Source: Alphaproteobacteria bacterium (GTDB lineage: Bacteria; Pseudomonadota; Alphaproteobacteria; UBA828). From it: a stretch of DNA of 64,000 nt. Below, piece by piece: positions 1 to 64,000 of the stretch (its first letter is position 1; each line of letters starts with the position of its first letter). The position numbers and the translations under genes were made by a program. Under the pieces are notes generated by a model, which saw only the letters and a program-made list of their open reading frames with translations, made no database searches and was not told the DNA's origin. Location of the stretch: contig CAXXVO010000005.1 in NCBI GenBank assembly GCA_963422645.2, positions 64,001 to 128,000 of the forward strand. The letters are read 5' to 3'.

Positions 1-737
1 CGGCACGTCATGGCGCTGCACGAGAGCCTGTGCGAGACCCCCGCGATGGCCAACATGGCGATCGAGACCCTGAGCCACATGTACGCCCTCGCCCGAGGCT
101 GGGGCATGGTGCCCGAGGACCGCGACGATCCCTGCCAGTCTATCCCGATGAATCCCAAGCGCAGGCGGGAGCGATTTCTCACCGATGCCGAATTTACCCG
201 TCTCGGGCAGGTACTGGACGAGGTCTCGGGCAAGGGCAGCCGGATTTCGGCCGGCGCGGTTACGACGATCCGCCTGCTGATGCTCACCGGTTGCCGCAGA
301 AACGAAATCCTCACCCTGCGCTGGGAGCATGTCGATCTCGACAAAGCCGAGGTCCGCATCGTCGACGGAAAAACCGGCAACCGCACGGTCCACTTGTCGC
401 CCTCGGCTGTCCGCGTGCTTCAGGCCCTGCCGCGCAAGCCGCACACTCCCTGGCTTATTCCGGGACTCAAGCCGGGCAAACACATGACCGACATCGACGG
501 GGCGGGGCGTGGGAGACCATCCGCGCGCGGGCGGGGCTCCACGACGTGCGCGTCCACGACATCCGACACTCCTTTGCCTCAAGGGCGCTTGCGCTCGGCG
601 AAGGCCTGCCGATCATCGGCCGGCTCCTCGGTCACCGCCGGATGGAGATGACCGCGCGCTATGCGCATCTCGCCCGTGATTCCGTCAGGGAATCCGCCGA
701 ACGCATCGCCGTCAGCATTGCGGCGGATATCTGGTAG
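1..737 (+). pseudogene. Tyrosine recombinase/phage integrase, 5'-partial, frameshifted near 500-510
   Basis: LLMLTGCRRNEI (catalytic R) in one frame; HDIRHSFAS and LLGH...TARYAH in another. A GGGGC duplication at about 499-508 accounts for the shift. Confidence 0.85.
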
Positions 738-2480
738 GCGCTTCAGTCCCGATCGCCCGGACGTAGCGCAAGCATGACCGGCCCCTACGGCGATACTCCA
801 TTGCTCCACATGCCGGCGGTCGCGCTTCGAGGTCTCCCTCGACCTGACGCGGCAGCGACATCCTTTCCAGCTTCTCGCGGCCATCGCCGTCAGCCCGCTG
901 GACGTCCCGGCCGTTCGGGCGCATTTCAGCGTCACCTCCAGGCCGGTGCCGGGACCCGTCCCGAGGCCGCTCGGCCCGGCATCGCCTGCGTCGTCGGCCG
1001 AAGCGGCGAGGTCGCGCGGGTGGCTGCAGGCGGCGAAGTCCGCGACGTCCACGAACGGACCGTCGCGGCTGTGCTTGAACTCCCGCCGATCCTAGCCGCT
1101 GTGCCAAGGCAACAACCCCTGTACCGCCCTTGTCTCAGCAGCCTATGGACGGCAACGAACTATAATGGTAACTGCCCAGGTCGTCTGATTTGTCATTTTG
1201 GGCCAGTGGATTGAGGCGTTTCTCGTTCGGAGTTGGTGGAAAGGGCTTGACGGGAATTTCGGGAAATGACTCAACAACGACATGAGCAATCCCGAGTCGC
1301 CGCGCGGCCCTTCGACGGGAGCAGCGCCCGAAACGCCCGCGCAGAAGATCGCCCGCCTGGAGGAGGAGAACGCCCGGCTTCGGGAGGAAAATGCCTGGCT
1401 TCGGCAGCAGAACGCGCGGCTGGAAGAGCAAGTCGCGCGTCTCGTCGAGCGCATCGAGGAGTTGGAGCGCCGTCTCGGCCTCAACAGCGGCAACAGCGGC
1501 AAGCCGCCTTCGAGCGATGGGCTGAGGAAGCCGAATTCGAAGCGGCGAACCCGAAGCCTGCGCGGCAAATCGGGCCGCAAGCCCGGTGGCCAGCCCGGCC
1601 ACAAGGGCAAGACGCTGCGCCGCGCCGATCACCCGGATCGGGTGAAGGATCACGTCCCGGCTTCCTGCAAGGGATGCGGTTCGCCGCTTTCGGACGCGGC
1701 CAGGGCGGGAACGCCCGTCGCCCGCCAGGTGTTCGATCTGCCCGAGCCGAGCCCCCTGGAGGTGACCGAGCACCGGGCGCATGCCAAGTGCTGCGGGCAT
1801 TGCGGGACGGTGACCCGGGCGGCGTTCCCCGACGGGGTGTCGGCGCCGGTGCAGTACGGCCCGCGCATTGCCGGGGTGGCGGTCTACCTTCAGCACGCTC
1901 ACTTCCTGCCGGAGGATCGGCTGTCGCAGGTGATGGCCGAGCTCTTCGGCGCGCCGGTGACGGCTGCGACGTTGGCGACGATGAGCGAGAGGGCGGCCGA
2001 GCGGCTTGCGGGACGCGGCCTTGCACATACAGGACCTGGCGGCGGGCACGGCGCGGGTGAAACACATGGACGAGACCGGCTTGCGGATCGGCGGTCAGAC
2101 GCAGTGGCTTCATGTGATCTGCACGCCGCTGCTGGCGGCGTACCGGGTCAGCGGCAAGCGCGGCGCCCTGCTCTCGGGTGTCTCCGGCATCGTCGTGCAC
2201 GATCACTGGAAGCCGTACTTCGCGATGGAAGGGGTGGAGCACGGCCTGTGCAACGCCCATCACCTGCGGGAGTTGCAGGCGCTGGTGGACATCGAAGGGG
2301 AGGCTTGGGCCCGGCGGATGCAGCAGCTCCTGCGCCGAGCCAATCGCGCCGCCCGCATCGCGCTGGACAAAACAGTCATGGTCCCCGCGGTTCTGAGCCA
2401 CCCCGTGGCATGAAACAGGAGCGGTTCGGCTGACGTTTTCCTTGCGCTTGCACCCATTTGCCGTGTCAGGATGGGTATTG

Positions 2481-2661
2481 GCGGAGGTGGGGACGTGTGA
2501 GCGTCGTTATATCGGTGACGTAGTTCCCGATGACAAAACTGCTTCCGGCGGCCGGCTCCGCACCCCGTATTGTACCCGGCCCGTGGCCGTGGACGCGCGG
2601 CAAATTGCACCGCACCCGCTCGTCGGATGCGTGTTCTTCCGACCGCTGTCCCCGCCTCCAC
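2481..2661 (+). ncRNA. Candidate IS110 bridge/seek RNA in the left non-coding end
   Basis: 12-bp long-range stem 2483-2494/2648-2659 encloses hairpins ATCGG/CCGAT and GGCCGG/CCGGCC. IS110-group elements are known to encode such RNAs upstream of the recombinase. Confidence 0.55.
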
Positions 2662-2724
2662 CGTGGCGATGCCACGGCGTGATCGTACGCCGCCGTGGCG
2701 AGAGCGCAAATGAGGAGGAAGGCG

Positions 2725-3975
2725 ATGAAGACGGAAGGCTTGCACGTCGTCCGGCCGCGCGCGGCGGGTCTGGACGTGCACAAGATGGAGATCACCGCGA
2801 CGGTTCGCCTCTGTGAGGGCGAGGGTGAGCCGGTGGTGGAGACGCGCTGCTTCGGCACGCTGCCGAGCGGTCTGGAGGAGATGGTCGCGTGGCTGACCGG
2901 TCACGGCGTCGAGGCTGCGGTGATGGAAGGGACCGGGGTCTACTGGCAGGCGCCCTTCGCGGCCCTGGAGGCGGCCGGGCTCGAGGCGATCCTGGTGCAT
3001 GCGCGTCAGGTGAAGCAGTTGAAGGGGCGCAAGACCGACGTGGCGGACAGCGTGTGGCTGGCCTGCGTGTGCCAGTTCGGGCTCTGCACGCCTTCCCACG
3101 TTCCGCCTGAGCCGTTCCGGGAGCTGCGCGCACTGAGCCGCCAGCGCCGCGTCCTGGTCAGGCAGCGCTCCGCCGTGCGCAACCGCGTGCAGAAGATCAT
3201 CGACCGCGCCGGTGCGCGCATCGGCGGCATCCTCTCCGACGTCTTCGGCGTCAACGGCCGGAAGATCCTCGACGGCCTGGCGCAGGGGACGGCGCGCGAG
3301 GTCATCCTCGCCTCGCTCACCAGCCACGTTGCGAACAAGCTGGAGGGGCTCGGCGAGGCGCTCACCCTGAGCCTGGGCGACAACGACCGCTTCATGCTCA
3401 ACGACCTGCTGGAGGAGCATGACGCGCTTGAGGCGCGCATCGCGTCCTACACCAGGAAGATCGACGGGCAGATGACACCGTGGGAGGAGCAGCTCCGTCT
3501 GCTGACCACCATCCCCGGCATCGACCGCACCGCCGCCTCGACCATCCTCATCGAGATCGGCCCCGACATCGGCGTGTTCGCCTCCAAGGAGCACTTCGCC
3601 GCCTGGGCCGGGCTCTGCCCCGGCAACAACGAGAGCGGGGGCAAGCGCCGCAACGCACGCACCCGCATGGGCTCCAAGACCCTGCGCGCCTGCCTCGTCG
3701 AGTGTGCCCACGGCGCGGCCCGAACCAAGGGGTGCCAGTTCGAGGCTCATCACCGCGCCCTCGCCGCCCGGCGCGGCTACAAGCGCGCCATCGTCGCCGG
3801 CGCTCACAAGATGCTGCGCATCATCTATGTGGTGCTCAAGACCGGCAGGCCCTACTACGACCGCACGGCCGACTACGACGCTCTGATGGTCAAGCGCAAC
3901 GCTCCTCGGTGGATCCGCATGCTCCGCCGCTACGGCTACATCGAGCCCGTAGGCGCGGAACTCAAGGCCGCCTGA
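2725..3975 (+). CDS. IS110-family DEDD recombinase/transposase (intact)
   Basis: GLDVHK, MEGTG, KTDVADS (DEDD); IPGI and GLCPGNNESGGK (catalytic Ser); GAGGAGG RBS upstream. Confidence 0.95.
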   Translation: MKTEGLHVVRPRAAGLDVHKMEITATVRLCEGEGEPVVETRCFGTLPSGLEEMVAWLTGHGVEAAVMEGTGVYWQAPFAALEAAGLEAILVHARQVKQLKGRKTDVADSVWLACVCQFGLCTPSHVPPEPFRELRALSRQRRVLVRQRSAVRNRVQKIIDRAGARIGGILSDVFGVNGRKILDGLAQGTAREVILASLTSHVANKLEGLGEALTLSLGDNDRFMLNDLLEEHDALEARIASYTRKIDGQMTPWEEQLRLLTTIPGIDRTAASTILIEIGPDIGVFASKEHFAAWAGLCPGNNESGGKRRNARTRMGSKTLRACLVECAHGAARTKGCQFEAHHRALAARRGYKRAIVAGAHKMLRIIYVVLKTGRPYYDRTADYDALMVKRNAPRWIRMLRRYGYIEPVGAELKAA

Positions 3976-4850
3976 GCGGCCCGCATCTCGTCAGCCGGCT
4001 ACGCGGGACCGCTTCGGACCACATCGGGGAAGTCCACCGCTCGTCTCCGCCGCGCCGACCCTGGCGGTCTCAGCCAACGCCGTGACCTCGGGGTTGGAGC
4101 GTCACCGCGCGTCCCTCGCCAGAATCTGTTTCACGGCATATCGCCGTTCCGGCGAGGCTTGTGGCGCTGATCGAGCGCCGATACGACGAGATCATCGCCG
4201 ATGCGCTGGCCTTTCACGAGAGCCAACCACCGTTCTCGCCTGGCAAGAGGAAGAAGCGCCGGAAGCGAAGGATCGGTCACAATCTGGCCTTGAGGCTGCG
4301 CGACCACAAATGCGCGGTGCTCCGGTTCCTGATCGACCTCGAGGTCGGGTTCACGAACAACGAGGCCGAGCGCGACCTTCGGATGATGAAGCTGCGCCAG
4401 AAGATCTCCGGGGGCTTCCGGTCCGCGCAGGGGGCCGAGAACTTCGCCATCCTGCGCAGCGTCATCACCACCGCCAGAAAGCAGGGCTGGAATATCATCG
4501 AAGCCCTGACCAGCCCATCGGATCGGCTCATCGCCACCGTCAAGTGCGCGTAAGCTCACCTGGCACGGGTTCTCCAACAGCGGAGCCATTCTCATAAACG
4601 ATCATGGTCGACGCCGTGCTGGACCACCCCATAGAATGAAAATCGGTGCCCGTCGCGCGGGCGGACTTCGGGCCACATCGGGGTAGCTTACCGGTCGCAG
4701 TCCGCAAGAGGGGCATCGTGAGCTGTGAAACCCGGCGACCATAGAGGAGCACACGGGCGTCGCGTGGGTAGCGTTGTGCCGAATCCCAGAGAATTTTCAC
4801 AGCAAGAACCTGGGCAGTTACCTATAATGTTACTGTTTTTCGTCAAGGTT

Positions 4851-4963
4851 CAGACTTCCTGACCTCGTGATGCTGGCTGTTCTGGGCAGCGTGCCGGGAA
4901 CTCCTTGAATTCTGATACATTTCGGTTGTTTCAGGCGGTTTTTCGCTGGGTGTCGCGCCCGAG
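4851..4963 (+). mobile_element. Orphan left end of the IS at 33573-36084
   Basis: 113 bp matching 33573-33685, starting CAGACTTCCTGACCTC; truncated by the MITE at 4964. Confidence 0.9.
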
Positions 4964-5055
4964 TGTTGTTAAGCGTCGAATCTTGACCCCCTAGAATCTA
5001 GCTTGTTCAAAGGGTTACAGTGCCGATCGGCGTCGAAAACCCGCGCCGAACAACA
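4964..5055. mobile_element. 92-bp MITE with IS21-like ends
   Basis: TGTTGTT...AACAACA termini and internal GCGTCGAA repeats; no TSD; joins two truncated sequences. Confidence 0.65.
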
Positions 5056-5160
5056 GCTCGCGTGGTCGCAGACCAGCAGCACGCGCGACGTACTCCCCTG
5101 GTTGAGGGTCTCGAAGGGCGGCGGGTCGCCGGGCCCGAGCAGCGTCGCAGGCTTCGCCAC
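5056..5160 (-). pseudogene. N-terminal fragment of N-formylglutamate amidohydrolase
   Basis: LLGPGDPPPFETLN...RVLLVCDHAS is the typical N-terminus of the family; it ends at the MITE. Confidence 0.75.
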
Positions 5161-5162
5161 GC

Positions 5163-6305
5163 CTAGACCTTGTAGATGCGGCGCGCGTTCTCGACGCCGA
5201 TCAGGGAGGCGATGCGCTCGGCGTCCGCGCCCGAGCACTCGCCCTCCTCCACCCAGCGGCCGAGCGCGCGGGCAAGCGCGGTGCGGAAGCGCAGCGCGCC
5301 CAGGTAGTAGAGCTCCCCAAGGCCGAAGGCGTCGGTGCTGAAGAGCTGCTTCGTGAAGGGCACGAGCTCCAGCGCCTCGTCCATGATCCGCTGGTAGCTC
5401 GGCCCCACCCAGTTCAACGCGAAGCCCACGTCGAAGTAGACGCAGGGGAAGTTCTCCGACATCAGCCCCGCTTCGCGGTGGAAGGGGTAGCAGTGCAGCA
5501 GCGTGATGGGGAAGCCCCAGGGCTCCACCGCCTTGATCCAGGGCGTGAGATGGCTCGGGTCCACGCGGTGCAGCTCGATGTCGGGATCGCCGATGCCGAT
5601 ATGGAACTGGATCGGGAAGCCCCGCTCGCGTGCGATGTCGGCGCCGGTCCAGATCAGATGCCGCTCCAGCACCGGGTCTGTGAGCCGCACCTGGCCGGTC
5701 TGCTCGATCTCGGCGAGCCAGCGCCCTGCCGCCGCCTCGACCTCGGCGGGCGGCGGCTTCGCGTAGTCGATGCGGAGCGTCGCGCGGTACGCCAGGATCG
5801 ACTTGAGGCCGACGACCTGGTCGCCGAGGGACTCGCGCAAGGCCGCCTGGAAGGCCTGCGCGAAGCCCGCCGCAGAGACGCCGCCCTCAGCGACCCTCTC
5901 GGCGACCGATTCCATGCGCACGATCTCCCGCGCCGGCGCGCCGCCGATCGCGCCCACCTCGGCCACGCCGCAGAGCTCCTCCGGCCGGTTGCCGCTATCC
6001 ACGACATAGGTGCCGATCCCCGACGCGGCGAGGAAGCGCCGGTTCACCTCTTCGGCGCCGATCGCACGCCGGCGCTCGGCATAGTCGGCGGGCGCACAGA
6101 ATGGCTCCAGGTCCAGCAGGGGCGCGCACCAGCGCCGCAGGCTGAGCGCCACCGGCTTGTCCCAGTGGCTGGTGCCCGCCGGCGCCGGCGCAAAGGCCTC
6201 GCTCAGCGAATCGGCAAGCCGCTCGTCATCCAGGTCCACGGGAAAGAGGCCGTGGCAGTGATGGTCCACCAGGGGCAGCGCGTCGATGAAGTCGCTAATA
6301 GGCAT
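5163..6305 (-). CDS. Amidohydrolase family protein (FluG N-terminal/nodulin-6-like)
   Basis: VDHHCH, LKSILAYR, QFHIGIGD, LLHCYPF, FSTD motifs. Confidence 0.85.
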   Translation of the reverse strand: MPISDFIDALPLVDHHCHGLFPVDLDDERLADSLSEAFAPAPAGTSHWDKPVALSLRRWCAPLLDLEPFCAPADYAERRRAIGAEEVNRRFLAASGIGTYVVDSGNRPEELCGVAEVGAIGGAPAREIVRMESVAERVAEGGVSAAGFAQAFQAALRESLGDQVVGLKSILAYRATLRIDYAKPPPAEVEAAAGRWLAEIEQTGQVRLTDPVLERHLIWTGADIARERGFPIQFHIGIGDPDIELHRVDPSHLTPWIKAVEPWGFPITLLHCYPFHREAGLMSENFPCVYFDVGFALNWVGPSYQRIMDEALELVPFTKQLFSTDAFGLGELYYLGALRFRTALARALGRWVEEGECSGADAERIASLIGVENARRIYKV

Positions 6306-7608
6306 CGAGATAACTCCGAATTACTGCGTCGGGGGCAAGCTCGCCCGCCGCCGCGAGCTCATGGCGCTTGAGCGAAACATAAGCCTGCCAGAGCGGATCG
6401 GGAAACCAGCCGCGCACCGCGTCCTCCGCTTCCGCCGCCGCGAGCGCCTCTTCGAGCGAATGCGGCAGCCAGCGCACGCCGAGCGCTTCTCGTTCCGCGT
6501 CGCTGAGATCGGAGGGATCGCGCTCGACCAGCGGCGGCGTCGGCAGGCCCTCGCGCAGGCCTTCGAGCCCCGCCTGGACCAGCACCGCCAGCGTCACATG
6601 GGGCGAGGCGGCGGCATCGGCCGGCCTGAACTCGAAGTTGTACTGCGCGGCATCGACCCCATCCGGTCCGTGCCGGCCGGAGCAGATGCGGATCGCCGCC
6701 TCGCGGTTGTCGGCGCCGAAGGCCGCGGCCCCGCCCGCCCAGTGGCCCGGCGCGAGCCGCAGGTAGGAGACCGGCGCGGGCGCCGTGAAGGCCGTGAGCG
6801 CCGGCAGGCGACGCATGATCCCCGCGACGAAGCTGCCGGCCTGCGCGGCCACGCCCGCCGGCTGCGCCGGGTCGTGCGAGACCGGCGCACCGTCGAGGTC
6901 TTGTAGGCTCAGGTGCACGTGAACCCCGTTGCCGAACCCCTGCGCCGCAATCATCGGCGTGAAGGTCGCGCGATATCCCTCGCGGGTTGCGACGGCGCGC
7001 ACCAGCTCGCGCACCAGCAGCGCCCGGTCGGCGGCAGCGAGACCCATTGCCGGGCGGCAGTTCACCTCGTACTGGCCGGGGCCGCCCTCCGGCTCGAAGG
7101 TCTCGGGTTCGAGTCCCGCGGCCCGCAGCGCCGCCACCAGCACGGCGCCAAAGCCGAGCGCCTGCTCGTGGGCGATGATGCTGTAGTTGGGCCCAATCCG
7201 CTCCAGCCCCTCCACCAGATAGAACTCCTGCTCGAAGGCGGCCATGAGTCGCAGCCCGAACTCCTCTTCGAGAGCGTCCAGCGCGCGCCGCAGCAAGGCC
7301 CTGAGGCAGGCCTCCCAGGGCGTGCCGTCGGGCGCGATGCCGTCGCAGATATAGGCGTGGAAGGGAGGCTGTTCCGGCCACAGATCGACTCGAGCACCCG
7401 CCTCCCGGTCGGCCACCAGCCAGACATCGCCGAGCGCACCCCAGGGGCTCGGCGCCAGCGTGGAGAGCGGGCCGATCGACTGCGCCACCGGCACCCAGCC
7501 GATGCCGGTCTCGAGACGCCGCTCGAGATCGGCCGCCGGGAAGCCCCGCCCGCGCATGAGGCCGGCCAGATCGGGCCATCCGAAAAAAACCAGCTCCTCG
7601 CCCCGCAT
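6295..7608 (-). CDS. Glutamine synthetase-like gamma-glutamyl ligase
   Basis: AFEQEF, EGGPGQYE, GNGVHVHLS, NREAAIR, FEFRPAD motifs. Confidence 0.9.
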   Translation of the reverse strand: MRGEELVFFGWPDLAGLMRGRGFPAADLERRLETGIGWVPVAQSIGPLSTLAPSPWGALGDVWLVADREAGARVDLWPEQPPFHAYICDGIAPDGTPWEACLRALLRRALDALEEEFGLRLMAAFEQEFYLVEGLERIGPNYSIIAHEQALGFGAVLVAALRAAGLEPETFEPEGGPGQYEVNCRPAMGLAAADRALLVRELVRAVATREGYRATFTPMIAAQGFGNGVHVHLSLQDLDGAPVSHDPAQPAGVAAQAGSFVAGIMRRLPALTAFTAPAPVSYLRLAPGHWAGGAAAFGADNREAAIRICSGRHGPDGVDAAQYNFEFRPADAAASPHVTLAVLVQAGLEGLREGLPTPPLVERDPSDLSDAEREALGVRWLPHSLEEALAAAEAEDAVRGWFPDPLWQAYVSLKRHELAAAGELAPDAVIRSYLDAY

Positions 7609-7736
7609 CCGCGCCCTCGCCTTGCCGCGCCGCCACTTTAGCCCGCCTTTCTCACCAAGGTCATGGTCTGCGCGTCGTGCGGAAACGCACGCGGCGCTTC
7701 ATGCTATCGTCCGGCCGCAATCGGCGGGAGGGGAGC

Positions 7737-8516
7737 ATGGCGATCACCTTAGAGGGCAAGGCCGCGATCGTGACCGGCGCGGGCCGCGGCATCGGCAAGG
7801 GCATCGCGACGGTGTTCGCGAACGAGGGCGCGAGCGTGCTGGTGGTGAACCGCAGCGCCGCGGCCGGCCAGGCCACGGCCGACGAGATCGCGGCCGCCGG
7901 CGGCGAGGCCTCGTTCCTCCAGGCCGACGTCAAGGAGCGCGCCGACATGGAGCGGATGGCGGCAGCCTGCATCGAGCGCTACGGCGCCATCGACGTCTTC
8001 TGCGCCAACGCCGGGATCTTCCCCACCTCCCACATCGTGGACATGAGCGACGAGACCTGGGACGACGTGCTCGACACCAACCTCAAGGGCGTCTTCTACG
8101 GGATGCGGGCCTGCATCCCGCAGATGAAGGCGCAAGGCCGCGGCCGCATCGTGGTGATCTCGTCGATCACCGGCCCCAATGTCGGCTGGCCCGGGCTCTC
8201 GCACTACATGGCGTCCAAAGGTGGCGTGAACGCGCTCGTCAGGGGCGCCGCGCTGGAGCTCGCCAAGCACGACATCACGGTCAATGCGATCTCCCCCGGC
8301 TCGATCATGACGCCGGGCCTGGTGGAGCTCGGCGGGGAGCAGGTGGAAGAGATCAGGGCGATCATCCCGGCCGGCTATATCGGCGAGACCGAAGACATCG
8401 CCTACGCCGCCGTCTACCTCGCCAGCGACCAGGCGCGCTACATCACCGGCCAGGCGCTGGTGCTGGACGGCGGCCAGATCCTGCCGGAAAGCCCCGCCGC
8501 CCTCGCCGACGCCTGA
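7737..8516 (+). CDS. SDR family oxidoreductase (FabG-like)
   Basis: TGAGRGIG, NAG, YxxxK (YMASK); RBS GGAGGGGAG upstream. Confidence 0.9.
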   Translation: MAITLEGKAAIVTGAGRGIGKGIATVFANEGASVLVVNRSAAAGQATADEIAAAGGEASFLQADVKERADMERMAAACIERYGAIDVFCANAGIFPTSHIVDMSDETWDDVLDTNLKGVFYGMRACIPQMKAQGRGRIVVISSITGPNVGWPGLSHYMASKGGVNALVRGAALELAKHDITVNAISPGSIMTPGLVELGGEQVEEIRAIIPAGYIGETEDIAYAAVYLASDQARYITGQALVLDGGQILPESPAALADA

Positions 8517-8585
8517 GCCGCGAGCGCCCCGCGCCGAAGCGGCCCAATTGACAAACCCCGCGCCGCCGCTATCGATGGTGCAGGA

Positions 8586-8662
8586 GCGCCCGTAGCTCAG
8601 CCGGATAGAGCACTTGATTCCTAATCAAGGGGTCGCAGGTTCGAGTCCTGCCGGGCGCGCCA
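8586..8662 (+). tRNA. tRNA-Arg(CCT)
   Basis: GCGCCCG acceptor stem, anticodon arm CTTGA-TTCCTAA-TCAAG, GGTTCGAGTCC T-arm, CCA end. Confidence 0.95.
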
Positions 8663-8804
8663 ACTAAATCAATGATTTGCGGGATTGTCCGAACGGCTGC
8701 GACTCGAAGATGCGTCGGCGTGCCACCATTATGTCATCCGTACCGGAGTGGGGCCCCTGGGGCCGGACAGGCGGCTTGAAATGATTTGACCGGAGCGCCA
8801 AGCC

Positions 8805-9650
8805 CTACGCGGGCGTGGGGGCGCCTGGGACGGGGAGCGTCGGGATGCGGTTTACGTCCTTGTAGAGCAGGTAACGAAACTGCCCGGGTCCGCCGGCGTA
8901 ACAGGCCTGCGGGCAGAAGGCGCGCAGCCACATGTAGTCGCCGGCCTCGACCTCCACCCAGTCCTGGTTGAGCCGGTACACCGCCTTGCCCTCCAGCACG
9001 TAGAGCCCGTGTTCCATGACATGGGTCTCGGCGAAGGGAATCGAACCTCCCGGCTGGAAGGTCACGATGTTCACGTGCATGTCGTGGCGCAGGTCGCCCG
9101 AGTCCACGAAGCGCGTCGTTGCCCAGGCGTCGTCGGTGTCCGGCATCGGCACCGGCGGGACGTCATGGTCGGAGGTCACGAAGCACTCGGGCGCGTCGAT
9201 CCCCTCCAGGGGCTGATACGCCTTGCGGATCCAGTGGAAGCAGGCGGGCTCGCTGCCCGCGTTCGCGATCGTCCAGCGCGTGCCCGGCGCCACGTAGGCA
9301 TAGCCGCCCGGCGAGAGCGTGTGTTCCGCGTTGTCGAGCGTGAGCTGCACTTCGCCAGCCATGACGAAGAGCACGCATTCGACGTGGCCGTCCGGCTCGG
9401 GCCGCTCGCTGCCGCCTCCCGGCTCGAGCTCGACGATCGACTGGGAAAAGGTCGTCGCGAAGCCCGCGACCGGTCGTGACAGCACCCACGCCCGCGTGCC
9501 ATTCCAGTGCGGGAAGTAGCTGGTGACGATGTCGCGCAGCACGCCGCGCGGAATGACCGTGTACGCCTCGGTGATCACGGCGCGGTCGGTCAGCAGCGTC
9601 TGCTGCGGCGGAAGGCCGGCCACCGGCGTGAAATAGCGGCGCGCGCTCAT
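8805..9650 (-). CDS. (S)-ureidoglycine aminohydrolase (bicupin, YlbA/AllE-like)
   Basis: DMHVNIVTFQPGGSIPFAETHVMEHGLYVLEG and CPQAC...FRYLLYKDVNR signatures. Confidence 0.9.
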   Translation of the reverse strand: MSARRYFTPVAGLPPQQTLLTDRAVITEAYTVIPRGVLRDIVTSYFPHWNGTRAWVLSRPVAGFATTFSQSIVELEPGGGSERPEPDGHVECVLFVMAGEVQLTLDNAEHTLSPGGYAYVAPGTRWTIANAGSEPACFHWIRKAYQPLEGIDAPECFVTSDHDVPPVPMPDTDDAWATTRFVDSGDLRHDMHVNIVTFQPGGSIPFAETHVMEHGLYVLEGKAVYRLNQDWVEVEAGDYMWLRAFCPQACYAGGPGQFRYLLYKDVNRIPTLPVPGAPTPA

Positions 9651-9770
9651 CGGCCGGCCAGGTCGTGCCCAATGCTCATCGCGCGCGATCCTCCTTCGAC
9701 CTTGCCGCGCCGCGCATGGCCGCCTGCCCGAGAACGACGGTTCATCCGCTTGCGCGGGCTTGTACGAACA

Positions 9771-9847
<77 letters not shown>

Positions 9848-9957
9848 ACCGGCCCGCATGACGCGGCGTATCGCCGCCGCAGGGCCGCGCGCACTATAGC
9901 GCCCGCCTCCGGGCACGGCCAACTCCCTGCGTGGGTATCCGGCAGCCGAGGAAAATC

Positions 9958-11847
9958 GTAACTGCCCAGGTCGTCTGATTTGTCATTTTGGGCCAGTGGA
10001 TTGAGGCGTTTCTCGTTCGGAGTTGGTGGAAAGGGCTTGACGGGAATTTCGGGAAATGACTCAACAACGACATGAGCAATCCCGAGTCGCCGCGCGGCCC
10101 TTCGACGGGAGCAGCGCCCGAAACGCCCGCGCAGAAGATCGCCCGCCTGGAGGAGGAGAACGCCCGGCTTCGGGAGGAAAATGCCTGGCTTCGGCAGCAG
10201 AACGCGCGGCTGGAAGAGCAAGTCGCGCGTCTCGTCGAGCGCATCGAGGAGTTGGAGCGCCGTCTCGGCCTCAACAGCGGCAACAGCGGCAAGCCGCCTT
10301 CGAGCGATGGGCTGAGGAAGCCGAATTCGAAGCGGCGAACCCGAAGCCTGCGCGGCAAATCGGGCCGCAAGCCCGGTGGCCAGCCCGGCCACAAGGGCAA
10401 GACGCTGCGCCGCGCCGATCACCCGGATCGGGTGAAGGATCACGTCCCGGCTTCCTGCAAGGGATGCGGTTCGCCGCTTTCGGACGCGGCCAGGGCGGGA
10501 ACGCCCGTCGCCCGCCAGTGTGTTCGATCTGCCCGAGCCGAGCCCCCTGGAGGTGACCGAGCACCGGGCGCATGCCAAGTGCTGCGGGCATTGCGGGACG
10601 GTGACCCGGGCGGCGTTCCCCGACGGGGTGTCGGCGCCGGTGCAGTACGGCCCGCGCATTGCCGGGGTGGCGGTCTACCTTCAGCACGCTCACTTCCTGC
10701 CGGAGGATCGGCTGTCGCAGGTGATGGCCGAGCTCTTCGGCGCGCCGGTGACGGCTGCGACGTTGGCGACGATGAGCGAGAGGGCGGCCGAGCGGCTTGC
10801 GGGACGCGGCCTTGCACATACAGGACCTGGCGGCGGGCACGGCGCGGGTGAAACACATGGACGAGACCGGCTTGCGGATCGGCGGTCAGACGCAGTGGCT
10901 TCATGTGATCTGCACGCCGCTGCTGGCGGCGTACCGGGTCAGCGGCAAGCGCGGCGCCCTGCTCTCGGGTGTCTCCGGCATCGTCGTGCACGATCACTGG
11001 AAGCCGTACTTCGCGATGGAAGGGGTGGAGCACGGCCTGTGCAACGCCCATCACCTGCGGGAGTTGCAGGCGCTGGTGGACATCGAAGGGGAGGCTTGGG
11101 CCCGGCGGATGCAGCAGCTCCTGCGCCGAGCCAATCGCGCCGCCCGCATCGCGCTGGACAAGGATATCGCCGTTCCGGCGAGGCTTGTGGCGCTGATCGA
11201 GCGCCGATACGACGAGATCATCGCCGATGCGCTGGCCTTTCACGAGAGCCAACCACCGTTCTCGCCTGGCAAGAGGAAGAAGCGCCGGAAGCGAAGGATC
11301 GGTCACAATCTGGCCTTGAGGCTGCGCGACCACAAATGCGCGGTGCTCCGGTTCCTGATCGACCTCGAGGTCGGGTTCACGAACAACGAGGCCGAGCGCG
11401 ACCTTCGGATGATGAAGCTGCGCCAGAAGATCTCCGGGGGCTTCCGGTCCGCGCAGGGGGCCGAGAACTTCGCCATCCTGCGCAGCGTCATCACCACCGC
11501 CAGAAAGCAGGGCTGGAATATCATCGAAGCCCTGACCAGCCCATCGGATCGGCTCATCGCCACCGTCAAGTGCGCGTAAGCTCACCTGGCACGGGTTCTC
11601 CAACAGCGGAGCCATTCTCATAAACGATCATGGTCGACGCCGTGCTGGACCACCCCATAGAATGAAAATCGGTGCCCGTCGCGCGGGCGGACTTCGGGCC
11701 ACATCGGGGTAGCTTACCGGTCGCAGTCCGCAAGAGGGGCATCGTGAGCTGTGAAACCCGGCGACCCCAGAGGAGCACACGGGCGTCGCGTGGGTAGCGT
11801 TGTGCCGAATCCCAGAGAATTTTCACAGCAAGAACCTGGGCAGTTAC
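9958..11847 (+). mobile_element. IS66-family element copy 2
   Basis: Same 14-bp TIR; 8-bp TSD GGAAAATC at 9950-9957 and 11848-11855. Confidence 0.95.
10072..11579 (+). pseudogene. IS66 TnpC transposase with two frameshifts (~10518, ~10796)
   Basis: Same protein as copy 1, split over ORFs starting at 10072, 10520 and 10797. Confidence 0.88.
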
Positions 11848-11899
11848 GGAAAATCTTGGGGCCAGGTGCTTGACGCGCGCGCCTCCGTAGTCTCTAGTT

Positions 11900-11960
11900 C
11901 TCTCACGTGGCGATTTGAGCGACCGGCTTGCGGCCACGTTAAACAACCGCGCTAAAAGGT
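11900..11960 (+). ncRNA. SAM-II (SAM-alpha) riboswitch
   Basis: CGTGGCGATTTGAGCGACCGGCTTGCGGCCACGTTAAACAACCGCGCTAAA fits the alphaproteobacterial SAM-II pattern and lies upstream of metZ. Confidence 0.85.
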
Positions 11961-11971
11961 CGAAGGGAGGG

Positions 11972-11998
11972 ACCCCGGCCAGCGCGGCCGGGGTTTTT
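11972..11998 (+). terminator. Intrinsic terminator-like hairpin in the metZ leader
   Basis: ACCCCGGCC-agcgc-GGCCGGGGT followed by a T run. Confidence 0.65.
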
Positions 11999-12002
11999 GC
12001 AT

Positions 12003-13204
12003 ATGGGGCGGAGGACACGCGAGCGGGCCTGGTCGCAGGCCACCCAACTGGTGCGGGGCGGGACCGAGCGCTCGCATCACGGCGAAACCAGCGAGGCGCT
12101 CTACCTCACCTCGGGCTACGTCTACGACACGGCAGCGCAAGGCAATGCGCGCACGGCGGATGAAGAAGCGGGTTATGTCTATGGCCGCTTCGGCAATCCC
12201 ACCGTCACCATGTTCGAGGACCGCCTCGCGCTGATCGAAGGCGCGGACGCCTGCCAGGCGACCGCCACCGGCATGGCCGCGGTCTTCACATCCCTGATGA
12301 GCCAGCTGCGCGCGGGCGACCACGTCGTTGCGTCCCGCGCGTCATGTTCGGCGCCTGCTACGTGGTGATCGACCAGCTGCTGCCCCGCTACGGCATCGAG
12401 ACCGACCTCGTGGACGGCACCGATCTCGACGCCTGGGAGCGCGCGCTCAGGCCGGAGACCCGCTGCATCTTCCTCGAAAGCCCCGGCAACCCGACCATGC
12501 CGGTGGTGGACATCGCCGCGGTCTCCGCCCTCGCCCACGGCGTCGGCGCCCGCGTCGTCGTGGACAACGTGCTCGGCATGCCGACCGTTCAGCGCCCCCT
12601 CGCCCTCGGCGCCGACATCGTGGTCTATTCCACCACCAAGCACATCGACGGCCAGGGCCGCTGCCTGGGCGGCGCCATCCTGGGCGACGACGCGTACTTC
12701 GCAGACGACCTCGTGCCCTTCATGCGCACCACGGGGCCGGTCATGAGCCCCTTCAACGCCTGGGTCATGCTCAAGGGCCTGGAGACCCTGGAGCTGCGCA
12801 CGGAGCGCATGTGCGAGACCGCGGCGCGGCTCGCGGCGTTTCTCGAGGACCACCCGGCCGTGGATGCCGTTCACTATCCGGGCCTCGCGAGCCATCCCCA
12901 GCACGCGCTTGCGGCGAAACAGATGAGCCGGGGCGGCAGCGTGATCGCGTTCGAGCTCACGGGCGGTTGGGACGCCGCCTTCCGCTTTCTCGATGCGCTG
13001 GAGCTGATCGACATTTCCAACAACCTGGGCGATTCCAAGAGCCTCGCCACCCAGCCCGCCAGCACCACGCATCAGAAGATCGGCGCGGACGCCCGCGCCC
13101 TGCTCGGAATCGGCGACGGACTCGTGCGCTTCTCGGTCGGGCTGGAAGCGGAGGCGGACCTGCGCGCCGATCTGGAACACGCGCTTGCCGCGGCGGGAGG
13201 CTGA
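12003..13204 (+). CDS. metZ: O-succinylhomoserine sulfhydrylase, apparent frameshift at ~12340
   Basis: ETSEALYLTSGYVY and YGRFGNPTV in one frame; YSTTKHIDGQGR (PLP Lys) and NNLGDSKS in another; SAM riboswitch upstream. Confidence 0.85.
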
Positions 13205-13298
13205 GTCGCTCCCGCAGCCGATCTTCTGTGGCGCGGCGCGTGGTGCGGGTTTAGGCTGCGGCCAGTATCGATAGCGAGTCTGATCCGCAGCAACGCCC

Positions 13299-14051
13299 AT
13301 GAGCCTGCTCGAAGTTCACGAACTGTCTCGGCATTTCGGCGGCCTCGCCGCCGTCAACAACCTCACCTTCACGGTGGACGAGGGCGAGATCCACGGGCTG
13401 ATCGGCCCGAACGGCGCCGGCAAGACCACGACCTTCAACGTCATCAGCGGCTACTACAAGCCGACCGCAGGCGACATCGTGTTCGGCGGCCGCAAGATTT
13501 CCGGGCTCCGCCCGAGCCGGATTGCATCGCGAGGCGTGGTCCGCACCTTCCAATCGACCACGCTCTTCCAGGAGCTCACCGTTCTCGAGAACGTGCTGAT
13601 CGGCTGCCACATGCGCTCGCGCGTGGGGCCCTTCAGTGCGCTGCTCGGCACCAGCCGCCACGCCGAACGGGAATCGGAGGTGCGCGCCCAGGAGATTCTG
13701 GAGTTCATGGGCCTGGGCGACCGCCGCGGCGACGAGACCGTCAACCTGCCGCACGGCCATCAGCGGGCTCTTGGCATCGCCGTGGCGCTGGCGGCCGAGC
13801 CCAAGCTGATTCTGCTCGACGAGCCCTTCACCGGCATGAACCCCGAAGAGACGCGGAAGATGATGGTGCTGGTCGAGCGCGTGCGCAGCCAGGGTGTCAC
13901 CATCCTCCTGGTCGAGCATGACATGCAGGCGGTCATGGGGCTGTGCGACCAGATCACGGTGCTGAGCTTCGGCGAGCTGCTGGCGGAAGGCACGCCCGAG
14001 CAGATCCGGGCCGATCCGGCTGTGATCGAAGCCTATCTGGGAACCGCCTGA
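13299..14051 (+). CDS. Branched-chain amino acid-type ABC ATPase (LivG-like)
   Basis: GPNGAGKT, LPHGHQR, LLDEP, C-terminal EAYLG. Confidence 0.9.
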   Translation: MSLLEVHELSRHFGGLAAVNNLTFTVDEGEIHGLIGPNGAGKTTTFNVISGYYKPTAGDIVFGGRKISGLRPSRIASRGVVRTFQSTTLFQELTVLENVLIGCHMRSRVGPFSALLGTSRHAERESEVRAQEILEFMGLGDRRGDETVNLPHGHQRALGIAVALAAEPKLILLDEPFTGMNPEETRKMMVLVERVRSQGVTILLVEHDMQAVMGLCDQITVLSFGELLAEGTPEQIRADPAVIEAYLGTA

Positions 14052-14759
14052 ATGCTCTTCGAGATCAAGTCGCTCTCGGTCCACTACAACAAGGTGAGAG
14101 CGTTGCGCGCGGTCTCGATGGAGGTCGACGAGGGCGACATCGTGACCCTGATCGGGGCCAACGGCGCCGGCAAGAGCACGACGCTCCGCACGGTGTCGGG
14201 CCTCGTGCGCGCCAGCGCGGGCGAAATCTGGTTCGACGGCGCGCGCATCGACAAGCTCCCTCCCGACGAGGTGGTGAGGCGCGGCATCGCGCACGTGCCC
14301 GAGGGCCGGCATGTCTTCCCCGAGCTTACGGTCTTCGAGAACCTGAACACGGGCGCCTTCCTGCGGCGCGACAAGGACGGGATCAAGCAGGACCTCGAAG
14401 CCGTCTACGAGCGCTTCCCGCGGCTCAAGGAGCGGCGCACCCAGTACGGCAAGACCCTCTCCGGCGGCGAGCAGCAGATGCTGGCGATCGGCCGGGCGCT
14501 CATGGCGCGGCCCAGGCTCTTGCTGCTCGACGAGCCCTCCCTCGGGCTCTCGCCGGTGATGGTGCAGGAGATCGCCAAGATCGTCGTCGATATCAACGCC
14601 CGCGGCGTGCCCGTGGTGCTGGTGGAACAGAATGCGGAACTCGCGCTCAAGCTCGCGCGCTACGCCTATGTGTTGGAGACCGGCCGCGTCGCGCTCGAAG
14701 GCGAGGCCGAGCGGATTCGCGACGACCAGCACGTCCGCAGGGTGTATCTCGGCGGCTAG
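14052..14759 (+). CDS. Branched-chain amino acid-type ABC ATPase (LivF-like)
   Basis: GANGAGKS, LSGGEQQM, LDEPSLGL. Confidence 0.9.
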   Translation: MLFEIKSLSVHYNKVRALRAVSMEVDEGDIVTLIGANGAGKSTTLRTVSGLVRASAGEIWFDGARIDKLPPDEVVRRGIAHVPEGRHVFPELTVFENLNTGAFLRRDKDGIKQDLEAVYERFPRLKERRTQYGKTLSGGEQQMLAIGRALMARPRLLLLDEPSLGLSPVMVQEIAKIVVDINARGVPVVLVEQNAELALKLARYAYVLETGRVALEGEAERIRDDQHVRRVYLGG

Positions 14760-14782
14760 GCCTCGTAAGGCCGGGTAAGCCT

Positions 14783-17700
14783 GTGGAAACCCGCGAGCTC
14801 TTCTGGGAGATCACCTCCCTCGGACACACGCTCTTCTTCGTGGTGGCGGGGTTGGCGATGGCGGTGGCTGCGGCCGGCGTTGCCTGGCACGTCTACCGCT
14901 ACGCCCGCGCACGCCGCAGCCCTGTGCCTGTCCATCCCTGGCGCGGCTTCTGGCGCATGGTGTTCGACGTCTTCTCGCAGCGGACCGTGCGCCGGCGCGA
15001 CCGTGCCGCGGGCCATGCCCACACGCCGGTCATGTACGGCTTCCTCCTGCTGCTGGCCGCCACCAGCATCATCACGGTCGAGTACGACATCTCGGAGCCC
15101 TTCTTCGGCTTCACCTTCTGGCACGGCGACTTCTATCTCGCCTTCAGCCTGATCGCCGATCTCGCCGGCCTCGGGCTCATCGTCGGCGTCATCTACATGA
15201 TGTGGCGGCGCTGGCAGGTCCGCCCGGCGAAGCTGGTCTACCGGCGGGAGTATCGCGGCGAGACCGAGGAGCGGCCGGGCGCCCGCGCCTGGCTGCGCGA
15301 GGACGCGCTCTTCCTGTGGGCGCTGCTCCTGATCGGAGTGACCGGCTTCCTGCAGGAGGGCGTGCGCCTCGCCATGGATCAGCCGCCCTGGGGGCCCTGG
15401 TCGCCCGTGGGCTGGGTGCTCGCTCAGATCTTCCTCGGCCTCGGCATGGACGAAGCGGGCGCCGCCGCCGTGCGCCGGGCCAATTGGTGGATCCACGGCA
15501 TCGCCGCTCTGGCCTTCATCGCGGCGATTCCCTGGACCAAGGTCAAGCACATCATCGCCGTGCTCGGCTCGCTGTCGACCCGCGACCCCCTCGCCCTGCG
15601 CCGCCTTCCCAAGCCTGCGCCCGCCCGCGCGCCTGCCGAGAAGGACGCCGAGGAGGAGGTCGGGTTCGGCAGCATCGGGCAGTTCTCGTGGAAGGACCTG
15701 CTCAACCTCGACGCCTGCACCAAGTGCGGGCGCTGCCACGAGGCCTGTCCGGCCACCGCCAGCGGGGCCCCGCTCAGCCCGCGCGACCTGATCCTCGACC
15801 TGCGTTCCCACGCCGCACGCAGCGCCTTCAAACCGGGAGCGAAGGGCGCAGCGCTGATCGGCGATGTGATCGATGCGGAGACGCTCTGGTCTTGCCGTTC
15901 CTGCGGCGCCTGCATGGAGATCTGCCCGGTCGGCATCGAGCACCCGCCGATGATCGTGCAGATGCGGCGCCAGCTGGTCGAAGACGGCGCCATGGATCAG
16001 CAGCTTCGCGACACCCTCGACATGATCGCCAACCGCGGCAACAGCTTCGGCGAGAGCCCGCGCAGCCGCGGCGGCTGGACCGCGGCGCTCGAGTTCCCGG
16101 TCAAGGATGTCCGCGCCGAGCCGGCCGAGAACCTCTGGTTCGTGGGCGACTACGCCTCCTACGACCCGCGCAACCAGGATGTCTCGCGCACGGTCGCGCG
16201 CCTCTTCCGCGCCGCCGGGCTCGACTTCGGCCTGCTCTACGAGAGCGAGCGGACCGCTGGCAACGACGTGCGCCGGGTCGGCGAGGAAGGCCTCTTCGAA
16301 TCGCTCGCCGAGCACAATCTGGCGGAAATGGGCGCGGCCAAGCAGTTCGACGCGATCGTGACCACCGACCCCCACAGCTACAACACAATCCGCAACGAGT
16401 ATCCCGACTTCGGCGATGTCGCGCCGATCCGCCACTACACGAGCGTCCTCACCGAGCTGCTGGAGAGCGGGCGTCTCGCCGTCACGAAGCCCCTCGGCAG
16501 GCGGGTGACGCTCCACGACCCCTGCCATCTCGGCCGGCTCAACGGCCACTACGACGAGCCCCGCCGCGTGCTGGAGCTGATCGGCTGCGAGCTGATCGAC
16601 ATGCCGCGCTGCCGCGACAACTCCTTCTGCTGCGGCGCTGGCGGCGGGCGCATCTGGATGCCCGATCCGGTGGGCAAGGAGCGCCCCTCCGAGAACCGGA
16701 TGCACGAAGCGGCGTCTCTCGGTAATCTCGACACCTTCGTCGTCTGCTGCCCCAAGGACCTGACCATGTTCGAGGACGCCCGCAAGACCAGTGGCCACGA
16801 AGGCGACTTCGTCGTCCAGGACCTGGCGGAGCTGGTCGCCGAGGCGATCGATCTCAAGAGCATCGACCTCAAGGAGGTGCCGGCGCTGGTCGATCGCATC
16901 ACGGAGGCCGCCGCAACCCGCATCGCCGATACCGTGGCGGACCGGCTGGCCGAGCGCCTCGCCGAGACCGTGACCGAGCGGGTGCTGAGCGAACTTTCGG
17001 CACGCACGCCTACGCTCGCCGCAGCGGCTGCGCCGCCGCCGCAGCCCGCGCCGGCGGACGAGCCACAGGAGCAGGCGGAAGCGCCACCGGCCGCAGGGCC
17101 GTGGCGCCCGGCACCGGTCAGCGCGGCGGCGCTGCCTCCCTACGAGGTGCCGGCGAAGGAAGGCCCCCGCGTGCTCGTCGCGGTAAAGCGGGTCGGCGAG
17201 CTGAACCCCGACTTCGCCATCGACGAAGCCGGCGGCACGATCGCCGACGAGCACTTCGAGTACGAGTTGAACGAGTGGGACGAGGCGGCGCTGGAGGAAG
17301 CGCTGCTGCTGACCGAGAAGCTCGGCGCGGGCGAGGTGGTCGCCGTCACCATCGGCCCGGACGATGCCGAGGAGACCCTTCGCCGCGCGCTCGCCAAGGG
17401 CGCGCACCGGGGCGTTCGGGTGTGGGACGAGAGCCTGCGCGACGCCGACCCGGTGACCGTCGCCCGTGTGCTGGCGGGAGTCGCCGCGCAGGAGACGCCG
17501 GACATCGTGCTGACCGGCGCGCAGTCGGCCGATCTCGGCCACGGCGCCACGGGCTCCGCTCTGGCGCGCATCCTGGGCCTGCCGCACGCGGCCGTCGTCC
17601 TCGGCATCGAGTGGGATGGCGCGGGCGCGATGACCGTCACCCGCGAGCTTGAAGGCGGTATGCGCCAGCAGTTCGCGCTGCCGGCGCCGGCGCTGCTCAC

Positions 17701-17938
17701 CGTGCAGACCGGCGGCAACACGCCGCGCTACGCCACCATGCGCATGATCAAGCAGGCCAGGAAGAAAGCGATCGCAGTGGTGGACGGCGCGGACGTCGGC
17801 CTCGATCAGGCGGGCGCCGTCGTGCGCCGGCTCTACGAGCCGCCCAGGTCCGGGCGCGCCGCGATGATCGAGGGCGATCCGGCGGCCGTCGCCAAGGCCA
17901 TCGCCGACCTGATTCGAGACAAGCGGGGAGAGGCGTGA
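14783..17938 (+). CDS. Membrane Fe-S oxidoreductase (FadF/HdrD-like) fused to ETF beta subunit
   Basis: N-terminal TM helices; two CxxCxxCxxxCP motifs; CCG domains (HDPCHLGR, CCGAGGG); Pro/Ala linker; EtfB domain (VAVKRV, NEWDEAALEEA, TGAQSAD, PRYATM). GTG start at 14783. Confidence 0.85.
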   Translation: METRELFWEITSLGHTLFFVVAGLAMAVAAAGVAWHVYRYARARRSPVPVHPWRGFWRMVFDVFSQRTVRRRDRAAGHAHTPVMYGFLLLLAATSIITVEYDISEPFFGFTFWHGDFYLAFSLIADLAGLGLIVGVIYMMWRRWQVRPAKLVYRREYRGETEERPGARAWLREDALFLWALLLIGVTGFLQEGVRLAMDQPPWGPWSPVGWVLAQIFLGLGMDEAGAAAVRRANWWIHGIAALAFIAAIPWTKVKHIIAVLGSLSTRDPLALRRLPKPAPARAPAEKDAEEEVGFGSIGQFSWKDLLNLDACTKCGRCHEACPATASGAPLSPRDLILDLRSHAARSAFKPGAKGAALIGDVIDAETLWSCRSCGACMEICPVGIEHPPMIVQMRRQLVEDGAMDQQLRDTLDMIANRGNSFGESPRSRGGWTAALEFPVKDVRAEPAENLWFVGDYASYDPRNQDVSRTVARLFRAAGLDFGLLYESERTAGNDVRRVGEEGLFESLAEHNLAEMGAAKQFDAIVTTDPHSYNTIRNEYPDFGDVAPIRHYTSVLTELLESGRLAVTKPLGRRVTLHDPCHLGRLNGHYDEPRRVLELIGCELIDMPRCRDNSFCCGAGGGRIWMPDPVGKERPSENRMHEAASLGNLDTFVVCCPKDLTMFEDARKTSGHEGDFVVQDLAELVAEAIDLKSIDLKEVPALVDRITEAAATRIADTVADRLAERLAETVTERVLSELSARTPTLAAAAAPPPQPAPADEPQEQAEAPPAAGPWRPAPVSAAALPPYEVPAKEGPRVLVAVKRVGELNPDFAIDEAGGTIADEHFEYELNEWDEAALEEALLLTEKLGAGEVVAVTIGPDDAEETLRRALAKGAHRGVRVWDESLRDADPVTVARVLAGVAAQETPDIVLTGAQSADLGHGATGSALARILGLPHAAVVLGIEWDGAGAMTVTRELEGGMRQQFALPAPALLTVQTGGNTPRYATMRMIKQARKKAIAVVDGADVGLDQAGAVVRRLYEPPRSGRAAMIEGDPAAVAKAIADLIRDKRGEA

Positions 17939-18903
17939 TGGCCGGTATCCTCGTCGTCGCCGAGCACTTCGACGGTGTCCTGCGCGACGTCACGCTGGAG
18001 ATGATCGGCGCTGCTGCCGAGCTCAAGGACGGCCTCGGCGGCCCGCTCGCCCTCCTCGTCATCGGTCAGGATGTGGACTCGCTCGCCTCTGCGGCCAACC
18101 GCGAAGGGGTCGACGAGATCGTCACCGTCGCCCGGGCGGACGCGCATTTCGATCCCGCGCTCTATGAGGAGGCGGCGTGCGCCGTCGCCGAGGCGCGGCA
18201 GGTCCGGCTGGTGCTGATCGGCCACACCGCCGCCGGCATGGCCTTCGGCCCAGCGGTCGCCGCGCGGCTCGGCTCGGGCTTCGCGTCGGACGTCTTCGGG
18301 CTTTCGGCGGAGGGTAGCGAGCCCATCGCGACCCGCGGCGGCTACGGCGGCAAGGTCTCCATGGACCTCGCCTTTCCGAACAGGCCCGTGATCGTGCTGA
18401 CGCTGCGGGGCGCGACCTTCAAGGCGCCCGAAGCAAGGGGCGAGGCGAGCATCGTTCCCTTCGCGCTCGAACTCGACGCCCTGCCCGGCGCCGGCCGCCA
18501 CATCGACTATCTGCCGGCCCCGCCCGCCGACGTGGATATCGGCAAGGCCGAGTTCATCCTCTCGGTCGGGCGCGCCCTCGGCGAAGACACGAACCTGCCC
18601 CAGTTCGCGGCGCTGGCGGAACGGCTCGGCGCCACCCTCGGCTGCTCCCGCCCGGTCGCGGATTCGGGCTGGCTGCCCAAGGCCCACCAGGTCGGCCAGT
18701 CCGGCACGATCGCGGCCAACTGCTCACTCTACCTGGCTCTGGGAATCTCCGGCGCGGTCCAGCACCTGGCCGGGATGAAGCACGTGGACACCATCATCGC
18801 GGTCAATACCGACCCGGAGGCGCCGATCTTCAACGTCGCCCACCATGGCGCCTGCGCGGACATCTTCGAGCTCGCCGAGGCTCTGGAGCGCGAGTTCAAC
18901 TGA
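17938..18903 (+). CDS. etfA: Electron transfer flavoprotein alpha subunit
   Basis: [35 protein letters not shown]. Confidence 0.93.
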
Positions 18904-18915
18904 GGCGCCCTGCCC

Positions 18916-20040
18916 TCACTCTAGTGGCGCGGAACGCTCCAACACGCGAATGCGACTCAAGAGCTGGTCCTTGTCCAAGTAGCAGCCCTGCAGATGCCGC
19001 CCCCCGGTCCTGGGGTCGAACGCGGCGCGCCCGTGCAGGACCCGCCGGTTGTCGAAGATCAGAAGCTCGCCCGGGCTGAGCCGGTAGCGGCACTCCAGCG
19101 CCGGGTCTCGGATCACCACGGCGAAGGCGCGTAGTGCGCGGCACAGCGCGCCGATGCGCTCCGGCGGGGCGCTGATTGCGTCCATCACCGCGAAATTGAA
19201 TCGCACCTCGGCGAGGGCACCGGCCTCGTCCAGGCCGATGGTCGGGGCGCGGAAGCGAATGTCCGACTCGTTATCCTGGAAGCGGAAGTCGATGGGGAAG
19301 CGGGTCAACAGCCGGTAGGCCGCGGGCTCCCGCCGGCGCAACTCGTCCGCCGCACGGAAGCCGTCCACGAGGACCGAGTCGCCGCCCTCGGCGTCGTTCT
19401 GCAGGCAATGCAGCAGCTGGTAGTCGGGCGGCCGCTCCCAGTTGGGCAAATCTGTGTGGCAGGGCAGCCCGAGCGCCGTATAGGCATTGCTGTTGGGCTC
19501 CTGCTTCGAGAGCACATCGAAATGCTCGCCGAAGTTGGTTGCCCGTGCGGGGCCGATGAGACCCGCGAGGCCGAGTACGCTGAGCGGCTCGCGCGGGGTG
19601 CCGCGCAGGACGGCGACACCGAAATCGCGCAGGAGATGGAGCCAGTCAAGGAGAGCGCCGTCGCTGCTTGTGACCGCGCGATAGTCCGCACTCGGCATGG
19701 CTGCCGAGAGTTCGGCGTCCCATGTGGCAGGCGCCGGGCCGCATGGCGAGTCTTCGTCGGCACCGCCGCGATGACCCCTGAGCCAATCCGAATCGTAGTC
19801 GCTGACATGGTCTTCGGGCTGCCATTGGACCCGGAGCCCGCCCGCGTCGGTGATCGAGACCGACCCGGCGTCGAGGTCCGGCGGCACGGAGAGGGGATCG
19901 AGAATTCGCTCCAGCGTCTCCGGGTGCCTGCATTGCGGACAACGACAATTGTCCCGCAGCCAGAGGTGGTGGAATGTCGCGGCGGCGCCGTCGTCCCAAG
20001 TGACGCGAAGGGAGCGCGGCTGCCGCCTTACGCTGCGGAG
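18916..20040 (-). CDS. Gamma-butyrobetaine/trimethyllysine dioxygenase-like (TauD family); start unclear
   Basis: [11 protein letters not shown] zinc domain, [12 protein letters not shown]. No in-frame start codon near 20030. Confidence 0.8.
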
Positions 20041-21104
20041 TCGACCGCCTCCCGCACCAGCTCGTGAAAGTAGAACACGCCGTTCTCGTGCAGCGGGCTG
20101 AGCGGGCCCGCCTCGTACACGCCGGCTTCTAGGTTCTCCTGAATGAGTGGCGTGATCCATTGGTCCTCCTTCGAAACCTGGACGCCGTAGTCCAGCGTCG
20201 CCTCGAAGTCCTCCATGCTGACCGAGTCCGGCCGCCAGTAGTCGTAGACCAGGCGCGTCTGGCGTGGGCCGACCGGCTCCATCCGCATGAAGGAAAGCCC
20301 GTCCGGGTAAGAGTTGAACGCAAAATGAGGAAAACGCCAACCGAAAGCGCCGGGGTGGGTCGAGCTCCCCTTCGTCGGAGCCTCATGCAGGCTGCCCCCT
20401 TCGAAGTTGACGACCCTGTAGCGCTTCCAGTCGAGATCACGATTCAATCCGGGGTGCAGCGGAGGGATGTGATAGCCCTCCTGGTAATTGTCGACATAGG
20501 TCTTCCAGTTGCAGTCGACAACAAACTCCAAGTGGCGTGCGAATTCGGCTTGCGCCGGCGCGGTCCCTTCGACCACGTCCCCGATCGGGCCGAGCCACTC
20601 GATGAGCGGGGGCGCCTCCGGGTCCAGGCATACGAAGATCTGGCCGCGCCAGACATCGACCGAGATCGGGAACAGAGACAACTTGTCCTTCGGGAAGTCC
20701 GGCGCCTCGCCGAAGAGCGGCACATGATCGAGCGCGCCGTCGGAGCGGTAACGCCAGCCGTGATAGGGGCACTCGATGGCGTTGCAATGCCCGCTCGGCT
20801 CCATCAGCAGCTTGGAGGCCCGGTGCCGGCACACGTTGTGGAAGCCGTGGAGCGCTCCCTCTTCAGAGCGACGCACAAATAGGGGAAATTCGGCGGGAGC
20901 AGCGGTGATGTACTGTCCCGGCTCTGCCACTTCGCTCTCGCGCCCGATCCAGAGCCAATGGCGCGAGAAGATGCGTCGACGTTCGATCCGATAGATGTCG
21001 GGATCGGCGTACCAGCGCGCCGGCAGCGCCCACACGGTGGCCGCTTCCATCCGCTCCTTGATGCCACCGTCGAGGTCGTTGGCCGATCGTCCCGCAGAAG
21101 CCAT
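20028..21104 (-). CDS. Rieske oxygenase alpha subunit (choline monooxygenase/CntA-like)
   Basis: CRH...CPYH Rieske motif; NWKTYVDNYQEGYHIPPLH; ED motif near the C-terminus. Confidence 0.88.
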   Translation of the reverse strand: MASAGRSANDLDGGIKERMEAATVWALPARWYADPDIYRIERRRIFSRHWLWIGRESEVAEPGQYITAAPAEFPLFVRRSEEGALHGFHNVCRHRASKLLMEPSGHCNAIECPYHGWRYRSDGALDHVPLFGEAPDFPKDKLSLFPISVDVWRGQIFVCLDPEAPPLIEWLGPIGDVVEGTAPAQAEFARHLEFVVDCNWKTYVDNYQEGYHIPPLHPGLNRDLDWKRYRVVNFEGGSLHEAPTKGSSTHPGAFGWRFPHFAFNSYPDGLSFMRMEPVGPRQTRLVYDYWRPDSVSMEDFEATLDYGVQVSKEDQWITPLIQENLEAGVYEAGPLSPLHENGVFYFHELVREAVDSAA

Positions 21105-21139
21105 CGCGCGCCCTCACCCTTCAACCGCAGCGGCCGTCG

Positions 21140-21946
21140 TCACGCGTCGATTCGACCGAGCGCCCTGCCTTCGGAATCGAAACAAGCGGCGGTCAAGGTA
21201 CCGCCGTACCCTGCGCCGCCATCCACCGTCGCCACATAGTCGTCGAGGCTGACGCCGCCCTGCGACGGGTCGAAGCCCCGAATGATCTTCTTGTACTCGG
21301 CATAGGGCGGCGTGAGCTGCACGAGCTGATCGGCGCCCCACCAGAAGGCGTCCCTCTGGGTGTCGATCGGACGCGCCGGATCGAGCCCCGAATTCACGAA
21401 GAGCAGCGCCCCGTCGTCGGTGAAGGCCGCCTGCCGCACGCTGGCAAGCAACTCCTGATGCCCCGGATAGAGCTCCATCCTCCCGCGCACCTCGCTAAGC
21501 CAGCGCGCAATCTCCTGAGACCCGTTCGTGACCCGCTCCTGCGCCTGGGCGGCCCCCCAGCCGTAGGCCGCGAGAGTCTCCCGCACGCCCCGATCCATCA
21601 TCCAGGCCAACACGTCCGCCGGCCCGACCGAGAGATGGAGGCGGAACAGTTTTTGCCACATTTCCTCCTGGCTGCCGCGCAGATAGGCCACGTCGCAGAC
21701 ATTCATGTGCGGCACCGCGAGCAACGCGCTGCGGAAGGCCACCATCTCGTCGATGGTGGCGGCAACCTCGCGGCCGCGACCGAGAAAATTTCCGAGATAG
21801 ACGATGCGGTCGCCGGCCTCGAATCGCTCTTCGATCCCGGCGTGCAGCTCGGCAAGCCTCGACGCTTCGCCGTGGATAGAACCGACGGCCCAAATTCGTC
21901 CGCCGCTGCGGATCGTCACGAACCGTTCGTTGGTGGCGCAGCCCAC
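21140..21946 (-). CDS. Metallophosphoesterase-fold protein with degenerate motifs
   Basis: GSIHG, LGNFLGRG and LRGSQE in place of GDxHG, GDxxDRG and GNHE. Confidence 0.7.
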   Translation of the reverse strand: MGCATNERFVTIRSGGRIWAVGSIHGEASRLAELHAGIEERFEAGDRIVYLGNFLGRGREVAATIDEMVAFRSALLAVPHMNVCDVAYLRGSQEEMWQKLFRLHLSVGPADVLAWMMDRGVRETLAAYGWGAAQAQERVTNGSQEIARWLSEVRGRMELYPGHQELLASVRQAAFTDDGALLFVNSGLDPARPIDTQRDAFWWGADQLVQLTPPYAEYKKIIRGFDPSQGGVSLDDYVATVDGGAGYGGTLTAACFDSEGRALGRIDA

Positions 21947-21968
21947 GTGGTTGAGGGGAGGCCCGCTC

Positions 21969-22883
21969 CTACGCCGCGCGTAGGACGTCCTCGAGCTTGT
22001 TCGCGGCCTGCTCGGCATCGGTGTTGTCGACCGCCGCGAATTCTCGCGACAGGCGATCCAGCGCCGCCTCGTACATCTGGCGCTCGCTGTAGCTCTGGTC
22101 CGGCTGTCCGACGTTGCGGTGCAGGTCCCGCACGACCTCCGCGATCGCGACCGGATCGCCGGAGTTCAGCTTCGCCTCATATTCCTGAGCGCGCCGGCTC
22201 CACATGACGCGGCGCTGGCGCGCCCGCCCCCGCAGAGTGGTGATCGCGGCATCCATGGTCTCGCGCGAGCTCAGCCGGCGCATACCGGCCGACTCCACCT
22301 TTTGGGTCGGGACCATGAGGGTCATCTTGTCCTTCTCGAAGGCCACGACGAACATCTGCAGGGTCTGTTCCCCAACCGCCCGTTCGTCGATCCCGGTGAT
22401 CCGGCCGACCCCGTGGGCCGGATAGACCACGTGATCGCCCACTGCGAATCCGTTGATCTCGGTCGGGGCCTTCTTCTTTTGCCGCACTTCGGGGACCGCC
22501 TCTGATTTAGCCGCGGCGTTCGACCTGGTGGTCCGCTTGGCCTTGGCCTTGGCCCCACCACCGGCCTTGGTCTCTTTGGCGGCCTTGGTGTTCTTGGTAT
22601 TCTTGCCGGCTTTGGCGGCCTTGGCGCTCTTCGTGCGCCCGGCCGCACCTGCCGACTTCGCCGTGTCCCCCTCCTGAGCCTCCGGCTCCTTCGACTCCGG
22701 CCGCGACGCAGCACGCCGCGCACCGGAGGCCGCGCCGGTGATCTTCTTGCTCGCAGCCCGAGAGCGCGCCGATGCCTTTGATCGCGCTGCTGTGCTCGGG
22801 GAGGAGGAAGACCCTTTGCGGGCCTTGGCGGCGGTCTGTGCTTTAGTGGAAGTCTTCGATTTCGACGGCGCCTTGCTGCTCAC
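21969..22883 (-). CDS. carD: CarD-family transcriptional regulator with Lys/Ala/Ser-rich N-terminal extension
   Basis: VVYPAHGVG, WSRRAQEYEAK, QSYSERQ; start inferred at GTG 22883. Confidence 0.85.
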   Translation of the reverse strand: MSSKAPSKSKTSTKAQTAAKARKGSSSSPSTAARSKASARSRAASKKITGAASGARRAASRPESKEPEAQEGDTAKSAGAAGRTKSAKAAKAGKNTKNTKAAKETKAGGGAKAKAKRTTRSNAAAKSEAVPEVRQKKKAPTEINGFAVGDHVVYPAHGVGRITGIDERAVGEQTLQMFVVAFEKDKMTLMVPTQKVESAGMRRLSSRETMDAAITTLRGRARQRRVMWSRRAQEYEAKLNSGDPVAIAEVVRDLHRNVGQPDQSYSERQMYEAALDRLSREFAAVDNTDAEQAANKLEDVLRAA

Positions 22884-23052
22884 TTTACCCTGAAGTCCTT
22901 GTCCGATTTGAATAGGGCCGCGCTCGAACGGCCCTACGCTGACGGCGGTCGCTCGGTGCTCCGCCGCTTGCAGCCGGGCGCCGATCGCCCCGCCGCAATG
23001 GGACATACCATACCAGAGTCGCGGTGAAATTTCCAGGGTTTGGCCCGCGCGC

Positions 23053-23397
23053 TTAATCCCCTTCGCCCGGCTTGTCCGAAAAATACTTCTCGAACTTGCC
23101 GGATTCGTCCTTGTAGTCGTCCGCGTCGCCGGGCGGGTCGCCCTTGCGCGTGATGTTGGGCCAGATCTCGGCGAACTTAGTGTTGATCTCTAACCACTTC
23201 CCCTCATCGTCGTCGCCGGCGGTATCGGGAATGATCGCTTCGACCGGACACTCCGGCTCGCACACGCCGCAATCGATGCACTCGTCCGGGTGGATTACGA
23301 GCATGTTCTCGCCTACATAGAAGCAATCCACCGGGCAGACTTCGATGCAGTCCATGTACTTGCACCGAATGCAGGCCTCGGTCACCAGATACGTCAT
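23053..23397 (-). CDS. fdxA: 7Fe ferredoxin
   Basis: [17 protein letters not shown] and [12 protein letters not shown]. Confidence 0.95.
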
Positions 23398-23445
23398 TCG
23401 CTTTGTGCTCCGTGCTTCGCTTGTGCGTGCGCTGCGGCCGGCTGC

Positions 23446-23925
23446 TCACGTGTCAGCCGCTCGCTCCGCTCCCTGTCCGACGCGGGCGAGGACACGTTTG
23501 CGCGCTTCCCCCCGTTCCCGGTCGGTGATGTGAAGCAAGCCGCCGACGCGGCGGATCAGATTGGCCTCGTATGCGTGAAGCCTGCCGTCAGCATAAACCA
23601 CCTCCCACAGCATCTCCATCACTGCGAGTCGGTCTGCATGGTCGTAGCGGTCGTTGATGGCCCGCGTGAAGCGGTGAAGGTCGGTCGCCTCGTGGTGGAT
23701 GGCCTCTGCCTCTTCGATCAGGGTGCCCGCCTCGGCTTCACTAAGCCCGAAGTGTGCGCCCAGGGACGCGCAAATTGCGTCACGCTCGTCGCCGTCGAAG
23801 TCCCCGTCCATGCACGCCGCCTCGACCAGCAGCGCCGCCGCCGCGAGTTTCGGGACGTCGGGCTGGGCCGGCTCGGCGCCGACCGCGCCGGCGCCGCTCA
23901 GAAGAGACTTAATCCTGTCGATCAC
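23446..23925 (-). CDS. TerB-family protein
   Basis: AALLVEAACMDG, LWEVVYADG, YEANLIRR. Confidence 0.8.
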   Translation of the reverse strand: MIDRIKSLLSGAGAVGAEPAQPDVPKLAAAALLVEAACMDGDFDGDERDAICASLGAHFGLSEAEAGTLIEEAEAIHHEATDLHRFTRAINDRYDHADRLAVMEMLWEVVYADGRLHAYEANLIRRVGGLLHITDRERGEARKRVLARVGQGAERAADT

Positions 23926-23998
23926 GGGCGCTGCGTATCATAACGGCGGCGACCGATTCAAGGGGCACCCCGATGCGCCGGGCGTCGCGAATCGGGCC

Positions 23999-24283
23999 CT
24001 ACTCCTGCTCGATTTCCTCGTAGAGCTTCCGCGCCTCGGGCGCGGGCCCGCGCCGCTCCGCCACTGCCAGGATTCGCACGATTCTCACCATCCTGCCCTG
24101 CACGAAGGTCAGCACGTCGCCGGGGCCGACGGTCCGGTGAGCCTTGGTGTTGCGGCGGCCGTTGACCCGAATACGTCCCGCCTCGCAGGCCTTCTGCGCG
24201 AGCCCCCGGGTCTTGAAGAAGCGCGCATACCAGAGCCACTTGTCCAGCCGGCTCGCGGCGAGAGCAGGTGCGTCGCGCGTCAC
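23999..24283 (-). CDS. RNA-binding S4 domain protein (Hsp15-like)
   Basis: RLDKWLWYARFFKTR...RRGPAPEA; GTGA overlap with the helicase stop. Confidence 0.88.
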   Translation of the reverse strand: MTRDAPALAASRLDKWLWYARFFKTRGLAQKACEAGRIRVNGRRNTKAHRTVGPGDVLTFVQGRMVRIVRILAVAERRGPAPEARKLYEEIEQE

Positions 24284-26817
24284 GACGAGCGCGCGGCCTC
24301 GCTGGCAAGCACGCGGAGCTTCGCGAAGGGAGAATCGGGGTCCACCCCCCTCCCCCTGCGGCGCGTCTTCTCTGCCGGCCGACCCGGGCGCGTGCCGCTC
24401 CGCCCATAGCGCGGCTGTCCGTCGGTCCCCAGCCCCACCATGGCGTAGCCGAGGGCGGCGAGAATGTCGTCGAACTTGGCCCGCTTGCAGGCGGCGAGCT
24501 TGAGCATTCCGGTGTCGACGGCAAAGGGCTCCCTGCGGGCCGCTTTGCGCAGCCGCCCGGCGAGGCGCTCCGCGATGTCGGCACGGACCACCTGGGAGCC
24601 CAGGGGAACCAGGCCGAGCGCCGCGTAGCATGCGTCCGGCACGGCCGGGTCGCGGTCCATCGAGACCGCCGAGCCCGGCGTCGGCGGCGGCGTGCCGGCG
24701 CTGCTCCAGGCCCACCACAGCAGGCCGGCGCAGCGCGCACGCGCCGGTTTCAGCATGGCGGGCATGAACACGGTGAGCGCGCCAAGCCGCACGCCGGCCT
24801 CGGCGAGGGCGCGCCGCCCCGCATCGTCCAGCGCGGCGATCTGGGGGCTGAGCGAGCGCCGGGGCACGCAGCCGAGCGCCTCGCTCAACGCAAAGGCGAT
24901 GCCGCGGGCCGAACCCTCCAGCGCCGCCTCGCGCAGCGATACCAGGGGTCCCGCGTCGCGCTCGATGCGGCGATCGAGCCACGACTGGAGGCGCCGGCGC
25001 ACGCGCTCGCGCTGCGCGGCGCTCAGATGATCCTCGCCGATCAGCGCAATCTGCGGCCGGAGCGGCGCGTCGCCCTGCCCGAGGCGAGCGATGGTGGCGC
25101 CATCCCAAGCGATCTCGCCCCAACGGGGCGCATCGTCCCGCCCTGCTTCGAGCCCGAGCGTGAACGCATCGTCGCCATCCGCCACCGCGGCGGCGACCCG
25201 CCGCGCCACCTCGCGCTCGACCACGCGGTTGGCGGCCGCGAGAACCTCGCGGCTGCTCTCGGCCTCTACATCCGGCCGAAAGCGAAAGCCGTTGAAGGCG
25301 CCGGCCCGCTCGCCTTCCACCGTCACCGCGCCGCCCTCGCCGACGAGCGCGAAGAGCGCCTCGTCCGCTCGCCTGCCGAGACGGGGCCGCCTCGCCCTCC
25401 GATTGACGAAGAGCTGGGTCAACCGGGTATGGAGGGCATCGGAGAGCGCGTCCTCGAGTGCGCGCGTGCGCTCCTGCCAGCCGCGCGCGTCGTCCACCCA
25501 ATCGGATCGATGGGACACGTAGGTCCAGGTCCGCACATGGCTGATCCGGGCGGTCAGCGTGTCGATGTCGCCTTCGGTGGCCGCCAGCCGATCGATCGAA
25601 CGGCCGACCCAGTCCGGCGGCAGGCGCCCGCTCTCAGCCAGGGAGAGGTAGATTCGACGCACGAGGCCGACGTGATCCTCCGCCATGGTCTTGCGAAAAT
25701 CGGGGATCTGACAGGTCTCCCAGAGGAGCGCGATACGATCCGCGCCGGTCAGCGTTTCTGCGACCGCGGGATCGCGGGCCAACACGAGCAGCGTGCGATG
25801 GTCGTCCGCATCGTGGGTCCGCCGGAGGCCGGGCAGCGGCGGCGGTTCAGCCAACGATTCTGCCAGCGCAGGCAGCGACTCGAAGGAGAGCTCGGCGTTG
25901 CGCCAGTAGGCCTGTTGCACGGCCGGGAAGCGATGATTCTCGACCGCCTGTACGAGGGTCGGCTCGAAGGGTTCGACGCCCCCGGTCGTGCCGAAGCTGC
26001 CGTCCCTGAGGTGACGCCCGGCGCGGCCGGCGATTTGCGCGATCTCGGCTGACGTCAGCATCCGCGTCGTGCGGCCGTCGAACTTCTGATAGGCCGAGAA
26101 GGCGACGTGATCCAGGTCCAGGTTGAGCCCCATGCCGATGGCATCTGTCGCCACCAGATTGTCCACCTCGCCCGCCTGGTAGAGACCCACCTGCGCGTTG
26201 CGCGTGCGCGGGCTCAGCGCTCCCAGCACCACGGCGCATCCGCCCCGGAGCCCCCGGATGCGCTCGGCAAGCGCGTAGACCGATTCGGTCGAGAACGCGA
26301 TCACCGCATTGCGGGGCTTGAGCCGCGCGAGCTTGCAGTGCCCCTCGTGCGCGAGCGTGGAGAGCCGGGGGCGGCCCCTAAAGCGCGCTTCCGGGACGAG
26401 CGTGCGGATCAGCGGGCGCATGGTGTCCGCGCCGAGGAACATGGTCTCCGCCGTGCCGCGCGCGCGCAGGAGCCGGTCGGTGAAGACGTGGCCGCGCTCG
26501 CGGTCGCCCGCCAGTTGAACCTCGTCCACGCCGACGAACTCGACCTCCCTGTCCAGGGGCATCGATTCGACGGTGCAGACGAAGTAGCGGGGCTCCTCCG
26601 GGATTCGCCGCTCTTCGCCCGTCACCAGGGCGACCACGCCAGCTCCCTTCTCCTCGACCACCCGGTCATAGACCTCGCGCGCGAGAAGGCGGAGCGGGAA
26701 GCCCATCATCCCGGTGCGATGGGCCAACATGCGCTCGACCGCCAGGTGGGTCTTGCCCGTGTTGGTCGGGCCGAGCAGCGCGGTGACGGTGGCGTTCTCG
26801 GCGTCGTGCCGAACCAT
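24280..26817 (-). CDS. Suv3/MgpS-like ATP-dependent helicase
   Basis: GPTNTGKT, DEVQ, ATDAIGMGLN, QIAGRAGR. Confidence 0.9.
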   Translation of the reverse strand: MVRHDAENATVTALLGPTNTGKTHLAVERMLAHRTGMMGFPLRLLAREVYDRVVEEKGAGVVALVTGEERRIPEEPRYFVCTVESMPLDREVEFVGVDEVQLAGDRERGHVFTDRLLRARGTAETMFLGADTMRPLIRTLVPEARFRGRPRLSTLAHEGHCKLARLKPRNAVIAFSTESVYALAERIRGLRGGCAVVLGALSPRTRNAQVGLYQAGEVDNLVATDAIGMGLNLDLDHVAFSAYQKFDGRTTRMLTSAEIAQIAGRAGRHLRDGSFGTTGGVEPFEPTLVQAVENHRFPAVQQAYWRNAELSFESLPALAESLAEPPPLPGLRRTHDADDHRTLLVLARDPAVAETLTGADRIALLWETCQIPDFRKTMAEDHVGLVRRIYLSLAESGRLPPDWVGRSIDRLAATEGDIDTLTARISHVRTWTYVSHRSDWVDDARGWQERTRALEDALSDALHTRLTQLFVNRRARRPRLGRRADEALFALVGEGGAVTVEGERAGAFNGFRFRPDVEAESSREVLAAANRVVEREVARRVAAAVADGDDAFTLGLEAGRDDAPRWGEIAWDGATIARLGQGDAPLRPQIALIGEDHLSAAQRERVRRRLQSWLDRRIERDAGPLVSLREAALEGSARGIAFALSEALGCVPRRSLSPQIAALDDAGRRALAEAGVRLGALTVFMPAMLKPARARCAGLLWWAWSSAGTPPPTPGSAVSMDRDPAVPDACYAALGLVPLGSQVVRADIAERLAGRLRKAARREPFAVDTGMLKLAACKRAKFDDILAALGYAMVGLGTDGQPRYGRSGTRPGRPAEKTRRRGRGVDPDSPFAKLRVLASEAARSS

Positions 26818-26968
26818 GGCGGGAAGTTTGGCGGTCCCGGCCGATTTGGCAACCCCATGAACCTGCGCTATGGCGCTGCCTCTCCCCGATCGCGGCTATC
26901 TCAACTCCCGCTATCGGTTAGAATACTCACGCGTGGCTCATAGGGTCTATTCGCGGAAGGGGAATCCC

Positions 26969-27457
26969 ATGCATCGTCAAACAAAAATCGCGGCGTCCGC
27001 TTTGGCGGCGACGGCCCTTGGTCTCGCCGTTGCGGCATGCCAGCCGCACATGATGGCTGCCTCGGTGCAAGAGGATGCCGCGCCGGATTCCGCCACTCAC
27101 GAGGCTGCCGCGCCGGCCGGAGAATTGACCGTGGCAGAGGTTCAGGAACTTATCGTGGGCAGTACTGTTTTTGTCAGAAACGAAGCGAACAGGGTCAGTC
27201 GGGCCGAGTATTTCTCTCCCGATGGAACTGTACAGATGAAGGCAAAGCCGGACTTCATGGGCATGGCATTCAGTTTCAAGGGAACATATCATTTCGACGA
27301 TCAGGAAGGCCTCTGCTTCGATTATCCCACTCTGCCGATCAGTCCCAAAGAGTATTGCGAGCCACTTGTCCGGCAGGGTGATGGAGGATACGGACTCGGT
27401 GAGGGAGGTATCGTCGAGCGCATCCTCGATGGCGACCACCTCGAGGAGCTGAAGTAG
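26969..27457 (+). CDS. Hypothetical lipoprotein
   Basis: Signal peptide with lipobox LAVAAC; visibly more AT-rich than the flanks. Confidence 0.6.
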   Translation: MHRQTKIAASALAATALGLAVAACQPHMMAASVQEDAAPDSATHEAAAPAGELTVAEVQELIVGSTVFVRNEANRVSRAEYFSPDGTVQMKAKPDFMGMAFSFKGTYHFDDQEGLCFDYPTLPISPKEYCEPLVRQGDGGYGLGEGGIVERILDGDHLEELK

Positions 27458-27540
27458 CCACTCTCGGCCCGACATTGCGGCCGATTGCAGGCAGCATCGG
27501 GGCGTGTTTGCCGTCGTAGCCCCCAACAAGCGCACACGGG

Positions 27541-27570
27541 CTTGAACCGCCTGCGGGTTCGTCACATATA
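27541..27570 (+). promoter_or_regulatory. RpoH (sigma32)-type promoter for htpG
   Basis: CTTGAA-N16-CACATATA upstream of a heat-shock gene. Confidence 0.65.
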
Positions 27571-27611
27571 GCGCTCCGAGTCGACGGTGTACGGGCGAGT
27601 CGGAGGGATCG

Positions 27612-29549
27612 ATGGCGAACACTAGCGGGGAGAGTCACGCGTTCCAGGCCGAGGTCAGCAAGCTGCTCGGCCTCATGGCCAACTCGCTCTATCGCGACAA
27701 GGAGATCTTCCTGCGCGAGTTGATCTCGAACGCGTCTGACGCGTGCGACAAGCTGCGCTACTCGGCAATCACCCAGCCCGATCTGCTGGGCGACGATGCC
27801 GCGCTCGCCGTGACCATTACGCCGGACAGCAAGAGCAGCGTCCTCGTCGTGTCCGACAACGGCATCGGCATGAACCGCCAGGAGCTGATCGACAACCTCG
27901 GCACCATCGCGCGCTCCGGCACCGAGGCCTTCGTCAAGCAGATGGCCGAGTCGCAGGCCGGCGACGGGCAGGACGAGCAGAGCGGACGGGACGGAGAAGA
28001 CGAACAGGAGGGCGCGACCGCCGGGCTTATCGGCCAGTTTGGCGTGGGCTTCTATTCGTCCTTCATGGTGGCGAAGCGCGTGGACGTCGTGACCCGCAGG
28101 GCGGACGAGGCCGAGGGCTGGCGCTGGCGCTCGGACGGAAGCGGATCGTTCACCATCGCGCCGGAGGCCGACGCCGCCCGCGGCACCAGGATCGAGCTCC
28201 ACTTGCGCAAGGACGACCGAGAGTTCCTGGAGCCGCTCCGCATCCGCACCGTCGTCAAGGCCTACTCCGACCATGTCGGCCTGCCGATCTGGCTCGAAAA
28301 CGAGGGCGGCCAGAAGGAAATGGTCAACGAGGGCTCGGCGTTCTGGAGCCGGCCCAAGAGCGAGATCGACGAGGACCAATACCGCGAGTTCTACCACCAC
28401 ATCGCCCACATGCCGGGCGACCCCTGGCACACCATCCACCTGCACGCCGAAGGGCGAATTGAGTACACGGCGCTGCTCTTCGTGCCGGACACCAAGCCCT
28501 TCGACCTCTTCGACCCGATCCGCAAGCACAGGGTCCGGCTCTACGTCAGACGGGTCTTCATCACCGACGAGTGCGAGGGGTTGATCCCGCCCTACCTCCG
28601 CTTCATGCGGGGCGTGGTGGATTCCAGCGACCTCGCGCTCAACGTCAGCCGCGAGACGCTGCAGAACGACCCGATCCTGGCGAAGATCAGGACCGGCCTG
28701 GTCAAGCGCGTCCTCTCCGAGCTTGAGAAGCGCGCCAAGAAGACCCCGGAGGACTACGCATCGTTCTGGGAGAATTTCGGCGCGGCCCTGAAGGAGGGGC
28801 TCTACGAGGATGCCGAGCAGAAGGACCGCCTGCTTCCCCTCGTCCGCTTCCGCTCCACGGGCGGCGGCGATTGCTGGCTCTCGCTCGACGACTACGTGGA
28901 CGCGATGCCGGAGCAGCAGGAAGCCATCTACTACATGAGCGGGGAGGATCCCGACGCGCTGCGTCGCAGCCCCCAGATCGAGGGCTTCCGCGCGCGCGGC
29001 ATCGACGTGCTGCTCATGGTCGACCCGGTCGATCAGTTCTGGCTGCCCGTAGTGGGCACATACCAGGAGAAGCCCTTCCGCTCGGTCACCCAGGGTGGGG
29101 CGGACCTGGACAAGTTCGCGGTGAGCGGCGAGGCCAAGCCGGATGAGGCCGACGCCACGCCGCCCGGCGAGTTGGACAAGCTGATCGCGCTCGTGAAGCT
29201 GACGCTGGCCGATGCCGTGAAGGACGTGCGGACCTCCGAGCGCCTGACCGACAGCCCGGTCTGCCTCGTCGCCGACGAGGGCGATCTCGACATGCATCTG
29301 GAGCGCTTGCTGCGCCAGCACAAGCACGAGCTGCCGGAGCAGAAGCGCGTGCTCGAGATCAACCCGTCACACGATCTGACCCGCGCGCTGGCGCGGATGG
29401 TCGGGCAGAAGGGGGCGAGCGAGGCGCTCGAGGACGCCGCGCACCTGCTGATGGATCAGGCGCTCATCCTCGAAGGCGAGCCGCTGCCCGACCCCTCGGC
29501 CTTCTCCAGGCGCCTGTCCGGTCTGGTGTCACGCGCGCTCACGGAGTGA
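27612..29549 (+). CDS. htpG: Chaperone HtpG (Hsp90)
   Basis: FLRELISNASDA, NLGTIARSGT, IGQFGVGFYS, LEINPSH. Confidence 0.97.
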   Translation: MANTSGESHAFQAEVSKLLGLMANSLYRDKEIFLRELISNASDACDKLRYSAITQPDLLGDDAALAVTITPDSKSSVLVVSDNGIGMNRQELIDNLGTIARSGTEAFVKQMAESQAGDGQDEQSGRDGEDEQEGATAGLIGQFGVGFYSSFMVAKRVDVVTRRADEAEGWRWRSDGSGSFTIAPEADAARGTRIELHLRKDDREFLEPLRIRTVVKAYSDHVGLPIWLENEGGQKEMVNEGSAFWSRPKSEIDEDQYREFYHHIAHMPGDPWHTIHLHAEGRIEYTALLFVPDTKPFDLFDPIRKHRVRLYVRRVFITDECEGLIPPYLRFMRGVVDSSDLALNVSRETLQNDPILAKIRTGLVKRVLSELEKRAKKTPEDYASFWENFGAALKEGLYEDAEQKDRLLPLVRFRSTGGGDCWLSLDDYVDAMPEQQEAIYYMSGEDPDALRRSPQIEGFRARGIDVLLMVDPVDQFWLPVVGTYQEKPFRSVTQGGADLDKFAVSGEAKPDEADATPPGELDKLIALVKLTLADAVKDVRTSERLTDSPVCLVADEGDLDMHLERLLRQHKHELPEQKRVLEINPSHDLTRALARMVGQKGASEALEDAAHLLMDQALILEGEPLPDPSAFSRRLSGLVSRALTE

Positions 29550-29678
29550 GTATCGCGCGTGCTGAAAATGCGAGGGTCGCGCGCTCACGGAGTGAGTATC
29601 GCGCGCGCTGAAGATGCAGGGATCGCGCGCTAAGGGAGTGAACGCAGCGCGTGCTTGAGGTGTGAGAAGCGCGCGCTC
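29532..29678 (+). repeat. 46-bp tandem repeat (about 3.2 copies) overlapping the htpG stop
   Basis: CGCGCGCT units start at 29532, 29578, 29624 and 29670; similarity decays rightwards. Confidence 0.8.
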
Positions 29679-29722
29679 GGATTAATCGGCCCGGCCCGGC
29701 GCCCGATGATCGGGCGTACCCG

Positions 29723-30478
29723 TCAGCTCTCGTCGAGCCAGACGATATCCGCGCCCAGGATGGGGCCCTTGCCGTGATTCCCCTGGACCAAGACGGCGCA
29801 GCCATCGCCGATGCCCTGGGCCGCGCTCGCCAGCTCATTCGGTCCGAGATTGAGGGTCATGGCGTTGCCGACCCATCTGCCGATGGAGCGGAAATCGCGC
29901 ACCACGTTGTAGTTGACCAGCGTCCTGCCCCGGTTCTCGCCGGCATCGACCGTGGTCGTGTGCTCGCGATCGACGGAGATCAGCCAGATCGTCGCGGCCC
30001 CGTGGTAACCGCTGGACTCGCCGATCCTGACAGTGAGACTGCCGGAGCCGCTCGTGGAGAGCGTCACCGGCACCCGCCTCGCCTTCGACGCCTTCGATAC
30101 GGCGATCGCCTTCTTCACGGCCCCCTTGTTGGACCCCACCACGTGGCGCTTGCCGTCGATTACCAGCTGCGGCGTGTAGATGTAGGCGATGCCCAGCGCG
30201 CGTCCGTAGTCCCGCTGCCGCGTCGTCGTCTCCGCCGTCGCAAAGCGGTCTTCCCAGCCGATGTAATTCCAGTAGTCGACGTGGAACGAGAGCGCGACCA
30301 CGTCGTCCCGCTTCGCCGCCAGCTCTCCGAGATACGCATCGGCCGACGGGCACGACGAGCACCCTTGGGAGGTGAAGAGCTCCAGGACCACCTTCGGGTC
30401 ATCCGCGCGCGCCGATAGCGGCAGGAAGGCGAGCGCCGCGGCGATGAGTAGAGCGCTGAATTTCATCATCTTGGTCAT
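29723..30478 (-). CDS. DUF1223-type secreted thioredoxin-fold protein
   Basis: VLELFTSQGCSSCP, HVDYWNY, YTPQ, GENRG; signal peptide. Confidence 0.88.
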   Translation of the reverse strand: MTKMMKFSALLIAAALAFLPLSARADDPKVVLELFTSQGCSSCPSADAYLGELAAKRDDVVALSFHVDYWNYIGWEDRFATAETTTRQRDYGRALGIAYIYTPQLVIDGKRHVVGSNKGAVKKAIAVSKASKARRVPVTLSTSGSGSLTVRIGESSGYHGAATIWLISVDREHTTTVDAGENRGRTLVNYNVVRDFRSIGRWVGNAMTLNLGPNELASAAQGIGDGCAVLVQGNHGKGPILGADIVWLDES

Positions 30479-30554
30479 GGCGCAATTCTAACACGCGAGC
30501 CCCTGACGAAATCGCAAGCCCAATCACGTTTGGGTGAAGGTTGCGCTGCATCTC

Positions 30555-31610
30555 TCAGCCCGCGCGCTCCTCCGGCTTCGGCGGATAAAGCCACGCCTTC
30601 GGGCGCCCCGCCGGCTCGCCGGCTGCCTCCACCTCCAGTCCCGGCGCGCGCTGCTTGGTCAGCTTCAACGTGATGTGATCGCCCGAGGTCGTGCGTCCGT
30701 AGCGCGCCGGATTGTCGGCGTTCACGCAGCTCGGCAGGCACTCGATCTCCGCGTCGTAGTTGGGCTGATGAAAGAAGATCAGCGACAGCCGGTCGAGATG
30801 CGCCCTGTCGCGGGGCGGATTGGCGATTCGGTGCATGGTCGAGCGCCAGCGGTCGTTGGTCCACTCGGCCATCAGGTCGCCGAGATTGACCGAGAAGCTG
30901 TCCGGGAACCAAGGCACGTCCTCCCACGCGCCCGATTCGGTCTGAATCTGCAGCCCGCCCACGGCGGTGTCGCAGTGCACCAGCGTCAGGCTGCCGTAGT
31001 CTGTATGGGCGCCGCCGCGAAGCTGCTCCGGCAGCGGCGCATCCGGTTGCGACGGGTAGTAGATCGCGCTGAAGTTGGTGATGTGCTCGTCGATCTTGGC
31101 CTGGAAGAAGTCCTCGGGCATGTCGAGCGCCACGGCAAAGATCCGCATGATATCGGCGGAGAGCCGCGTCATCTCGCGATAGTAGGCCTCCCACACCCTG
31201 GGCATGCCTGCCGGCTTGTCCGGCCAGATGTTCGGGGCGAAATAGCGCGCGCCGGCGGGCCCGTAGTGATACTCGTCATAGGCCGCGTCCACCGGCCCCA
31301 TGCTGTAGGCCTGCTTGAGGTCCGGCGGGCGCTCCTGGTCGAGGCTGTAGGCCAGGCTCTCCGTCCCCGGCGGCGTGTAGCCGCGATAGCGGTCGGCCGG
31401 CATCTTGTGCTTCATCTTTTCCCAGTGGGGCCGCGCGAAGAAGCCGCGCGAGACGCCGTGCATCTCGTTGATGAGCGACTTCGGCACCCCATGGCCCGCA
31501 ACCACCAACCACCCGAATTCGCGGCAGGCGTCGTCGAGCGCCTCGGCCGTCCGCACCTTGTCGGCCCTGGAGCCGTGGAGGAAGGGTTCGATATCGATCA
31601 GCGGGATCAT
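30555..31610 (-). CDS. Isopenicillin N synthase-family 2OG-Fe(II) oxygenase
   Basis: IPLIDI, HTDYGSLT, NLGD, WTNDRWRSTMHR, RxS. Confidence 0.9.
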   Translation of the reverse strand: MIPLIDIEPFLHGSRADKVRTAEALDDACREFGWLVVAGHGVPKSLINEMHGVSRGFFARPHWEKMKHKMPADRYRGYTPPGTESLAYSLDQERPPDLKQAYSMGPVDAAYDEYHYGPAGARYFAPNIWPDKPAGMPRVWEAYYREMTRLSADIMRIFAVALDMPEDFFQAKIDEHITNFSAIYYPSQPDAPLPEQLRGGAHTDYGSLTLVHCDTAVGGLQIQTESGAWEDVPWFPDSFSVNLGDLMAEWTNDRWRSTMHRIANPPRDRAHLDRLSLIFFHQPNYDAEIECLPSCVNADNPARYGRTTSGDHITLKLTKQRAPGLEVEAAGEPAGRPKAWLYPPKPEERAG

Positions 31611-31703
31611 GGGCCGTCTATCCTCGTCGCGGTGCGGGAGCGCTTTCTACCCCGGCGCCGGACCCCACGCACCTGCCGCGGGCCGTGCCCCGCTCCGGCC
31701 GGC

Positions 31704-32594
31704 TCAGTTGCGCGTGCCGAGCATCTCGCGGGCCTCTGCCGGCGTCGCTGGCTCCGCCCCCAGCATGCGGACCAGCGACACCGCCTGCTCCACCAGCGCC
31801 GCGTTGGAGGGCGCGAGTGTGCCCCGTCCAAGGTAGAGATTGTCTTCGAGCCCCGTGCGGACATGGCCGCCGCTCAGCACCGAGAGGCCGGCGATGGGAA
31901 GCTGGTCGCGCGAGATACCGAAGGCCGCCCAGTGCGCGCCCTCCGGCAGCAGGCTCTTCATGTAGGAGAGCGCCTCCGGTGTCGCCGGCGCGCCCCACTC
32001 GATGCCTAAGCAGAGCTGGAAGAACCCCGGCTCCGGCACGTGGCCCTTCTCGATCAGGTTCGCCGCCAGCCGCACGCCGCCCACGTCGAAGACCTCCAGC
32101 TCCGGCACGACCCCCCACTCCCGCATGGAATCGGCCATGTAGCGCAGCTGCGGTGGCGAGTTGATCATGACGCTGTCGTCGCGCACGCCGCCCGAGTTCA
32201 TGGTTGCCACGTCGAGGCTGCAAATCTCGGGCCTGAGCTCGCCCACGTGGGCGATCCGCCGCGCCGGCGCCGTGAAGGTCGTGCCCGGCCCGTAATCGTA
32301 GGGGTCCTCCACACCGGGGCTGAGGCGCGCGCCGTAGCCCGTGGTGAGGTTCAGCACCACGTCGGTCTCGTTCTGGCGAATGCGGCCGGCGGTCTCGCGG
32401 TAATGGTCGAGCTCCATGCTGGCCTTCCCGCTCTCGGGGTCGCGCACGTGAACGTGCACGATGGCGGCCCCCGCCCTGGCTGCATCGAGCGCGGAGTGCG
32501 CGATTTCCGCCGGGGTCACGGGCACCGCCGGATTCCTGGCCACCGTGTCCGCCGAGCCCGTCACCGCACAGGTAATGATCACCTTGCGCGCCAT
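31704..32594 (-). CDS. Beta-keto acid cleavage enzyme (Kce/BKACE)
   Basis: IITCAVTG, HVHVRD, PELEVFD, RTGLEDN. Confidence 0.9.
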   Translation of the reverse strand: MARKVIITCAVTGSADTVARNPAVPVTPAEIAHSALDAARAGAAIVHVHVRDPESGKASMELDHYRETAGRIRQNETDVVLNLTTGYGARLSPGVEDPYDYGPGTTFTAPARRIAHVGELRPEICSLDVATMNSGGVRDDSVMINSPPQLRYMADSMREWGVVPELEVFDVGGVRLAANLIEKGHVPEPGFFQLCLGIEWGAPATPEALSYMKSLLPEGAHWAAFGISRDQLPIAGLSVLSGGHVRTGLEDNLYLGRGTLAPSNAALVEQAVSLVRMLGAEPATPAEAREMLGTRN

Positions 32595-32761
32595 GTCTCC
32601 CCTCTCCCGAATCGCCCTGCCGGAGCCGATGCCCCTCGGGCGATGATGCCACGAATGCCCCCACCCCGCGACCGCGCCCCGGCCCGCGCTGCGCCGGCGC
32701 AGACAAATATTAGGGCGGGATTCGCCGGGACTAAGCGGGACAAGCCAAGAGCCTTTCCCCG

Positions 32762-33193
32762 TCACCCGTCGAGAAGATTGACGGTGCGCAGCCCGGGGTA
32801 GATCGCGAATCCGCGATCCAGCGTGACCCACTCACAGCCGTGTTCGATGGCGAGCGCGGCGTGATAGGCATCCGGCAGTCGATTCCCCGTGAGCTGAAGC
32901 GTGACGGCCATGCCGCGGAATATGCGCCAGTGGCCGTCTCCGGGTCGCAGCGTCGCGCTCCCCGGCTGAGCAAGCAACGCATCGACGAATTCAACCGCCG
33001 TCCCGCTGGGCGTGGGCGGATGAAATATTTTGGTGTGCGTCAGCACCCGCAGCACGCCACTGAGCACGAGTTCCGACAACCCGACCCGTTCCCTGCCGGC
33101 CAAGGCATCGTTCAGCCACGCGCGGCAGCATTCATGGTGGACAGCGTCCTCGCGGAACGCGCTCACCAGGATGTTGACGTCAGGGCTCTGCAT
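32762..33193 (-). CDS. vapC: VapC PIN-domain toxin
   Basis: DVNIL, DAYHAALAIE, TLDRGF. Confidence 0.88.
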   Translation of the reverse strand: MQSPDVNILVSAFREDAVHHECCRAWLNDALAGRERVGLSELVLSGVLRVLTHTKIFHPPTPSGTAVEFVDALLAQPGSATLRPGDGHWRIFRGMAVTLQLTGNRLPDAYHAALAIEHGCEWVTLDRGFAIYPGLRTVNLLDG

Positions 33194-33422
33194 CCATGAT
33201 GGCCTGGAGCGCCGCATTGTCCGTCAGGTCCACACCCGGCTGCACGCCCCTTCCCCGAAACGTTGGAATGCGCGGCGCGTCGGTCGGGTCGCCGCCGAGA
33301 GAACTGCTCAGATACTCGCGTAGCGCCTGCTCGAACGTTTCCTTCAGGGTCCTTTTCTCGTGTGCGGCGCGAGCCTTTACGGCCGTCAGGAGCGCGTCAT
33401 TGACGTCGATGGTCGTCCTCAT
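33180..33422 (-). CDS. vapB: VapB-type antitoxin
   Basis: MRTTIDVNDALL ribbon-helix-helix start and PGVDL tail; overlaps vapC. Confidence 0.82.
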   Translation of the reverse strand: MRTTIDVNDALLTAVKARAAHEKRTLKETFEQALREYLSSSLGGDPTDAPRIPTFRGRGVQPGVDLTDNAALQAIMDAEP

Positions 33423-33423
33423 A

Positions 33424-33455
33424 TGTGAATATGTATCATAAAATATGTTTTCACA
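33424..33455. promoter_or_regulatory. Putative vapBC autoregulatory operator
   Basis: AT-rich inverted repeat TGTGAA...TTCACA with an inner TATG/CATA, immediately upstream of vapB. Confidence 0.5.
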
Positions 33456-33572
33456 CAATCGCACTCGGCCATTTCGCGGCGAGGCACGGCGTCGCCACTT
33501 CACCTGTCGAACTGAGACACGAAGCGGTTCGTCGCCAGCCCGGTTGCCCGTGGCGTGCACGCCACATAGTCT

Positions 33573-36084
33573 CAGACTTCCTGACCTCGTGATGCTGGCT
33601 GTTCTGGGCAGCGTGCCGGGAACTCCTTGAATTCTGATACATTTCGGTTGTTTCAGGCGGTTTTTCGCTGGGTGTCGCGCCCGAGGTCTGATATTATAAT
33701 TTGATACCAATTGCACGGTCTCAACCATGCCCAGTACCCTCCCAATGTGCCCTCCAGAGGCGGTCTCGATCGGCAACAGCTGCTTCGCCGTCCTGATCTC
33801 GGACGACACCTTCACCTACTTTTCCAACCTCATTCCCTTTGACAGCCACGCCGCCGATGACCGCACGGCCATGCTCTTGCGGATCGGCCGCCTCGCGGCG
33901 ATCAGCGCGGTCTCGCCGCAGGAACTGGCTGACGCTTTCGCTGTCTCGCGCGCGACGGTGCAGCGCGCACGACGGCGCTACCTGGCCGAGGGCGAAGCGG
34001 GGTTCATGAAGCCCCGGCGCGGTCGCGGGCCGTCGGTGTTCACTCCGGAGTTGGCGGAGAAGGCGACGGCGTTGCTGGCATCGGGCCTGAGCGGCTCTGC
34101 GGCGGCCCGGGTTCTCGGCGTGTCAGCGCCATCGGTCAACAAGTGGCGCCGTCAGGGACTGATCGGCAACACGGAGGCGGATGGGGAGCCCGGACGCTCA
34201 GCGCTGGCTGCGCCGCCTGACGCGGGTGCGGCTCCTGAAGGCCGTGTCGATGAAGAGAGTACCGGTGCCCCGGGGCCGGAGACGGCGCCGGGGCTGGAAG
34301 CGCAGCCGCAAACGGATCGCAGCGCGCGCGATCGGCGGGACCGGCAGGCGCCGATGGGGCGTGCGACTTGCGATGTTCCGGCTCGGGTTCTGGCCAGTTG
34401 TGGACAGGCGGGGCCGGTCGAACCGCAGTTCGCCGCCGCCGCCCGCGGTGTCCGCTTCGGCGGCGTGCTCGCCGCCCTGCCGGCCCTGCTGAAGGAAGGT
34501 CTTCTCTCCGAGACCGGTCTCCTGCCATTGCTGCCGAAGGGCTATTACGGCTTGCCTACGATCCTGCTCTTCCTGGCCTTCATGACCTTGGCGCGGGTGC
34601 GCAACCCCGAGAGCCTGCGCTACCAGGCGCCGGGCGAATGGGGCGCCATTCTCGGCCTCGATCGCTGCCCCGAGGTCAAGACGCTGCGCCGCAAGATCGC
34701 TCTCATCGCCGACGACGAGGCCGGCGTGCGGGCGTGGCAGCTCGCCCTTGCCAGGCGCTGGCAGGCGCCGACGAGCCGGAGCTCTGGGCGACGCTGGCCA
34801 TCGACGGGCACGTCAAGGTCTACTCCGGCCGCAAGGGGCGCTTGCCCAAGCACTTCGTCTCGCGCGAGAAGCTGTGCCTGCCGGCGAGCGCCAGCTACTG
34901 GATCAACGCTCTGGGCGGCAAGCGCTGCTCTGTCTGCACAAGCCGCTGGACCCGAAGATGGTCGCGGCCATCGAAGCCGACGTGGTGCCGGCGCTGCAGG
35001 AGCTTGGGATCGTTGGCGCCGGGGCGCCGGACCTGACCGCCGAGCATCCCGGCCAGCCGGCGCTCACCCTGGTCTTCGACCGCGAGGGCTGGAGCCCGGA
35101 TCTGTTCCGCCGGCTGGCGAGGCGCGGCGTCGCCTGCCTGACCTGGCACAAGAACTTCAGGGGCGAGGACTGGCCGGCCGAGGACTTCGGCGCGATGACC
35201 GTTCCCATTCACGGACCGGCGGCGGACGGCAGCGCCACCATGCGGCTGGCTGAGAAGCCGGTGACGTTGCCGAACGGCTTCAGGGTGCGCCAGATCCGCC
35301 GCCTGCTCGACAACGGCCGTCAGGTGCCGCTGATCACCACCGATCCGCACAAGCCGATGGCTGAGGTTGCGGGCGCCATGTTCTCGCGCTGGTCGCAGGA
35401 GAACTTCTTCAAGTACATGCGTGACGAGTTCAATCTCGACGCCCTGCCGACCCACGAGCTCGAGCCTCTCGATCCCGCCGCCATGGTCGTCAACCCGCTG
35501 CGGCGGGCCTATGACAAGGCAATCCATCGCCTCGACCGCCAGCTTGGCCGCCTGCGCAACCGCATCGCCGACACGGCCCGGAAGAAGCAGCCGACGGCGG
35601 AACTCAGGAGGGAAGTCAGGGACCTCCAGGATGTCCGCGACATCGTCAGGGCCAGCCGCAGGGAGACGCCCAAGCACTGCCGGGCCGGCGACCTCGACGA
35701 AGCCGAGCAGCTCGATGCCTTGCCCGCGCGCGAGCGCCTCCTCCTCGACGTCATCCGGATGATCGCCTACCGCGCCGAAACCCGCATGATGCTTCCCGTC
35801 ATGCAGGCGCAGGGCCACAAGCCCCATCCCCGGAAACTGCTTCAAGCGCTGCTCACCGCCGATGCCGACATCCTGCCGGATCCTGGCAATGGCCTCCTGC
35901 GGGTCCACATTCTTGGCCTCGCAAACGACGCCTGCGACCGTTGGATCGATGCGGTTCTGAGCGACCTGAACGCCACCGAAACGGTCTTCCCCGGCACCCG
36001 TCTGCGCATAGTCTACGACATCGACGGGGCCTCGGAATCCGCGCGGCTCGTGTCACCTAAAATCAGCAGAGGTCAGGAAGTCTG
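33573..36084 (+). mobile_element. DDE-type insertion sequence (family not assigned)
   Basis: Perfect TIR CAGACTTCCTGACCTC/GAGGTCAGGAAGTCTG; the transposase stop lies in the right TIR. Confidence 0.88.
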
Positions 36085-36085
36085 A
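33727..36085 (+). pseudogene. Transposase with N-terminal HTHs, frameshifts at ~34768 and ~34923
   Basis: IDGHVKVY, VFDREG, SRWSQENFFK DDE-like motifs spread across three frames. Confidence 0.82.
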
Positions 36086-36140
36086 GGTTACAAAACCGGT
36101 GCCGTTCTTAAGACGTCGCGCGGTGGGGCTCACAGACAAG

Positions 36141-36252
36141 TCTCGACGTCGGGCTGTGGGGCCTTCCAGGAGACGACCTAGTCGCGAGCCACGCGGAGCG
36201 CGTCGGCGGCGTCGTCCTCCAGGAATTTGCACACGGTCATGTCGCCGGCGCC
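36141..36252 (-). repeat. Degenerate duplicate of the 3' end of the dehydrogenase gene (36896-37007)
   Basis: GAGDMTVCKFLEDDAADALRVARD* versus GAGDMSVCRLLEDDAGVALRVPGDW. Confidence 0.8.
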
Positions 36253-36659
36253 GCACAGGGTTCCTTCGCCGAAAGCGGCTGTCCAAGAGCAACAGAAGGC
36301 GTGGGGATCAATGGTGGTAGGGAAAGGGGGCCATGCAGTTCGACCGATAGTCGGGGCGGTCACCATGTCCAGTATTGGTCGCGGATTCGCTCGGTTACGG
36401 CTTTCTGGGACTCGTCGATCTCACGGATATTGGTTTGCTCGCGGGCGATTTTCTCGGGTGCGTTCGAATCGGATTGTGCGTCGAGGGGGGCGGGGTCTTC
36501 GGCGTCCACGAGTCTGAGGGGCGCACGAGGGTTCGGTGGTTCGGTTATGTCCATGGCGCGCAACACCCTTTCGAGGTTCCGATGCCGGGCGTACACGGCG
36601 GCGTGTGCAGCCGACAACCTACAATATCTGGTAGAGGCTCAGCGCGTCAACCGCGATCA

Positions 36660-36809
36660 CTAGAGTGTTTCCGTTTCGAACGGAAACGCGCTGATTCTTT
36701 GTCGCTCACGGCAGCCGGCTTGCAGCCGGCGCCTCCGCGAGGGCGCCGCATTAGCGGCGGGCCGCGGTCGCGGCCTGTCGCGCGTCCGTCAAGGGCGGAC
36801 GCGCTCTGG
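36660..36809. repeat. Multi-hairpin REP/MITE-like element
   Basis: GTTTCCGTTTCGAACGGAAAC palindrome plus four GC hairpins; imperfect CTAGAG/CTCTGG termini. Confidence 0.6.
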
Positions 36810-36890
36810 CGTTCAGGCAGAGGGCGCGGGAGTGTCGGGCGGAGGGCCGTCCTGCGATCTCGCGCGCCTACCGGCGCGACGGGCCTTGTC

Positions 36891-37410
36891 TCAACTCTCG
36901 TCCTCGGGGTGGGGGACTTCCCAGGACGCGACCCAGTCGCCGGGGACGCGGAGCGCGACGCCGGCGTCGTCCTCCAGCAGCCTGCACACGCTCATGTCGC
37001 CGGCGCCTGAGCCGTAGCGCGCGCCGGCCTCGCGGAAGCGGGCGTGCGCGGCCTCGATGAGGTCGTTGCGGACGCCGGTCTCGCGCATGAGATCGGCGAT
37101 CAGGTCCAGGTCCTTGAGGCAGAGCGCGATGGGGAAGGAGGGGTCGTAGTGGCCGGCGAAGACCGCGGGCACGTCGTGGTGCATGACGTAGCTGTCCGCA
37201 GCCCCACCCTTCATCGCCTCCCACCAGACTTCCGGCTCCAGGCCTGCGACCTTGGCGGCGACCATGGCTTCGGCGATCGCCGCGGCGTGGACCATCCAGA
37301 GCATGTTGTTGACGAGCTTCGCGACGTAGGCGTTGCCGTGCGGGCCCACCCGGCGGATTTCGCCCATGGCCTCGATCACCGGGCGCACGCGCTCGACCGC
37401 GGCGGGGCCG
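36891..37410 (-). pseudogene. 3-hydroxyisobutyrate dehydrogenase-family oxidoreductase, 5'-truncated
   Basis: AKLVNN and FPIALCLKDL present; N-terminal Rossmann domain missing. Confidence 0.8.
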
Positions 37411-38147
37411 AGCTGATCAGCTACCACGACACGCTGGCCGATGCCGTGGCGGGCTGCGACATGGTCCTGGAGAGCGTGCCCGAGAAGGTCGACATCAAGC
37501 GCGCCGTGTTCGCGGATTTGGACAAGCTGGTCTCGAAGGAGTGCATTCTCGCCTCCAACACCTCCGGCATCCCGGTCACCACGCTGCAGGAGGGCAACTC
37601 GGCGCCGGGCCGCGTCGTCGGCATGCACTGGTCGAACCCGCCCTTCATCATCCCGGTCATCGAGGTCATCGCCGGCGCCGAGACCACGCAGGCCACCTGC
37701 GACCGGATGGTGCAGGCGATCAGGGACCTCAACCTGCTGCCCGTGGTGGTGAAGAAGGACGTCCCCGGCTTCGTCGAGAATCGCATCCTCTACGCGATCA
37801 TGCGCGAGGCCTGCGATCTGGTGGAGCAGGGCGTGATCGAGCCCGAGGGCCTGGACACCTGCGTCTCCTGGGGCATCGGCTACAAGCTCGCGGTCGTGGG
37901 ACCGATGTCGCTGCTCGACATGGCCGGCCTCGACATCTACCAGGCGGTCGGCAGCTACCTGAACGCCGACCTCTGCAACCGCGACAGCGTGAGCAGCTAC
38001 ATCACGGAGCGGACCGAGAAGGGCGATCTCGGCATGAAGACCGGGACCGGCATCTTCTCCTACACCCCCGACGACATCAAAGCCCTGCAGGGCAAGCGGG
38101 CCGGCCAGCTCGTCGCCGTCCGCCGCGCGCTAGAGGGCCGCTCCTAG
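37411..38147 (+). pseudogene. 3-hydroxyacyl-CoA dehydrogenase-family, 5'-truncated
   Basis: ESVPE, ASNTS, HWSNPP, PGFVENR, GMKTGTG; no GxGxxG motif and no start codon. Confidence 0.8.
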
Positions 38148-38621
38148 CGGGCGGCGCAGCACCAGCATGGCCGACGCGCACCGTACCCGCCGGCTCGCCC
38201 ATATCGACTGCCCGGGCGGCGGGCAGGTCTGGGTCGATGGCACCACGCTTTACATCGGCCACATGCGCTGGCCGTCGGGCACCACCATCGTCGACGTGGC
38301 CGACCCTGCGAACCCGCGCATCCTCGCGCGGATCGAGCTGCCGGAGGGCTGGCACTCGCACAAGGTCCGCACCGCGAACGGCGTCATGCTGGTCAATCAC
38401 GAGCGCCTCGGCGGCGGCGGCAACGACGCCAACGGGTTCGGCGGCGGGCTCGGCATCTACGACGTTTCGAATCCCGCCAAGCCGAACCTCGTCACCAAGT
38501 GGCGCACCGCCGGCAAGGGCGTGCACCGCTTCACCTTCGACGGGCGCTACGCCTACATCTCGCCGACTGCCGAGGGCTACGTCGGCAACATCGTGATGAT
38601 CCTCGATCTCGCCGACCCGGC

Positions 38622-40188
38622 TGTAGGGGGACGAAAGTCATTGCGAATCCGGAAGATGCCGGGAAGAAGGCGGAAGAAGGCGGACGGTCAAGGGGTTGGC
38701 GGCGTTTCCGGGGTCTGGCGGGCCGGACGAAAGTCTTTGCGAATCCGGCCCGGAAAGGGCCGTGAATTGGCTGGAAGCGGGGATTTTCGGGGCGTTTCAG
38801 GGGTGCTGAAAGGCCTGTAAATCGGGGCGGTTCCGGGGCCCAGACCAGGGCGTTGCAAAGCATGGAGTGGCGGAAAATGTTGTGCGACATTGGGGCCGTC
38901 TCTGGCGATTGTGACCGTCACCACGAGACAAAGCCCCCCGGCGAACTTCTTGCAAGTTCGCCGAGGGGCACCCGCCCCAAAACCTCAACAAATCCGAGCG
39001 GATCAGGCCCCGATCCCCGCTGAAAGACCGCGCGCGCTCACCGCCGGCGCAAGCGGCGTCAGCCGACACACCCAGCTCACCGTGCCCTCCCCGGTCTCCG
39101 CCGGCTATATCGTCATCGAGTGGGGCTGATCGCGATGCGCCGCACCCTCGTCCCCGCAGGCGGCGGCATCGACAGCACCGCCCTCGCCCTCCTCGTCCTG
39201 CGCGAGACCGAAGACGAGGTCGTCCTCTCCTACTACCGCGAGCCGGCCCGCGAACTCCCGGAGCGCATCGCCCGCGAGCAGGCCGCAAGCGAGGCCGTCG
39301 CAGACTGGCTCTCCCGCAACGTCCGGCCCGTGCGCCACGTCAGCCGCGACGCCCTGCGCCTCGACCTCGACGCCGGCGCCGAATACCCGATCAGGGGCGG
39401 GAGAGGGTGGGAGGGCGTCTGCGACCCCACATTCGGCCCCTGGGGCCTCGACCGGTACGCAACCCACGCCGACGAGGCCGAGCGCCACCGCGCCGACCGG
39501 GTGATGCTCGGCATCACCTCGTGGGACACCGCCGACGACATGCACCGCATGTACTGGTATCCCGTCTACCGCGCGCGCACCGCCGTCCCCATGGAACTCC
39601 CCTTCTTCCCCGGCTGGGAGGACGGCGCGCAGTGGCCGCCGTCGCGGGACGACCCCTTCGGACCCGTCGCCGGGCGCTTCATGCTCCAGGCCCTGCTCCC
39701 GCCCGGGCTGGAGGCGCTCACCTGGCGATGCACCGTCGCGGCAGAGCCCTGCGGACGCTGCCCCCGATGCCGCCTCAACGCCTTCTTCGAGCGCTTCTGC
39801 CGGGGACGCCCGGCGGACCAGGTCGCCCGCATCGACGACGCCCTCGAACGACACCGCGGCGCAGGCCGATGGTACGCCGACGCCGACCCCGGAAGATGGA
39901 CCGATCACGACGGATACGACGCCGCAGAACGCGCCGTCGAAGACCCCGAATGGTGGAAGGCCGAACTCGAACGCCCGTGCCGCCCCGGCGCCCGCCCCGG
40001 TCCCGACCGCGCCTGAAACCCCCACGCACCGCCCGTGCACGGGCCCCGAAACCCCCGCGCAGCGCTCCTTCATGGCCCATGCACAGGCCGGTTTTTCCAG
40101 CCCGGTTCAGCCCCGAAAACCAGCCGATTTTCCAGGCCATTCGCAAAGACTTCCGGCCGCGATTCGCAAAGACTTCCGGCCGGCTACA
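38622..40188. mobile_element. Non-autonomous Tn7/Tn5053/Mu-like mini-transposon
   Basis: TGTAG...CTACA ends; CCGGC 5-bp TSD (38617-38621, 40189-40193); AAGTC(T/A)TTGCGAAT sites at 38634, 38730 and inverted at 40139, 40162. Confidence 0.9.
39135..40016 (+). CDS. Divergent QueC-like PP-loop protein (cargo)
   Basis: N-terminal GGGIDST PP-loop and LTWRC...PCGRCPRC zinc motif, as in QueC. Confidence 0.75.
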   Translation: MRRTLVPAGGGIDSTALALLVLRETEDEVVLSYYREPARELPERIAREQAASEAVADWLSRNVRPVRHVSRDALRLDLDAGAEYPIRGGRGWEGVCDPTFGPWGLDRYATHADEAERHRADRVMLGITSWDTADDMHRMYWYPVYRARTAVPMELPFFPGWEDGAQWPPSRDDPFGPVAGRFMLQALLPPGLEALTWRCTVAAEPCGRCPRCRLNAFFERFCRGRPADQVARIDDALERHRGAGRWYADADPGRWTDHDGYDAAERAVEDPEWWKAELERPCRPGARPGPDRA

Positions 40189-40878
40189 CCGGCGCTGCCG
40201 CAGGAGGTGGGCCGCTGGTGGATCCCCGGCCAGTGGCAGGCGGGCGGCGAGGAGTACCCTTGGGAGAACTGGGTGGCGCCCCGCTGCCATCACCCGCTCC
40301 GCCTCGGCGACCGGCTCTACGTCAGCTACTGGCACCACGGCCTCTTCATCCTCGACATCGAGGACATGACCCGGCCGAAGCACGTTGCCGGCGTCAACAC
40401 CAGCCCCGCCTTCCCGCACCCCACCCACACCTGCCTGCCCTTCCCCTACAAGCTCAAGGGCCGGCACATCATGGTGGTGGCGGACGAGGACGTGGCGAAG
40501 CTCTGGCCCTCGCCGCCGGCCTTCGCCTGGGTCTACGACATCACCGACGAGCGCTGCCCCATCCCCATCAGCACCATCCACGTGGATGGAGTCGATCAGG
40601 ATGGCAGCCCCCAGCCCGACATGACCGGCTGCCACCAGCCCTCGGACCGATTCACCGGCAACGTCGTGCCCTTCGCCTGGTTCGCCCAGGGCCTGCGCCT
40701 GGTGGACGTGTCGGACCCCTTCGCGCCCTGCGAGGTCGCACGCTACGTCCCCGACCCGCCCGAGGGATGCGAGCGCGCCTCCTCCAACGACGTCACCGTC
40801 GACGACCGCGGCCTCATCTACCTGATCGACCGTCAGCGCGGCGTCGACATCATCGAGACCGACGCTCTCTGAACCGCC

Positions 40879-41763
40879 ATGCCCCAGCTTCGCCCCGAAG
40901 AGCGCGCGTTCTTCCATGAAAAGGGCTATCTGATGGTCGAGAATGCGGTGGATGCCGCCCTGCTCTCACGACTGAAGCAGGAGTTCGCCGCGTGGGTGGA
41001 GGAGAGCCGGTCTCGCAATGCGGCTTGGGGCGACACCGTGGACGGCCGGCCCCGCTTCGACCTCGAGACGGGTCACAGCAGCGAGAAGCCGTGCCTTCGC
41101 CGGGTCAACGCACCGATGGAGGTCTCGGAGGCCTATCTTGCGGCCTCGCTGGAGAGCCGCATGGTTGACTGCGTCGCCGATCTCATCGGGCCGAACGTGA
41201 AGCTGCACCACACTAAGATCAACTCTAAGCTCCCGGGCGCGCACACCGAGGTCAAATGGCACCAGGACTTCGCGTTCACGCCGCACAGCAACGACGACGT
41301 GGTCACGGCGCTGCTCATGGTTGACGAGGTCACCGAGGAGAACGGCCCGCTCCAGGTCGTTGGCGGCACGCACCGCGGGCCCATCCACAGCCACTGGCAC
41401 GAGGGCGTGTTCACGGGCGCGGTCGCGGACGACGTGGCCGCCACGAGCGTGCCGTCCGCCGAGACCTGCGTGGGCCCGGCGGGCGCGGTGTGCCTGATGC
41501 ACACGCGCCTGCTGCACGGCTCCGCCTCCAACCGCTCCGAGCGGCCGCGCACGCTGCACATCTCGGTCTACAGCGCCGACGACGCGCTCGCCATGTCGCC
41601 CAACCCGGTCCCGAGCCGCTACGAGGGCCGGCTGGTTCGGGGTGAGCGCACCGGGCGCGTGCGCTCGATGAACTACGAGCTCGAATTGCCGCAGCTGCCG
41701 ACCGGGGCCTCGTTCTTCGACCAGCAGGCCCGCCACGGAGACGCCGGCGCCGCGAACTCGTGA
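40879..41763 (+). CDS. Phytanoyl-CoA dioxygenase (PhyH) family
   Basis: WHQD, ENGPL, LHGS..N...R motifs. Confidence 0.9.
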   Translation: MPQLRPEERAFFHEKGYLMVENAVDAALLSRLKQEFAAWVEESRSRNAAWGDTVDGRPRFDLETGHSSEKPCLRRVNAPMEVSEAYLAASLESRMVDCVADLIGPNVKLHHTKINSKLPGAHTEVKWHQDFAFTPHSNDDVVTALLMVDEVTEENGPLQVVGGTHRGPIHSHWHEGVFTGAVADDVAATSVPSAETCVGPAGAVCLMHTRLLHGSASNRSERPRTLHISVYSADDALAMSPNPVPSRYEGRLVRGERTGRVRSMNYELELPQLPTGASFFDQQARHGDAGAANS

Positions 41764-41814
41764 GCCGAGCCGCCGCCTCGCTTCCCGGCTAAGTCCCCGC
41801 CGTCCTTGCCATCA

Positions 41815-43083
41815 TTACTGAGGCAAGTGCGAGTGCCACGCGCCCCTGTACACTATGGGCAGCAGCGACGGGTCCGTGACGCTGGGGACCTCATGCACGC
41901 GAACCACGCTGCGGCCGATACCGCAGTCCCCGAATTCATCGCAGCTCAGCGTGCCGAGGATGCCTTGAAAGTCTGCGGTGCCGGCCAGCGCATCGCGGAG
42001 CGCCGCGCGGTCGATGGTGAGCGTCTCCCCATCGACGACCGCAACCTGCTCGATCGCCGAGAGCAGCAGCGTCGTCGCGTCATAGCCGTGCGCCCAGTAC
42101 GAAGACGTTGGCGGCCCGCCGAAGGCGGCCTCGAACGCGGCGAGCACGTCGGCGGCGCTCCTGCCCGTCGCCTGGTTCGTGTTCCCGCTGTCTCCGGGAT
42201 CGGGCGCCGTGAAGTAGAGGCCTGCGCTCTCGGGCAGCGCAAGAAGATCCGTCGTCAAGGTGGCGGCGCCGCCGATCATGGTCACGTCGCCCAGGGCGTT
42301 GCTCTTGGCCGCCTGCTGAATTAGAGCCATTGCCTCCCCCGGGAAGAGAGGGATGAACACGCCCTCGGGCGCTGCGGCGGCGAGCTTGGCCAGCACGGCG
42401 GCCATGTCGGTCTGGCCCTTCTCCACCCGGGCGATGACCGGCACTTCGCCGCCATGCGCGCGGACCTCGACCGCAAAGGCATTCGCGATGGCACTGGTGT
42501 AGGCGTCGCCGTCGTGGACTGTCCCCATCGTGCGCAACCCGAGTTCGTCGAAGCTGAAGTGCGCGACGACGCTCGCCTCGATCAGGTCGTTGTCCGTCAC
42601 GCGGTAGTAGCCCGCGTGGTGGTCGGGCCCGACATTACCGGCGAGGTCGGAGGTGAGCCGGGGCGAGGTGTTGGCCGGCGAGATCATCGAGAGCCCGGCC
42701 GCGCTGAGGATCGGCGATGCCTCCACCGCCGCACCGGAGCAGAGCGTCCCGATGACGCCGACCACCCGCGCGTCGGCAGCGACGATCTCGGCCGCCGCGC
42801 GCCCGCCCTCGCCCGAGCATTTCTCGTCGAGGGTCTGGATGGAAACCGGGTGCCCGTGAATGGGCCCGAAATCCTCGATCGCCAGGTCGATGGCGGTTCC
42901 GATGAGAGGCGACACGGAGGTCACCACCGTCTCGGAAAGAAGCGCGCGAATTTCGATCGGCTCGCCGCCCTTGATCTCAACCGCGCCGAGCGGCCCCGCT
43001 GCGAAACCGTTGCCGCACACGAGGATCGCCGACACAGCGGCGGCAAGCACCGATGCTCGTGTTGTGAGAGTCACGTTGCCCAT
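41815..43083 (-). CDS. Branched-chain amino acid-type ABC substrate-binding protein
   Basis: Signal peptide, DEKCS, GTLCSGA, ISPANTSP, YDA. Confidence 0.85.
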   Translation of the reverse strand: MGNVTLTTRASVLAAAVSAILVCGNGFAAGPLGAVEIKGGEPIEIRALLSETVVTSVSPLIGTAIDLAIEDFGPIHGHPVSIQTLDEKCSGEGGRAAAEIVAADARVVGVIGTLCSGAAVEASPILSAAGLSMISPANTSPRLTSDLAGNVGPDHHAGYYRVTDNDLIEASVVAHFSFDELGLRTMGTVHDGDAYTSAIANAFAVEVRAHGGEVPVIARVEKGQTDMAAVLAKLAAAAPEGVFIPLFPGEAMALIQQAAKSNALGDVTMIGGAATLTTDLLALPESAGLYFTAPDPGDSGNTNQATGRSAADVLAAFEAAFGGPPTSSYWAHGYDATTLLLSAIEQVAVVDGETLTIDRAALRDALAGTADFQGILGTLSCDEFGDCGIGRSVVRVHEVPSVTDPSLLPIVYRGAWHSHLPQ

Positions 43084-43323
43084 GGCCAGTTCCTTCCCTG
43101 CTTGTCGGTCGTGGTCGTCCAGTGACAAGGTCGCGTCAGTTCTCTGGAACGGGTCTCGCAGCACTATGAACCAAATGCGGGACCGTGACATGGAGTCGAT
43201 CGTACCCGTCGCGATGCGGCCACGACGGGAACCGGGCGCGGGCGCGGCGGCGCGGGCTTGCTATCGTTGCGGCCGGCCGCGGGCGAAAGAGTCGGCGGCA
43301 GCTCTCTCGGGGAGGAGTCGCCG

Positions 43324-44160
43324 GTGAGCAACCCGCGCACCGTAACCGATCATTACACCAGCGGCGACCTGCTGGCGCGGCTCGAGGCAAGGCTGCGGGA
43401 GGACGGGGTCGATCCGTCGCGACCGACCGTCGAGGCGCTGGCGCCCTACGACCACTTCCACGGCCGCGGCCTGGAAGCGACCGAGGACATGGCGGCGCTG
43501 CTCCAGATCGCCGAGACCGACCACATTCTGGATGTCGGCAGCGGCCTCGGCGGGCCCGCGCGCTACCTCGCCCAGCGCTTCGGCTGCCGTGTCAGCGGGA
43601 TCGATCTGACGCCTGAGTTCTGCGACGTCGCGCGCCACCTGACGGCGCTGCTGGGCCTTGAGGACCGGGTCTCCACCGGGCAGGGCGACGCCCTGGCGAT
43701 GCCCTATGACGACGCCTCGTTCGACGGTGCCTACTCGATGAACGTCTCAATGAACATCGCCGACAAGCGTGCGCTCTATCGGGAAATCCGCCGCGTGCTG
43801 AAGCCCGGCGCCTGGCTGGTGCTGTCGGAGGCTGCGCAAGGGCCGGGAGGCAAGCCGGACTACCCGACGCCGTGGGCACGGACCGCCGCGTCGAGCTTTC
43901 TCGCGACCGAGGCCGAGACCCGCGCGAGCCTCGAAGCCTGCGGGTTCGCCATCGAGAGCCTGCGCGATACCACCGAGGCCGCGCTCGCCTACGGCGCCCG
44001 CTCGCGCGCACTGGTGGAGGCCGGCGGCAAGCCGCTGCACCGCGCGGTCTCGCTGATCCACGGCCCGCTCGCCGAGCAGGCTTCGACAAACTCGGCACGA
44101 GCGCTGAGGGAGCGCCGCGCGGTGCCGATCGAGCTTCTTTGCCGCGCGCTGCCGCAGTAG
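43324..44160 (+). CDS. Class I SAM-dependent methyltransferase (sarcosine/dimethylglycine N-methyltransferase-like)
   Basis: DHFHGRG, LDVGSGLGG, GIDLT, RVLKPG. Confidence 0.85.
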   Translation: MSNPRTVTDHYTSGDLLARLEARLREDGVDPSRPTVEALAPYDHFHGRGLEATEDMAALLQIAETDHILDVGSGLGGPARYLAQRFGCRVSGIDLTPEFCDVARHLTALLGLEDRVSTGQGDALAMPYDDASFDGAYSMNVSMNIADKRALYREIRRVLKPGAWLVLSEAAQGPGGKPDYPTPWARTAASSFLATEAETRASLEACGFAIESLRDTTEAALAYGARSRALVEAGGKPLHRAVSLIHGPLAEQASTNSARALRERRAVPIELLCRALPQ

Positions 44161-44196
44161 AGCGAGTCCTGCGCGCTCGATTGGCGGCGCCGGCTC

Positions 44197-45105
44197 TCAG
44201 CTCCCGCCGTCGTGGTAAGCCCGCGCGATATCCGCGCGGCGACAGATCCAGACGTCATCGTGGCGCAGCACGTGCTCCAGAAAGCGCCGCAGCGCCGCGA
44301 GACGCGCCGGCCGCCCGATGACCCGGCAGTGCAGGCCCACGGAGAGCATCGCCGGGCGCCCGTTGACGCCCTCCCGGTAAAGCTCGTCGAAGGCCGCGCA
44401 GAGGTATTCGGCAAATGCGATCGGCGAGGCAAAGCCGTTCGGCGTGCTGAATTTCATGTCGTTGGTGTCGAGCGCGTAAGGAATGACGAGGTGGCGCCCG
44501 CCCCCCTCCAGCTCGAGCCAGTAGGGAATGTCGTCGTCGTAGGCATCCGAATCGTAGAGCAGGCCGCCGCACTCGATCGCGAGCCGGCGTGAGTTCTCGC
44601 TCATCCGGCCGCAGTAGAAGCCGACCGGCGCCTCTCCCGTCTGCTCGCGGATCGTCTCCTTCGCCATCAGGATGTGCTCGCGCTCGACGTCCTCAGGCAC
44701 ATCGGCGTAGTCGAACCAGCGCCAATTGTGGCTCGCGACCTCGAAGCCCTGGCTCGCGCAGTAACGGCCGACCTCCGGATTCAGCGCGAGCGCCTGGCCC
44801 ACGCCGAATATGGTCGCCGTCACGTCCAGCTCCTCGAAGAGCCGCAGAATGCGCCAGACCCCGGCACGCGCGCCGTAGTCGTAATGGCTCTCGGTATTGT
44901 GGTCCCGCTGGCCCACGCGCGCCTCGATGCCGCAAATCTCGTGGATATAGCTCTCCGAGGTGGCATCGTCGTTCTGGATCGACCGCTCGGCGCCCTCCTC
45001 GTAGTTGAGGACGAGGCTCAGCGCGAGCGGGCTGTCGTCCCGCCAGGGCGGACGCGGGCGCGAGCGGCCGTACCCGACAAAGTCGCGATCGTTCATGGCG
45101 GTCAT
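44197..45105 (-). CDS. PuuE-like allantoinase (polysaccharide deacetylase fold)
   Basis: RDFVGYG, VLNYEEG, YGARAG, PYALDTNDMKF, GLHCRVIGRP. Confidence 0.85.
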   Translation of the reverse strand: MTAMNDRDFVGYGRSRPRPPWRDDSPLALSLVLNYEEGAERSIQNDDATSESYIHEICGIEARVGQRDHNTESHYDYGARAGVWRILRLFEELDVTATIFGVGQALALNPEVGRYCASQGFEVASHNWRWFDYADVPEDVEREHILMAKETIREQTGEAPVGFYCGRMSENSRRLAIECGGLLYDSDAYDDDIPYWLELEGGGRHLVIPYALDTNDMKFSTPNGFASPIAFAEYLCAAFDELYREGVNGRPAMLSVGLHCRVIGRPARLAALRRFLEHVLRHDDVWICRRADIARAYHDGGS

Positions 45106-45391
45106 GTCGTGAAGCTCCTGTATTCGATGTCATCGCAACGCCGCGGCCCACCGCTCCCAGCGCCCGAAATCGGGCTGCGACACCCGCTCGTGCAGGGGCG
45201 CTCAGAATAGATAGGGCCGCTCGCCCTTGCACGCGGCGATTAGGGCCGGCGGGCCTGCGTCGGGGTCGTCGCGTCGCCCCCGCCTCGCTCGGGCCGGCCG
45301 TGGTGTCTCATGCCGATTCGGGCTAGGGTCGCGCCCGCTTGGCGGCCGAGGCCGTCGGGTGGGGAGAGGCATCTGACGCGGCGGGATAGCC

Positions 45392-47455
45392 ATGCGATTT
45401 GCGGTCGATACCGGGGGCACCTTCACCGACCTTGTCGTCGAGTCCGACGACGGGGGCCTGCGCATGTACAAGGCGCCGACCACGCCCTCGGACCCGATCG
45501 CCGGCGTTCTGGAGACGCTGTCCCGCGCCGCAGACGACCTGGGCGAAAGCCGCGAGGCCCTGCTCGGCCGCGGCGAGCTGCTGATCCACGGCACCACGCA
45601 TGCGATCAACGCCATCGTCACCGACAATACCGCCCGCACGGCCTTCCTCACCACCAAGGGCCATCCGGACGTGCTGGTGTTTCGCGAGGGCGGGCGCATC
45701 GAGCCTTTCAACTTCACCGTGCCCTACCCCGAGCCCTACGTGCCGCGCTCGCTTACCTACGAGGTGCCCGAGCGGGTGACCTACGACGGCAGCGTCGCCG
45801 AGCCGCTGGACGAGGCCGCCGTCGTCGCGATCATCGAAGCGCTCAAGGGCCAGGAGATCGAGGCGGTCGGCGTCTGCCTGCTCTGGTCGATCGTGAACCC
45901 CGCCCACGAGCTCCGCGTCGGCGCGCTGCTGGAGCGTCACCTGCCAGGCGTCCCCTACACCCTCTCGCACGTGCTCAACCCCTCGCTCCGCGAATACCGC
46001 CGCGCGTCGTCGACCAGCATCGACGCCTCGCTCAAGCCGCTCATGGGCAGCTATCTCGGCGGCCTGGAGTCGCGCCTGCGCGACGCGGGCTTCGGCGGCC
46101 GGGTCCTGGTGGTCACGACCCAGGGCGGCGCCATGGATGCGGCCGACATGGCGAGCGCGCCGATCCATTCGATCAACTCGGGGCCTGCGATGGCGCCCAT
46201 CGCCGGCCGCGCCTACGCCGAGGCCGATACCGGTGTCGACACCGCCATCATTGCCGACACCGGCGGCACCACCTTCGACGTGAGCCTGGTGCGCGGCGGG
46301 CGCATCCCGTGGACCCGGGAGACCTGGATCGGCCAGCCCTACCGCGGCCACATGACCGGCTTCCCGGCAGTGGACGTGAAGAGCATCGGCGCGGGCGGCG
46401 GCAGCATCGCCTGGGTCGACGAGGGCGGTCTGCTCCACGTCGGGCCGAAGAGCGCCGGCGCCGTGCCCGGCCCGGTCTGCTACGGCGCTGGCGGCACCGA
46501 GCCGACCGTGACCGATGCGTCGGTGATCCTCGGCTGGATCGACCCCGCCCACTTCCTCGGCGGCACCATGGCGCTGGAGACCGAGGCGGCCCGGAACGCC
46601 ATCGAGACCCACGTCGCGAGCAAGCTCGGCCTCTCGCTCCACGAGGCGGCGGCGGCCATCATGAGCGTCGCCACCGAGAACATGGTGCACGCCATCGAAG
46701 ACATCACGGTCAACCAGGGGATCGACCCGCGCGAGGCCGCCATCGTCGGCGGAGGCGGCGCGGCCGGCCTGAACGCGGTCGCCATCGCGCGCCGCCTCGG
46801 CTGCGCGCAGGTGATCCTGCCCGAGGTCGCGGCCGCGCTCAGCGCCCACGGCGCGCTGATCTCGGAGCTCCGGGCCGAGTACAGCGGCACGCTCTACACC
46901 TCCACCGGCGGCTTCGACTTCAACGGCGTGAACGCCCTGCTCGAAGGGCTGGAGCAGAAGTGCCGGGCCTTCATCGAGGGGCCGGGCGCGGGCTCGCTGG
47001 AGCAGGTCGTGGAGTTCACCGCCGAGGCGCGCTATCCCAGCCAGATCTGGGAGATCGAGGTGCCGCTGCGCGCGGACCGGATCGAGGACGAGCGAGCGCT
47101 CACGGCCTTCATCGAAGACTTCCACAAGACCCACGAGGCGTTGTTCACCTTCGCCGACATCGAATCGACGATCGAGACCGTCGGCTGGCGTGCCAACGTG
47201 CGCTGCCGGCTCCGGGACGGCGTCAACCTGAGCGTGGAGAGCGCCGGCGGCGGGCCGGAGATCGCGCACAGCCGCTCGGTCTATTTCCCGGACACGGGCT
47301 TCGTCGAGGCGCGCGTCGTGCATTTCGACGGCATGGGCCCGGGCGAGACCGTGGAAGGGCCCGCGATCATCGAATCGTCCTTCACCACCGTTGTGATCGA
47401 CCCCGGGGCCGAGGCCGAGCGCCGGCCCTCGGGCAGTCTCCTGATAACGCCGTGA
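45392..47455 (+). CDS. Hydantoinase A/oxoprolinase family subunit
   Basis: DTGGTFTD, HGTT, SGPA, DTGGTTFD, GAGGGS. Confidence 0.92.
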   Translation: MRFAVDTGGTFTDLVVESDDGGLRMYKAPTTPSDPIAGVLETLSRAADDLGESREALLGRGELLIHGTTHAINAIVTDNTARTAFLTTKGHPDVLVFREGGRIEPFNFTVPYPEPYVPRSLTYEVPERVTYDGSVAEPLDEAAVVAIIEALKGQEIEAVGVCLLWSIVNPAHELRVGALLERHLPGVPYTLSHVLNPSLREYRRASSTSIDASLKPLMGSYLGGLESRLRDAGFGGRVLVVTTQGGAMDAADMASAPIHSINSGPAMAPIAGRAYAEADTGVDTAIIADTGGTTFDVSLVRGGRIPWTRETWIGQPYRGHMTGFPAVDVKSIGAGGGSIAWVDEGGLLHVGPKSAGAVPGPVCYGAGGTEPTVTDASVILGWIDPAHFLGGTMALETEAARNAIETHVASKLGLSLHEAAAAIMSVATENMVHAIEDITVNQGIDPREAAIVGGGGAAGLNAVAIARRLGCAQVILPEVAAALSAHGALISELRAEYSGTLYTSTGGFDFNGVNALLEGLEQKCRAFIEGPGAGSLEQVVEFTAEARYPSQIWEIEVPLRADRIEDERALTAFIEDFHKTHEALFTFADIESTIETVGWRANVRCRLRDGVNLSVESAGGGPEIAHSRSVYFPDTGFVEARVVHFDGMGPGETVEGPAIIESSFTTVVIDPGAEAERRPSGSLLITP

Positions 47456-47471
47456 CCCAGGGAGCCGGGCG

Positions 47472-49250
47472 ATGGCAAGGAACACGCTGACCCTCAACGC
47501 AGACGGCACGCTCGACGGCGTGCAGATGGCGATCGTCAACAAGCGGATGGAGGCTATCTGCGGCAAGATGGCCAACACGCTGCTGCGCACCGGACGCTCC
47601 GGCGTGCTCAACAGCGCGCGCGACTTCTCCTGCTGCATCGTGACCGCCGAGAACCGACTGCTCACCGTCAACGAGAGCCTGCCGATTCACGTCCTGCGCG
47701 GTGCCGACATGATGTGCGAATCGATGCAGGAGTTTCACGCCGACCTCAAGCGGGGCGACGCCTACCTCCACAACTCGCCCTACCACGGCTGCTCCCACCC
47801 CGCCGACCACACGACGCTCGTGCCGGTGGTGGATGACGAAGGCGTGCACCGCTTCACCATGGTCGCCAAGGCGCATCAGGCCGATTGCGGCAACTCCATC
47901 GCCACCACCTATCACGGCAGTGCGCGGGACGTGTACGAGGAAGGCGCGCTGATCTTCCCGGCGGTCCAGATCCAGCGCGACTACGAGGACATCGAGGACA
48001 TCGTGCGCATGTGCCGGCTCCGCATCCGCGTGCCGGAGCAGTGGTGGGGCGACTATCTCGCGGCACTCGGCGCGGCGCGGATCGGCGAGCGCGAGATCAT
48101 GGCCTTCGGCAACGAGATCGGCTGGGACACCCTCGCCCAGTTCGCCGAGCAGTGGTTCGACTACAGCGAGCAGTTGATGATCGCGGCCGTGCGCAAGATG
48201 CCCGGCGGCCGCGCCGTGACCACCTCGATGCACGACCCCTTCCCCAATGCAGAGGACGGCATCCCGGTCAAGATCGTGGTCGAGGTGGACCCCGAGGAGG
48301 CCATGGTCGACATCGACCTTCGCGACAACCCCGACGCGATGCCCTGCGGTCTCAACCTGTCGCAGGCCTGCTGCGAGAGCACGCTGCTGCTCGGCGTGTT
48401 CAACAGCATCCCGGACGCGGTGCCGACCAACACCGGTTCCTTCCGCCGCGTGCGCATGCACCTCAAGGAGAACAGCGTCTGCGGCATTCCCAAGCATCCG
48501 ACCAGCTGCTCGGTGGCGACCACCAACCTCGCCGACCGCGTGGGCAACGCGGTGAGCCGGGCAATCGCGGACTTGGGCGACGGCTACGGCATGGCGAGCA
48601 CCGGCTCGATCATCCCGCCCTCCCTCGGCGTCATCTCCGGCACGAGCGAGAAGACCAAGGGCGCTTACGTCAATCAGATCTTCCTGGGCTGGGGCGGCGG
48701 CGCGGCCAGCGCCCAGGCCGACGCCTGGCTCTCGATCGGCCATCTCGGCAACGCCGGCATGTCCTATCAGGATTCCATCGAGCTCGACGAGATGCGCTTC
48801 CCGCTCACCGTGCGCGGGCGGCACTTCATCACCGATTCGGGTGGCCACGGCCGCACGCGTGGCGGCGCCGGCGTCTACTGCGAGTTCGGACCGACCGAGG
48901 GCGATCTGGAAGTGGGCTACGTCAGCGACGGCAACGTCACGGCGCCCGAGGGCGCGCGCGGCGGCACCCCAGGCGAGCGCGCCAACCAGTTCCGGCGCGA
49001 TGCCAACGGCGATCTGCACCGGCTCGACCCCTGCGCCCAGGCGATCATCCCCGAGGGCCACACCATCGTCTCCTACTCCTGCGGCGGCGGCGGCTACGGT
49101 GCGCCGACGGAGCGGCCGGCAGAGCAGGTGGCGAGCGACGTCCGCGAGCGCTGGGTCTCCCCCGAAGCCGCGCGCGACACCTACCGCGTGGCCCTCGACG
49201 AATCCGGCGCCCTCGACCAGCCCGCAACGGAGCAACTGCGCAACGCCTGA
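47472..49250 (+). CDS. Hydantoinase B/oxoprolinase family subunit
   Basis: ARDFSC, NSPYHGCSHPAD, AHQAD, GGGGYG. Confidence 0.92.
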   Translation: MARNTLTLNADGTLDGVQMAIVNKRMEAICGKMANTLLRTGRSGVLNSARDFSCCIVTAENRLLTVNESLPIHVLRGADMMCESMQEFHADLKRGDAYLHNSPYHGCSHPADHTTLVPVVDDEGVHRFTMVAKAHQADCGNSIATTYHGSARDVYEEGALIFPAVQIQRDYEDIEDIVRMCRLRIRVPEQWWGDYLAALGAARIGEREIMAFGNEIGWDTLAQFAEQWFDYSEQLMIAAVRKMPGGRAVTTSMHDPFPNAEDGIPVKIVVEVDPEEAMVDIDLRDNPDAMPCGLNLSQACCESTLLLGVFNSIPDAVPTNTGSFRRVRMHLKENSVCGIPKHPTSCSVATTNLADRVGNAVSRAIADLGDGYGMASTGSIIPPSLGVISGTSEKTKGAYVNQIFLGWGGGAASAQADAWLSIGHLGNAGMSYQDSIELDEMRFPLTVRGRHFITDSGGHGRTRGGAGVYCEFGPTEGDLEVGYVSDGNVTAPEGARGGTPGERANQFRRDANGDLHRLDPCAQAIIPEGHTIVSYSCGGGGYGAPTERPAEQVASDVRERWVSPEAARDTYRVALDESGALDQPATEQLRNA

Positions 49251-49431
49251 GTGCTGGGCGGACGGAAGGTCTACTCTCACCCCGAAAAAAATTTGGTTGG
49301 AGGCAGAGTGGGTTTTGGGTGGTCGCAGAATGGATTCGGCGTTGCACCCCGAGGCACGAGTTGACACGATCCGAGGCAGGCAGGGACGGCCCTGCGCGCG
49401 AACTCAAACTTCGTTGAGGAGGAAAATCTCG

Positions 49432-50808
49432 ATGGTCGAACGCAAGGAACAGGAACATCTGCTGCGGCAGGCAGCTCGCGGTCAGCTGCTGCGTGGGGAG
49501 ATCGACAGACGCCAGTTCATGACCCGCAGCATTGCCGCCGGCCTCGGCCTGGCGGGCGCGAGCGTGGTGGCGAACTATGGCTCCGGCAGCGCATTCGCGC
49601 AGGAGCGGCCGCTCACGCCGACCTTCTATCAGTGGATCGAGGACCTGCATCCCTCGATTCCCCAGGTCAACGAGCAGTTCCCTGACATCAACTACCAGAT
49701 CGCACCGGTCGAGGGTTTCGGCATCGAGCGTTTCGTCGCCGAGGCGCGCAGCCAGGAGAGCACCTGGGATGTCTATGTCGGCCAGACCCCATTCGTTGAA
49801 ATGACCTCGATGATCAAGGCCGACGTCATCGAGCCGTGGGATCCCTACATCCCCCAGGACGTGATCGATGACATGATCCCGGCGATCCGCGACGAGTGCA
49901 CCATCGACGGCAAGCTCTACGGCTGGCCCTTCCTGCTCGACGTGATCGGCATGGGCTGGCACTCGAGCATCACCGACGCAGCAGGCGTCGGCGAGACGCC
50001 GCCCGCGACCTGGGACGAATACCTCGCCAACTCCCAGGCCGTGGTGGACAGCGGTGCGGCACCCTTCGGCGCGACCTTCGACGCGCACGGCTGGCGCTCG
50101 CTCGCGCCCATGACCCACAGCCTGAACAGTAACGTCTACACCGAGGACGGTCTCTTCGACTTCACGCACGATGCGGCGGTCGAAGCGCTCATGCTGATGA
50201 AGAAGATCATGGCCGTCTCGCACCCCGACATCCTGCTCGCGGGCGCGACCGACGGCGGCGTCAACGGCACACCCGACGAGGTCGCCTTTGCCGCCCAGCG
50301 TGTCGGCTATTACACCAAGTATTTCAATGCCCCGTTGCGTTTTGCTCAGTATTGGGACGAACCGGGTGCGCTGAAGATGGCCGGGCTTCCCAAGTTCACC
50401 GGCGGCGAGGGCTCGACCGTGTTCTGGACCACAGGCTGCGCGCTCTTCAAGCATGGCAAGAACAAGGAGCAGGTCGCCGAATACATCCGTGCCCTCACCT
50501 ACGACCGGCAGATCTGGCAGGACTCGATCGCCGGCACCGAGACGGCACATCCCGGGCAGCTGCCGCCCTACAAGTCGATCTTCGCCGAGTGGGAGGCCAA
50601 CCCGCCTGAGTGGATGCTGCCCTACGTGGGGCTGGTCCGGGGCCAGCTCGATCGAGCCAAGGCGATCACCAACCACCTGATCGGCCTGCAGCAGTTCATC
50701 ATCGGCCAGTCGACCTGGGAGACCTATCTCAAGGGCGAGGAGCCCGATCCGCGCGTCGCCCTGCAGAACACCATGGATGCGGTGCGCGCCGAGCTGGAAC
50801 GCATGTAG
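49432..50808 (+). CDS. Carbohydrate-type ABC substrate-binding protein with Tat-like signal
   Basis: DRRQFM twin-arginine motif; GKLYGWP, PPATWDE; precedes two permeases. Confidence 0.8.
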   Translation: MVERKEQEHLLRQAARGQLLRGEIDRRQFMTRSIAAGLGLAGASVVANYGSGSAFAQERPLTPTFYQWIEDLHPSIPQVNEQFPDINYQIAPVEGFGIERFVAEARSQESTWDVYVGQTPFVEMTSMIKADVIEPWDPYIPQDVIDDMIPAIRDECTIDGKLYGWPFLLDVIGMGWHSSITDAAGVGETPPATWDEYLANSQAVVDSGAAPFGATFDAHGWRSLAPMTHSLNSNVYTEDGLFDFTHDAAVEALMLMKKIMAVSHPDILLAGATDGGVNGTPDEVAFAAQRVGYYTKYFNAPLRFAQYWDEPGALKMAGLPKFTGGEGSTVFWTTGCALFKHGKNKEQVAEYIRALTYDRQIWQDSIAGTETAHPGQLPPYKSIFAEWEANPPEWMLPYVGLVRGQLDRAKAITNHLIGLQQFIIGQSTWETYLKGEEPDPRVALQNTMDAVRAELERM

Positions 50809-50945
50809 CAACGCCTTTCGCCCGGGGGATGGAGCGCGACGAGCGCGCCGTCCCTCGGCGCGTCGCGTACCGGCATTGACACCCTTGCTTGCCCTGCCCG
50901 CGGCGCGCCCGCCTTGCGGGCTCGCCTGACGCCGCGCGCAGCCCC

Positions 50946-51860
50946 ATGGCACAGCACTACAACGCGACCAAGGCGCTCCGGGACCTCAATACCTGGGTCC
51001 TGCTGGCGCCTGCGATAATTTTCTTCGTCGGCTATCAGGTCTACCCGATCATCCGGGTGATCTGGATCAGCTTCACCGACTTCGAGTTTCTGACCAATGA
51101 GCCGGCCAACTGGGTCGGCGTCGACAACTACATTGAGGCGTTCAACGACCCCTTGATGTGGACCAGCCTGTGGCGGGCGGCGCTCTTCACGATGATGTTC
51201 CTGCCGGGAACCATCATCTTCCCCCTGCTCCTCGCCATCCTGGTGGACCGCGTCAGGGAGCCGGGGCTCGCGACCTTCTATCGCGTGGTGCTGCTGATCC
51301 CGGCGATCATCCCTTCCACGCTCGTCTTCGTGCTGTGGAAGTGGATGTACAACTACCAAGTCGGCCCCATCAATTTCGTCCTGGTGGAGGTGCTGGAGAT
51401 CTTCACCTTCCACAACGCACCGCAATGGCTGGGCGGCACCCCGCTAACGTTGCCGTCAATCGCGATCATGGAGATCTGGTGGGGCCTCGGCTACCACACC
51501 ATCTTCTTCCTCGCCGGGCTCGCCGTCATTCCCAAGGACCTGAACGAGGCGGCGCGGCTTGATGGCGCCAACGAATGGCAGCTCTTCTGGCACGTGACAA
51601 TGCCGAGACTCGCGCCGATCATGATGATCCTGGTCGTGCTGCGCTTCGGCACCTCGATGGCGGTGATCGACGAATATCTCATCTTCGGCGGCTTCAACCG
51701 CGCCTCGCCGACCTATACCTGGACCATCTTCATGTATGACCAGGCCTTCAAGATCGGTTTGTGGCGCCAGGGATTTGCGGCTGCGATCGGCATGATCGGG
51801 TCGGTAGTGATGATGTTTTTCGTCATCATCTTGATCTACATCTTCCGGCCACGGGACTGA
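50946..51860 (+). CDS. Carbohydrate ABC permease
   Basis: EAARLDGA motif and TM helices. Confidence 0.9.
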   Translation: MAQHYNATKALRDLNTWVLLAPAIIFFVGYQVYPIIRVIWISFTDFEFLTNEPANWVGVDNYIEAFNDPLMWTSLWRAALFTMMFLPGTIIFPLLLAILVDRVREPGLATFYRVVLLIPAIIPSTLVFVLWKWMYNYQVGPINFVLVEVLEIFTFHNAPQWLGGTPLTLPSIAIMEIWWGLGYHTIFFLAGLAVIPKDLNEAARLDGANEWQLFWHVTMPRLAPIMMILVVLRFGTSMAVIDEYLIFGGFNRASPTYTWTIFMYDQAFKIGLWRQGFAAAIGMIGSVVMMFFVIILIYIFRPRD

Positions 51861-51867
51861 TCACGTC

Positions 51868-52755
51868 ATGGTCACACACACCGCCGCTCCCGCCCCGCTC
51901 CGGCGACGCCGCAGAAAGACGCGGCTCCAGCGCAATCGCAGCGCGCTCACCCGTCACGGGGTAATCTGGGTATTCGTATGGATCATCCTGCTGCCGCTGG
52001 CCTGGGTGCTGCTGCTCTCGGTCAAGTCGCTGCCCGATTCGATGCGCGGGCAGATCTGGCCGCGCAAGTTCAACTTCTCCCACTACGGCTACGTCTTCGA
52101 CAAGATCGAGACGCTGCCCACCAACCTCTTCAACAGCGTCTACGTGACCGGGGCGACGGTGTTCATCACCACCGCCTGCGCGGTGCTCGCCGGCTATGCG
52201 CTGGTTCATGTGAAGCCGCGCGGCACCGGGATCATCGTCACGGTCTTTCTGGTCTCGCTCTACTTCCCGATCCGCGTTGTCTCGATCATCTCGATCTACG
52301 AAATCCAGAATGCGCTCGACCTGATCAACAGCACCAGCGGGCTGATCCTGCCATACATCACGCTGAATCTGGCGATCAGCGTTCTCATCATGCGGGCCGT
52401 CTTCCAGCTCGTGCCCCATGAGTTGATCGAGGCGGCACGGATGGACGGCGCCGGCCACTGGCGCACCCTCTGGTTGGTCTGCCTGCCGCTGGTGCGCAAC
52501 GGGCTGGTGGTGGTCTTCATCGTCAACTTCGTCACCGCCTGGGGCGAGTTCCTGCTGGGGACGACGCTGACCAACGACCAGGAGGTCCGCACCATGCCGG
52601 TCGTCCTCGCCGCGGCTCAGGGCGGCATGGGGCAATGGGCCTGGCCGCGCATTGCGGCGGTCTACGTGGTGGTGGTCGCCCCCGGCATCATCGCCTTCAC
52701 CTTCGCCCAGCGGCTCTTCTTCAAGGGCCTGATGGAGGGCGTGACCAAAGGCTGA
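51868..52755 (+). CDS. Carbohydrate ABC permease
   Basis: EAARMDGA motif and TM helices. Confidence 0.9.
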   Translation: MVTHTAAPAPLRRRRRKTRLQRNRSALTRHGVIWVFVWIILLPLAWVLLLSVKSLPDSMRGQIWPRKFNFSHYGYVFDKIETLPTNLFNSVYVTGATVFITTACAVLAGYALVHVKPRGTGIIVTVFLVSLYFPIRVVSIISIYEIQNALDLINSTSGLILPYITLNLAISVLIMRAVFQLVPHELIEAARMDGAGHWRTLWLVCLPLVRNGLVVVFIVNFVTAWGEFLLGTTLTNDQEVRTMPVVLAAAQGGMGQWAWPRIAAVYVVVVAPGIIAFTFAQRLFFKGLMEGVTKG

Positions 52756-52806
52756 CGCCCCGGCGCGCCGGCGGAGCCGCCTCCGAAACGCGGCAGGGTT
52801 TGCACG

Positions 52807-53082
52807 CTAACGCCCGACCAGATCCGCTGCGATGCGTTTTGCGCGGTCGGTGAAGCCGGCGACGCTTTCGCCCTCGAAGCGCTGGCGGAAGCGTTCGGCG
52901 GCTTCGGCGATGTGGGCTTCGATCTTCTCCTGCGACGGCTTCCGCTTCGGCGGGACCAGCTCGCGCAGCACGGCCTCCGCGGCGAGCAGGCGGCAGGCCT
53001 GATCGACAACCAGCAATTCCAGAGCCAGGATCAGCTCGTCCCTCTTCTCGAGCTCCTCCTGAATGTTCCGTGGAATCGGCAT
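52807..53082 (-). CDS. Hypothetical helical protein
   Basis: RBS GAGGAG upstream of ATG; protein-like composition. Confidence 0.5.
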   Translation of the reverse strand: MPIPRNIQEELEKRDELILALELLVVDQACRLLAAEAVLRELVPPKRKPSQEKIEAHIAEAAERFRQRFEGESVAGFTDRAKRIAADLVGR

Positions 53083-53158
53083 CGTTTCACTCCTCTGACC
53101 GCGACCGCTATCCTGCGCCTGAGAGCGGGCGATCTTACTCGAAAGCGACGGAAACATC

Positions 53159-53647
53159 GTGGGGCGACGCCGCGCAGCCAAGGCACCATCGAAGCGGCGA
53201 TGGCTTCGCTACGGCATCATCGTTGGGATACTTCTGCTCTTCGTGATCGTCTACGAAACCGGGCAGCAGTTGCGCCGCGGCGATACCGGAAGGGAGCAAC
53301 AAAGCGCTGCACCCGGCGCCGAAGAGGCCGTCGATCCCGAGGACTCCGTGCGCCGGCTCAAGCGCTACTACCACAGTCACGACCTGCCGGCCGGCTGGGA
53401 GGTCGGCGACACGGAGCGGGCCGATTCGGGCTCGGTCGAGGTGGAGGTCTACTTCTCCCCCGGCCTCCGCTCGAGCCGCCACGGCGAAGCAGCCAGATCA
53501 GGCGAGATCGGGCCGCACAATGCCTGCCCGACCGAGGAATCGGAGCTCTGGAGCAAGCTCGCCGAGGCGACCTTCGAGATCGAGGTGAACGACAAGACCG
53601 GGGTGATCGACCGCTTCGCCTGCACCCCGCCCACACCGGCCGGGTGA
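53159..53647 (+). CDS. Hypothetical membrane-anchored protein
   Basis: Basic N-terminus followed by one TM helix. Confidence 0.55.
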   Translation: MGRRRAAKAPSKRRWLRYGIIVGILLLFVIVYETGQQLRRGDTGREQQSAAPGAEEAVDPEDSVRRLKRYYHSHDLPAGWEVGDTERADSGSVEVEVYFSPGLRSSRHGEAARSGEIGPHNACPTEESELWSKLAEATFEIEVNDKTGVIDRFACTPPTPAG

Positions 53648-53657
53648 GAATATCGAG

Positions 53658-54419
53658 TTAGACGGGCACCGGATCGATGATCACGTCGGCGTCGCCCGCG
53701 GCCTTGCCGCGCCATTGGGCGACGAGACCCATGCCCTGCGCTTTCTCGTCCGACGACATCTCCTTCACCACCGCCTCCAGCGCGGTGAGCGCGCTGCCGA
53801 TGCCATGCCGGGCGGCGAGCGAGAGCCACAGGAAGGCCTGAACGCGGTCCCTCTTCACGCCTTCGCCCGCCAGGTACATGTGGCCGAGACGGGCCTGAGA
53901 CTGGTAGTGCCCGGTCTCCGCCGCCTTGCGATACCACTCGGCGGCACGGGTGTGGTTCTGCGGCACGCCCTTGCCCTGGCTGTAGAGCACCCCGAGGTTG
54001 AAGCGGGCGTTGGCATCGCCGCCCCGGGCCGCGCGGCGCAGCCAGCGCACCGCTTCCGCCATGTCCTTGGCGACGCCGCTACCCATGGCGTACATCGCGC
54101 CGACGTTGCTCTGGGCCAGCGCGTTCCGGCCCTCGGCCGACTTCAGGTACCAGGCGAACGCCGCCGCCGCGTCGGCCTCGACGCCGTCTCCGTTGGCGTA
54201 AAGCGAGCCGACCCAGGCCTGCGCCTCGGCATTGCCGGCCTCGGCTAGCGGCAGCCAGAGCGACCGCGCCCTGTCGAAGTTGCGGGCCATGTAGGCGCGC
54301 CGCCCTTCCTCGATGGCGTCGCTCTCCTGCCGCGTACGTGCTGCCCGCGCCTCGGCTGCGCGGCGCGCAGCGGGGCGGCGCCCGCTACGGGACGGTCCCT
54401 TCGCTCTTCTTGTAGACAT
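53658..54419 (-). CDS. Sel1-like repeat protein
   Basis: Repeated AQ..LG..Y..G.GV..D...A..W...AA units; start uncertain. Confidence 0.88.
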   Translation of the reverse strand: MSTRRAKGPSRSGRRPAARRAAEARAARTRQESDAIEEGRRAYMARNFDRARSLWLPLAEAGNAEAQAWVGSLYANGDGVEADAAAAFAWYLKSAEGRNALAQSNVGAMYAMGSGVAKDMAEAVRWLRRAARGGDANARFNLGVLYSQGKGVPQNHTRAAEWYRKAAETGHYQSQARLGHMYLAGEGVKRDRVQAFLWLSLAARHGIGSALTALEAVVKEMSSDEKAQGMGLVAQWRGKAAGDADVIIDPVPV

Positions 54420-54690
54420 AGACGCAGTCCATATCCTCGTCGCCGTCGAACACCGGCTCGCCGTCAGCCTTGAGCCGGCGCAGAAAGTAATCCTGAACCG
54501 TCTGCGCGGCGTAGAAGGTGAGCGCCTGCTTGTAGAGCCAGGGGTCGGCGGACTCGTCCACCTTGTGGACCTCGCGCAGGGTCTTCTTCGGGTCAGCCGC
54601 GATCCCGACGTAGTAGTCGCCGAAGTCCCCGCCGAACTCCTTGATGTAGGCGAGGATCTCGTACTTAATCTGCTGGACGCTGAAGACCAT
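54385..54690 (-). CDS. Small hypothetical protein with a GIY-YIG-like motif
   Basis: YYVGIAADPKKTL..VH and C-terminal VYVYK; start overlaps the upstream stop. Confidence 0.6.
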   Translation of the reverse strand: MVFSVQQIKYEILAYIKEFGGDFGDYYVGIAADPKKTLREVHKVDESADPWLYKQALTFYAAQTVQDYFLRRLKADGEPVFDGDEDMDCVYVYKKSEGTVP

Positions 54691-55811
54691 CAGCGCAGGG
54701 CGGCCGCGTAGAGCGGGCCCGACCAGTGGACTTCGTGGCGCTTCAGCAGCCGCCCGATCACGTAGGTCTGGAGCAGGTGGGCGGCACGGTCCTCTTCGAG
54801 CGGGAGAGAGGCGAGGCTCGTCTCCGGTCTGGACGGCGTGCCGAACCGTGCCAGCTCGTCCTGCAGGCCCGCCGCGGCATTACCGGCCTCGTCGAGGGCG
54901 GCACGCAATGTGTCGACGTGCGCAGGCTCCATCGGCCCTGCACCGCTGATCCTGACCCGGGCAAGCGTCTCCTCCAGAGCGCTGGGCTGCAGCACGATGC
55001 TCACCAGATGGTCTTCCCCGCGCAACAGGATCAGGTTGGGCAGGAGCCAGTAGAGCGTCGCGGGCGCGCCCGAATTTTCGGCGTCCGCTCGGAGCACGAT
55101 GACGTCGGCGCCTCCCTTCTTCGCAGGCTTGGCCTCTGGCGCGAGCGAGCGCAGCAGCGCGCGGCCAAGGAGCTTCCAGTTGGCGTCGTACTCCACCCGG
55201 AAACTCTCGGTGTTCTCCCACGTCGCAGCGTCGTCGAGGGCAAGGGCATCGGCGGCACCGTCCAGCCGGTCGGCGAGCGGTGCGGCTTCAGGGTCGAGAT
55301 TGACGAAGAGGAGCGGCCCCTCTCTCTCCACCCTCACCGGCAGCAGCCGCTCGGGCCGGTAGCCGAGATACTGTCGCATGGTCAGCGTATCGTCGCCGAG
55401 CTCGTCGGCGGCGATCACCCCGCGATCGCGGCTGTAGCCGCACGAGGTGAACGAGCACCTGGTCTTCGAGCCGGTCTGGCACTGCGCCGGTACGAAGCGG
55501 CAGCCGCCGTGCTGCGCGAGGTTGTAGCGCCCGGTCAGCCCCTCCTTGCCGCGCTGCACGTGGACGCCGTGGTTGCCGACGGTATAGGGCAGAAGGTCGC
55601 CGACATTGGGAATTTCGCGCTGCGAGCCGATGCAGATCCAGCTCCGGGTCCAGATCTTCTCGTCTTCGAGGTCGGCGAAGACCTTGGAGCGGTAGGCGAT
55701 GGGCGTGAGGATGCTGGCCTTGCCGAAGCGCCCGCGCGACGGCTTGTAGAGGGCGGGATCCTGGAGATCGACGCCCTCATCCAGATAGTCGAGATCGGGC
55801 CGCATCGTCAT
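54690..55811 (-). CDS. Atypical Rieske oxygenase-fold protein
   Basis: EDEKIWTRSWICIG...IPNVGD, LFVNLD and ANWKL give the scaffold; canonical metal ligands are altered. Confidence 0.7.
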   Translation of the reverse strand: MTMRPDLDYLDEGVDLQDPALYKPSRGRFGKASILTPIAYRSKVFADLEDEKIWTRSWICIGSQREIPNVGDLLPYTVGNHGVHVQRGKEGLTGRYNLAQHGGCRFVPAQCQTGSKTRCSFTSCGYSRDRGVIAADELGDDTLTMRQYLGYRPERLLPVRVEREGPLLFVNLDPEAAPLADRLDGAADALALDDAATWENTESFRVEYDANWKLLGRALLRSLAPEAKPAKKGGADVIVLRADAENSGAPATLYWLLPNLILLRGEDHLVSIVLQPSALEETLARVRISGAGPMEPAHVDTLRAALDEAGNAAAGLQDELARFGTPSRPETSLASLPLEEDRAAHLLQTYVIGRLLKRHEVHWSGPLYAAALR

Positions 55812-55883
55812 CGGGCCAGACCCTCGGCCGCGCCGGATTGGGGCGGGCGCACCACCCGCCCCGTCCCTGCCTGCGGCGAGCCG

Positions 55884-58289
55884 CTACTTCCGCTTCTTGT
55901 TGAGCGGCGGATCGTAATCGGCGCGGCCACGGTGCTTGGTGGCGCCGCGCGGCGGCGGCGGCAGCGGCCCGTCCTGCGAGAAGCGGTCGAGCACGTTCTT
56001 CACCAGCCGCGAGATGTTGTTCTTCTCGGGATCGCCGTTGTTCCACGGCAGCGACCCGCAGAAGGCGATCGAGCTGAACGCGAAGCACCCGCCGCCATTG
56101 GGCGTCTCGTGATAGGCGATGTCCGAGCGCACGCGCGGGTGCTGGGTGCCGTCGAGGCCCTGCTGGTTGAAGCCGAAGTCCTCCATCACCAGCAGATAGC
56201 CCTCGGTATGGCGGCCCGCCGAGGTCGCGGTGATCAGCGTATGCGGGGGCGAGCCGAGCAGGGTGTCGACGATGTCGAGCTCGGTGCCCGCAGCACCGCC
56301 GCCGACGAGGCCGAAGTTGCCGATCTTCTCGTCGTAGCCGATGCCCTCGTAGGCCCACGAGACGCGCGGATCGTTACTCTCCGGCGTCCGCGAGTAGTAG
56401 CTGGAAATATCGAAGCCTTCCGACGACATGCCGGTGCCGGCGACCGAGTGCAGGTAGCGCCCGCGATAGCGCCACATGCCGCCGAGCTCGCCGGTCGACT
56501 GGTGGTAGTACTCGCCGGGATCGGCCCGCCAGGTCCTGATGCCGGACTCGCAGCGGCGCATCTCGGTGACGATGCCGCGGCCGAGATGGTCGTAGGCCGG
56601 ATGGAAGGAGTGGATCCAGTAGAAGCCGTCCGCGCCCATGTACATGAACCGGCCGCCGCGCTGGGTGTAGTCGTGGATCGCGTCGAGCTGCGGCCCGGAG
56701 TTGTGCTCCGGATGCGAGCCCGTGATCACGACGTTGTAGTTCTCCAGCCGCGCGAGGCCGTCATAGTTCACGTCCTCGTCGGTGATGACGTCGTACTCGT
56801 AGCCCAGCTGGTTGAGCCAGTAGATCAGATGCAGGTCGGCCGGATACTGCCAGGGCGCCTGCATCAGGAAGTGGTCGTACTGCGGCCGGACGCTGAGGAT
56901 CGGCCGCAGCCTCGACGAGAGGCAGAGGCCGCTGCCGTCCGTATGGGTGTCGTAGATCGAGCCGCCGTACTCGCGGTGCTCGGCCAGGAACATGTTCTGG
57001 TGCTGCATGATCGGCACGCGGTAGACCAGCAACTCCGCCCCGCCCGCGTTGTTGGCGAGATGCTCGTTGGCGTAGGCCATGTAGCTGATCGTCGGCATCA
57101 TCACCGCGATCTTGGTCTGCTCCTCGCCGGGGCGCGGCACCACGAAGAAGGGAATGTAGTCCTCGTCTCCCTCTTCCGTGGTGAGTTTCACGCAGTAGGA
57201 ATCGCTCTCGTAGTTCGCCGGCACGGTCCACTCGAAGTCGACCTCCCAGCGCGCATCGTCCACATCGTCGTCGTGGAAGTGGATCGCGCCATACTCTTCG
57301 GGCGCATGCTTCCAGTCGAAGTTGTCGCCCGAGAAGTTGTGGCCGGTCATGGCTCGGGTCGGGCAGTTGACGATCTGCGCATCGAACAGATAGGGCCCCT
57401 GATCCTTGCCGACGATGGTGTTGATGCCGTCCGAGAAGTCCCAGGCGGCGACGATGGTCTCGGAGAGTGCGCCGGTGGGGCCGGAGTTGCGCCGCTCGGT
57501 CAGGCCGCGCTGGGCGCCGAGCTTCATGGTCTCGATCTCTTCCCGGCTCAGCGCGCGATTGCAGATCCGGGGGCTGTCGATCTTCCCGTTGTAGTGGCCG
57601 TTGATGACGATGCCCGCAGGCACCGACGACTGCGCCGTGGGATCGTCGCTGTGCGCGCCGGTGTAGCCCGCGATCACCGCCGGGCTCGCGTCATGCCGGA
57701 CCGGCCCTGCGATCTTCTCCTTCGCGGGCCTGATCACGGGGTCTAGGGCATAGACCACCTGCGGCTCGTGATAGAGGATCGCCTGCCCCGTCTCGGCGTT
57801 GTAGCTCGCGGCGAGGAAGTGCCAGGCATGGTCGCGCAGCGGCGCGCCCGTGGTGACCTTCTTGCCGTTGATGCGGAGCTCGGCGCAGCCGTCCTCGTTG
57901 ATGAAGAGGCCGTAGCCCTTGTTCCTGTGCCACTTCGTGACCAGGCCCTGGGCGCCGTGCTTCCAGTATTTCGGATGGGTCTTGGGCGTCGTCGGCCAGA
58001 CCCAGCACTGCAGGGTGAAGCTCTGGACGCGAAGCTGCGAGTTGTCCTCCACGCAGCCGTAGGAGCCGCTGTGGATGACCTGACGGCGGCCCTTGTAGGT
58101 GCTGTTGAGGGCGGCCCGCCTCTTGCGCTCGATCAGGCCCGGCCCGCGCGGGTTGGTGTCGCCGTTGATCATCTTCACGAGCTGGGCGTCGTAGGACTTC
58201 GGCCCGTCGCAATTCACATAGAAGCGGATCGTATCGCCGGGATGGACGCCGAACTTGTCCGCATATCCCGTCAGTCTCATCCAAGCCAT
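55884..58289 (-). CDS. N,N-dimethylformamidase large-subunit family protein
   Basis: LamG-like N-terminal part, RAMTGHN, HFHDDD, SYMAYANE, SIYDTH, GSHPE. Confidence 0.88.
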   Translation of the reverse strand: MAWMRLTGYADKFGVHPGDTIRFYVNCDGPKSYDAQLVKMINGDTNPRGPGLIERKRRAALNSTYKGRRQVIHSGSYGCVEDNSQLRVQSFTLQCWVWPTTPKTHPKYWKHGAQGLVTKWHRNKGYGLFINEDGCAELRINGKKVTTGAPLRDHAWHFLAASYNAETGQAILYHEPQVVYALDPVIRPAKEKIAGPVRHDASPAVIAGYTGAHSDDPTAQSSVPAGIVINGHYNGKIDSPRICNRALSREEIETMKLGAQRGLTERRNSGPTGALSETIVAAWDFSDGINTIVGKDQGPYLFDAQIVNCPTRAMTGHNFSGDNFDWKHAPEEYGAIHFHDDDVDDARWEVDFEWTVPANYESDSYCVKLTTEEGDEDYIPFFVVPRPGEEQTKIAVMMPTISYMAYANEHLANNAGGAELLVYRVPIMQHQNMFLAEHREYGGSIYDTHTDGSGLCLSSRLRPILSVRPQYDHFLMQAPWQYPADLHLIYWLNQLGYEYDVITDEDVNYDGLARLENYNVVITGSHPEHNSGPQLDAIHDYTQRGGRFMYMGADGFYWIHSFHPAYDHLGRGIVTEMRRCESGIRTWRADPGEYYHQSTGELGGMWRYRGRYLHSVAGTGMSSEGFDISSYYSRTPESNDPRVSWAYEGIGYDEKIGNFGLVGGGAAGTELDIVDTLLGSPPHTLITATSAGRHTEGYLLVMEDFGFNQQGLDGTQHPRVRSDIAYHETPNGGGCFAFSSIAFCGSLPWNNGDPEKNNISRLVKNVLDRFSQDGPLPPPPRGATKHRGRADYDPPLNKKRK

Positions 58290-58389
58290 CGGGTGTCTCT
58301 CCCCCTAAATCGCGCGGGCCTCGGCGGCCGCTTGCGCGTCCTGATCGGTTAGCGCGTGGAACCCTGGAATGCTCGCGCAGGCCTGCGCC

Positions 58390-58830
58390 CTAGGACGCGG
58401 CCCAGTTGTCATCCCGGCGCTTCCAGCCCTGATGGAAGTGCTCGGGAAAACCGTCGGTCTCCTGGAACTCGTCGAGCCGCATCAGGAAGATGTCGTGCTG
58501 GGGGTCCTGCTCGTTGTCGTACACCTTGTCGGAGACGAACTCCGGCGGCACGCCCCGGATGCCGGAGCAGCGGGCGATGCGCCACTCCTTCTCGATCTTG
58601 GTGCAGACCACCACGAGCTTGCCCGTCGCCGGCTGGGCCCGCATCCGCAGCAGCACGCGGTTGAGCTGGAAGTCCTCGTGGATGCCGCCGCTGATCTCGG
58701 TGGTGTCACCCGGTGTCGCGCAGCGCAGGATCGAGCAACCGGCGACGCCCTTCATGGAGTCGATGCACGCCTTGTGCTCATCGATGAGACGATCCCGTTC
58801 GGGACTGCCTTTCGGCGGAATACGGATCAT
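58390..58830 (-). CDS. Probable small partner subunit of the DMFase-like enzyme
   Basis: Size and position directly upstream of the large subunit; SG.RG.PP...H..F..R pattern recalled from such partners. Confidence 0.6.
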   Translation of the reverse strand: MIRIPPKGSPERDRLIDEHKACIDSMKGVAGCSILRCATPGDTTEISGGIHEDFQLNRVLLRMRAQPATGKLVVVCTKIEKEWRIARCSGIRGVPPEFVSDKVYDNEQDPQHDIFLMRLDEFQETDGFPEHFHQGWKRRDDNWAAS

Positions 58831-58871
58831 TCTGGGTCCCCCTCGCGTCTACTGCCACGGCCCTCAGATGC

Positions 58872-59570
58872 CTAGATCGTCAGGTACTTGTCGACGACCT
58901 CGTCGGTCAACCCGTCGATGGGGCCACCCTCGACGATCAGACCATTGTCCATGATGACAAACTCGTGCGCGAGCGCGCGCGCCACCCTGATGTGCTGCTC
59001 CGTCAGCACGAGCGTAAGCCCGACCTCGGTGTTCAGCCGCATGATCGTGGCCTCGATCTCCTGCACGATGTTGGGCTGGATGCCCTCCGTCGGCTCGTCG
59101 AGCAGCAGGATTTTCGGATCGGTCGCGAGCGCGCGTGAGATCGAGAGCTGCTGCTGCTGACCGCCCGAGAGCTGCCCTGCCCGCTTGTCCAGGTTCTCGG
59201 CGAGATAGGGAAAGAGGTCGAGGCACATGTCCGGGATCTTCCGCTTCTTGTCGTTGCGGGCGAAAGTTCCGAGCAGGATGTTCTCGCGCACCGAGAACTT
59301 GGGCAGGATGCCGCGCCCCTGCGGAATGTAGCCGACACCGATTTCGGAGCGCTGATGCGTGGGCATGGCGCTCGCGTCTTCTCCGGCGATCCTGAGCGTG
59401 CCGGTCATTTGCGTGGTCAGCCCCATGATGGTGCGCATCAGCGTGGTCTTGCCGACGCCGTTCCGCCCCAGCACCGCCAAGCAGTGGCCGTCCGCGACGC
59501 CCAGGCTCACGTTCTGGAGGATCGGCGTCTTGCCGTAAAAGGAGGTGACGCCTTCCAGCTCAAGCAGCAT
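58872..59570 (-). CDS. Urea/amide ABC ATPase (UrtE-like)
   Basis: GRNGVGKT, LSGGQQQQL, DEPTEGIQP. Confidence 0.9.
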   Translation of the reverse strand: MLLELEGVTSFYGKTPILQNVSLGVADGHCLAVLGRNGVGKTTLMRTIMGLTTQMTGTLRIAGEDASAMPTHQRSEIGVGYIPQGRGILPKFSVRENILLGTFARNDKKRKIPDMCLDLFPYLAENLDKRAGQLSGGQQQQLSISRALATDPKILLLDEPTEGIQPNIVQEIEATIMRLNTEVGLTLVLTEQHIRVARALAHEFVIMDNGLIVEGGPIDGLTDEVVDKYLTI

Positions 59571-60315
59571 CGCTGATGCCCTCGGTGCCGAGATAGACCT
59601 CGCGCACCTTCGGATCGTTCTCCACCTCGTGCATGGGGCCCTCCGCCAGGGTCTTGCCCAGATGCATGAGCGTGATGATATCGGCGATCTCGCGCACGAA
59701 CGCCATGTCGTGCTCGACCACGACCAGCGTGTGCGAGCCCTTCAGCCGGTTGAAGATTTCGGAGGTACGGTGGGTCTCCTGCTCGGTCATGCCGGCGGTG
59801 GGCTCGTCCATGAGCAGGAGCTTGGGATCCTGGGTCAGCACCATGCCGATCTCGAGCCACTGCGTCTCGCCGTGGCTCAGGTTGCCGCCGAGCTCGTCCA
59901 GCCGTCCCTCAAGTCCGACCAGCTCGACGATCTCGTTCAGGCGGTCGCGCCCGGCGCGCTGGCTGAACGTGACCATGTTGATGAAGGGATTGGTGTTTCG
60001 CGTGTAGGCGACCTGCAGGTTCTCACGCACGGTGAGGTCCCTGAACACCGCCGGCACCTGGAATTTGCGGCCGATCCCGTGCTTCGAGATGCGGTGCTCC
60101 GGCAGTCCGGTGATATCGCGGCCCTGGAACATGATCTTGCCCGCCGTGACCTTCTGGCGGCCCGTGATCAGGTCCATCGTCGTGGTCTTGCCGGCGCCAT
60201 TGGGCCCGAGCAGGCAGCGCAGCTCGCCCTGCTCGACCTGGAAGCTGAATTCGTCGACGACCCTGTACTCGTCGTAGGCCTTGGTCAGGTCCGTGACTTC
60301 CAGAATCGCGCTCAT
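59560..60315 (-). CDS. Urea/amide ABC ATPase (UrtD-like)
   Basis: GPNGAGKTT, GRKFQ, LSHGETQWLEIGM. Confidence 0.9.
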   Translation of the reverse strand: MSAILEVTDLTKAYDEYRVVDEFSFQVEQGELRCLLGPNGAGKTTTMDLITGRQKVTAGKIMFQGRDITGLPEHRISKHGIGRKFQVPAVFRDLTVRENLQVAYTRNTNPFINMVTFSQRAGRDRLNEIVELVGLEGRLDELGGNLSHGETQWLEIGMVLTQDPKLLLMDEPTAGMTEQETHRTSEIFNRLKGSHTLVVVEHDMAFVREIADIITLMHLGKTLAEGPMHEVENDPKVREVYLGTEGISDAA

Positions 60316-60327
60316 GTCCCCGCCCTC

Positions 60328-61470
60328 CTAGTCCGCCGCCCGCCGGGACCCGAGGGAGGGCTGAACCGGCGCGCGGCCGCGATAGGGGACAAGGCCGACG
60401 ATCATCTCGAACAGGCCGGCAATCCCCTTCGGCAGGAAGCGCACGACGACGATGAAAATCGTGCCGAGGATCACGAACCAGGCAGCCTGGAACGCGTCGC
60501 CCACGTAGCTCTGGATCGTGTTGATGAAGATGGCGCCGAAGATCGCGCCGAAGAGCGAGAGCCTGCCGCCGACGGCGGCCCAGATCACCATGGTGATGCT
60601 GAAGAAGATCTCGAGCGCGGTCGGCGAGACGTACTGGACGATCATCACCCAGACGATTCCCGCGATCGCGGCGATGAGGCCGGAGATCGTGAACACCGTC
60701 ACCTGATAGAAGGCGACGTTGTAGCCGAGGAAGCGCGCTCGTTCGGGGTCGTCTCGTATCGCCTGAATTATGGTGCCGAACTTGCTCGCGAGCAGCGCCT
60801 TGGTCCCGAGCGTGAGCGCGGCCAGAACACCGAGCGCCACCCAGTAGATCATGCTGCTGTAGGGGTCGACCTCGACACCGAACGCGTGGAACGCACTGGG
60901 CGGGGAAATGCCGTTGAAGCCCGCCGTGAAGGGCTGCATGTCGTAGGCCATGTTGTACCAGGCGCCGAGCATGGCGAGCGTCATGATGGCGACGAAGGCG
61001 CCCGCAAGACGCGCCTGGAACATCAGGATGCCGAAGATGACGAAGAAGAGGGTCGGGATTCCAAGCGCCAGGATCAGCCCGACCTCGGCATGCCAGAAGG
61101 GCTCCCACACCGTCGGCAGCTTCTCGAGCTCGTTGGTCAGCATGAAGCTCGGGATCGGGTCGTACTCCGGGTCCTGGTACTGCATCTGCATGGTGGCGCC
61201 CATGCCGTAGGCCGCCATGCCGAAGGCGATCCCCTGGCCCAGACTGAGGATGCCGCCAAAGCCCCACACCAGGCTCACCGAGAGCGCCAGCATGCCGAAG
61301 ACGCCGTAGCGCGCGAACTGGTTGAGCGCGAAGGGGTCGTCGCCCATGAAGATGGGAATTGTGGCGAGCCCGCCGAAGGCAACGACGTACACCGCCCACT
61401 GCGCGCGCTTGTCGTGATAGAGGTTGTGCCGCTGCTCCGTCGGCGCCAGTTTCAACCTGTCCAACAGCAT
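60328..61470 (-). CDS. Urea/amide ABC permease (UrtC-like)
   Basis: WGFGGILSLGQ, AIRDD..R..FLGY, AVGGR. Confidence 0.88.
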   Translation of the reverse strand: MLLDRLKLAPTEQRHNLYHDKRAQWAVYVVAFGGLATIPIFMGDDPFALNQFARYGVFGMLALSVSLVWGFGGILSLGQGIAFGMAAYGMGATMQMQYQDPEYDPIPSFMLTNELEKLPTVWEPFWHAEVGLILALGIPTLFFVIFGILMFQARLAGAFVAIMTLAMLGAWYNMAYDMQPFTAGFNGISPPSAFHAFGVEVDPYSSMIYWVALGVLAALTLGTKALLASKFGTIIQAIRDDPERARFLGYNVAFYQVTVFTISGLIAAIAGIVWVMIVQYVSPTALEIFFSITMVIWAAVGGRLSLFGAIFGAIFINTIQSYVGDAFQAAWFVILGTIFIVVVRFLPKGIAGLFEMIVGLVPYRGRAPVQPSLGSRRAAD

Positions 61471-61484
61471 GACGCTCGCCTGCC

Positions 61485-62387
61485 CTAGCGCCGCGCCATG
61501 CTGGGCGCGAAGATCCCCTGCGGACGGAAGCGCAGGAAGATCACGATCAGGATGAAGAGCACGAAGCGGGCGAAGGTGTCGTTGGTGAAGTAGGAGAAGA
61601 TCGAGAACATCTCGCCCATGATGCCGGCGGTCGCCAGGCTGCCGAAGAGCTCGCCGCCGCCCGTCACCACCACCAGGAAGGCCTCGACCACGTAGCCCAG
61701 CCCCATGTCCGGGAAGATCGTCTTGAGGCCCGCGAACATCGAGCCAGAGATTCCGGCAAGGCCCGCCCCATAGGCGAAGGTGAGGCCGTACACCCGGCTC
61801 GAATTGATGCCGAAGGACGCCGCCATTTGCGGGTTCTGCATGACCGCGCGGACCTGGATTCCAATATTGGTCTTGAACAGGATCGCCCAGGTCATGGCGA
61901 CCAGCACCAGCGCTCCGAAGAAGATGAAGATCCTGATCCACGGCACATGCACGAAGTCGATCGTCATCACGCTCGTCAGCCAATCGGGCACGGCGACGTA
62001 CTGCGGCTCGCCGCCGAAGATCAGCCGGATGCTCTGGACGAAGACCAAGGAAACGCCCCATGTCGCGAGGAGCGTGTCCAATGGTCGATCGTACAAATGT
62101 CGTATGAGTCCGCGCTCGACCAGCCAGCCGATGAAGCCGACGATAACGAACGAAATTGGCAGGCACAGAAGCCAGGGGACCCCGCCCAAAAACTGGAGCA
62201 TCCAGGTGAAGTACGCGCCCAGCATGATGAACTCGCCATGGGCCATGTTGATGACGCCCATGGTGCCGTAAATGATGGTGAGCCCGAGAGCCGCGACCAG
62301 CCAGATGCTGGCGAGGCTGAGCCCGATAATCAGCGCATTAATGAACGGTTCTGCGGCGAAGGGTGTCCAGAAATCGTGGACGCTCAT
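61485..62387 (-). CDS. Urea/amide ABC permease (UrtB-like)
   Basis: GVINMAHGEF, RPLDTLLATWG, RAVMQN. Confidence 0.9.
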   Translation of the reverse strand: MSVHDFWTPFAAEPFINALIIGLSLASIWLVAALGLTIIYGTMGVINMAHGEFIMLGAYFTWMLQFLGGVPWLLCLPISFVIVGFIGWLVERGLIRHLYDRPLDTLLATWGVSLVFVQSIRLIFGGEPQYVAVPDWLTSVMTIDFVHVPWIRIFIFFGALVLVAMTWAILFKTNIGIQVRAVMQNPQMAASFGINSSRVYGLTFAYGAGLAGISGSMFAGLKTIFPDMGLGYVVEAFLVVVTGGGELFGSLATAGIMGEMFSIFSYFTNDTFARFVLFILIVIFLRFRPQGIFAPSMARR

Positions 62388-62488
62388 GAATTGAGTCTCG
62401 CCTCTCTCCCTGTTGAGGCCCTGCCGGCGGTGCCCCGCGAGCACGAGCCCGGGAGGTCAGCCGACCGCCGCCCCCCACCGGGGAACGG

Positions 62489-62517
62489 CGGGGCGGAGGA
62501 ACTCTTCCCCCGCCCCG
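62489..62517. other. Intergenic stem-loop after the substrate-binding protein gene
   Basis: CGGGGCGG...CCGCCCCG hairpin between the urtA-like and urtB-like genes; typical mRNA stabiliser or attenuator position. Confidence 0.45.
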
Positions 62518-62541
62518 ACACTATCAGATCGATCAGGTCTC

Positions 62542-63885
62542 TTACAGAACGTCCTTCTGGACCGAGCCGTCCGGACGGTGCAGGCCGTCGGCCTTGCAGA
62601 CGCCGCGCTCGGGATAGATCGCGTAGGGATCCGGCCCGACGTGCTCGTCGGCCTGGCGCACGATGGTGAACTGACCGTCCGCACCGCACTGGCCGATCTT
62701 GGGCTTGAGCCAGATGTTGAAGTTGTCCGGATCGATCCAGACCTTGCCCTCCGGGCTTTCCTCCGCGGTCAGCCCCACCGGGCCCTGGTCGCGCCAGTTG
62801 CCGCTCACGTCGCGGATCATGCGCGGCGTGATGGCTTCCCAGTCGCCGCCGGTCTCTTCGAGGGCCCGCTCGACACCCCTCTTCCACACGTAGATCCCGA
62901 GATAGGTCTCTTCCATGTTGTAGTGGGTGACGCCGCCGCCGCCGTACTGGCTTCCGAGATAACCCTCAACGAACTTCTCGTTGGTCGGGTTCTGCAGGGT
63001 CTGGAAGTAAGGCGCAGACAGGAAGTGACCGGCGCCGGCTTCGTTGCCCATGGCGCGGGTCTCGATCTCACCGGTGGTAAGCGATGCGATCGGCGTCTTG
63101 TCGGACTTGAAGCCTTCCTGCAGGAACTGCCGGTGCAGCGCGATGTCGGAGTCACCGACCACCGTCGACATGATCCAGTCGGGCTGCTGCTGGCGGATCT
63201 TGTTGAAGACCGGCGCGAACTCGGAGCCGCCGAGGGGGATGTAGTCCTCGCCCAGCACCTCGCCGCCGGCCCGCTCCAGCCAGACCTTGACGTTCTTGTT
63301 GGACTCTTTCGGCCAGATGTAGTTGGAGCCGACCAGATAGGTCTTGGGGCCGAAGTTCTCCACCATGAAGGGCACCAGGTCATAGGAGTGCTGGTTCGCC
63401 AGCGGCCCGGTGTTGATGATGTTCTGCATGCACTCCCGGCCCTCGTAGCAGGTCGGGTAGTAGTAGAGGTGGTCCCACTTCATCACGATCGGCATGACCG
63501 CACGCCGGCTCGCCGAGGTGTAGCTGCCATGCACCGACACCACGCGGTCCCGGAGGATCAGCTGCGTGATCTTCTCGGAATAGACCTTGATGTCGGACTT
63601 GGCGTCGACCACCACCGGCTCGACCATCTTGCCGGCGATGCCGCCCGCCGCATTGATCTCGTCGATCGCGTAGAGCGAGACCTGGGTCGAATCGTTCTCG
63701 ACGACCGAAAGGTTGCCTGTCTGCGACCAGAGCAGGCCGACCTTGATGTCTTCGTCGTTGTAGATCCAGGGCTTCGCGCCCCAGGCCTGCCCGAAATCCT
63801 TGACGTAGATGTGGGGGAAGGTGGCCGCGATGCCGGCCGTCCCCGCCAACGCTCCCTTAAGAATGGTCCGTCTGTTGACACGCAT
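62542..63885 (-). CDS. Urea/amide ABC substrate-binding protein (UrtA/AmiC-like), Tat signal
   Basis: NRRTIL, TSASRRAV, YPTCYEG, GSNYIWP, STVVGDS. Confidence 0.9.
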   Translation of the reverse strand: MRVNRRTILKGALAGTAGIAATFPHIYVKDFGQAWGAKPWIYNDEDIKVGLLWSQTGNLSVVENDSTQVSLYAIDEINAAGGIAGKMVEPVVVDAKSDIKVYSEKITQLILRDRVVSVHGSYTSASRRAVMPIVMKWDHLYYYPTCYEGRECMQNIINTGPLANQHSYDLVPFMVENFGPKTYLVGSNYIWPKESNKNVKVWLERAGGEVLGEDYIPLGGSEFAPVFNKIRQQQPDWIMSTVVGDSDIALHRQFLQEGFKSDKTPIASLTTGEIETRAMGNEAGAGHFLSAPYFQTLQNPTNEKFVEGYLGSQYGGGGVTHYNMEETYLGIYVWKRGVERALEETGGDWEAITPRMIRDVSGNWRDQGPVGLTAEESPEGKVWIDPDNFNIWLKPKIGQCGADGQFTIVRQADEHVGPDPYAIYPERGVCKADGLHRPDGSVQKDVL

Positions 63886-64000
63886 GTTCGAGGTCTCCCT
63901 TGCATTTCGCCGATGTCACAACGCCCAGGGGGCAGATCACGCCCCCCGCCGCCGCTGCGACGACCGGATTCGTCCGCGCTCGCGGCAGTCTCCCTTGTCC

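Follow-up and report, generated by a model that had tools for sequence, protein, structure and literature searches.

A transposase-less insert in an LVIVD-repeat gene belongs to a family of Mu-like transposable phages and is probably a stump decayed in place

How did an insert with the ends of a mobile element, and without a transposase, come to lie inside an LVIVD-repeat gene, and to which class of elements does it belong? We analysed a 64,000-nucleotide stretch of DNA, referred to as the window herein, that contains this locus. The insert spans 1,567 bp (38622–40188, flanking duplications excluded), with TGTAG at its left terminus (38622–38626) and CTACA at its right (40184–40188), and is bordered by two copies of CCGGC, a 5-bp target site duplication (TSD; 38617–38621 and 40189–40193). 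The terminal inverted repeat is 28 nt long (82%). The subterminal repeats are arranged differently at the two ends: the copies of a 24-nt direct repeat on the left (38629–38652 and 38725–38748, 96% identity) lie 96 bp apart, and those of a 23-nt repeat on the right (40136–40158 and 40159–40181, 96% identity) are adjacent, in tandem, and inverted with respect to the left pair. A 17-nt motif, CGRAAGTCWTTGCGAAT, matches the 64-kb window exactly four times, each time at one of these repeats, where 0.01 would be expected, and none of 100 shuffles reached four. We regard the repeats as putative transposase-binding sites. No transposase ORF was found inside the insert in the ORF list or with Pfam.

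The two parts of the LVIVD gene both match Pfam LVIVD: the 5' part (38167–38621, plus strand; E 2.4e-8) ends with the left CCGGC, and the 3' part (40189–40872, plus strand; E 1.4e-5) begins with the right one. Since the left half comprises 455 nt, or 151 codons plus 2 nt, and base 40194 occupies the third position of a codon in the 40072–40872 frame, coordinate arithmetic shows that removing the insert and one CCGGC restores the LVIVD frame. An ortholog of the C-terminal half was found in 18 of 18 same-genus genomes searched, and in the two whose junction was inspected, G005 and G001, alignment revealed the uninterrupted site with a single CCGGC. An earlier sequence-only reading had described this anatomy, from the ends, insert length and TSD to the two spaced left sites, the two tandem inverted right sites, the split gene whose frame is restored on removal and the lack of a transposase, and our coordinates, motif counts, domain matches and the relatives' empty sites confirm it. 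Its proposal that an empty-site allele might be seen in read data fared less clearly. A contig from run X15 joins 38616 to 40189 precisely, but it comes from one of four runs, has a depth of 6.1 versus 16–23 in the flanks, and has a side of 25 nt; contigs from runs X16 and X18 reach 22–27 nt into the element and were not counted, the threshold for bridging a junction being 31 nt. The X15 contig suggests that the insertion is polymorphic, perhaps recent, and that the empty site may exist as an allele.

Tiling divided the insert into three parts. The left-end arm (38622–38838, plus strand; element positions 1–217) carries the TGTAG terminus and the spaced sites L1 and L2, and its 217 bp are 98.2–99.1% identical to another 18 full-length left ends of the genome; four further left ends stop at 187–198 bp. 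It is followed by an inverted terminal fragment of about 202 bp (38839–39040, minus strand) that matches positions 204 to 1 of an unrelated transposon, which we call transposon X, at 100%. The transposon X terminus (C6 103040) adjoins the right arm at 39040/39041. The remainder (39041–40188, plus strand) is made up of the right arm's final 1,148 bp, 96.0–99.5% identical to 13 other full-length right-arm copies; it holds the end of a glycine-rich tail-fibre-assembly-like gene (the last ~89 bp, to 39129), a QueC-like ORF, the two tandem sites and the CTACA terminus.

The sequence-only reading had recommended looking for the ends elsewhere, and this was productive: the genome contains 82 such termini (29 R, 23 L, 18 L' and 12 R'), all 82 of which start with TGTAG. 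Twenty pairs, each of an L-type and an R-type end, are flanked by identical 5-mers and enclose 0.9–22.7 kb. Eleven of the 20 TSDs fit N-Y-S-R-N, which we take to be the target consensus of Mu, versus a genome background of 0.196 (binomial P 4.6e-4). We clustered the ORFs of the 20 TSD-flanked copies and scanned family representatives with Pfam and PHROGs. The longer copies carry Mu F, Mu portal, terminase, Mu gp27, GemA, an SLT lysozyme, protease, cement protein, major head protein, tail protein J and a tail-fibre-assembly-like protein (domains Phage_Mu_F, Portal_Mu, Terminase_6C, Phage_Mu_Gp27, GemA and SLT), and of these phage genes only the last one of the right arm remains in the window copy. 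The family has in common with Mu and Mu-like phages, which include the D3112/B3/DMS3 and RcapMu types, the TG..CA termini, the 5-bp TSD, several putative transposase sites that are spaced at one end but in tandem at the other, the N-Y-S-R-N bias of its targets and genes for gp27, terminase, portal, F and GemA; its relatives have an rve-type A gene and an AAA_22-type B gene. The insert is a member of a family of Mu-like transposable phages, not a Tn7/Tn5053 element.

The nearest records are Microcystis phage Mae-JY22 (PP438414.1) and the IMG/VR contigs G081 and G082, to which the portal is 53–55% identical, and all three carry a MuA/MuB-type pair. In the viral contig G081 (43.6 kb; CheckV 95%), the last ORF, F, lies ~380 bp from the contig end, and the two proteins of the pair are 592 aa (transposase, phrog_310, E 4e-80) and 358 aa long (transposition protein, phrog_296, E 1.7e-50). 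The arm is the same in G082. The gene order of the near-complete viral contigs is that of the longer copies plus the MuA/MuB-type genes, and in intact relatives of ~43 kb it runs from the right end through the tail/capsid arm, the centre, the MuA/MuB-type genes, GemA, lysis, gp27, terminase, portal and F to the left end. The arm with A, B and, further on, gp27, terminase, portal and F runs to the spaced-site end and the capsid/tail arm runs the opposite way, to the tandem-site end, in contrast to Mu, in which all late genes lie in one direction. The family documents this two-arm gene order for a Mu-like clade. A related 19-kb element in G047 has, at its J/glycine-rich end, TGTAGCC followed by two tandem 22-nt sites; an exact-pattern search for the tandem right-end sites in genome contigs and viral contigs outside the window's own genome gave no match. 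The same-genus genome G012 has one related left end, a solo stump that retains no more than part of F.

The 298-aa QueC-like ORF (39120–40016, plus strand), which the sequence-only reading took for the cargo of a transposon, has no other gene between it and the right end and recurs in the copies with a full right arm. It belongs to the phage itself, as its right-terminal gene, and is not an exchangeable cargo. Of the proposed family with identical ends and exchangeable single-gene contents, the near-identical ends and the variable contents hold across the 82 termini and 20 pairs, but the contents are arm remnants and nested IS elements. Two alternative right-terminal accessory modules occur in the family, the QueC-like gene or a 2OG-Fe(II) oxygenase with a 146-aa gene; in Mu, the DNA-modification gene mom occupies the corresponding position. 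The ORF appears to encode a divergent phage-type PP-loop protein. Like phage QueC-type enzymes (PF06508, phrog_1550), it combines a PP-loop-like stretch near the N terminus (G-G-G-I-D-S) with a C-x-x-C-x-x-C stretch near the C terminus, but it is too divergent for the Pfam model (PF06508, no match at E 0.01). It matches phrog_1550, 'QueC-like', over residues 8–69 only (E 2.8e-5) and PDB 3bl5 QueC at E 0.32, where the PP-loop and the C-x-x-C-x-x-C stretch are aligned. Among the matches listed, its nearest Atlas clusters are viral QueC-like proteins; the best nine all score 0.94–0.97, and eight of these carry PF06508 QueC on 10–99% of their members. A single-sequence AlphaFold model (mean pLDDT 36) was too poor for a fold search, and no other 7-deazaguanine pathway gene lies beside the gene in the copies examined. 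Eight of the 12 full-length copies of the ORF region keep 897 nt and four differ in length or carry 1–3 gaps; changes are distributed 17:22:29 over the codon positions, with 23 synonymous versus 35 non-synonymous, a pattern that, from these alignments, looks like near-neutral decay. The apparent resemblance of an ORF antisense to the QueC-like gene to the portal gene was a single-linkage clustering artefact that arose via a fusion ORF.

The assembly, rated 99.6% complete in 23 contigs, was searched for a counterpart of the relatives' MuA/MuB-type pair. No cognate A/B pair was detected in any copy or elsewhere in the genome, where the only pair of the kind belongs to transposon X. The phrog_310 matches in the genome are transposon X, IS481-like elements and IS21, and the A proteins of Mae-JY22 and G081 found no match when used as queries. 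Profile searches with PF09299 and PF02914 were likewise without a match in the genome, but the control genomes also gave none. Genome-wide tblastn with the proteins of two relatives recovered F 19 times, portal 10–11, terminase 6, gp27 2, GemA 1 and J 6–17 times, and matched neither A, B, capsid nor tape measure, nor most of the remaining central genes; gene copy number declines sharply towards the centre, where it reaches zero. One L'-type copy, C8_85071, holds a divergent capsid and protease that the relatives' protein queries did not match. Relatives in the family have the transposase pair, this genome has lost it, and neither A/B nor the centre is retained in any copy here. Two other candidates were set aside: a 455-aa AAA_22 ORF on contig C15, considered as MuB, has transport and dehydrogenase genes and an IS as neighbours and no phage genes, and the IS21-like IstA/IstB inside many copies, considered as the family's transposase, belong to a separate 2,551-bp IS with its own ends.

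Transposon X is a 5,189-bp unit with ends TGAGCG..CGCTCA, also found as solo copies, and encodes a 524-aa rve protein (phrog_310) and a 277–294-aa AAA_22 protein (phrog_296). The IS21-like element occurs in varying places and orientations, with dozens of copies elsewhere. As copies of transposon X are 99.4–100% identical and full-length IS21 copies ~99.9–100%, versus 94.6–99.6% for the Mu-like left arms, both look younger than the Mu-like family. Tiling placed IS21 or transposon X at the central junction of 12 of the 20 TSD-flanked copies, with a direct junction in the other eight. All 20 junctions differ and the structure of the window copy occurs once; four small elements examined by BLAST were each unique. 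Three independent deletions end at left-arm positions 217–221, just inside the end sites.

We consider it probable, at roughly 0.6, that the insert is the stump of a Mu-like transposable prophage that decayed in place. This reading is favoured over movement in trans as a mini-element because no cognate transposase was found, deletions are not shared between copies, and a young IS occupies the central junction in 12 of 20. A phage of the family would have entered the LVIVD gene through DDE (MuA-type) transposition, giving the TG..CA termini and the CCGGC duplication. The younger 5.2-kb transposon X would then have landed in the right arm, or transposed into it, just upstream of the last gene, and deletions would have removed everything from left-arm position 217 to the inside of transposon X. 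What was left would be the cis-acting ends, with two spaced sites on the left and two tandem sites on the right, 202 bp of transposon X and the QueC-like gene. The stump would now be immobile, as the family's own transposase is missing from every copy in the genome. We infer the size of the element at insertion as well as the order and mechanism of the deletions. Some observations sit uneasily with decay in place. All 20 TSD-flanked copies are smaller than 23 kb, and some central fragments might have survived had 20–40 full-length phages decayed independently; their absence fits elements that were short on arrival and also fits selection against central genes. The clustering of three deletion endpoints at 217–221 and the X15 contig joining the two flanks also count against it, and dozens of full-length Mu-like insertions in one lineage would be extraordinary beside the rare polylysogens of PMC11406979.

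Alternatively, the insert could be a natural mini-Mu, internally deleted before insertion and moved in trans by a helper MuA/MuB-type pair that has since been lost or lies outside the assembly. Both ends keep their sites and the 5-bp duplication is perfect, the centre is missing from all 20 copies while the two relatives' central genes are nowhere in the genome, the endpoints at 217–221 look as if a minimal functional end had been kept, and one run in four offers a possible empty-site allele. We nevertheless hold this to be doubtful. Amplification should give families that share one deletion, and neither the four small elements nor the 20 junctions include any derivative present twice; the window copy holds a fragment of transposon X, so a Mu-type transposase would have had to outlast the spread of that element; no cognate transposase was found in the genome; and the IS21 or transposon X sequences at 12 of 20 junctions suggest IS-mediated deletion in place. 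The non-autonomous shuttle of the sequence-only reading is doubtful on the same points, namely the lack of a common deletion junction and of a cognate transposase, and the younger fragment in its interior. Less probable again is truncation on arrival, in which a full-length phage served as the source and each new copy was internally deleted during the insertion event, like dead-on-arrival LINE copies. Unique junctions with both ends and the duplication intact, the fall in copy number from the ends to nothing in the centre, and the eight direct junctions without an IS would suit it. It requires a source phage, of which none was found, and additional steps to explain the transposon X fragment, it leaves the IS elements at 12 junctions to be accounted for, and we found no precedent for it in the literature. 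Such copies could arise if replicative transposition aborted, accompanied by template switching or end joining, or if a packaged genome that was defective integrated.

Two further explanations look beyond the phage's own machinery. Transposon X, which has about 20 intact transposase copies, makes duplications of 4–5 bp and adjoins Mu-like arms in at least 14 places, might recognise the TGTAG ends with its MuA/MuB-type pair, the only one in the genome, and so keep the stumps mobile. We think this very improbable: its ends start with TGAGCG and carry ATTTGNTG-type repeats that, compared by eye, do not match the CGRAAGTCWTTGCGAAT sites, its transposase is barely similar to that of the phage relative (BLASTP E 0.1), and none of the stump structures occurs twice. 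We see next to no probability for an IS21-derived MITE or for a mini-transposon of the Tn7 or Tn5053 family. Tn7 and Tn5053/Tn402 elements do have TGT..ACA ends, duplicate 5 bp of the target and carry transposase sites in asymmetric arrays, features common to these families, and they are alike in pairing a DDE transposase with an AAA+ partner; IS21 copies are, moreover, nested in many family members. Tn5053/Tn402 is marked by tniA/tniB/tniQ/tniR, a res site and 25-bp inverted repeats. The Pfam and PHROGs scans found no tnsA/tnsB/tnsC and no tnsD/tniQ between the ends of the 20 TSD-flanked copies, nor a tniA/B/Q/R set, only phage genes, structural and lytic, and nested IS elements; the proteins scanned included no TniQ or resolvase, and their only rve and AAA_22 pair was that of transposon X. 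No res site or attTn7-type targeting accompanies these ends, the interior is phage DNA, and the IS21-like unit has different ends. The class proposed by the sequence-only reading stands for the Mu/Tn7/Tn5053-type end anatomy and, through the Mu-type phage genes of the longer copies, for Mu, but not for Tn7/Tn5053, to which the gene content is opposed; the autonomous parent with tnsB/tniA that it envisaged did not turn up in those 20 copies.

By itself, the feature in the window is unremarkable, a prophage stump that inactivates a single LVIVD gene. More unusual is the genome as a whole, with 82 Mu-type termini, 20 TSD-flanked copies all without a centre and no autonomous copy left, on a chromosome saturated with IS elements that are 99.4–100% identical among copies. 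According to PMC11406979, Mu-like polylysogens are rare and have one or two extra copies, far fewer than the termini counted here. If the copies decayed in place, the genome records extreme polylysogeny by a transposable phage followed by IS-driven erosion, and shows how fast such prophages can be dismantled. If they arrived short, they would be, as far as our literature search reaches, the first natural family of non-autonomous Mu-type elements; the search found nothing on point about natural mini-Mu or multi-copy defective Mu-like elements. Laboratory mini-Mu and Ac/Ds derivatives resemble the family in keeping both ends, in having lost the transposase by internal deletion and in varying in size and content, but amplified non-autonomous families have one common deletion. 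Tentatively, and as a broader form of the same idea, there may have been a burst of natural mini-Mu elements, dozens of deleted derivatives that were moved in trans or truncated when made, with the autonomous phage lost later. Such a spread would be akin to that of Ds elements or dead-on-arrival LINEs in eukaryotes, and on this view the putative empty-site allele of run X15 would point to recent or still polymorphic derivatives among them. An inverted L'-L' structure of 450 bp (C12 72306–72755), considered as an artificial end pair that had moved, was rejected as its flanks differ (TCGGC versus GCCGG).

The 1,567-bp insert that splits an LVIVD-repeat gene in the window (38622-40188) begins with TGTAG (38622-38626), ends with CTACA (40184-40188) and lies between two copies of CCGGC (38617-38621 and 40189-40193), as the sequence-only reading had described. 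A repeat finder identified a 24-nt direct repeat at the left end (38629-38652 and 38725-38748), a 23-nt tandem repeat at the right end (40136-40158 and 40159-40181) that is inverted relative to the left pair, and a 28-nt terminal inverted repeat. Within the 64-kb window the 17-nt core of these sites, CGRAAGTCWTTGCGAAT, has four occurrences (0.01 expected), all of them at the four end sites, confirming the proposed paired left and tandem inverted right sites. The ORF pieces on both sides encode parts of an LVIVD-repeat protein, and by their coordinates removal of the insert plus one CCGGC restores the frame. The claim of a split but restorable gene is borne out by G005 and G001, the two same-genus genomes in which the junction was inspected, where the site is uninterrupted with a single CCGGC. 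The C-terminal half of the LVIVD gene has an ortholog in 18/18 same-genus genomes searched.

When the element was compared with its own genome by blastn (5.9 Mb, 23 contigs), 116 hits were obtained, which split it into three pieces, each repeated independently; the window copy was also tiled against reference arms and IS elements. Element positions 1-217 are a left end (window 38622-38838; positions 1-217 of end type L), 98-99% identical to ~22 other copies and 69-79% identical to a divergent type, L'. Positions 216-425 match at 98-100% ~25 copies that occur elsewhere alone, and correspond to an inverted fragment (38839-39040; 100% identity) of an unrelated transposon, X, running from X position 204 to 1. 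Positions 420-1567 match 13 other full copies, plus partial ones, at 96-99.5%, and represent the final 1,148 bp of right arm type R (39041-40188), starting within the 3' end of a glycine-rich gene and including a 298-aa ORF. In the variant right end, R', the final 118 bp are 91% identical.

Searching the genome with all four end kinds yielded 82 termini, every one beginning TGTAG (29 R, 23 L, 18 L' and 12 R'). Identical 5-mers flank 20 terminus pairs, 893 bp to 22.7 kb in length, each combining one L-type with one R-type end; further copies with near-identical ends, for which the sequence-only reading had suggested a BLAST search, are thus present. Mu has the target consensus N-Y-S-R-N, and 11 of the 20 duplications fit it, compared with 0.196 for the genome background (P = 4.6e-4). 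A 450-bp segment elsewhere (contig C12, 72306-72755) consists of two L'-type left ends face to face (TGTGG... and ...CTACA), with differing flanking 5-mers.

ORFs of the 20 copies were clustered and family representatives scanned. Adjoining the L or L' end is a Mu F-like head-morphogenesis gene, and the same side carries a portal gene (Portal_Mu in L' type, phrog_10963 in L type), the large terminase and then Mu gp27. The longest L-type copy (contig C6, 351607-363749) adds an SLT lysozyme, an HNH protein and the only GemA gene in the genome, while one L'-type copy adds a D12 methyltransferase, head protease, cement protein and major head protein. Adjoining the R end is the gene for a J-type central tail fibre protein (up to 1,444 aa), beyond which R-type arms continue with a glycine-rich tail-fibre-assembly-like gene followed by the QueC-like gene (298 aa). 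In the R' module (12 termini; e.g. locus L003, 10192-11340) these two are replaced by a 207-aa 2OG-Fe(II) oxygenase (PF13640, phrog_61) and a 146-aa protein without known family, so that two different enzyme-like genes occupy the right-end-adjacent position. These are genes of a Mu-like transposable phage, and by its ends, duplication, site layout and gene content the insert is a member of that group. The earlier assignment to Tn7 or Tn5053 does not hold, the likeness to how those elements work being limited to the shared DDE chemistry.

The QueC-like gene had been read as possibly swappable cargo. R-type right arms carry it at the same terminal position, and it is the phage's own last gene. 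Its ORF has no match in Pfam; a match to phrog_1550 (E = 2.8e-5), an alignment to the QueC structure 3bl5 that includes the PP-loop and cysteine motif (E = 0.32), and nearest Atlas neighbours that are viral QueC-like clusters suggest a weak but consistent resemblance to QueC. Among 12 copies of the region, the 897-nt length is kept in 8, with another length or 1-3 gaps in 4. Since variation is nearly even across codon positions, the ORF looks to be in near-neutral decay. Contigs from three of the four sequencing runs (X15, X16 and X18) join 39422 to 39942, skipping 519 bp within the ORF; this deletion presumably sits in another genomic right-arm copy.

The closest phage record is Microcystis phage Mae-JY22, with a 53% identical portal, a 591-aa rve protein, a 445-aa AAA_22 protein and a Gam gene. 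In the IMG/VR viral contig G081 (43.6 kb; CheckV 95%), a large J-like ORF shares one strand with other ORFs; past the central region, the opposite strand encodes a 592-aa phrog_310 transposase (E = 4e-80), a 358-aa phrog_296 transposition protein, homologues of GemA, gp27, terminase and portal, and a 303-aa F protein whose gene ends ~380 bp short of the contig end. A second viral contig, G082, shares this arm; its 588-aa transposase is encoded ~14 kb from the F end. From these gene orders we infer that "end, F, portal, terminase ... A", the arrangement found in this genome, is the normal layout of the clade. A related 19-kb element in G047, a genome of another family in the same order (C7, ~67150-87045; loci L034 and L035), has portal and F at one side, while its other side runs from capsid to J; it is without terminase or early genes, and looks like another fixed, defective copy. 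Its J/glycine-rich end has TGTAGCC and then two tandem 22-nt sites, the design of the R end, although the site sequences differ; homology to the L end is seen on the F side, where the terminal part and site are missing. The same-genus genome G012 holds one solo related L end with a partial F.

Mu-like transposable phages are expected to encode their own transposase, whereas none belonging to this family was found in this genome. No MuA/MuB-type pair was matched there except that of X: phrog_310 returned X copies, IS481-like genes and IS21 IstA, AAA_22 returned the B gene of X and unrelated proteins, and the A proteins of Mae-JY22 and G081 had no match. The autonomous parent envisaged by the sequence-only reading was accordingly not found by these searches. 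A tblastn search of the genome with 48 ORFs of G081 and G047 gave a steep gradient, with 19 hits for F, 10-11 for portal, 6 for terminase, 2 for gp27, 1 for GemA, 6-17 for J, and none for A, B, capsid, tape measure and most other central genes.

X, 5,189 bp long, is a transposon in its own right, with TGAGCG..CGCTCA ends and 4-5-bp duplications (24 left and 27 right termini; copies 99.4-100% identical; full copies e.g. at C8 135589-140777 and locus L001 ~3385-8576). It encodes a 205-aa protein, a 524-aa rve transposase (phrog_310, E = 1e-33), a 277-294-aa AAA_22 protein (phrog_296), a 181-aa protein and a Toprim/DUF3991 protein. As a mobiliser of the L and R ends it is very unlikely: its ends are unlike their sites, and its transposase shows scarcely any similarity to that of the phage relative. 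X adjoins Mu-like arms at at least 14 places, at varying positions and in both orientations, which could reflect target preference or insertions surviving in junk DNA.

We consider it somewhat probable (about 0.6) that family copies decayed in place. No deletion derivative was found twice by blastn and tiling of the 20 copies, an IS21-family element or X lies exactly at the central junction in 12 of them, and no transposase source was found in the genome, all of which we count in favour of this reading. The IS21-family element (2,551 bp; IstA 508 aa, IstB 242 aa) recurs in dozens of ~99.9-100% identical copies (e.g. C10 37027-39577, and within loci L003, L004, L006-L008 and L015). In three Mu-like copies it sits at L position 198, in both orientations and joined to different R-arm positions, the pattern that would be expected of IS-mediated adjacent deletion; together with insertions into several other L and L' ends, within their first 170-290 bp, this placement suggests an insertion hotspot directly inside the phage end. 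IS copies are nearly identical among themselves whereas Mu-like left arms differ by 0.4-5.4%, which places IS activity later.

Arrival as an already short element, by movement in trans or truncation on arrival taken jointly, appears rather unlikely, even though the central genes of G081 and G047 are missing from the whole genome, all 20 duplication-flanked copies are small, and three deletion endpoints fall at L 217-221. PMC11406979 also describes polylysogens of Mu-like phages as uncommon and carrying one or two additional copies. Empty-site reads, which the sequence-only reading had proposed to look for, may be represented by one X15 contig, counted in favour of early shortness, that joins 38616 to 40189, skipping exactly the element and one CCGGC; the join is precise, but its depth is 6.1 against 16-23 in the flanks and its shorter side spans just 25 nt. 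Depth within the element is many times flank depth in 4/4 runs, as expected of a multi-copy repeat.

The stump is by itself ordinary; unusual features of the family are its scale, a two-arm gene order and the complete loss of the centre from every copy. Open-access main texts yielded no account of deleted Mu-type elements forming a natural multi-copy family. The genome is very heavily loaded with IS elements: hundreds of hits at 99-100% identity, on all large contigs, came from a 20-kb stretch of C8 and belong to five or more different repeated elements, and the reported 8.5% contamination may reflect this repetitiveness. Within the window, further high-copy IS elements lie at ~1206-4821 and ~9996-11847, and fragments of a multi-copy IS at ~33566-34403 and ~35890-36089, while a Transposase_29 (PF21804) gene that includes HTH domains, lying between these fragments and overlapping them, is split over two overlapping frames (33727-35253 and 34748-36085).
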